Positions 1-33,252 of a stretch of DNA of 33,252 nt are shown here, piece after piece. The stretch is from a virus. Its lineage: Duplodnaviria > Caudoviricetes. Location of the stretch: positions 1 through 33,252 of IMG/VR virus record IMGVR_UViG_3300025015_000089. One strand, written 5' to 3'. The translations under genes were made by a program, and so were the position numbers. The notes beneath the pieces are model-generated. The model saw only the letters and a list, made by a program, of their open reading frames with translations, was not told where the DNA came from and did not search any database. Position 1 is the first letter of the stretch. Each line of letters begins with the position of its first letter.

Positions 1-1
1 T

Positions 2-217
2 ACTTTGCCTCACAATTTTATTCATTTTTTAGATGAACATAGATTTGGCAGTAATGTTCAGTATAAGTATAATGATCCTGTTGCTAAATATTTAGATAAT
101 GTTTTTGATGTAATGAAAGGTGGTTACAAAAAACATTTCTGTGGGCATTTCCATATGGATAAAGAATTGCCTTATAATATACGAGTCTTATATAATGATA
201 TTGTTGAAATCTTTTAA
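2..217 (+). CDS. Calcineurin-like metallophosphoesterase, C-terminal part (truncated by window edge)
   Basis: C-terminal HFCGHFH (GHxH) motif; frame open to the window start. Confidence 0.7.
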   Translation, partial: TLPHNFIHFLDEHRFGSNVQYKYNDPVAKYLDNVFDVMKGGYKKHFCGHFHMDKELPYNIRVLYNDIVEIF

Positions 218-270
218 TAAAAATGTACATTTTTATTAAATCCCTATATTTATTATAAATAGGAGAATAC

Positions 271-438
271 ATGAAGGACTATAGTAGTGTAATAAAAATA
301 AGTTCTGGTGCTCATAGGAAAATAAAGAAGTATTGTAAGAACAATGCATTAAAAATTTATACATGGGCAGAAAAGATTCTCCTAGAAAAAATAGAGGAGA
401 ATAAAAATGTTAATTTACAAAACGACGAATCTAATTAA
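271..438 (+). CDS. Small ribbon-helix-helix-like DNA-binding protein (55 aa, absent from ORF track)
   Basis: AGGAG RBS; MKDYSSVIKISSGAHRKIKKYCKNNALKIYTWAEKILLEK; paralogue at 13285. Confidence 0.7.
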   Translation: MKDYSSVIKISSGAHRKIKKYCKNNALKIYTWAEKILLEKIEENKNVNLQNDESN

Positions 439-1123
439 TAATAAAATATACGTTGGACAACAAACTGATTTAAACATTTGTAATTATTATTTGGGTTCTG
501 GAAAACTTTTAAACTATGCCATTAAAAAATATGGCAAAAAAAATTTTAAAAAAGAAGTTTTAGAAAGATGTGAAACAAAAGAACAATTGAATAAAAGAGA
601 AAGATATTGGATTATAAAATTAAATTCTAGAAATCATAACATTGGTTATAATATTGCAGAAGGTGGAACTGGTGGTGCAACATATTCTAAAAATTCTCCA
701 AACTATGAAGAAATTAGAATTAAAAAATCTAATAGCATGAAAGGGAAAAATAAAGGAAAACTTAATGGTTCTACAAGACCAGAGGTAAAAAAGAAAATAG
801 CTAACAGTTTAAAAGGAAATATACCCTGGAACAAAGGAAAGCCTGGCTATAAACACAGAGCAGTAGTAACAGATTTACGAAGAAAAAATATGAGAAACGC
901 TATGTTGGGCGTATGGAAAAAAAGAAAACTTTCAAATAATTATGACGAATTTAAAAGTAAAATATCTAATTCTCTTAAAATACGATATAAAGATCCTTCT
1001 ATGATAGAAAAAGCTAGAAATTCACAATTAAATATTCCTAGAAAAAAATGTAAATATTGTAGTGTTATGGCTAAACCTGGAATGTTAAAGAGGTGGCACA
1101 ATAACAACTGTAAATTTAAATAA
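407..1123 (+). CDS. GIY-YIG (Seg-like) homing endonuclease
   Basis: LIYKTTNLINNKIYVGQ, YLGSG, GYNI motifs; IPWNKG module; C-terminal CxxC...H...C finger. Confidence 0.9.
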   Translation: MLIYKTTNLINNKIYVGQQTDLNICNYYLGSGKLLNYAIKKYGKKNFKKEVLERCETKEQLNKRERYWIIKLNSRNHNIGYNIAEGGTGGATYSKNSPNYEEIRIKKSNSMKGKNKGKLNGSTRPEVKKKIANSLKGNIPWNKGKPGYKHRAVVTDLRRKNMRNAMLGVWKKRKLSNNYDEFKSKISNSLKIRYKDPSMIEKARNSQLNIPRKKCKYCSVMAKPGMLKRWHNNNCKFK

Positions 1124-1140
1124 TATAGTAGAATTAGGTT

Positions 1141-1665
1141 ATGATTAGTGAAATAAGAGATAGGTTATTTTATAATCCTAGACCTATAGTGATATGGAGA
1201 ACAAAATTTCCAAGGTCATATGAAGTAAAAACACAGTTATATTCTTATAAGTCTAGTACTAGTATTAAAGAATTTGATAATAAATTATATGTTGATGAAA
1301 CCTATGGATACCAATTTATAGTATCTGAGATCAATTATGCTAGATTATATGGAAACTGGGAAATAGCGTCTTATAATGAAGATGATAAGTTTGTATTGAA
1401 ACTGATAGATACTAAAAGCAGACAATTTATTGAATTAATATTTCCTACTATAACAGATGGAATATGTTTTATAAATGAATTATATGCAGATAAAGAAGTT
1501 ATGCAAATAGGAAGAGGTATTAATATAGAAAACATTACAAATAAAGATAAAAAGTTTGAACACGAATTAAAAGATCTTATTAAATTGATACCCAATCTTC
1601 TAATGTATTTATTAACAATTTTTTTAAGTCATAAGATATCAAAGAAAGGTAAAGAATATAAATGA
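1141..1665 (+). CDS. Hypothetical protein
   Basis: 174-aa ORF in operon-like packing. Confidence 0.6.
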   Translation: MISEIRDRLFYNPRPIVIWRTKFPRSYEVKTQLYSYKSSTSIKEFDNKLYVDETYGYQFIVSEINYARLYGNWEIASYNEDDKFVLKLIDTKSRQFIELIFPTITDGICFINELYADKEVMQIGRGINIENITNKDKKFEHELKDLIKLIPNLLMYLLTIFLSHKISKKGKEYK

Positions 1666-1811
1666 AAGCATTATCAGTTTTAATTATGTTATTATTTGTA
1701 AGCACAGTGTATTCGCAACAAGTACTAATGAAATCTCAGCATTATAAAGAAGGTGATCTAATATTTTTGGAGGCAGTAAAAGACACTGTGCCTCCAGTGG
1801 TTGAGAGCTAA
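1662..1811 (+). CDS. Small secreted peptide (49 aa)
   Basis: ATGA overlap with upstream stop; signal peptide MKALSVLIMLLFVSTVYS followed by QQ. Confidence 0.5.
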   Translation: MKALSVLIMLLFVSTVYSQQVLMKSQHYKEGDLIFLEAVKDTVPPVVES

Positions 1812-1893
1812 GACAGATAACAACTGAAATTACAGAAACTAGGGTATTGCTTTAGTTTTACTATTTAACAAATTATTAAAATGTGGAAAATTT

Positions 1894-2376
1894 ATGTATT
1901 GGAAAAATAAAATAGAGAATTTTTATCATGATATTAAATGGTCAATAATAAATTTCTTTAAATATTTTAGAATTGTTTCTAAAATGCGTCCCTGGGATTA
2001 TAAATATATTTTAATGATGATGAAATTTCAAATAAAAGACCTATGTGGTGGTATTGAAAAGTATGCTCATGAGATTGATGCTGATAGACTTCCAAGAATT
2101 GAAAAAATGAAAAGAGCTATAGAATTATTAAACAATAATATAGAAGATAATTATGCCGATAGATGTGGGTTTGAAGGTGACGCGTTTGAAATAATATGGG
2201 ACGATATTAATGATGTTAAAGACAATGGTAATTCTGAACTTAAAATGGTGAAAAATCCTGGATTTGAAGATTATGATGAAGATGATGTACTTAAAAGGTC
2301 ATATAAGATGAAAGAGAATGAGTGGAATGAATTGTTTAATATATTAAAAGATAATATGCAAGGTTGGTGGGATTGA
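1894..2376 (+). CDS. Conserved phage hypothetical protein
   Basis: RPWDY motif and terminal GWWD, a pattern seen in large-phage hypotheticals. Confidence 0.7.
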   Translation: MYWKNKIENFYHDIKWSIINFFKYFRIVSKMRPWDYKYILMMMKFQIKDLCGGIEKYAHEIDADRLPRIEKMKRAIELLNNNIEDNYADRCGFEGDAFEIIWDDINDVKDNGNSELKMVKNPGFEDYDEDDVLKRSYKMKENEWNELFNILKDNMQGWWD

Positions 2377-2454
2377 ACCATAGATGAATTTTAGGAAAAT
2401 AGTACTTATAGTATAAAATATTAGTAATGATTGTATAATAGAAAGAATTTATGT

Positions 2455-2790
2455 ATGGATATAATAAAAGACAATAAATTTTCTAATTTTATAATAAAGT
2501 GGAAAAAAACACTAGTCGTAGTTTCTGGTATAACTACTATAGTTGTCGGCATTCTTACTCAAGTTATAGATTTTTATAAAACAACTAGAATTGTAGCTCA
2601 AAATAATTTTTCATCTGCATCTCAGAAAAAAGAATTGACCCACAATGAAATGATGGATCTTATTAGAGGAGAAGAGTTAGAAACAAGAATAGAAATGAGT
2701 CGTTTATTGATGTTACTTAATTCTTCTAATAATAAAATAGAAATTCAAGACATGAATTTAGAACTTAGACCAAAACCATCAACGAGGTAA
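2455..2790 (+). CDS. Membrane-anchored hypothetical protein
   Basis: Single hydrophobic segment LVVVSGITTIVVGIL; ATG at 2455 preferred over TTG at 2431. Confidence 0.55.
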   Translation: MDIIKDNKFSNFIIKWKKTLVVVSGITTIVVGILTQVIDFYKTTRIVAQNNFSSASQKKELTHNEMMDLIRGEELETRIEMSRLLMLLNSSNNKIEIQDMNLELRPKPSTR

Positions 2791-2795
2791 CAATA

Positions 2796-3212
2796 ATGAA
2801 AAGATTATTTATATTTATTTTTATATTTTTAACCACAGTAGGATTAGCACAGCAAAGTGGTGATATTATGTATTTTGCAGAAAGAGCAGACGGTAAAAGA
2901 GAGTACGGGTTATCAGATAGATTTACCACAGGTTCACTTTCTGTAATATGTAAATTAATAAAACCACCCTCAGAAAAACATATATTTGTTCAACTAGATA
3001 AGTATAATATGGAAGCTTATACATTTAATTATTATCAGAAATATGAATTTTGGCAAGACCCAAATAGAACATATTTATATTTTAATAATATTGTATTTAA
3101 TAGTCCTGGGATCTATAGAGTATTTTTATTGAATGAGGCAAATAATACAATAACGAGTGCATTAGTAGAGATTGTAGAATTAAGATATTTACAGAATAAA
3201 ACTAAAAAATAA
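2796..3212 (+). CDS. Secreted beta-rich hypothetical protein
   Basis: Signal peptide MKRLFIFIFIFLTTVGLA followed by QQ; PGIYRV strand motif. Confidence 0.7.
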   Translation: MKRLFIFIFIFLTTVGLAQQSGDIMYFAERADGKREYGLSDRFTTGSLSVICKLIKPPSEKHIFVQLDKYNMEAYTFNYYQKYEFWQDPNRTYLYFNNIVFNSPGIYRVFLLNEANNTITSALVEIVELRYLQNKTKK

Positions 3213-3230
3213 CGAATTTCAGTTTAACTG

Positions 3231-3259
3231 TTGACTTTAAAATTTTTAATTGTTATATT
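3231..3259 (+). promoter_or_regulatory. Sigma70-like promoter
   Basis: TTGACT-N17-TATATT with extended TG; ATG 9 nt after the -10 box (near-leaderless). Confidence 0.75.
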
Positions 3260-3268
3260 TATATATAT

Positions 3269-3628
3269 ATGAAAACATATTCAGTCAGAGTATTAAGAGA
3301 AGCAATTTATAGTTTAATAGACACTGATAAGTACATTAAATTTTCCGTTTATATTCATCCATTTATATCAGTATTTGGAAAAACAAATGGAAAAAAGATA
3401 GGTGGTCAACCTCAGAAACTAAAAGGAAAATTAGATCGAATATTAGGTACTCAGAGAGGTTTGGCAATAATATTTAAACAGTGTTGGTTTAATAGAAGAG
3501 CGTGTTCAAAAGAGACGTCACCAATATTATTAAAAGATATTAGATGGATTGATTCTCTGTTTGATGAGAAAAAATTAGAAGATATTTGTATTAATTTGAC
3601 AAAAAAATTAAAAGCATCTAAAAATTAG
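3269..3628 (+). CDS. Hypothetical protein
   Basis: 119-aa ORF directly after the promoter. Confidence 0.6.
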   Translation: MKTYSVRVLREAIYSLIDTDKYIKFSVYIHPFISVFGKTNGKKIGGQPQKLKGKLDRILGTQRGLAIIFKQCWFNRRACSKETSPILLKDIRWIDSLFDEKKLEDICINLTKKLKASKN

Positions 3629-3709
3629 AAGCATCTCAAGAACCTAGCTGATGTGGTTTATCAGAAACAGCGATATATGAAAAAATTGATCTGATAGATG
3701 CTTCTTTTT
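3627..3709 (+). other. Structured RNA element or terminator with large branched loop
   Basis: AGAAGCATCT (3627-3636) pairs perfectly with AGATGCTTCT (3696-3705), followed by a T-run. Confidence 0.5.
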
Positions 3710-3746
3710 ATTCAAAGTAAAAATAATTTTTGCTATATTTATTATT

Positions 3747-3868
3747 AATGGTGAACAGGCTGATATATAAATGAGGTGATATATTACACCTACGCCATGT
3801 CTAATCAGAAGTTTCACCATTGGAGTAAGACATCTATATTGAGCTTACCCAAATAGAAGGCATGGCGT
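3747..3868 (+). ncRNA. Candidate pseudoknotted ncRNA of unknown family
   Basis: Four nested helices plus an 11-bp pseudoknot (3792-3802 with 3858-3868); follows a CTATATTTAT motif. Confidence 0.55.
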
Positions 3869-3957
3869 TTTATAAAAATTTTAAATAAAATGGAAGAACC
3901 ATCTCATTCTACAATCTAACATTTTAGGAAACATTATTTCCTGAATAAAGGAGACAA

Positions 3958-4227
3958 TTGATGAATATATTTAAACGAATATTCAGACCAATTTGCTGCC
4001 GTATCGGAATACATAACTGGGAAACAATAAAATCGATAAAAGTATTATATTTAATTTTAAGGATCAAGTCACATACACCTATATTAGCAAAAATAGCTAT
4101 GACTGATGTAGATTTAAATTTATTAGTCCTTGATAGAAAATGTAGAGAATGTGGTATAGAAGATTTAGAGATTGAGGTAACGAAACAAGTTTTAATAGAT
4201 AAGATGATGAACAAATTGAAATTATAA
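3958..4227 (+). CDS. Small zinc-binding hypothetical protein
   Basis: AGGAG RBS; CRIGIH and CRECG motifs. Confidence 0.65.
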   Translation: MMNIFKRIFRPICCRIGIHNWETIKSIKVLYLILRIKSHTPILAKIAMTDVDLNLLVLDRKCRECGIEDLEIEVTKQVLIDKMMNKLKL

Positions 4228-4257
4228 ATGAAGAAAAGCTAAAACACTATCTTAATA

Positions 4258-4311
4258 TGCGAGAAGGTCCGGTGACCACTTTAGAAAATAGTTCGATTCT
4301 TTCTTCCGCGA
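4258..4311 (+). pseudogene. Degenerate tRNA remnant related to the tRNA-Met at 5122, lacking the anticodon arm
   Basis: Shares AGGTCCGGTGACC with the tRNA; GTTCGATTC T-loop; TGCGAGA/TTCCGCG acceptor-like ends. Confidence 0.5.
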
Positions 4312-4328
4312 TTCAATATATTAAATAT

Positions 4329-5156
4329 ATGGATAACAAATGTTTATGTTGTGGAAAACCGGTTAAAAATAAGTATTGTAATACAAGTTGTTTAAACAGA
4401 CATAGAAACCCCCTAAGAAAAAAGAAACAGACATTCTTAAATATAACATGTGTCTGTGAGAACTGTGGTAGCGAATTTACTTATATAACTAATAAAAAAG
4501 AAACTGATAAAGGATTTAAAAAGAGGTTTTGTTGTATTTCATGTGCAAATGTAAGACACCATTCTAAAGAAACAAGAGAAAAAATTTCTAAATCACTGTA
4601 TGGGAAAAGAAAAAACAAACTTCCTAAAGATCCAATTAGAAAAATATGTATTGGGTGTGGTGATGAATTTTTAACTAGCAATAAAAAGAAAAAGTTTTGT
4701 AATAGAGTGTGTGGTGGTAAATATTTGAATAGTAATAACAATCCAAACTATAATATTTATCTTAGAAAACTGAGAGCAGCTGGAATAAAATCCGCAAAAC
4801 GGAGAGTTTTAAGAAATAGAAATGAAATTTATTTTTATGAATTATGTAAGAAAAAATTTAAAGATGTTAAACACAATAAAAATATATTCAATGGCTGGGA
4901 TGCAGATGTAATAATAGAAGATATTAAATATGCAATTTTATGGAATGGCAAGTGGCACTATGAAAAAATTACAAAAAATCATTCCGTAGAACAAGTACAA
5001 AATAGAGATAAAATTAAAATAGATGAAATTAAAAAAGCAGGTTATGTTCCATATGTTATAAAAGATATGGGAAGCTATGATGAGAAATTTGTAGATGAAC
5101 AGTTTAGTATTTTTATTCATACGCAAGGAGGTCCGGTGACCCAGGGTGTCTCATAA
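4329..5156 (+). CDS. Zinc-finger repeat plus PD-(D/E)XK (Vsr/DUF559-like) homing endonuclease
   Basis: Three CxxC...F/YCxxxC repeats; WDADV...ILWNGKWHY...NRDKIK nuclease domain; ATG at 4329 is the likelier start. Confidence 0.75.
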   Translation: MDNKCLCCGKPVKNKYCNTSCLNRHRNPLRKKKQTFLNITCVCENCGSEFTYITNKKETDKGFKKRFCCISCANVRHHSKETREKISKSLYGKRKNKLPKDPIRKICIGCGDEFLTSNKKKKFCNRVCGGKYLNSNNNPNYNIYLRKLRAAGIKSAKRRVLRNRNEIYFYELCKKKFKDVKHNKNIFNGWDADVIIEDIKYAILWNGKWHYEKITKNHSVEQVQNRDKIKIDEIKKAGYVPYVIKDMGSYDEKFVDEQFSIFIHTQGGPVTQGVS

Positions 5157-5191
5157 GCATCTCGAGGTGGGATCGTCCCCCACCCTTGCAA
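5122..5191 (+). tRNA. tRNA-Met(CAU), atypical and initiator-like
   Basis: Acceptor CGCAAGG/CCTTGCA with C1:A72 mismatch; anticodon loop CTCATAA; T-stem GTGGG/CCCAC; short D-arm. Confidence 0.75.
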
Positions 5192-5211
5192 CTAAAATAA
5201 ATTGGACATAA

Positions 5212-5520
5212 ATGATAATATGTAAACAATCAATAATATTTTCATATTTAAGTACATTACCATTCTGGCAATTATTTATATTTGTATTTATTGTTACATT
5301 TTTATTAGATGTTTTTTATACAAAGTGGGTACAAAAAATAAATGAAATAAGTCCTAAATTAGCAGGTTTATTTTCAGTACTTATTACCATTTGTAGTGTT
5401 TCTGGATTTGGTAGTATTTTAGAAATAAATGACTTGTTGATTATACCAGCATTAATTGCTGCTTATTTTGGAACTTATATTCCGGTAAAACATAGACAAT
5501 TTAAAGAAAGAAATAAATGA
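5212..5520 (+). CDS. Small multi-pass membrane protein
   Basis: Three hydrophobic segments. Confidence 0.7.
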   Translation: MIICKQSIIFSYLSTLPFWQLFIFVFIVTFLLDVFYTKWVQKINEISPKLAGLFSVLITICSVSGFGSILEINDLLIIPALIAAYFGTYIPVKHRQFKERNK

Positions 5521-5894
5521 CTCTTGAATTAGAACAAAAATTATTTGAAAAATATCCTAAAATCTTTAGACAAAAAGATTTAGATATGAAAGAAACTGCT
5601 ATGTGTTGGGGTATAGAAACTAGAGATGGGTGGTATATGTTAATAGATAAATTGTGTAGATCTCTACAGTTTCATATAGACCACAATGGACATCCTCAAA
5701 TAGAGGCCACTCAAGTGAAAGAAAAATTTGGTTCACTTAGGTTCTATACTAATGGAGAGGATGATTTTCAACATGGTTTAATAACCTTCGCAGAAACAAT
5801 GTCTTCTCATATATGTGAAAAATGTGGTAGTGCTAAAGATGTATCTCAAAACGAAACAGGTTGGATACAAACGCTTTGTAAAAAATGTAAATAG
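5517..5894 (+). CDS. Conserved phage protein with C-terminal zinc ribbon
   Basis: DGW, QVKEKFGSLRFY, CEKCG and TLCKKC motifs. Confidence 0.8.
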   Translation: MTLELEQKLFEKYPKIFRQKDLDMKETAMCWGIETRDGWYMLIDKLCRSLQFHIDHNGHPQIEATQVKEKFGSLRFYTNGEDDFQHGLITFAETMSSHICEKCGSAKDVSQNETGWIQTLCKKCK

Positions 5895-5916
5895 AATCAA
5901 AAGAAAGAAAAACTAA

Positions 5917-6441
5917 ATGAATTATGTTTGGAAAAAAGTAGATGGTACTAAAATAGAAAATTTAGGCAAATATATAAAGGATTATATTATAAAATTTCCT
6001 TCAGAATACGAATTATTTATAGGTACCGATTCTCAAAGAATAAGAAAAAGATTTACAGTATTATATGCAATGGTAATCTGTATTTATAGAAAAGGAAAGG
6101 GTGCACATATAATTTATTCTAAACATAAAAGAAATGATATTAAAGATAAGTTCACTAGATTAAGAACTGAAGTTGCATATTCAATTGAAATTGCAAATTA
6201 CTTAACTGTTAATGATGTATTAACTGATTCATCTATAATGACGATACATATAGACTTATCTCCTAATATTAAATATGCTTCAAATACAGTCTATAAAGAA
6301 GCAATTGGTTGGATAACAGGTATGGGATATTTATGGAAAGCAAAACCTAACGCTCCGGCCGCTTCATATTGTTCCGACTACGTTGTTAAGAATGTGGTGT
6401 TCGAAGTAGAAAACAGTCCAATACCTCAATTATGCAGCTGA
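5917..6441 (+). CDS. RNase H-like YkuK family protein
   Basis: IGTDSQ, GKG, IHID and AASYCSD motifs. Confidence 0.85.
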   Translation: MNYVWKKVDGTKIENLGKYIKDYIIKFPSEYELFIGTDSQRIRKRFTVLYAMVICIYRKGKGAHIIYSKHKRNDIKDKFTRLRTEVAYSIEIANYLTVNDVLTDSSIMTIHIDLSPNIKYASNTVYKEAIGWITGMGYLWKAKPNAPAASYCSDYVVKNVVFEVENSPIPQLCS

Positions 6442-6491
6442 TTGTAGTGTAAAAATAAAATTGTCTATATTTATATTAAAAGGAGATATAA

Positions 6492-7347
6492 ATGTGGATC
6501 AGAACATGCACTAATCCTGATAATAATCCAGGATGTCTAAAATTAATTAATTATAAAACTACCATAGGTTTGAATAATGGAAACAGAATTAATTCTGTAT
6601 GCCATAGTTGTAGAAATTACAAACCGAAAAATCATATAAGATTTATAAGAATTTGTTTCAGGTGTGGTAATGAGATAAATTATGGTGGTATTTATGCATA
6701 CAAGAATGCAGAAAAAAATGAAACTTTATGTAATAAATGTACATTTCATGAGAAACTTGCAAAAAACTTACATAGTAAAGATGTAGCCAAAAAGATAAGT
6801 GATTCTCTAAAGGGAAATAAACCATGGAACACGGGATTAAAAGGAGTCCAGGTACCTTGGAATAAAGGTCTAACAATAGAAAAAGATTCAAGACTACTGC
6901 ACTATTGGCGAGGTAAACATAGATCACCAGAAACTATACAAAAGATGTGCGATGGTAGAAAAAGACATTTTGAATTACACCTTGGGTAAATCATCTAAAG
7001 TAAGAATATCTAAATCACATAGATATTTATATGAAATTCTAAAAAAAAAACAATATTCTAATGTGGAGATGGAATATTATCACAAAGGTTATTTCATAGA
7101 TATTTTAGTAAATGGAATTTTAGCAATAGAAGTAGATGGAGCACATTGGCATAATAGTCCAACTGCTATAGAATATGATAAAAAGAGAGATTCTATTATT
7201 TCAGAAACATATAAAGTTTATAGGATTAATCCTGACAATTTAATTTGGATAGATTTAGAGAATATTTTAAATAAAATAAAATTATTAGTTGACGCGAACT
7301 GGATTTCAAAGAATAAGCATATTGAAGTTCAACCTGCAGTGGCTTAA
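6492..7347 (+). pseudogene. NUMOD3/zinc-ribbon plus DUF559-like endonuclease, frameshifted near 6985
   Basis: ORF 6492-6989 carries DNA-binding modules; ORF 6952-7347 carries YFIDIL...IEVDGAHWH; removing one G from CTTGGGTAAA fuses them. Confidence 0.7.
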
Positions 7348-7352
7348 ATGAT

Positions 7353-7427
7353 TGGGGTGTAGCGTAATTGGATTATCGCACTTGATTCTGAATCAAAAGA
7401 TTTTGGGTTCGAGTCCCAACACCCCAG
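7353..7427 (+). tRNA. tRNA-Gln(CUG)
   Basis: TGGGGTG/CACCCCA acceptor; anticodon CTG at 7388-7390; TTCGAGT T-loop. Confidence 0.9.
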
Positions 7428-7432
7428 CGATT

Positions 7433-7507
7433 GCCCCTATAGTGTAATGGAATTAAGCATAAGAATTTCCTAAATTCTTGGACTAAGTTCAAATCTTAGT
7501 AGGGGTA
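7433..7507 (+). tRNA. tRNA-Arg(CCU)
   Basis: GCCCCTA/TAGGGGT acceptor; AGAAT-TTCCTAA-ATTCT anticodon arm; TTCAAAT T-loop. Confidence 0.9.
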
Positions 7508-7527
7508 CTAATATTTAATAAAAACTG

Positions 7528-7556
7528 TGTACTTTCTAATAGAAATTTGTTATATT
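7528..7556 (+). promoter_or_regulatory. Sigma70-like promoter of the ligase gene
   Basis: TGTACT-N17-TATATT, same class as 25364 and 27610. Confidence 0.6.
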
Positions 7557-7578
7557 TATCAAACAATAAATAAAGGTT

Positions 7579-8307
7579 ATGCAATTGAAGATTAAGAAAA
7601 TATTAGATGAAATTGCTTCTGAAGGTTCGACAAACAGAAAAATGGCAATTCTTGCGAAGTATAAGAATAATGAATTACTTAAGAAAGTAATTTATCAAGC
7701 AAAATCTAAAAGAATAAAGTTTTATGTTAAACAAATTCCTCAATTTTTGACCAACAAAACAAATACAGTTTCTCTAGATTATGCAATAAGTCAACTAGAA
7801 TATATTTCAAATAGAACAAAAACGGGTCATGAAGCTTTAAATCATCTTAGAGGTTTATTGGCTTCTATGGACATAGATGATGCTTATGTTTTAGAAAGAA
7901 TAATTGATAGAGACCTTAAAATAGGAATGGGAACAACCAATATTAATAAGATATTTCCAGACCTAATTGAAAGAACCCCATATATGGGAGCAATTTCATT
8001 TGATGCAGATAGAGCTAAAAGTTTGTTTAAAGATGGTCCCTGCTTTAGTCAAGTAAAAATGGATGGAAGATATTGTAATGCTATTATTAGAGGTGGTGAA
8101 GTTGAAATGGAATCTCGTGGTGGTGAACCTACAGTTTTAAGTGGTTGTAAATTTGAAAAAGAACTTGAGAATTTAGATGACTGTATTTTAAACGGGGAAA
8201 TTACAATGGATTCAATTGAAAGAAAGATAATTTTAGGTAAAAATGACCTAATTGAAGTTGATGATAAAGTGTATAATTATGATGAGTTTTTAAATAAATT
8301 TAGTTAA
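7579..8307 (+). CDS. ATP-dependent DNA ligase, N-terminal fragment
   Basis: Motif I KMDGRY, SRGG, motif III ILNGEI; then a 31-aa non-ligase tail. Confidence 0.9.
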   Translation: MQLKIKKILDEIASEGSTNRKMAILAKYKNNELLKKVIYQAKSKRIKFYVKQIPQFLTNKTNTVSLDYAISQLEYISNRTKTGHEALNHLRGLLASMDIDDAYVLERIIDRDLKIGMGTTNINKIFPDLIERTPYMGAISFDADRAKSLFKDGPCFSQVKMDGRYCNAIIRGGEVEMESRGGEPTVLSGCKFEKELENLDDCILNGEITMDSIERKIILGKNDLIEVDDKVYNYDEFLNKFS

Positions 8308-8378
8308 CCATTGGAACTATAAATAAAAAGCATAATATTCCTTAGTTCATCTATATTTATATTAAAAGGAGAAATATT

Positions 8379-9292
8379 ATGTTTATATGCTATTTAACAA
8401 TTTATCATGGTGATCTGTTACCTCCATTTTATATAGGATCAACATCTTTAATTAACATAAAAAATGGATATAAAGGTTCAGTTGTATCTAAGAAATATAG
8501 TAAAATTTTTAAACAAGAAATTAAAAATAATAAAGATTTATTTGAGGTACTAATAATTTCAAAACATAAAACTCGTAAAGAAGCAATGATTGCCGAACTA
8601 GAAATTCAAAAGAAATTAAATGCAGTTAAATCAGAACCGTTTTTTAATGAGTCTTACGCAAGCATTGACAGAATGTTTGGAAGAAATGTAAAAGGTAAAA
8701 ACAATCCTATGTATGGCAAAAAGCACTCAGAAGAAACTAAAAAGAAAATAGCCATTAAAGCTACAGGTAGAAAAGTTTCTGAGGAAACTAAACAAAAACA
8801 TAGAGATGTAATAGTTAGTGAAGAAACTAGAAGAAAAATGGCTAACACACGTAGAGGTAAAAAGTTAACAGAAGAACAAAAGCATAAAATGTCTATTGCG
8901 CGTAAAGGTAAAAAACTTACAGAAGAACATAAGAAGAATATATCTGATGCACATCTAGGTAAAAAGTTTACAGAAGAACATAAAAAGAATATATCTAGAG
9001 GAGCCAAAAAAAGAAAACCTGTTTCAGAAGAAACTAGAAAAAAAATATCCATTGCAAAGAAAGGTAAAAAAGAAAAAAGTTTTCTATCAAGTGGAGAATG
9101 AACATAAGTAAAGCTAATAAAGGTAGAATTATGTCAGAGGAAGCAAAAGATAAGCTAAGTAAGGCTAAAACTGGGATGAAATATAAAATATTAACATGTC
9201 CACACTGTGGTAGAAGTGGCAGTGGTAATTTTAGAGGATATCATTTTAACAATTGTAAACAATATAATGAGAGTAATAGTGGAAAAAATTAA
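8379..9292 (+). mobile_element. Seg-like GIY-YIG/NUMOD3 homing endonuclease inserted in the ligase; frameshift near 9070
   Basis: CYLT...FYIGS...YKGS; many NUMOD3 repeats; ORF 9098-9292 continues the repeats and ends in CPHCG...HFNNC. Confidence 0.85.
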
Positions 9293-10109
9293 AAGCAAAA
9301 ATATTAAACAGATTTTAATTAATGATAATAACGTTGAGATATTAATTAGTGATGGAATTCCCCGTTACGAATCTAATGGTATAATTGCTTCCTTAATTGA
9401 TATTACTAAAAAACAGGACGATAGAGGTTCAGATAACACTCAAAAGAAAATTGATACCTTTGAAAATAAACATAAAATGGGTTATCAAGAAGCATTAGAT
9501 AAAATCAGATATACATGCTGGGATGTTATTTCAGTCGACGAGTATTATAATAACAAAAGTGATGTTGTATATTTAAATAGATTTGATAATTTAACATATC
9601 TTATATCAGATCTCAAACTGGTTTCTCTAATTGAAGGTAAAATTGTAAAAACATATGAAGAAGCAATAGAACACTTTCAGGAATTATTAAATAAAGGTGA
9701 AGAAGGTACCATATTAAAATCACTTAAAGGAACCTGGAAAGATGGTAAACCTAAATGGCAAATAAAGATGAAATTAGAAATGGACATCGATCTTAAAATC
9801 GTTGGTTTCAACTATGGTACTGGTAAAAATTTAAAACTTATTTCATCATTAGCATGCGAAACATCTGATGGACAACTTAAAACACGTCCAACTGGTATTA
9901 CTGAAAGTGATATGGAATATATTACAAATAACCAGAAGAAACTTTTAGGAACTGTTGTGGAAGTTAAGTGTAGTGGACTATCAAAGGATTCATTTGGTAA
10001 TTATTCTCTACTTCATCCAGTATTTAAGATGTTGAGAGATGATAAAAAGATTGCTAATTCTTTAACTGAGGTTAAAGAAATAGAAAAAATGATCAAAGGA
10101 TTAAAATAA
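9267..10109 (+). CDS. ATP-dependent DNA ligase, C-terminal fragment
   Basis: YTCWD (IIIa), EGTILK (IV), KMK (V), OB fold, SLLHPVF..LRDDK (VI); 28-aa N-terminal extension; start could be 9207. Confidence 0.9.
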   Translation: MRVIVEKIKSKNIKQILINDNNVEILISDGIPRYESNGIIASLIDITKKQDDRGSDNTQKKIDTFENKHKMGYQEALDKIRYTCWDVISVDEYYNNKSDVVYLNRFDNLTYLISDLKLVSLIEGKIVKTYEEAIEHFQELLNKGEEGTILKSLKGTWKDGKPKWQIKMKLEMDIDLKIVGFNYGTGKNLKLISSLACETSDGQLKTRPTGITESDMEYITNNQKKLLGTVVEVKCSGLSKDSFGNYSLLHPVFKMLRDDKKIANSLTEVKEIEKMIKGLK

Positions 10110-10110
10110 A

Positions 10111-10398
10111 ATGGTAAAAATGAAAAAAATACCTAAAATACAATTAATACCAATAGATTTAAATAAAGCTGATATTCGTAAAGAAGGTAATAATCATCCA
10201 GATATTAGAGAAAATATTTTATATTTAGCTAAAATAAGTGGTAAATGGTATTTAGATAGCTTTAGTCTTGAATGGTATGGTTGGAATTTTAATGGAGTAT
10301 ATGATGCCGGATATCAATTAACTTATGGACATAATCCTTATGAGGATGGTTGGCAAGAATTATATGAAATTTTAATAAATGGTAAAAATTTAAAATAA
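10111..10398 (+). CDS. Hypothetical protein
   Basis: 95-aa ORF abutting the ligase stop. Confidence 0.6.
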   Translation: MVKMKKIPKIQLIPIDLNKADIRKEGNNHPDIRENILYLAKISGKWYLDSFSLEWYGWNFNGVYDAGYQLTYGHNPYEDGWQELYEILINGKNLK

Positions 10399-10403
10399 AA
10401 TAT

Positions 10404-10587
10404 ATGTTAGAAATAAAGGGAAAATATAATACTGCACTTTTAATGACTGATTACCCAAAAGAAAGCTAAAGAATTTGATCTATGGATTGATAAGCATGGG
10501 TTAGAAGAGGCAAAGAGAAAAGAAGAAATCAGAATAGAAAAATGTAATGAAACTAAATTAATAAACAAATTAAAGAAAGAAGGGTAA
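10404..10587 (+). pseudogene. rtcB: RtcB-like N-terminal stub joined to an endonuclease C-terminal fragment
   Basis: MLEIKGKYNTALLMTD resembles RtcB N-termini; other frame reads WIDKHGLEEAKRK. Confidence 0.55.
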
Positions 10588-10591
10588 TAAA

Positions 10592-11116
10592 ATTTCATAT
10601 TTCTGTGTCGATGTGGAGAGTGATGGACCAATTTCAGGTAAATATTCAATGGTGTGTTTTGCAGCAGTAAAAGTTGTTACTAATATTGTTGACACATTTT
10701 TTGGAAAAACAAAACCTATTTCTAAAATTTGGTTACCTGAGTCATTAGCTATAAGTGGTGTTACAAGAGAAGAACATGAAAAATATCCTGAGGTAGTAGA
10801 TACTATGGATGAATTTTATAAGTGGATCCAGAAGACTTCCATCGGTCGACCTATTTTTATTTCAGATAATAATGGATATGATTTTGCATGGATAAATTAT
10901 TATTTTTATATGTACGCACCCCAAGGAAATAATCCGTTCGGTTGGTCCAGTAGAAGAATAGGAGATTTATACTGTGGCTTGGTAAAAGATAGTAGAGCTA
11001 GTTGGAACCATTTAAGAAAAACTAAACATGATCACAACCCATTGCACGACGCGATCGGCAATGCAGAAGCTTTATTAGCTATGAAAGAAATGGGATTAAA
11101 AATAGATTTTAAATAA
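10592..11116 (+). CDS. DEDDh 3'-5' exonuclease (Rv2179c/RNase AS-like)
   Basis: VDVESDGP, SDNNGYD and HNPLHDA motifs; first catalytic Asp lies upstream of the tracked GTG, so the start is placed at ATT 10592. Confidence 0.85.
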   Translation: MSYFCVDVESDGPISGKYSMVCFAAVKVVTNIVDTFFGKTKPISKIWLPESLAISGVTREEHEKYPEVVDTMDEFYKWIQKTSIGRPIFISDNNGYDFAWINYYFYMYAPQGNNPFGWSSRRIGDLYCGLVKDSRASWNHLRKTKHDHNPLHDAIGNAEALLAMKEMGLKIDFK

Positions 11117-11131
11117 TTAGGAGAATATAAT

Positions 11132-11350
11132 ATGAGTCTTATAATATTAACAGATGATGAAGTTAAAGTCATTACTAAAGAAATGAATGACTGGTGGAAT
11201 AACCTTTCTTGGGGTAATAAAAGTAACATCCATCGTACATTTAGTAGTTTAATTAAACAGGCGCAATGTGAACATAAGAATACTCACATAGGAAAAGATA
11301 AATCTGTATATTGTTTAGATTGTTCATATATCCTAGGTGAAATAAAATAG
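11132..11350 (+). CDS. Small zinc-finger hypothetical protein
   Basis: AGGAG RBS; CEH...CLDC. Confidence 0.65.
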   Translation: MSLIILTDDEVKVITKEMNDWWNNLSWGNKSNIHRTFSSLIKQAQCEHKNTHIGKDKSVYCLDCSYILGEIK

Positions 11351-11381
11351 TAAAAAAGAAATTATTTCTATATATATTATT

Positions 11382-11442
11382 ATAGCGGATAGTCCTCGCT
11401 ATGTCTGAGGCTTCTTTGAAGATCAGAATACATTGTGGACTA
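11382..11442 (+). promoter_or_regulatory. Structured 5' leader of hsp20
   Basis: GC-richer segment with ATAGCG/CGCTAT, TAGTCC/GGACTA and TCTGA/TCAGA pairings. Confidence 0.45.
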
Positions 11443-11471
11443 CAAATCACAATAAATAAAGGAGAAAAGCT

Positions 11472-11993
11472 ATGAACAGCTTAATTAGAACAAACCCCAG
11501 TATTCCATCCAACTTTATCTCAAATTTTCTAGATGATGATTTCTTTATGCCTATGTCAAAGGTAATAGATGAATTTTTTAGAAAAGATGCAACATTTAGG
11601 GATATATTTGAACCCGAAATCTTCACAAAATCTAGTTATCCAAAAGCAGATGTACTAGAAACTAAAAATGAGATAACAATTATCTGTGAAATCCCAGGCC
11701 TTAAAAAAGATGATATAGAGATAAGCCTAAAGGAAAAAACAGATGTTGAAGGTTACTCAATCGTTGAGGTATCTGGAAACAAGCAACAGATAAAAGAAAA
11801 GGAAGATACAAGATACTTATATAGAGAATTAAAACATTCTCAGTTTTGTAGACCATTTTATATCAAGACAGATATTTCTGATTTTGAAACCACGTCTATA
11901 ACATTTGAGGATTCTATTCTTAAGATTGTTATTCCTAAAAAACCAGAACAACCTAAGATTGAATCTAATACAACAAAGTTACGAATAAAATAA
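11472..11993 (+). CDS. Hsp20/alpha-crystallin small heat-shock protein
   Basis: YPKADV, EIPGLKKDDI, YRE...F.R.F and ILKIVIPK motifs. Confidence 0.92.
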   Translation: MNSLIRTNPSIPSNFISNFLDDDFFMPMSKVIDEFFRKDATFRDIFEPEIFTKSSYPKADVLETKNEITIICEIPGLKKDDIEISLKEKTDVEGYSIVEVSGNKQQIKEKEDTRYLYRELKHSQFCRPFYIKTDISDFETTSITFEDSILKIVIPKKPEQPKIESNTTKLRIK

Positions 11994-12209
11994 TTGAATC
12001 AAATAAATAAAATCTCTATTGGAGATAAAAGTTATAGTATTCAAAGGGTTATAGTAAATGATGATAAATTTAGCCCTCCAAATAAGGGCTATTCTTATTT
12101 TTGTAAGGTATGGGGATATGATATTACAATAAAAGATAATCAAAATAATATACTTTTTTGTAATGAAATCACAGATGCTACTATAATCCCAGATGAGAAT
12201 TCAGAATAA
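11994..12209 (+). CDS. Hypothetical protein
   Basis: TTG start abutting the hsp20 stop; LFCNEITDA. Confidence 0.55.
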   Translation: MNQINKISIGDKSYSIQRVIVNDDKFSPPNKGYSYFCKVWGYDITIKDNQNNILFCNEITDATIIPDENSE

Positions 12210-12263
12210 AAGGAAATCTGTCTATATTTATTTAAAATTACTTATAACAAAAAGGAGAAAATC

Positions 12264-12617
12264 ATGCTTAAAATTATATTTTCATTGATAGCATTAGGTT
12301 TAGGAGCTGTTTTCGGTTTATTCTTTCGTGGTTCAGGATTAGAAATTGCAGTGGTTACTATTGCATCTTCAATCGCAGGAGCCTATGGAGTAACTAATTG
12401 GAGAAAAACCTATGATCTGGCAAAAGAATGGTTTAAATCAAAAACAATCATTGGTGCATTATCAGTAGCAGTACCAATATTAGCACTCGTTGTCATCCCA
12501 TTATTTGGAGTGGTATTACCTGATTATGTTGTATATCTTTTAACTGCTTTAATTATAGGGGGCGGTGGTGCAACACTTTGGGGTATATTTGGTCTTCTTA
12601 AAACAGACCCTAAATAA
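12264..12617 (+). CDS. Four-TM membrane protein, possibly holin-like
   Basis: AGGAG RBS; four hydrophobic helices; WFKSKT motif. Confidence 0.65.
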   Translation: MLKIIFSLIALGLGAVFGLFFRGSGLEIAVVTIASSIAGAYGVTNWRKTYDLAKEWFKSKTIIGALSVAVPILALVVIPLFGVVLPDYVVYLLTALIIGGGGATLWGIFGLLKTDPK

Positions 12618-12741
12618 TTTCTCACACATTGACAGAATAAACAAGTGCAGGAAATCTGTACCTAAATTTAAAATTGTATTCGGAGAAATGCTTCCAATAT
12701 ATATTAATGAAACAACACAAACAATAATCTCGGAGGTTATA

Positions 12742-12975
12742 ATGTCCTACACAGAAACAATTTTAAATTTTTTAACTAAAAGTGAAAAGAAAACTGGGAA
12801 ACCAGCAGTATTTGATCGTACAGTTGCTGAGAAGAAATATCCTTGGTTGTTTCCTGAAGAAATCCATGGAAACGTAATGAGAACAGCACGTAAATTAGTT
12901 GGAGAAAAAATTCTTACTAGAGTTAACAGAGGAGAATTTAAATTATCTTCAAAAGGTAGAAAATTAGCCTTTTAA
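12742..12975 (+). CDS. Small winged-helix-like basic protein
   Basis: GGAGG RBS before ATG 12742; LVGEKILTRVNRGEFKLSSKG wing-like C-terminus. Confidence 0.65.
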   Translation: MSYTETILNFLTKSEKKTGKPAVFDRTVAEKKYPWLFPEEIHGNVMRTARKLVGEKILTRVNRGEFKLSSKGRKLAF

Positions 12976-13002
12976 TATTATAGAGATAAGTTAAGTTAAT
13001 AT

Positions 13003-13033
13003 AAAATGGGTTATTCTGTAGCCCATTTTTGTT
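13003..13033 (+). terminator. Intrinsic terminator
   Basis: AAAATGGGTTA-TTCTG-TAGCCCATTTT hairpin followed by a T-rich tail. Confidence 0.75.
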
Positions 13034-13284
13034 ATAAAATCCTAGTTAAATTATTTGGCTGTTCATTACTAATGAATATATCTGTTCAATGCAAGTGAAC
13101 AATTGAATAAAACGGTTAACGAAAGAAATTTAGTTTATATTTATTATTAATGGTATATATTCAATATACTGATTTTTACCATTTGGTAGCGGGCGTAGGC
13201 ATTTCTAAAAGTTCAAAAATAATTGGTAATATTTTGATTACTTCTTCAACTTTCCTATATATTATTAGTAAACGAGACTAAATT

Positions 13285-13458
13285 ATGATGAAATCTAGAC
13301 CTGTTAAGATAAACGAATCCGTGTATATTGAGGTAAGAAATTACTGTGACATAAATGCATTAAAAATTTCTCGTTGGATTAGTAAAGTATTATTGGAGAA
13401 ATTAAATGAACGAAAAAACGTGGACGAGAGAATGTCCAAATCCAAAAAACAATCCTAA
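13285..13458 (+). CDS. Small ribbon-helix-helix-like protein (57 aa, absent from ORF track)
   Basis: MMKSRPVKINESVYIEVRNYCDINALKISRWISKVLLEK; paralogue of 271-438. Confidence 0.7.
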   Translation: MMKSRPVKINESVYIEVRNYCDINALKISRWISKVLLEKLNERKNVDERMSKSKKQS

Positions 13459-14104
13459 ATGTAAAAAGTTTTTTAGGTATGGGTCTTGTTGTATAAGTTG
13501 CCGCAGTTATGGTATACCATTATCAGAAGAAACAAAGAGAAACATATCTAAATCTCTTAAAGGTAAGAAAAAATCTGCAGAAACTAGGTTAAAAATATCT
13601 AGGGCTAAACAAAATTTATCTGAAGAAACCAAAAGAAAAATGTCTAAGGCTAAAAAAGGTAAACACCATTCTGAGGAAACCAATAAAAAAATATCTGAGG
13701 CACATAAAGATAAACATCATTCTGAGGAAACAAAAAGAAAAATGAGATTAGCTGCTATTAAACGAATAGAAGAAAACAAATTAAACGGTAACCAACTGTG
13801 TCCTGCTTATAATTCAGTTGCCTGTGAAATTATTAATTAGATTAATATGTATTATGGCTATAATTTTCAACATACAGAAAATGGTGGAGAATTTCGTATA
13901 CTAGAACTAGGTTACTGGGTAGACGGTTATGATAAGATTCGAAACGTGGTAATAGAATATTATGAGAAATTACATTATGATCGTGGCAATCTAAAACAAA
14001 AAGAATTAAAAAGAGAACAAGAAATTATCAAAAAATTAAAATGTTCGCTTATCAGAATAAATGCATATAATACAAATAATTTAACTATAGAAACGGTAGG
14101 ATAA
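13406..14104 (+). pseudogene. NUMOD3 endonuclease with one in-frame TAG at 13838
   Basis: ORFs 13406-13840 and 13847-14104 are in frame and align across the stop with the intact paralogue at 17280. Confidence 0.8.
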
Positions 14105-14106
14105 TT

Positions 14107-15120
14107 ACGGTTATTTCACAGACCCCTTTACGTGTGAGTATCACAGGTGGAAGTTGTGATTTTCCACAATATTACAGGTATCATGGGCCAGCATTAATAA
14201 TTTCAACGGCAATTAATAGGTACATATATGTGATTGTAAAGGAGAGATTCAACTCCGAGGTGGGTGCTTATTATGAGAAATCAGAAATAGTTGAAAGCGC
14301 ATCTAAATTAAATCATGAATTAATTCGAGAGACTGCAGATTTAGTAGGTTTAACTCATGGGTTTGATGTTTCAATTATGACTGATATTCCTACAAGTGGA
14401 AGTGGATTAGGTTCTAGTTCAGCTTTAACAGTTGGATTGTTACATGCGTTTTCGGTTTATAGTGGTAGAAATGTAAGTAATCAATGGCTAGCAGAAAATG
14501 CTTGCAAAATTGAAATAGATTTATTAAAGAAACCAATAGGTAAACAAGATCAATATATAGCAGCTTATGGTGGATTCAGAGCATTTTCGTTTTTAAAAGT
14601 AGAACATGATTATGATATTGATGAGGTGGTACCGCTAAAAATAAACCTATCAAATAATTTGAAAAGAGAATTAGAATCTAATCTAATGTTATATTTTACC
14701 AATAATACTAGAAATGCTTCTGATATTTTAACAGAACAAAAAAATAATATTAAAGATAAATTGCTTGAGTTAGATAAAATAAATGATATATCTAGAAATC
14801 TATATAAAGAATTAGTAATACATTGTACCATAGATAATGTTGGTGATGCATTGTTAAATAGTTGGAATGTTAAAAAACAATTAGCATCAAATATAAATAA
14901 TTCAGAAATAGAAACTATTTTAGGAAAAGCAATGAATGCTGGAGCAACAGGTGGTAAAGTGAGCGGTGCAGGTGGAGGTGGATTTGTTTTGGTTTTTTGT
15001 AAACCAGAAAGTCAGTCAGCAGTAAGAAAGACACTTAGCGATTATTATGAGTTTCCATTTAGATTTGAAGAACATGGATCGAAAATAATTTTAAATTTAC
15101 CAATTCAAACTATAAAATAA
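14107..15120 (+). CDS. hddA: GHMP kinase, D-glycero-D-manno-heptose-7-phosphate kinase-like
   Basis: VISQTPLRVSITGG, GSGLGSSS, GKQDQY and GAGGGG motifs; conserved N-terminus begins upstream of the tracked GTG. Confidence 0.85.
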   Translation, partial: TVISQTPLRVSITGGSCDFPQYYRYHGPALIISTAINRYIYVIVKERFNSEVGAYYEKSEIVESASKLNHELIRETADLVGLTHGFDVSIMTDIPTSGSGLGSSSALTVGLLHAFSVYSGRNVSNQWLAENACKIEIDLLKKPIGKQDQYIAAYGGFRAFSFLKVEHDYDIDEVVPLKINLSNNLKRELESNLMLYFTNNTRNASDILTEQKNNIKDKLLELDKINDISRNLYKELVIHCTIDNVGDALLNSWNVKKQLASNINNSEIETILGKAMNAGATGGKVSGAGGGGFVLVFCKPESQSAVRKTLSDYYEFPFRFEEHGSKIILNLPIQTIK

Positions 15121-15339
15121 CAAATATAGAAGGAAGAACATAATTGATAAAAATTATATTTTGGATATTAATATTTATAAATCTAGTAACTATTATTTTA
15201 TCTATAGTTAGTCCCACATTTAGAACAATTGTTTATTATATGTTTAAGAAATTGGGGATAAAATGATAGAATTTGGTTTGACAGTAATAGTGTTACAGTT
15301 ATTAGTTATAATACTTATTCTTCGGAGAATAGAGGACAA

Positions 15340-15705
15340 ATGAACTGGAAATTAATAAAAGATAAGTATCCAAAGGCATATTCCTTTTTAACAAAGAATG
15401 GTAGTTATTCTATTCATAGTAATGGATTGTTTGAGTGGGTTGAAGAATATTCTTATCTTTATCCATTAAGAGACCTCTACGATTTCTTTGATGAAAATGG
15501 TATAATAATTGGAATAGAATTTTCACCAGGTAATAAAGTTCTACCTTCTGATATTATAATATTCTATTATGATTTTTGGATAGATGGTATACCTGCATTT
15601 GAAAGTAAAGGTTATTTCAATGCTCGGATCGAAGCAGAAGAAGCAGCATTTTTAAAAGGATTTGAGGTCTTAGAAAATAAGTTGGAGAAAAATGAAAAAA
15701 TTTAG
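15340..15705 (+). CDS. Conserved phage hypothetical protein
   Basis: RDLYDFFDENGI and R.EAEEAAFLKGFEVLE pattern. Confidence 0.7.
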   Translation: MNWKLIKDKYPKAYSFLTKNGSYSIHSNGLFEWVEEYSYLYPLRDLYDFFDENGIIIGIEFSPGNKVLPSDIIIFYYDFWIDGIPAFESKGYFNARIEAEEAAFLKGFEVLENKLEKNEKI

Positions 15706-15837
15706 AGTTTGGTGAAAAGATTTTAGTGAATGGGAAAAAATTATATTTTATTAGGCCAAAATGGAAATATATTCCTTTTGGGTAAAAATAAATTATTGGT
15801 ACCACTTAAACCAAAACATAATTATAGTTTTAGAATT
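15692..15837 (+). pseudogene. Degraded YopX-like N-terminal fragment
   Basis: GGAG RBS; MKKFRVW*KDFSEWEK, then a frameshift into NYILLGQNG. Confidence 0.45.
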
Positions 15838-16464
15838 ATGGAAGACGAAACAAAACCTAATGAATTACATTTCAGTAGTTACCAAACTAAACTGAGAGAA
15901 GTATTTAACTCTTTGATTGTAAGTAATATTGATAACTTGGTAGAGGTCATCTGGGATGCTTATATTATGAATAAGAACATATTTATATGTGGTAATGGTG
16001 GGTCTTCTTCGAACGCAAGTCATTTTGCACAAGATTTAATTAAAGGTACCACTCCAACATATCATGGTTTAAGAGATTATGATAATAAATCCATTAGAGC
16101 AATATCCTTGTGTGATAATATTTCATTCATTACGGCAACTTCAAACGATGATGGGTATGAATATATATTTGTTAACCAGTTAAAGGTGTTCGCAAACCCA
16201 TTTGAAGATGTTCTTATTGCAATATCAGGAAGTGGTAACTCCTCTAATATATTAAAAGCAGTTCAGTGGGCAACACAGAGTAGAATTAAAGTAATAGGTA
16301 TTACTGGATTCGATGGTGGTGAATTAAAGAAGAAAGCTGAATTTAATGTACATGTTCCATTAGATGATATGTGTATGACAGAAGCAATTCATTCTATTAT
16401 ATTCCATTATGTGGTAGAAAAAATAAAAGAAAAACGAATTAAACAATCACTCATGAGTGAATAA
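15838..16464 (+). CDS. gmhA: Sedoheptulose-7-phosphate isomerase (SIS domain)
   Basis: ICGNGGS, TATSND, ISGSGNS and GITGFDGG motifs; start uncertain (15730 or 15838). Confidence 0.9.
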   Translation: MEDETKPNELHFSSYQTKLREVFNSLIVSNIDNLVEVIWDAYIMNKNIFICGNGGSSSNASHFAQDLIKGTTPTYHGLRDYDNKSIRAISLCDNISFITATSNDDGYEYIFVNQLKVFANPFEDVLIAISGSGNSSNILKAVQWATQSRIKVIGITGFDGGELKKKAEFNVHVPLDDMCMTEAIHSIIFHYVVEKIKEKRIKQSLMSE

Positions 16465-16466
16465 AG

Positions 16467-17261
16467 ATGGATTTGAATCGGATACTTTTTCTTTTAAAGG
16501 ATAAATATCCTAGGTATGATATTTTGTTTAGGAAAACTAAACAAGATCTTATAGGGTTATTTGTAGAGGAAAAGAAGTTATTTGAATTCAATCCAGAATT
16601 AATAACAGGTGACTTATCTTTCTTAGAATCAAATCCTGATTATGAGAAAATAATATTTAAAGTATTTGATGATAAAGTTATTCCATTTGATAAAGTTAGA
16701 TCACGTGGAATAAGAAGAGGTTTAGGTTCAAAAGGACTATCCCTACAACAAGTTCAAGATGCTGTACATAATACTAAATCAAATGATGCAGCAGCAAGGT
16801 GGGCAAGGGTTGGCTATAGAACATGGAAAAAATATTCATCTAGATATTTTCATGAAGATGGTAGATCATATTTTGAAGAGCATTTAAATATAAGAGGTTT
16901 AGGAGTCAGTAGACCAAAGGGATTCATACAGTTGGGTCCTGAAAAAGTATTTAGTTCTAGTGCATTAAAGTTTCCTGAATGGAAATTTAGAAGACGTTTA
17001 ATAAAATATGGGTATATGATTGAAAAATGTTATTTATGTGGATTATCAGAGCATAGGTTTGGAGATGAAAGAATGCCATTATTATTAGATTATTTAGATG
17101 GTAATAAACAAAATCGAGTACCTGAAAATTTAAGATTGTTATGTTATAATTGCTATTTCTATAATGTTGGTGATTTATTCTGGAAAACACCAAATAGTCC
17201 ATCTAGTAAAAAATTAGAGAAACAGCTTAAGCAGCTAAATTGTATTGGAATATCCAAATAA
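16467..17261 (+). CDS. HNH-fold zinc-finger protein with a degenerate active site
   Basis: CYLCG...LLLDYLDGNKQN...ENLRLLCYNC; Tyr at the usual catalytic His position. Confidence 0.75.
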   Translation: MDLNRILFLLKDKYPRYDILFRKTKQDLIGLFVEEKKLFEFNPELITGDLSFLESNPDYEKIIFKVFDDKVIPFDKVRSRGIRRGLGSKGLSLQQVQDAVHNTKSNDAAARWARVGYRTWKKYSSRYFHEDGRSYFEEHLNIRGLGVSRPKGFIQLGPEKVFSSSALKFPEWKFRRRLIKYGYMIEKCYLCGLSEHRFGDERMPLLLDYLDGNKQNRVPENLRLLCYNCYFYNVGDLFWKTPNSPSSKKLEKQLKQLNCIGISK

Positions 17262-17279
17262 AATCTAAAGGGAAAATAT

Positions 17280-17774
17280 ATGTCGTGTGGAGTTTATATT
17301 AGAAAACCATTTTCAGAAAAAACTATACAGAAAATGTCTGAGTCGAAGAAGGGTAAAAATCATCCAAACTTTGGCAAACATTTATCAGAGGAAACTAAGA
17401 AAAAATTATCTGAGGCACGAAAAGGTAAACGCTTATCAGAAGAAACAAAACAAAAAATGAGACTATCAGCTATTAAAAGAATAGAACAAAACAACCTAGA
17501 TGGTAACCAACTGTGTCCTGCTTATAATCCGAAATCAATTCCTATCATAGAAGAATATGGTAAAGCTAATGGTTATTCATTCCAATATGCAGAGAATGGT
17601 GGAGAGCATTTTATAAAAGACTTAGGTTACTGGGTAGATGTGTATGATAAGACTAAAAACGTTGTTGTAGAATATTATGAAAGAGCTCATAAAAATAAAG
17701 TTGATAGAGATGAAATAAGAAAACAAGAAATAATAAATCATTTAAATTGTGAATTTATAGAAATTAGAGAATAA
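17280..17774 (+). CDS. NUMOD3 homing endonuclease (ENGGE/GYWVD family)
   Basis: NUMOD3 repeats; ENGGE...LGYWVDVYD...VVEYYE. Confidence 0.8.
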   Translation: MSCGVYIRKPFSEKTIQKMSESKKGKNHPNFGKHLSEETKKKLSEARKGKRLSEETKQKMRLSAIKRIEQNNLDGNQLCPAYNPKSIPIIEEYGKANGYSFQYAENGGEHFIKDLGYWVDVYDKTKNVVVEYYERAHKNKVDRDEIRKQEIINHLNCEFIEIRE

Positions 17775-17871
17775 AAATAAAAAAATTCATATTTATATAA
17801 ATAATGGATCTAACAAATTAAAAAGAGAATAAATAAACTCTATATATATTAAATATATTAGGAGAATAATT

Positions 17872-18114
17872 ATGACTACATCTCAGATGTTCCAAGAAAC
17901 GGTTACTAATGTGCGTACCCGATATTATCTATCTACGCCCATATTCTGGCGAAAATTAGGAGATGGTTTGTTAGGTGTATCTACTTTTTTAACAGGTGCA
18001 GCTATTTTGAGTGATTACAAGTGGGCTGCAATTGCATGCCTTGCAGTAGGAACTATTGGAAAATTTTTAACCAATTTCTTTAAAGAAGAAAATGATAAGA
18101 ACGATGCTAAATGA
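17872..18114 (+). CDS. Two-TM membrane protein, putative holin
   Basis: TPIFWRKLGD followed by two hydrophobic helices and a charged C-terminus. Confidence 0.6.
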   Translation: MTTSQMFQETVTNVRTRYYLSTPIFWRKLGDGLLGVSTFLTGAAILSDYKWAAIACLAVGTIGKFLTNFFKEENDKNDAK

Positions 18115-18872
18115 TAATATATAAAACTACAAATACTGTAAATAATAAAATTTATATAGGTAAAGATTCTTATAACAATCCAAAATATATAGGATCAGGA
18201 AAATTGTTATGGAAAGCTATAAACAAATATGGGAAAAAAGCTTTCATAAAAGAAATTATAGAAAGATGTTCTACTCAAACAGAATTAAATGAAAAAGAAA
18301 TATATTGGATTGATCATTATGATTCTACAAACCGTTCTCTAGGATATAATATAAGTTTAGGTGGAAGAGGAGGTAACTATGGAGTAAAATTCTCAGAGAA
18401 AACAAAGAAAAAAATGTCAAACTCACAGAAAGGCAAACACAGTAAACAATTTTCAGAAGAACATAAACAAAATATATCGAACTCTCTTAAAGGAAAAATT
18501 GGTGCATGCAAGGGAAAAAGTTTAAAACCATTAACAGAACAGCATAAGCAAAATATATCAAATGCCCTAAAAGGTAAAACATGGGAAGACAAATATGGTA
18601 AAGAAAGATCATTGGAGCTTAAAGAAAATTTATCTAAAATTAGAACAAATATAAAATATTCTGAAGAAGCTAGAAAAAATATGTCTATTGGTCATACTGG
18701 AAAAAAGTTTAGCTCTGATACAAAATATAAAATGAGGATTGCAAAACTAAATGTACCAAAGTCTGAAGAAGCTAAATATAATATGAGGAAACGATGGGCT
18801 AATTTAGAAGAAAGAGAAAAACAGTCTGATAGAATAAAACTATCGTGGGAGAAAAGACATAATGTCCATTAG
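18111..18872 (+). CDS. GIY-YIG (Seg-like) homing endonuclease
   Basis: IIYKTTN...IYIGK, YIGSG, GYNI motifs; NUMOD3 repeats. Confidence 0.9.
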   Translation: MIIYKTTNTVNNKIYIGKDSYNNPKYIGSGKLLWKAINKYGKKAFIKEIIERCSTQTELNEKEIYWIDHYDSTNRSLGYNISLGGRGGNYGVKFSEKTKKKMSNSQKGKHSKQFSEEHKQNISNSLKGKIGACKGKSLKPLTEQHKQNISNALKGKTWEDKYGKERSLELKENLSKIRTNIKYSEEARKNMSIGHTGKKFSSDTKYKMRIAKLNVPKSEEAKYNMRKRWANLEEREKQSDRIKLSWEKRHNVH

Positions 18873-19062
18873 AATAAATATTAAAATCGGAGATATTATA
18901 CTGACAGGCAAATGGAGAAACAAAAAAACTGAAATCAAATCAATCGACTATGATTCGACAGGGATCCCGTTAGTTAATGGTAAATCAATTGTTAATTTCA
19001 AATTTCCAAAAAAAGAAACAAAAACAGAGACAATTATAAAACTTAAAAATTTGTTGCATTAA
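18862..19062 (+). CDS. Small conserved phage protein (SH3/KOW-like)
   Basis: IKIGDIILTGKWRNK motif. Confidence 0.65.
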   Translation: MSIRINIKIGDIILTGKWRNKKTEIKSIDYDSTGIPLVNGKSIVNFKFPKKETKTETIIKLKNLLH

Positions 19063-19078
19063 ATCTTTAAAAAGAAAA

Positions 19079-19867
19079 ATGGGTAAAAAAACCACAAGAG
19101 AACTTCTAGGACCATTTACATCTGATTATTTTGTTGACCTGAGAAGTAAATATCTTGGTCATGAATCACCTAATAAAATTTTATTAAATATAGAACAACA
19201 TGACAAACGAAGGTATTCTTTATACAAAAATGATTTAGTTATCCTTAAACTATTCGAACATATTGGTATATATAATAAGTATGCCGTAGATATTGGTTGT
19301 GGCATCAATGACTCAGGTGATTCTAATACCTATTTATTTGAATATGAGCATGGGTTTAAGAGGACTATAATAGATAAAAAACTTAACGATTTTATTTCAA
19401 GAGAAAATGCGGTTACTTTATTAGAAAAATATAATACACCAAAAGAATTTGATGTGCTTTCTATTGATATAGATGGTGTTAATTTTTATATTTTAAATGA
19501 AATATTAAAAAATGGTTATAAACCCAACATTGTTACATTAGAAATAAATTCTCATCTTCCACCTGATAAGGATATGATTATAGACTATGATCCTAAATTT
19601 GCATTCTTTGGTTATTTATATTACGGCGCAAACGTTTTAGCATATACCAGATTAATGAATTATTTTGATTATTCACTAATTCACGTTTGTACATCAAACG
19701 GCATATATTTACAGAATCGTTTTATTAAAGAAGTTGATGATTTACCAATAGAAAAAGACTTAATAAACAATCCAGAAGCACATTTTATTATACCTGATAG
19801 AACCTGGTATAACCCATGTGTTGAAGATAGAGTGTGGTTAGAAAGTAAAGATATTATAGACAATTAA
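19079..19867 (+). CDS. FkbM-like SAM-dependent methyltransferase
   Basis: VDIGCG and FDVLSIDIDG motifs. Confidence 0.8.
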   Translation: MGKKTTRELLGPFTSDYFVDLRSKYLGHESPNKILLNIEQHDKRRYSLYKNDLVILKLFEHIGIYNKYAVDIGCGINDSGDSNTYLFEYEHGFKRTIIDKKLNDFISRENAVTLLEKYNTPKEFDVLSIDIDGVNFYILNEILKNGYKPNIVTLEINSHLPPDKDMIIDYDPKFAFFGYLYYGANVLAYTRLMNYFDYSLIHVCTSNGIYLQNRFIKEVDDLPIEKDLINNPEAHFIIPDRTWYNPCVEDRVWLESKDIIDN

Positions 19868-19883
19868 ACATTGGAGAAATTAA

Positions 19884-20141
19884 ATGGCAGACGACATAGG
19901 AACAGAATTAAAGAAACCTATATTGACAGAGGATTCTAAAACTATGTTAACAGAAAGTGTTACATTTGCAGATGAATTAGTAGGTTTAATAGCTAAATAT
20001 AAAATAGATATTAAAATAGGTATACCAAATTTTATATTAACTAATCATCTAGTTTCATACTTAAGTAATTTACAAGAGACTATGTTTTTGATAAAACAGT
20101 ATAATAAATTTCCTAAACCTAAACCAGATGCTTCCGTTTAG
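19884..20141 (+). CDS. Hypothetical protein
   Basis: GGAG RBS; PNFILTNHL motif. Confidence 0.65.
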   Translation: MADDIGTELKKPILTEDSKTMLTESVTFADELVGLIAKYKIDIKIGIPNFILTNHLVSYLSNLQETMFLIKQYNKFPKPKPDASV

Positions 20142-20179
20142 AATTTCTTACCAAAACACTAAATTATAAAGGAAAACTG

Positions 20180-20208
20180 TTGACTTTGTAGCTAAAATTG
20201 GTTATATT
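20180..20208 (+). promoter_or_regulatory. Sigma70-like promoter
   Basis: TTGACT-N17-TATATT. Confidence 0.75.
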
Positions 20209-20235
20209 TATTTATCATAAAATATAAGAAAAATA

Positions 20236-20445
20236 ATGAATAGATATGAATTTACATATTACGGCTTTATCCCGATTTATAATGATTTTGATCAAGAATG
20301 GGTAATTATTGAGGCCAATTCAGAATTTGAAGCAAGAGTAAAACTCAAAAAACGAAAAATTATAGCTTCTGAAATTCCCACTTTAGTATCAATAAATGGA
20401 AAAAAAATTAAAACTATAGAATCTGAGAGTTTACTCAAGGATTAA
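20236..20445 (+). CDS. Hypothetical protein
   Basis: Follows the promoter; IEANSEFEA motif. Confidence 0.6.
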   Translation: MNRYEFTYYGFIPIYNDFDQEWVIIEANSEFEARVKLKKRKIIASEIPTLVSINGKKIKTIESESLLKD

Positions 20446-20447
20446 AA

Positions 20448-20864
20448 ATGAATAAATTTAAAGAATTTAAAAACTATGTTCCTGTAAAATCTAATATAGA
20501 TATGGAAATAAAGCATATTTATCGTGATGCAGTCGAACTCAGGAAACTCGTAAATAGTGAATCTGATGCTGAATTCTTTTGGTATGGTTTAATAGAAAGA
20601 TTGTCATTTTATACAAAAACAGATAGTTTATGTATTGAGGTAAAAGAAACTATAAATTTGGCTGCTGAAACATTTGATAAGATAACTTCTGAGCTTACTG
20701 CCAAAGGAAAGCTATCAAATGGATATATAGATGAATTGATTGTGAGATATTTCTTTTTGAGGTCTTCTGATAAAGCATTAAAATATATTAAAACTAATTT
20801 TAACAAATTACAAAATAATTATATAATAACGTACTTAGAAGTTACAAATAATGAACAAAAATGA
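20448..20864 (+). CDS. Hypothetical protein
   Basis: AAGGA RBS; 138 aa. Confidence 0.6.
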   Translation: MNKFKEFKNYVPVKSNIDMEIKHIYRDAVELRKLVNSESDAEFFWYGLIERLSFYTKTDSLCIEVKETINLAAETFDKITSELTAKGKLSNGYIDELIVRYFFLRSSDKALKYIKTNFNKLQNNYIITYLEVTNNEQK

Positions 20865-21060
20865 TAAAACATTGATAGAATGTACAGCGATGTTGGAAAT
20901 AATAGGAGAAGAAGAAAAGGTTATGAGTAAAGCTCTTGAAACTCATAAAAAATTTGATAAAGTTCTATATGCTCTCTTGAATTACAGGGATAAGAAATTA
21001 GCTGAGATTAAAGAAACTGTTGAAAAAATAAGAAAAGAATCAAATTTCGGTACTAAATAA
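20851..21060 (+). CDS. Coiled-coil hypothetical protein
   Basis: 69 aa overlapping the upstream stop. Confidence 0.55.
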   Translation: MNKNDKTLIECTAMLEIIGEEEKVMSKALETHKKFDKVLYALLNYRDKKLAEIKETVEKIRKESNFGTK

Positions 21061-21202
21061 TGAATAAAAGAGAACAATGATCCGCACACTGCTTAGATTA
21101 ACCCAAGTATTTGCGTTGATCATATTGTTGTCTATAATATACAAATGTTTAGGTGATAGTATGAGTTCAAACCAAGATTCACTCTCAAAAGAATAAACTA
21201 GT

Positions 21203-21222
21203 TGGATTTCTCGAGAAATCCA
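21203..21222. repeat. Perfect 20-bp palindrome
   Basis: TGGATTTCTCGAGAAATCCA. Confidence 0.85.
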
Positions 21223-21289
21223 TGAATAAGAATACCAATTTGGGAAGAATTAAAAACTTCCCAACGAGGTACTATTAAGAAAGATTAAT

Positions 21290-21493
21290 ATGAATAAATC
21301 TAATATAGATACATTATTTGATAAATATAAATCACAATATATATATTATACACCATTATTTCCAGATGGTGCAATGAATAAAGAACAATTTACTAAAGCA
21401 ATAACTGAACTAATTAGCCAACTTCTTAAAGCGGAAGATGAGACTACAAATATTGACAAAATCTTAAAATTTTATAACAAAATCCTAAAATAA
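21290..21493 (+). CDS. Hypothetical protein
   Basis: 67-aa ORF. Confidence 0.5.
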   Translation: MNKSNIDTLFDKYKSQYIYYTPLFPDGAMNKEQFTKAITELISQLLKAEDETTNIDKILKFYNKILK

Positions 21494-21530
21494 AAATCTA
21501 AATAGATATTGTAGAATTTCAATAGTGTAT

Positions 21531-21585
21531 TGATATTACCTTGATATTAATATGATATTAATGTGATATCACTATGATATCATAC
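21531..21585. repeat. Five TGATAT-core repeats at exact 11-bp period
   Basis: TGATAT at 21531, 21542, 21553, 21564 and 21575. Confidence 0.85.
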
Positions 21586-22261
21586 AAGATGAAGAAATTC
21601 TACTCTAAAACGAGAACGCCTGCAGTCCTTCGCTACCAGCAGCTACCAGCAGCTGCATGAGCTAGCCTTTACTAGTTCTCTCTGAGCTAAGCAGTAAAGT
21701 TTATGCAGCCAATGGTTGTCAGCCTTAAAAATAGTTAATTGGTCATATTAAAAATTTAACAATATCAAGGAGTAACATTATATAAATGCCCATGCTGCAA
21801 AAAATGGGACAAAGCAGTACGACTTATTGCCTGCGCACCATCAAGTAAAACGAATGTAAATGTGACGCATTGAATCGCGCATAGTAATGGTTTGTCCGCC
21901 TTAATAAAATTATCAAGTATTTCTGGCGTGCCATCAAAGGAAATGAACTAAAATTTAATTAGTAATATTAATTTTATGTCATTACTTACGCTGGTACACC
22001 CGGGTATACGATTTATAATAGAACTGATTAGGTTAACCTAAGAGCGCTTAAACTAAATTTTAGACTAAATTTTAGATTAAGTTTGCATATACAGCTACTA
22101 AAATTTAGAATTGTTTCCGGTTATATTCATATTATAGTATAAAACCAACTTTGTTACCGGTTACCGCTACGAACCGCATCAAAACAATAATATGTGACAT
22201 TATGTCATGCAGTATGACACCGGTCCGGACGGTCCGGACTTCCCTATAATATATGGGAATA

Positions 22262-22432
22262 CTGTTGACTATATCGATGGAATTTTATATATGTACTTAA
22301 ACTTAAAATTTTACAATAAATCTGTTGACTATATCGATGGAATTTTATATATGTACTTAAACTTAAAATTTTACAATAAATCTGTTGACTATATCGATGG
22401 AATTTCATATATTTACTTAATTTTACAATAAA
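22262..22432 (+). repeat. 60-bp tandem repeat (two identical copies plus one variant), each with a sigma70-like promoter
   Basis: Units start at 22262, 22322 and 22382; TTGACT-N17-TATATG/TATATT in each. Confidence 0.9.
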
Positions 22433-22588
22433 CCTGTAGATTAATTCATATGAAAACAACCAAAAAAGTTACTTATTTTCAAATAGACCTAATGGATCCA
22501 TTAGCACGACCTAAGAAGAAATTTTGTACCCACACCGATAGGAAATTATGAACTTAAAAAATAAATTAAATAATTATTCACAAATTAA

Positions 22589-22634
22589 AATAAGCCGAAG
22601 ATAAAAATAATTCGCTTTGATTAGCGAGCTATAT
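22589..22634 (-). mobile_element. Degenerate attC-like site 1
   Basis: Minus strand ATATAGC-N5-AATCAAAGCGAA...TTCGGCTTATT; R' box missing. Confidence 0.5.
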
Positions 22635-22658
22635 TTTTGGCGGTGGTAAGGAGAAAAA

Positions 22659-22949
22659 ATGATAGTGCCAATTTTTATGCCGATGAGACTCATTGACCCA
22701 CCTAAATGCCCGAAGTGTAGAAGAGATGAAAACATAAAAAAAGTTTGCCGACACTGTGGACATGAATACAAATACGAACCGACTACTTGGTATAAAAAAA
22801 TAATTTTTACTAGTGTAATAGTTTTAATTTTATGGGTGGGCATAACAATAGCCTTGTGGTTACTGGAAAATTTAGTGGGAGATAATAAAACGCTTTGGGA
22901 ACAAATAAAACTGGAGTGGGAATGGATTTCATTATTGAAGTTTTGGTAG
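22659..22949 (+). CDS. Zinc-ribbon membrane protein (cassette 1)
   Basis: AAGGAG RBS; CPKC...CRHC followed by a TM helix; flanked by inverted repeats. Confidence 0.75.
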   Translation: MIVPIFMPMRLIDPPKCPKCRRDENIKKVCRHCGHEYKYEPTTWYKKIIFTSVIVLILWVGITIALWLLENLVGDNKTLWEQIKLEWEWISLLKFW

Positions 22950-22960
22950 CCGCCAAATAA

Positions 22961-23093
22961 ATATAACAACGACGTTGCCGATAAAACGCAATGGATAAAA
23001 TTTATAAATTAAACATTGGAGAACAAAATGAATTACTTAAAAACAAAATTAATCGTACTAATATTAGTTGCCGTTTTGATTGGCTTGTTAGGC
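22961..23093 (-). mobile_element. attC-like recombination site 2 (133 bp)
   Basis: Minus strand R'' GCCTAAC-N5-L'' AATCAAAACGGCAA ... TTGCGTTTTATCGGC ... R' GTTATAT; two extra bases in the L'' arm. Confidence 0.7.
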
Positions 23094-23543
23094 GGTTGCG
23101 GACAAAAAGAAAAAATTATAAAGGAAAATATAATGATTACTAAAGAACAGAAAGAATTAATGGATTCAGTCATCGAGAGGGCTAATAAAGACAAATGGAA
23201 AGATATTGTAACACCAACCCAATATTTAGAAAAGAAAGCAGAAGATGGCTCGCCAAATACACTTTGTGGCACACTTGTTATCCCTCGATATGATAAGCCG
23301 AAAATTTATTATAATGAAATTACGAAAGAATATCGGGTATATCTTCCCGCAACAATAAGCACAAAGTATATGCAAACATGGACGACAGTAAATTTATCAA
23401 TGATTGGGGAAAGAAACGAAATAGTCCATAGTTTAGAAAGTGCTAATAACTTAGTTGATAAATGGTATGAAGAACAATATGCCAAATTTAAGAAAGATGA
23501 AGAATTAGAGAAAATACATGCAGCGTGGAGGGAAATACAATAG
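23028..23543 (+). CDS. Putative lipoprotein (cassette 2); alternative internal start at 23133
   Basis: GGAG RBS, then MNYLKTKLIVLILVAVLIGLLGGC with lipobox; second AAGGA RBS before ATG 23133. Confidence 0.7.
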   Translation: MNYLKTKLIVLILVAVLIGLLGGCGQKEKIIKENIMITKEQKELMDSVIERANKDKWKDIVTPTQYLEKKAEDGSPNTLCGTLVIPRYDKPKIYYNEITKEYRVYLPATISTKYMQTWTTVNLSMIGERNEIVHSLESANNLVDKWYEEQYAKFKKDEELEKIHAAWREIQ

Positions 23544-23547
23544 CAAT

Positions 23548-23580
23548 CCGCCTAACATCGTTGCGGTTAAACTGCTGCGG
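23548..23580 (-). mobile_element. Half attC-like site 3 (L'/R' arm only)
   Basis: Minus strand CCGCAGCAGTTTAACCGCAACGAT-GTTAGGCGG; resembles the R' arm of site 2. Confidence 0.55.
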
Positions 23581-23736
23581 AAATAAAAATAAAAGAGACC
23601 GTACATGACAAAAACTGAACTAAGTACAGTTAAAGTCGGGATCATACCTGCGCCCATAGTTATAAGGAAAAAAGATTTTGCCCAGAATGTAGAGAGAGAT
23701 TAACAAAAGAAAAAGGTACAATTATTTGATATTTTT

Positions 23737-23994
23737 ATGAAAAAGAAACTTATTAAAGTGAAAGTTATAACTAGTGACTACATAAAAGCGAAAAACAGAG
23801 TACTCAAAAAATACCCTAATGCAAGACCGGTATGGGTATTAATAGGATGGACTATTTGGGCTACAACTAAGAGTGGTTATAACCGTATTTCTAATGGGTG
23901 TGAAAAAGTTAAGCATGCTTGGATGCATGCTGCTAAGGAAATTTCTCTACTAAGAGAAACCTCGAGGGTATACCGTAATAAAAATAATATATAG
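23737..23994 (+). CDS. Small basic hypothetical protein
   Basis: KKYPNA...AWMHAA pattern. Confidence 0.6.
   Translation: MKKKLIKVKVITSDYIKAKNRVLKKYPNARPVWVLIGWTIWATTKSGYNRISNGCEKVKHAWMHAAKEISLLRETSRVYRNKNNI
23940..23959. repeat. Dispersed 20-bp hairpin repeat, copy 1
   Basis: AATTTCTCTACTAAGAGAAA, identical at 29869-29888. Confidence 0.85.
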
Positions 23995-24028
23995 AAAGAT
24001 ATAATATATAACAGCTAAAGATTTACCA

Positions 24029-24412
24029 ATGGCTCCTAAAGGTACTCCTGTAATTGTAAAGCAGCAAGAAGCAGGAATTAATCCACAATGTAAATTTTAC
24101 GCAGGAATATATGGCCAATATAATCTTGAAGTGATTTTATTTCATCAGGATGGATCGAAGAAAAGAAACCTAAAATTGTATATATATAAACCTGTATATA
24201 AGTGGCGCCGTGGTCGATTTTATGAATCTTATGACGCAGCTATAGCTACGCATGCAGGTACTCTTACTAAACTTACAGTGAAATTTGTCGAAGCAACAGA
24301 TGAGACAGAGTGTACATGTATTAATGCCCTACAGTACAATGCCCATGGAATGATTAGGTGGCATGGGCATGCCGAATCTGATATTTATTATATAAGTACT
24401 AAAATTTACTAA
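24029..24412 (+). CDS. Hypothetical protein
   Basis: 127-aa ORF whose 3' end runs into a tandem repeat. Confidence 0.5.
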   Translation: MAPKGTPVIVKQQEAGINPQCKFYAGIYGQYNLEVILFHQDGSKKRNLKLYIYKPVYKWRRGRFYESYDAAIATHAGTLTKLTVKFVEATDETECTCINALQYNAHGMIRWHGHAESDIYYISTKIY

Positions 24413-24492
24413 AGTACTAAAGTTGTTAGCCGAATCTGATTAAATTTATTATATAAGTACTAAAATTTACTAAAGTACTAAAGTTGTTAGCC
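24371..24492. repeat. Two-copy tandem repeat of about 58-61 bp
   Basis: GCCGAATCTGAT...AAGTACTAAAGTTGTTA starting at 24371 and 24429. Confidence 0.9.
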
Positions 24493-24624
24493 AGTGATCC
24501 TAATTTGAAAATAATTAATTATTCGTAATTACGAAAAGATTTTGGAACGAAAAGCCCGGCTTAGCGTACTTAGTTGTACCAGGGATCCCGGAGAAATTCT
24601 ATAAATAATACTAGAGGAAACAAA

Positions 24625-24816
24625 ATGGAATATTTAATCAAAGCATTACAAATACTTCTGAAATATGCTAATTCAAAATATATAATACACTGTGAACACA
24701 ACAAATTACTTGCTGATATTAACCCAGAATTAATAAGTCTAGAAGACATAACAGAACTAGATAAGCTTGGATGTTATATTGACGAAGAACGTGAGGGATT
24801 CTCATGTTATATGTAA
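24625..24816 (+). CDS. Conserved small phage protein
   Basis: GAGG RBS; LIKALQILLKY...HCEH...ELDKLG. Confidence 0.7.
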   Translation: MEYLIKALQILLKYANSKYIIHCEHNKLLADINPELISLEDITELDKLGCYIDEEREGFSCYM

Positions 24817-24846
24817 GCTATACTTTGACAGTTAATGGGAATTCTG

Positions 24847-24875
24847 TTGACTTTCACAATAAAATGTTGTATATT
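24847..24875 (+). promoter_or_regulatory. Sigma70-like promoter
   Basis: TTGACT-N17-TATATT preceded by TGGGAATTCTG. Confidence 0.75.
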
Positions 24876-24942
24876 TACCTATAGAATTCAAGTTATATTA
24901 AAATTTAAATAATATTAAACAAAATAGAAAGAGGTTACTATA

Positions 24943-25278
24943 ATGGCTAAAATAAAACTAGCTAAAACTGGAATTACTAAAACTGATGAACTGATCGCAT
25001 TCGTTACTACTGTTGTCAATACTACTACAGGGAAGATTTCATATATTGCTAAAACGATAGATGGAACAGAGTATGATATTGCACAAAAGAAACTAAGTTA
25101 TGCGTATGCTAACAAAGGAGTTGTAAGAGGGAGACCCTATGTAGTAGAAAATGCAGCAGGTGAAATCACTTACAAATGGAGAGTTGTTAAGGAGAGATTC
25201 ATTAACAGGATTGACTCAACTGTAGAAGCTACTGTTAAGCCAAAAACATCGAAAACCATAAGTCAACTAGTTGCTTAA
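24943..25278 (+). CDS. Basic hypothetical protein
   Basis: GAGG RBS; 111 aa. Confidence 0.7.
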   Translation: MAKIKLAKTGITKTDELIAFVTTVVNTTTGKISYIAKTIDGTEYDIAQKKLSYAYANKGVVRGRPYVVENAAGEITYKWRVVKERFINRIDSTVEATVKPKTSKTISQLVA

Positions 25279-25345
25279 TAAAACTGTGATCACAGGTTTA
25301 TTAATGTCTAGATTAGACACTTTAAATATATAGTTTTTAGACAAT

Positions 25346-25396
25346 TTAAATGTGGGAATTCTATGTACTTTCATGTTAAAATTTTGTATATTTACT
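25346..25396 (+). promoter_or_regulatory. 51-bp promoter block, copy 1
   Basis: Identical to 27592-27642; contains TGTACT-N17-TATATT. Confidence 0.8.
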
Positions 25397-25405
25397 TATA
25401 TTAAT

Positions 25406-27376
25406 ATGTCAAAAATCAAAAAAAATACATATAAAACTGGTACATACCGAGATTACTTAGATTTTAATAAATCTTCTAAATTTTGGCTGGGTACTGATAC
25501 TTATAATAATCTTCAAAGACATTATAATGGCACTAAAAATATAAATTTAGAAGAGCTCTTGAGTAAGGTCAAAATTCTTCATACTATATCTAATTTTATA
25601 AAAATAATTTCAAATAAAACTAATATTGAAGTTAATTATGAAGGTGCACAATCATCAACGGATGGTAAAAAAATTACAATATCTGCAAATGTAAAAGATT
25701 TTGATTTTGTATGTGGTCAAGCAATGCACGAAGCTGGTCATCTTTTATATAGTCAAAAGTTATTAGCTTGGTTAGAGGAATTTGTAAACAAATACGTATG
25801 TGGCTGGAAAACATCGTTCCCTGCAATTCCAGTTGATACCCTAATTAATTCAATTTTTGATCGGTTTGAAACTAGACAACTTAACAATAGAACGGCTAAT
25901 TCTATGTTAAAAACTTTTATAATATTTAAGGATATTCTTAACTTTGTAGAAGATAGAAGAATCGATTCTTTAGTTATATCAAAATATCCTGGTTACAAAG
26001 GTTATTATGATACAATTACAGTTGAGGGTTTATGGAACCCAAACATAAAAGCTGAACTTTTAAAGTTAAAAGGACAAGAGACGTGGGGAGGATATATTAG
26101 TCATCTATTTTCTTTATTGGACGAAAATCCTGATCTGGACGCTCTAAAAGGTTTAAGAAAGATATCTAATATTTTAGATATTAAAAACATTAATAATGTT
26201 ACAAATGTAAATAAAGTTTTGGCAATTGCAGTTGCAATCTTTAAAGAAATTGAGAAAAATGTAGAAGAAGATAAAACTAAATCTGAATCTACTAAAGATG
26301 AAGATACTAATAGATATGATGAAAAAAATGACCCAAATATAGTTGACAAAGAACTTAGTAAAAATATTAAAAAAGCAATTAATATTATAAATGGTGAATC
26401 AAAAAAAGAGAAACTCACATTTGAGGAACAAAGTGTTTATCAACTATTAAATAATAAAACTGGTGACTATTATTTGAGAAGTATTTCGGCTCTGGGTAAA
26501 AAGTTTGAGGTAGTAGTTATTGAAAGAATGACCGAAAATATTAAAAATATTTTTCCTGGTGTTTTTGTTGATTTATTTGAACTTAAAAGCACTAACTCAA
26601 ACAGAAAGGCAATTGAATCTGGAATAAATAAAGGCAAATCGTTAGCTAATAAATTAATGTTAACAAACGATGACAAAATGGGTTACACGCCTCGTAAAAA
26701 ATCAGGTTATATTGATACTCGAATTTTATCAGAAATTCCCTCTGGAAATGTAAAAATCTTTAAAAGAAAATTCGTAGATATTCAAGAAAAAACTTACTTG
26801 CATATAACTTTAGATAGTTCAGGTTCAATGTTTGGAAGCAAATGGTGCAATGCACTCGAAATGGCTGCAATGTTTGCTTCAGCATCAAAATTATTAAAAA
26901 ACTTAGAAGTTGAAATTACTTGTAGATCTACAATGAGTTTACCTATTATATTTAATAGAACAATTTACATTCTTAAAATGTTCGATTCTGCAATTCATGA
27001 TCTAGCATATTTAAGAAAGTGGTGGCCAATCATAAAAGTAAATGGCTATACTCCTGAAGGTTTAGCCTTTGACACAACAGCAGACATTATTAAAAAACGA
27101 GCAAAAGACAAAAACAAACTTTTTGTGAACATAAGTGATGGTTGTCCTGGTTGTGATGGTTATAGTGGAAATGAAGCAATTGATCATACTAAAAAAGTTA
27201 TAGATGGTTTAAGACAAGATGGTTTTATTATTTGTTCATATTTAATAGATGTATTTTCAAGTTCAAGTGTAAAAGTCCAATTTGAAAGAATGTATGGGAA
27301 GAAAGATAGTCATAAAGTTACTCAAGTGGATCCATTAAAAATTGCACATACAATTAATCCATATTTAATAATGTAG
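25406..27376 (+). CDS. Metallopeptidase-like N-domain plus vWA domain protein (CobT-like AAA partner)
   Basis: HEAGH, NFVEDRRID, MIDAS DSSGS, TPEG and ISDG motifs. Confidence 0.85.
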   Translation: MSKIKKNTYKTGTYRDYLDFNKSSKFWLGTDTYNNLQRHYNGTKNINLEELLSKVKILHTISNFIKIISNKTNIEVNYEGAQSSTDGKKITISANVKDFDFVCGQAMHEAGHLLYSQKLLAWLEEFVNKYVCGWKTSFPAIPVDTLINSIFDRFETRQLNNRTANSMLKTFIIFKDILNFVEDRRIDSLVISKYPGYKGYYDTITVEGLWNPNIKAELLKLKGQETWGGYISHLFSLLDENPDLDALKGLRKISNILDIKNINNVTNVNKVLAIAVAIFKEIEKNVEEDKTKSESTKDEDTNRYDEKNDPNIVDKELSKNIKKAINIINGESKKEKLTFEEQSVYQLLNNKTGDYYLRSISALGKKFEVVVIERMTENIKNIFPGVFVDLFELKSTNSNRKAIESGINKGKSLANKLMLTNDDKMGYTPRKKSGYIDTRILSEIPSGNVKIFKRKFVDIQEKTYLHITLDSSGSMFGSKWCNALEMAAMFASASKLLKNLEVEITCRSTMSLPIIFNRTIYILKMFDSAIHDLAYLRKWWPIIKVNGYTPEGLAFDTTADIIKKRAKDKNKLFVNISDGCPGCDGYSGNEAIDHTKKVIDGLRQDGFIICSYLIDVFSSSSVKVQFERMYGKKDSHKVTQVDPLKIAHTINPYLIM

Positions 27377-27591
27377 GAGTTATTATAGTTAAAATTAGAA
27401 AACAGATAAAAATGTGTCATATTGGAAATGGACTGCATATTTAGGTAAAATTAATGCAACCGGACACAGTGAAACTACTGTAGAGTTACATCTATTAAGA
27501 GAGTTGGTTTATGGTGATGAAAATAAAGAGTCGATAATAGTTAAGTCTATATCTGAGTAAGTGTATACAAAAATAGGCATTTTAAAATTTA

Positions 27592-27642
27592 TTAAATGTG
27601 GGAATTCTATGTACTTTCATGTTAAAATTTTGTATATTTACT
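27592..27642 (+). promoter_or_regulatory. 51-bp promoter block, copy 2
   Basis: Identical to 25346-25396. Confidence 0.8.
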
Positions 27643-27681
27643 ATGTAATTAAATTTAACAAATCAAATAATTAAGGTTAAT

Positions 27682-29151
27682 ATGTCGGCAAACATGAGTA
27701 CTCATGATTTAGTTTATTGGGTCGATCCATTATTAAAAGATGCCATAAATATTGAAACCGGTATCGTTTCTAATCACAGTCGGCAGGATGCTACAAGTCC
27801 AAGATGGAATTTAAGATATAAAGCTGTTAAGAATGGTTGGTGGATTAGAGCTACCATGTTCAAAAAAGGAAAATCAATTGGTAAAATAACTCATAGATTT
27901 ATAAAAGATACTCTTACATTAGAAAGAATTCTAGATAAGACATATGTTGATGCATATGATTTACCATATAAGTTACGTAAAAAATATCATGATTGTTTTC
28001 CTTCAAAACTTGGAATGACTGAGATTGAGAATCGAATTACAAGCTATATGATATTGCCACATCCTTTACCAAGTGTACAATTTGTAGATCCAGTTGTTTC
28101 AGAATCTGAAAAACCTAAGAGTTGGGGTACCAGAGATTTTACTCAAGAAAATAAGTTTGGTTCAAAATCAACAAAAGAACTTTTAGTTCCAAACAATTTT
28201 CCAACTAACGTTCCAGATGAAAATTCTTCGGAGGAAGACTTAATTAAGTTTATTTCCAAATCATATAAATATAAAGCTCCATTCTTTAAAATATCTGAGC
28301 TTAAGTGGAAAATTTTAGTAAGATCTGTTTTGAGGGGTCAAAACACAATTATTACTGGTGATAAGGGTTCCGGAAAAACGATAGCAGCATTTGCAATTGC
28401 AAACTCTTTGAGCCGAAGAATTGAAGTTTTTAATTTTGGTAACATGCAAGATGCACAAACTGCTCTTATTGGAAAGACATTTTTTGATACTACAAAGGGT
28501 ACATATTTCTCAAAATCTCCATTTGTAGACGCAATCACTACTCCAAACACAATAATTCTTTTAGATGAGTTTTCTAGATCAAGTGATGATGGTTATAACA
28601 TTATGTTTCCAGTTCTTGATTTAAATCAAAGATGTTTACGTCTAACCGATGAAGTTAATTCTCCAAAAGTTAAAGTAGCTCCAGGAGTATGTTTTATTGC
28701 AACTGCAAATATTGGTAGAGGCTATTCAGCAACACGCCACATTGATGATGCAATTATGGATAGATTCACTACAAAAATTGAGGTTGATAGATTGAGTGTA
28801 GATGAAAGAGTTTCAATTATTAGAACTGTATTTCCAGTTCTTACGGTTGAAGTTTCAGAATTGATTTCAAAGATAGTTGACAAACTTAATGACTTTGTTT
28901 ATGGTAATGCTGGTTCGGATGCACGAGATCTTCCAAAACCAATCTCAACTAGAGCCATTATTGAATTAGCTTCTCTTGTATATGACGGTTTCAGTGTTGA
29001 AGATGCAATTGATTCTGTTATCGTCCCTGAATATTCAACAGAAGGTGGAGTTGAAAGTGATAGAACATTCGTTAAACAAACTATTCAAGGTTTTATTAAT
29101 CAAGATAATAAAAACATAATTAAAATTTACGAATCACAAATTTTAGAATAA
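27682..29151 (+). CDS. MoxR/CbbQ/CobS-like AAA+ ATPase with long N-terminal extension
   Basis: Walker A GDKGSGKT, Walker B ILLDE, ATAN and DRF motifs. Confidence 0.9.
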   Translation: MSANMSTHDLVYWVDPLLKDAINIETGIVSNHSRQDATSPRWNLRYKAVKNGWWIRATMFKKGKSIGKITHRFIKDTLTLERILDKTYVDAYDLPYKLRKKYHDCFPSKLGMTEIENRITSYMILPHPLPSVQFVDPVVSESEKPKSWGTRDFTQENKFGSKSTKELLVPNNFPTNVPDENSSEEDLIKFISKSYKYKAPFFKISELKWKILVRSVLRGQNTIITGDKGSGKTIAAFAIANSLSRRIEVFNFGNMQDAQTALIGKTFFDTTKGTYFSKSPFVDAITTPNTIILLDEFSRSSDDGYNIMFPVLDLNQRCLRLTDEVNSPKVKVAPGVCFIATANIGRGYSATRHIDDAIMDRFTTKIEVDRLSVDERVSIIRTVFPVLTVEVSELISKIVDKLNDFVYGNAGSDARDLPKPISTRAIIELASLVYDGFSVEDAIDSVIVPEYSTEGGVESDRTFVKQTIQGFINQDNKNIIKIYESQILE

Positions 29152-29173
29152 TTGTTATAAATAGAGAGGTAAT

Positions 29174-29416
29174 GTGAGAAACAAACAAGATTCCCCAACA
29201 CAGAAATATATAGATGCTATAGCAGCACAAATCGAAAAAATGGATCATTATGAAATGTGCATAGCGTGGAGATTCTCACCTAGTGGTGACTATCGTTTTA
29301 GAAAAGATTTAATCACATCCTCAGGTAAAAATTTAGGTGATATATTTCATGATAGATTATTTAAACATTTTAGTGGATTTACAGTAGAGATCTCAAAAGC
29401 TATAAGTTGGCACTAA
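29174..29416 (+). CDS. Conserved small phage protein
   Basis: GAGG RBS; WRFSPSG...FTVEISKAISW. Confidence 0.7.
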   Translation: MRNKQDSPTQKYIDAIAAQIEKMDHYEMCIAWRFSPSGDYRFRKDLITSSGKNLGDIFHDRLFKHFSGFTVEISKAISWH

Positions 29417-29622
29417 TGATCAATTGTTATATTCCTTTAATAATTATAAGCTTAATAGTAATAGTTCTTTCAGGAACACTGCTTAAGTATCAGAAACGAT
29501 TTTCTGAGCTTAGAAGACACACCTGGATGATAAAATTTATATTAGATAATAGTTTTAATGAGATTATTACTATAAGTAATGAAATTGATAAAATGTTAGA
29601 AATTTTTGAGGAGAAAAAGTAA
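29416..29622 (+). CDS. Small membrane-anchored protein
   Basis: TAATG overlap with upstream stop; N-terminal TM helix. Confidence 0.55.
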   Translation: MINCYIPLIIISLIVIVLSGTLLKYQKRFSELRRHTWMIKFILDNSFNEIITISNEIDKMLEIFEEKK

Positions 29623-29672
29623 TATATACGAGTCATATTATAAATGTTGAATTAGTTCTTGGTCATATAGTA

Positions 29673-29861
29673 ATGGTTACCACAAAATGTCCATTTTGTG
29701 GTAAAATTAGATCTGATGAATTTCCTGAATTTGGTTATAATAGCTATATTACAGGAGAAAATATTCAAAATGCAATGCCAGATGTATCTGTAGATCTTAG
29801 AGAAATTATCATTTCTGGTATATGTCCGAAATGTTGGGATGACACGTTTAAAGAGGAATAA
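29673..29861 (+). CDS. Small zinc-finger phage protein
   Basis: CPFCG...IQNAMP...RE.IISGICPKCWD. Confidence 0.8.
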   Translation: MVTTKCPFCGKIRSDEFPEFGYNSYITGENIQNAMPDVSVDLREIIISGICPKCWDDTFKEE

Positions 29862-29865
29862 AAAT

Positions 29866-29893
29866 GAGAATTTCTCTACTAAGAGAAATTCTT
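29866..29893. repeat. Dispersed hairpin repeat, copy 2 (extended stem)
   Basis: GAGAATTTCTCT-ACTA-AGAGAAATTCTT. Confidence 0.85.
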
Positions 29894-30385
29894 AAGGTAC
29901 CCTTTAAAAATAATAGTACTATTAAGGTTACTAAATAGAAATCAAAACACTATATATAAATAAAAGAAAGTTTAGTGGTTATGACCTGGACAATGAAAGA
30001 AGCTTATGAGGCTCTTAAAGATGAGGGGAGCGAAATAATATTTGAGAGAGACTGGCGAGAAAACAAAGACGAAGCAATGATTGGCAAATTTAATTAAAAC
30101 AAGATACATAAAAAGAAACGCAACACTGCCTGGGTTTATTGAGTGGTTAGATAAAAAATATCCAAAGCAAGAATTTGAGTTTTGGAAAAGCAGAAGTCTA
30201 CACTAATTATTAAATTGAAAATAAGTAAAGGAAGATTTTTATGGAAATTAATATTAAATTTTTAATATACTGCATTGTAATAATTGCAATTGTATTTCTA
30301 ATGGTACATATTAGTGAGTGGTGGGTATTTTTTATATATGATATTAATTGTAAATCTTAGAAAATTTATAATAAAAGATTAAATT

Positions 30386-31135
30386 ATGTATGATGTTAAA
30401 CATGACTATATATTCACCACAAACCAGAAGGATTTAAATGTAAGATCTATTGGCCCTTTCTGGCAAAAGCTATGTATGCTATTAGAATATAATGTTGGGG
30501 ACTGTCCTAAGGTAATATTCACATCTGATAATTCTATTTGGTCTAAATATGCAGGCGTTGAAAAGCATAGGGACACAAGTGCATTTTATGATGAAAATAA
30601 AAAAGCAATTGTATTTTGGGCAGATCATTATTATATTGATTCTAAATACTTTGATGGAAGAGATGTAATTTCCAAACAGGCTTATGAGTTTGCAAATGAA
30701 TATAATTACAATTATATTATACCAATTAATTATATATACCATGAAATGATTCATCACATTCAGTTTATTTTAGGTGATTGGTTATATGATGATTTATTAG
30801 AAGCAACTGCAGAAATATTTACATACTTTTTGACTAATCAGGAATTTGATGATTATGTTGAGGAAAAAGTTTCATTTTGGTATGTAGGTAGAAAGATATT
30901 AAAATTAAAGCCATGGGAATTCTTTATATTTATTAGAGATTCTATTGTAGACAATATGTTCTATAAAGAATATTTTTATGATGATCCAAAGGTAGTGAGG
31001 TTATTAGCAGATGAGTACTCAGGTTCTATTGAGAAATTATTTTATAATATGAAGACCAAACTAGGTAAGAAAAAACACTATAGCATTATGAAACGAGACC
31101 TTAGAAAGATTTATAAACACATTTTTTATCAATAA
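30386..31135 (+). CDS. Zincin-like metallopeptidase
   Basis: HEMIH (HExxH) and downstream EATAE. Confidence 0.7.
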   Translation: MYDVKHDYIFTTNQKDLNVRSIGPFWQKLCMLLEYNVGDCPKVIFTSDNSIWSKYAGVEKHRDTSAFYDENKKAIVFWADHYYIDSKYFDGRDVISKQAYEFANEYNYNYIIPINYIYHEMIHHIQFILGDWLYDDLLEATAEIFTYFLTNQEFDDYVEEKVSFWYVGRKILKLKPWEFFIFIRDSIVDNMFYKEYFYDDPKVVRLLADEYSGSIEKLFYNMKTKLGKKKHYSIMKRDLRKIYKHIFYQ

Positions 31136-31255
31136 AAAGGATTACTCCCTATATATATTTATAACAAACTCTGTTTGCCTAAGGTATTAACAATACCTAT
31201 AATAAAATAGTTGGTAAGCAGTATTATATTTCACAAATATATAAGGAGAAGAACC

Positions 31256-32035
31256 ATGTCACAGTTAAATACAAACAAATCAACATTTTCATCCTTTTTT
31301 CCAGATGTATATATCGCAACTGAAAAGGGTATCACAAAAAACAGGTTAAAAATATATCCTAACAACCAGTTATTTATAGATAATAATACAGAATTTCAAT
31401 TAGAGTTTGAAAACTATAGTTCAAAAACTTTCAAGGCTTTAATTAAATTAAATAATATCTTAATATCAAATTCTGGGTTAGTACTTAGACCTGGTGAACA
31501 TGTATACTTAGAAAGATATTTAGATATTGATAAAAAATTTTTATTTACTACTTATGAAGTAGATTCAAACTCATTTGCTTTAAAGGCAATAGAACATAAT
31601 GGAGAAGTAGAAATAGAATTTTATCAAGAAGTGGTACCAATGACCACCTGGTCAACATCATTTGTTCCACAAAATCCACCTATACCCTATATTGATGATT
31701 ATCCATATTGGAGATGGGAAACTCCACAATATACTTTATCTGGAGGTTATTCGGTACCGAAGAACAACATTATTAGACCCTGTATGAACATTCAAGAATC
31801 AAATTTTAATAAAATAGAAACAGGAAGAATAGAGCAAGGATCTAATTCAGGTCAAAATTTTAATCAAGTTGATATGAATTTCCAATTATTTGCTTCAAAG
31901 ATAGTTAAATATAAAATTTTACCTTTAAGTCAACTTAAGATAGAAAAAGTCAGACAATATTGTACTGGATGTGGGTATCGAATTAGAGAAGATTCATGGA
32001 AATGGTGTCCTAAGTGTGGAACTACACTGCATTAA
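31256..32035 (+). CDS. Conserved phage protein with C-terminal zinc ribbon
   Basis: AAGGAG RBS; VLRPGE...LERY, ETGRIEQG, CTGCG...CPKCG. Confidence 0.75.
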   Translation: MSQLNTNKSTFSSFFPDVYIATEKGITKNRLKIYPNNQLFIDNNTEFQLEFENYSSKTFKALIKLNNILISNSGLVLRPGEHVYLERYLDIDKKFLFTTYEVDSNSFALKAIEHNGEVEIEFYQEVVPMTTWSTSFVPQNPPIPYIDDYPYWRWETPQYTLSGGYSVPKNNIIRPCMNIQESNFNKIETGRIEQGSNSGQNFNQVDMNFQLFASKIVKYKILPLSQLKIEKVRQYCTGCGYRIREDSWKWCPKCGTTLH

Positions 32036-32078
32036 AATATTAAAATAAAAAGTTATTAACTACAAATAAGGAGTTACA

Positions 32079-32549
32079 GTGGATTACTTAATATATTTAG
32101 GTGGGGGGATTAAAGGATTATCCTATGATGAGGCAACTAAGTGGAGAGAAATATTTATAGATAAATATAAAGAAGCATCAACTTCATATACTAGATTTAT
32201 AGGCTTAAGTCCACTTCGGGGAAAAGAGTTTTTAAGTGGCATAAACAAACTTAAGGATGCCCATGGGGAACATATATTAGCATCAGAAAAAGTCATAACA
32301 GAAAGAGATTTTAATGATGTTAAACGGTCAGATCTTATTATAATGAATTTTCTGAAAGCTACTTCTATATCTAGAGGAAGCTTATTAGAAATTGGAGCAG
32401 CAAAAGTTTTAAATATACCTTTAATAACTGTAATGGAAGAAGATAATATTCATCAACATTCTATGGTCAGAGAAAGTTCAATAATTGTTTGTGACGATAT
32501 AGATGATGCCTTCGACTATTCTTTACAAATCTTGGGTACCACTAAATAA
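32079..32549 (+). CDS. Nucleoside 2-deoxyribosyltransferase family protein
   Basis: IYLGGGI, RDFNDVKRSD and GSLLEIG motifs. Confidence 0.8.
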   Translation: MDYLIYLGGGIKGLSYDEATKWREIFIDKYKEASTSYTRFIGLSPLRGKEFLSGINKLKDAHGEHILASEKVITERDFNDVKRSDLIIMNFLKATSISRGSLLEIGAAKVLNIPLITVMEEDNIHQHSMVRESSIIVCDDIDDAFDYSLQILGTTK

Positions 32550-32589
32550 ATTAATAAAATTAGACTAGAGGTTACATATTACATATTAC

Positions 32590-32913
32590 ATGTCACGTCC
32601 AATATACCAAATTGCAGAAGAAATTAAAAAGGATGACCCCTTCATGGGTTCTGGAACAACCGCACTGGCATGCTTATTAAGTAACAGAAATTTTATAGGA
32701 TATGAATTAGATAAGGTTAACTTTGAAATAGCAGAGAGACGAATTAAAGAGTTCGATATTAAAAAATTTCCAGGATATAACTATGAGACAGATGTCAAGT
32801 TGGTTGGAGATATTAACAATGGTAAAATTAAAAACAAGAAAGATGTAGCTCATATTACTAATAATGTTGCATTTAACTCACCAAATGATAAAGTAAACCA
32901 TAAATTCTTTTAA
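32590..32913 (+). pseudogene. Chimeric ORF with a truncated N4/N6 DNA methyltransferase C-terminus
   Basis: DPFMGSGTT...RNFIGYELD present, catalytic (D/S)PPY half absent; unrelated 15-aa N-terminus. Confidence 0.75.
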
Positions 32914-32955
32914 AAAATAAAAAACTTCATATTTATATAAATAAAGGACACATAT

Positions 32956-33141
32956 ATGAGATACAAAAACAAAGTTACAGAATATGTAAGCAATATCACT
33001 AACATGCTACAATTAATTAAAAGAGGATTACAAGGAAACAAAATAACAGCAGCAGAGGTGGTGGCTAATTTAAATAGTATACTTGCTACACTAGACGATG
33101 TTTCGAATCTTTTGGACAAAGAAATCGAGAGCCTAAACTAG
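32956..33141 (+). CDS. Small helical hypothetical protein
   Basis: AAGGA RBS after a TATTTATATAAATA motif. Confidence 0.6.
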   Translation: MRYKNKVTEYVSNITNMLQLIKRGLQGNKITAAEVVANLNSILATLDDVSNLLDKEIESLN

Positions 33142-33160
33142 AATTAATTGGAGAAAATTA

Positions 33161-33252
33161 TTGGCATTCGAATTTAAACCGTTCCTATTTTTCACCATAA
33201 TATCAGCAATTGTGATTGCAAGTATAGCGGCATTATTTTCAGTGACTGGCAT
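33161..33252 (+). CDS. Membrane protein, N-terminal part (runs off the window)
   Basis: GGAG RBS, TTG start, hydrophobic IASIAALFSVTG. Confidence 0.55.
   Translation, partial: MAFEFKPFLFFTIISAIVIASIAALFSVTG

Follow-up and report, generated by a model that had tools for sequence, protein, structure and literature searches.

The window, i.e., the whole stretch of 33,252 nt that was analysed, is a linear virus record rated 17% complete, and it probably holds a decayed array, likely locked, whose integron-type cassettes are inverted: each gene comes after its own long-spacer attC-type site and was likely inserted by the IntI of an Ignavibacteria-like host. The array works like an integron cassette array; its site is not a canonical attC, its cassettes are not canonical cassettes, and it is no longer a CALIN.

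Phage record and layout of the array

The gene content of the window includes homing endonucleases, a DNA ligase, an AAA ATPase and two tRNAs, the latter being all that an Rfam scan of the window returned. A metagenome contig of 134,547 nt matches it with 99.95% identity across the 12 kb compared, which means that the phage is large and that the window is a part of at least 134.5 kb. The stretch is present in 20 of 21 runs among those listed, labelled as groundwater, soil or sediment metagenomes. Comparison with annotated phages by blastn gave only E values of 0.09 or worse in the 20 records listed out of 118. With the vWA-like protein as query no relatives of the phage were found in viral contigs, and with the AAA protein one distant locus was found there (L001), which has no match to the site model.

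Several other features of the record were observed. The ATP-dependent DNA ligase is encoded in two ORFs (7579–8307 and 9207–10109) with a homing endonuclease ORF (8379–9101) between them; this split over 7579–10109 is the layout expected from a group I intron, and it gave no Rfam intron match. GHMP kinase and SIS-domain genes (14134–16464) are suggestive of a heptose or sugar-phosphate pathway of the phage, and this region has nucleotide matches of 66–68% in a single genome from the class to which the Ignavibacterium MAG described below belongs, the one lineage searched. A 79-nt segment with 88% identical copies (25346–25423 and 27592–27670) precedes a 674-aa ORF and the AAA ATPase gene, respectively, and is similar to the promoter motif at 22262–22441. 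The stretch 21500–22260 is mostly non-coding, with raised G+C and short repeats, and contig ends cluster near 21820–21850 in several runs, with deeper coverage to the right in one run.

The features of the array are as follows:

22262–22441, + strand: triple 60-nt tandem repeat with a sigma70-like promoter motif (repeat family D1)
22548–22643, + strand: site A, loop and right arm (L'' box 22616–22622, core 22628–22634), 14.0 bits; left arm lost
22659–22949, + strand: gene 1, 96 aa, with two CxxC pairs and a hydrophobic segment; no family
22950–22967, + strand: 3' inverted repeat of cassette 1, complement of 22628–22643, directly after the stop
22964–23093, + strand: site B, complete long-spacer attC-type site, E 7e-14
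23018–23099, + strand: GGAG resembling a ribosome-binding site, ATG at 23028 and codons 1–24 of gene 2, inside site B
23028–23543, + strand: gene 2, predicted lipoprotein of 171 aa; translation from 23133, another possible start, would yield 136 aa and no signal
23541–23556, + strand: stop of gene 2 with the 3' inverted repeat of its cassette; two further lipoprotein cassettes have the identical sequence
23550–23580, + strand: site C, left arm only (AAC 23554–23556, 9-nt spacer, L' 23566–23571), 13.7 bits
23606–23727, + strand: possible remnant of a third-cassette gene: a frame of 32 codons that overlaps another one with CxxC-like motifs

The original prediction had described this region as integron-like cassettes, and the motifs that it quoted all lie where it placed them. 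The two outer sites, which it regarded as partial, are indeed halves. Site A, whose region also includes the 5' inverted repeat of cassette 1 (22628–22643), has GCT in its core where GTT is expected; it is 81% identical over 111 nt to a complete site on contig L127 of the Ignavibacterium MAG and 85–88% identical to L292 and L275, and its counterpart is complete in three other contigs. For site C, no matching right arm was found; left-only sites of this kind precede genes in the phage contig L124. A half-site pattern matched twice in the window and never in 100 shuffles, the pattern having been drawn from those same two matches. A CALIN has at least two complete attC sites close together and no integrase nearby: here there is one complete site with two halves, and, as had been stated before, there is no integrase in the window, given that no PF00589 match was found in this 33-kb record of a larger phage. 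Gene 1 has nothing in Pfam or PHROG at E 0.001, with zinc-ribbon matches only below the cut-off, and has one relative, at 67%. The frame at 23606–23727 is possibly the leftover of a third cassette gene.

The promoter motif of 22262–22441 recurs at 3228, 20177 and 24844; over the whole window, promoter-like sites number 24 versus 20.4 in shuffles, which is no excess. Judging from its sequence, the repeat likely promotes transcription of the array. In the tandem repeats at 22262–22441 (60-nt) and 24383–24492 (61-nt), the contig of one run lacks one 60-nt copy and that of another lacks one 61-nt copy, which reflects either copy-number variation or assembly collapse.

Site B consists of AAC (22968–22970), a 9-nt spacer, L' (22980–22985), an AT-rich loop, L'' (23075–23081), a 5-nt spacer and the core (23087–23093), with C 23071 and G 23078 unpaired, and its + strand is the predicted recombining (bottom) strand. 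The AAC and GTT cores (22968–22970 and 23087–23089) are complementary, and the paired L box has its unpaired G (23078) 5 nt from the inverse core, in the register of aadA7. The second unpaired base lies six pairs further (23071), the position that it has in attC, and is a C; an unpaired T is found in the closest relative of site B and in 149 of 159 family sites, the latter in a count that permits a one-base register shift. The textbook spacer is 5–6 nt on each arm; the AAC arm of site B has 9 nt, and its geometry is that of the Ignavibacteria-type sites. An attC scan of the window at the textbook 6-nt spacing gave 0 matches, and with one spacer relaxed the middle site B alone appears, in the minus-strand orientation originally given; the earlier reading of the extra base on that strand was also correct. 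The length of 133 bp had to be revised. The 3' repeat of cassette 1 ends in an AAC that is followed by a second AAC, a 3-nt duplication, and the second one (22968–22970) is the true left core given that it yields the 9-nt spacer of the family and a site of 130 nt. Of the 159 in-register family sites, site B alone has such a doubled core.

In a covariance model built from 17 sites outside the window, site B scores 80.6 bits and the next best stretch of the window 14. This score is partly circular, since patterns taken from site B, along with a pairing grammar, had served to find the seed sites. The earlier claim that the sites are attC-type is supported. The whole of site B folds no better than its shuffles (z of +0.74 and +1.10), and none of the folding z-scores of sites A, B and C is significant; the support for site B comes from family membership and not from folding energy.

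Integron cassettes have as hallmarks complementary core sites at both ends and an extra base in L'', and their genes normally point toward the attC. Both genes of the window have cassette-specific complementary ends. Among the 54 plus-strand ORFs, gene 2 ranks first for complementarity of its 5' and 3' flanks (score 24, taken from the inner ATG at 23130), and gene 1 is tied second (22) with one AT-rich ORF. The upstream bracket originally proposed for gene 2 falls within the long frame, in codons 21–24 of the ORF from 23028. In a canonical cassette the gene lies upstream of its own attC and runs into it, whereas here the gene comes after its own site.

The site family and its mobile unit

The half-site pattern gave 120 loci in viral contigs, almost all of them by chance, and only L112 was taken further; from one half-site locus, on a phage contig of 40.6 kb, an array was reached in which full as well as half sites are built like site B. 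Two-arm patterns matched 7 genome loci, 4 and 9 viral loci and 61 metagenome loci, and neither the exact site-B pattern nor the short-loop pattern had a match in viral contigs. Three of the seven genome matches (L126, L129 and L131) were rejected, the pairing grammar finding no site and the model no match, as was L132, where the grammar alone found a weak site and the model had no match. The model search over 61 genomes, in which about 56 candidates were scored per genome, is no measure of prevalence.

The 17 outside sites align to one consensus on the strand with the unpaired bases: an AAC core and a 9-nt spacer lead to L' and an AT-rich loop, after which come the unpaired T, six pairs, the unpaired G, a 5-nt spacer and the GTT core. 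In these seed sites 83.8% of the cells are paired versus 65.9% when shuffled, a figure that is inflated because the sites were picked partly for pairing, in a test that is as partly circular as the model score; 14 of the 21 pairs have changes on both sides. Aligned over 132 nt, site B and a site of another phage-like contig share 85.6% identity, and the published bottom strand of aadA7 has the same register of G and T, with a 6-nt spacer. The 10 nt at the right core of a site are matched by a downstream complement in 110 of 131 sites, compared with a mean of 17 and a maximum of 27 for shuffled partners.

The earlier observation that the genes are inverted relative to the attC sites stands. Among the non-redundant model matches, those adjacent to IntI all have normally oriented genes (14 of 14). 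The 13 sites in IMG/VR records or in the window comprise 11 inverted, 1 normal and 1 unscored, and of the 136 sites on other, unclassified contigs 108 are inverted and 15 normal, while 2 are unscored and 11 lie too close to a contig end.

Some of these contigs have features of their own. Many cassettes in L124 (970–4900) consist of the left arm only, directly followed by a ribosome site and ATG, a sequence pattern that suggests a recurrent deletion route by which cassettes are fixed. L127 and L128, the latter a contig of a Patescibacteria MAG, are short MAG contigs with inverted arrays of the phage type; they may be fragments of phages or prophages that were binned wrongly. In L125, L127, L128, L290 and L293, several read-through cassette ORFs of 194–307 aa have DPPY-like motifs, of the kind known from DNA methyltransferases. 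The cassettes with DPPY motifs in these five contigs echo the methyltransferase cassettes reported in the available part of PMC9892861.

Among 50 inter-locus alignment rows of at least 200 nt, many of which are re-assemblies of one genome or gene-internal, 14 begin at most 6 nt from a left AAC and 6 end at most 5 nt from one; none begins at a right GTT, and two begin 16–17 nt before GTT. Several shared blocks terminate away from any detected site. L290 and L293 agree fully as far as one AAC and once more starting at a later AAC, the cassettes in the middle being different, and a further indel between the two contigs terminates at an 8-nt microhomology, 5–12 nt before AAC. The comparison of cassette content in relatives, which had been put forward as a check, thus places the boundaries of gain and loss in related arrays at the AAC core. 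IntI cuts the bottom strand of attC between A and C of the core, according to the available text of PMC5027507, and the alignment boundaries at AAC indicate that the unit is the site plus the following gene, bounded at this cut. In relatives its left end is the AAC of the upstream site and its right end the AAC that follows the stop codon, with the gene in the middle, and by analogy the unit of cassette 2 would be 22970–23555.

No joint at the sites was found in the contigs of 8 runs, and two other assemblies are identical to the window over 21500–24999. One joint into 23022 was dismissed, given that it is an 18-nt match only and that its depth is unrelated to the phage. The half-sites A and C, together with the lack of rearrangement in the 8 runs, indicate that the array is probably locked, and the suggestion that it is still being shuffled is not supported. 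The same invariance in the runs and in the two assemblies is in line with a further origin, rather unlikely and compatible with the explanation preferred here, in which the two-gene block was taken ready-made from another phage by homologous or illegitimate recombination, and the sites never recombined here and persist as translation signals. Other phage-like contigs do have near-identical sites, site A has lost its left arm just where the block ends, and the array region (22501–24500, with G+C of 0.31–0.34 per 500-nt bin) is richer in G+C than most of the window. Nonetheless, arm loss is common within larger phage arrays, so that decay in place gives the same pattern, and a donor with the same gene order was not found among the compared contigs. 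Insertion by a host IntI followed by decay is preferred as the explanation, and its enzyme is considered next.

The candidate integrase and host

The closest named match of the family is on L127, from the Ignavibacterium MAG. In the class of this MAG, the class names of the genomes searched being inferred, 29 of 151 genomes carry an integrase above the cut-off of TIGR02249. Matches to the left-arm motif number 137 in this class, spread over 42 of 301 genomes, and the reversed control gives 21; for the class of the Saprospiraceae MAG the corresponding figures are 14 matches in 14 of 301 genomes and 13, which is control level (the motif totals are sums of tabulated counts). The 40 sites within about 10 kb of 20 integrase genes have a spacer of 8 in 25 cases, 9 in 12, 7 in 1 and 6 in 2. 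In five motif-rich genomes the spacer is 9 in 45 of 47 sites, with normally oriented genes at 40 of 47, and the IntI is upstream of the array on the same strand in three, on another contig in one and without a match in one. The chromosomal sites of these genomes are nearly all of 186–246 nt; those of phages are of about 130 nt. One integrase of the Ignavibacteria class aligns with VchIntIA (2A3V) over residues 18–327 with two one-residue gaps only. The integrons sampled from this class are of two kinds, with 8-nt spacers (L227, L228, L231 and L237) or 9-nt spacers (L229, L232 and L239); in the former intI is divergent from the array in L227, L228 and L231, and in the latter it is on the cassette strand.

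None of the eight virus records with such sites, two of them rated complete, has a PF00589 match. Given this absence and the chromosomal arrays of the same type that lie beside IntI, the host IntI is the best candidate for the enzyme. The original prediction had named a host or distant IntI-like recombinase, and a host IntI is likely right: the same site type flanks IntI genes in Ignavibacteria, and from these comparisons an Ignavibacteria-like host likely supplies the IntI. No cassette gene common to a phage and an IntI-adjacent array was found among the aligned loci, and an insensitive search of 301 genomes gave no CRISPR-like match to the phage.

It is considerably less probable that the sites are moved by another tyrosine recombinase, either Xer-like, as in rAID-1 of Bacteroidales, or encoded elsewhere in the phage, of which about 100 kb lie outside the window searched. 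The rAID-1 arrays combine a XerD-family recombinase with integron-like intergenic repeats (10.1101/471110, available part), the 9-nt spacer departs from the 5–6 nt described for attC in the text available of PMC5027507, and the Saprospiraceae MAG has such sites without an adjacent recombinase. However, the closest chromosomal arrays adjoin integrases above the TIGR02249 cut-off, among them the one that aligns fully with VchIntIA, matches to the left-arm motif do not rise above the control level among genomes of the Saprospiraceae MAG's class, and the virus records are uniformly devoid of PF00589 matches. A Xer-type recombinase was not found beside the sites in the loci scanned.

The completeness of site B, and the fact that the run data are contigs, which drop rare variants, would allow for a still active array from which cassette 2 is excised at low frequency. 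This is very improbable, given that both neighbours of site B are half-sites, incapable of forming a partner hairpin, that site B lacks the T present in nearly all family sites, and that the 8 runs show no joint at the sites. The repeats might have been chance matches or terminator hairpins, in line with the unexceptional folding of site B and with a terminator-like hairpin that overlaps site A, but this reading is refuted by the bit score of site B, by its identity to the site in another phage-like contig and by the family-wide cassette-specific complementarity.

A gene start within the site and its meaning

The long frame of gene 2 begins at 23028, in site B and after GGAG, and reads MNYLKTKLIVLILVAVLIGLLGGC, with LIGLLG encoded by the L'' box, the spacer and the core of site B. 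Lipoprotein signals have a basic n-region, a hydrophobic h-region and a lipobox with a Cys. The N-terminus of gene 2 has a basic start, a hydrophobic stretch (peak 10-residue hydropathy of 3.9) and a lipobox-like end, LGGC, with the codon of Cys24 at 23097–23099; it thus has the sequence features of a bacterial lipoprotein with a predicted signal peptide. The original prediction overlooked this gene start and signal peptide within the site, as well as the 9-nt spacer. For the signal peptide Pfam gave only a sub-cut-off match, no relatives of gene 2 were found outside its own cluster and it belongs to no known family, and its single-sequence AlphaFold model is unusable (pLDDT of 48). Function prediction for the array genes gave no families and Atlas scores below 0.9.

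In 51 of 163 non-redundant sites an ORF begins within the site and continues across the right arm, which is the case in none of the 14 chromosomal ones. Starts that resemble signal peptides, in one common frame, are found in seven sites, those of gene 2 and of six other cassettes. Sites whose arm is hydrophobic when read in that frame have a start and an open frame in 6 of 7 cases versus 16 of 156 for the others (p = 2e-5, one of the seven signal-peptide cassettes falling just below the hydrophobicity threshold), and this association indicates that the hydrophobic stretch is no by-product of the site consensus.

The cassettes of the window, of L290/L293 and of L270 resemble each other as far as the Cys codon and once more from the stop codon onward; even the extra base that is unpaired in the 3' repeat is common to them. 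No similarity links the mature parts (147, 60 and 88 aa), the best blastp E among the three being 0.29. In chromosomal integrons, similar sites with unrelated genes are normal; the unusual point here is that the shared part extends into the coding sequence and includes the stop. Replacement of the cargo between Cys and stop is the preferred reading of these sequences over fast divergence. A bolder proposal, which we regard as possible but doubtful, is that of a reusable chassis, in which the attC, the ribosome site, the signal up to the lipidated Cys, and the stop with its repeat would be inherited together while the cargo is swapped; with a host IntI that accepts 8–9-nt spacers, each cargo would become mobile and exported in one step. 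If true, this chassis would be a direct trace of cassette genesis.

The following course of events is proposed. By sequence comparison, site B belongs to a family with the textbook L box, two unpaired bases and a 9-nt spacer on the AAC side. Arrays of this family adjoin IntI in Ignavibacteria chromosomes, with normal genes, and the comparison of orientations indicates that in phage-like contigs the gene is reversed and the site precedes it. Because the site travels ahead of its gene, the loop and arm would have been recruited as ribosome site and start codon and, in gene 2, as lipoprotein signal peptide. Transcription of the array would come from the upstream triple promoter. Fixation would have occurred through the loss of arms in sites A and C, the GTT-to-GCT change and, in site B, the loss of the conserved unpaired T; site B itself has probably persisted owing to its coding role.

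Phage CALINs without an integrase have been reported by Qi et al. 2023 (PMC9892861), where IntI1 recombined 5 of 6 sites tested; as here, clusters of attC lie between small genes in phages that lack an integrase. The part of that paper that is available calls the arrays of TJE1 and PH101 typical in structure and the sites of P12002L divergent, and its text does not speak of inverted genes, long spacers or coding sites; its Supplementary File S1 has strand annotations that could be relevant to the inversion. The canonical attC of aadA7 and VCR2 (Nivina et al. 2016, PMC5027507, in the text available) shares with site B the AAC/GTT core, the L box, the unpaired G, the second unpaired base six pairs further and the bottom-strand asymmetry. 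It differs in that site B has a spacer of 9 and not 5–6 nt on the AAC arm and C as the second unpaired base, and that the gene of the window follows its own site and begins inside it.

Integrons of Ignavibacteriae are mentioned in the available part of Neron et al. 2022 (PMC9024848). Their chromosomal integrons resemble site B in the arms with 9-nt spacers, the near-identical left-arm motif and the position beside IntI, and differ from the window in their normal genes, sites mostly of 186–246 nt, an integrase in cis and 0 of 14 sites with a gene start. Synthetic protein-coding attC sites, as designed linkers and lacZ insertions, are described in the available text of Nivina et al. 2020 (PMC7439510); in them, as in site B, one sequence is both recombination site and coding sequence, but site B is natural and encodes a predicted N-terminal export signal. 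The rAID-1 arrays (10.1101/471110, part of the text) are alike in their small genes, their integron-like repeats and the related lineage, and unlike the window in having a XerD-family recombinase in cis and a bacterial chromosome as location, the likeness being one of description and not of repeat sequence. The available parts of PMC8618304, PMC9668308 and PMC10500605 contain nothing on inverted genes or cassette origin. Phage attC clusters, Ignavibacteriae integrons and synthetic coding attC sites are thus already published, while systematically inverted phage cassettes, 8–9-nt spacers and natural signal-peptide sites are described nowhere in the literature searched, in which few subscription papers were covered.

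To our knowledge, the origin of integron cassettes is still an open question. Three cassettes that are alike up to the Cys codon and from the stop, with dissimilar mature domains, offer a concrete junction for studying how cassettes are made. The work also names an enzyme and substrate pair, the IntI of Ignavibacteria and sites with 9-nt spacers; sites with 8–9-nt spacers may be missed by models tuned to 6-nt spacers. In site B, a natural recombination site also encodes a predicted export signal, a combination that in the literature searched is otherwise met only as a synthetic design. Given that the array of the window is small and decayed, its value is as an entry to this site family.
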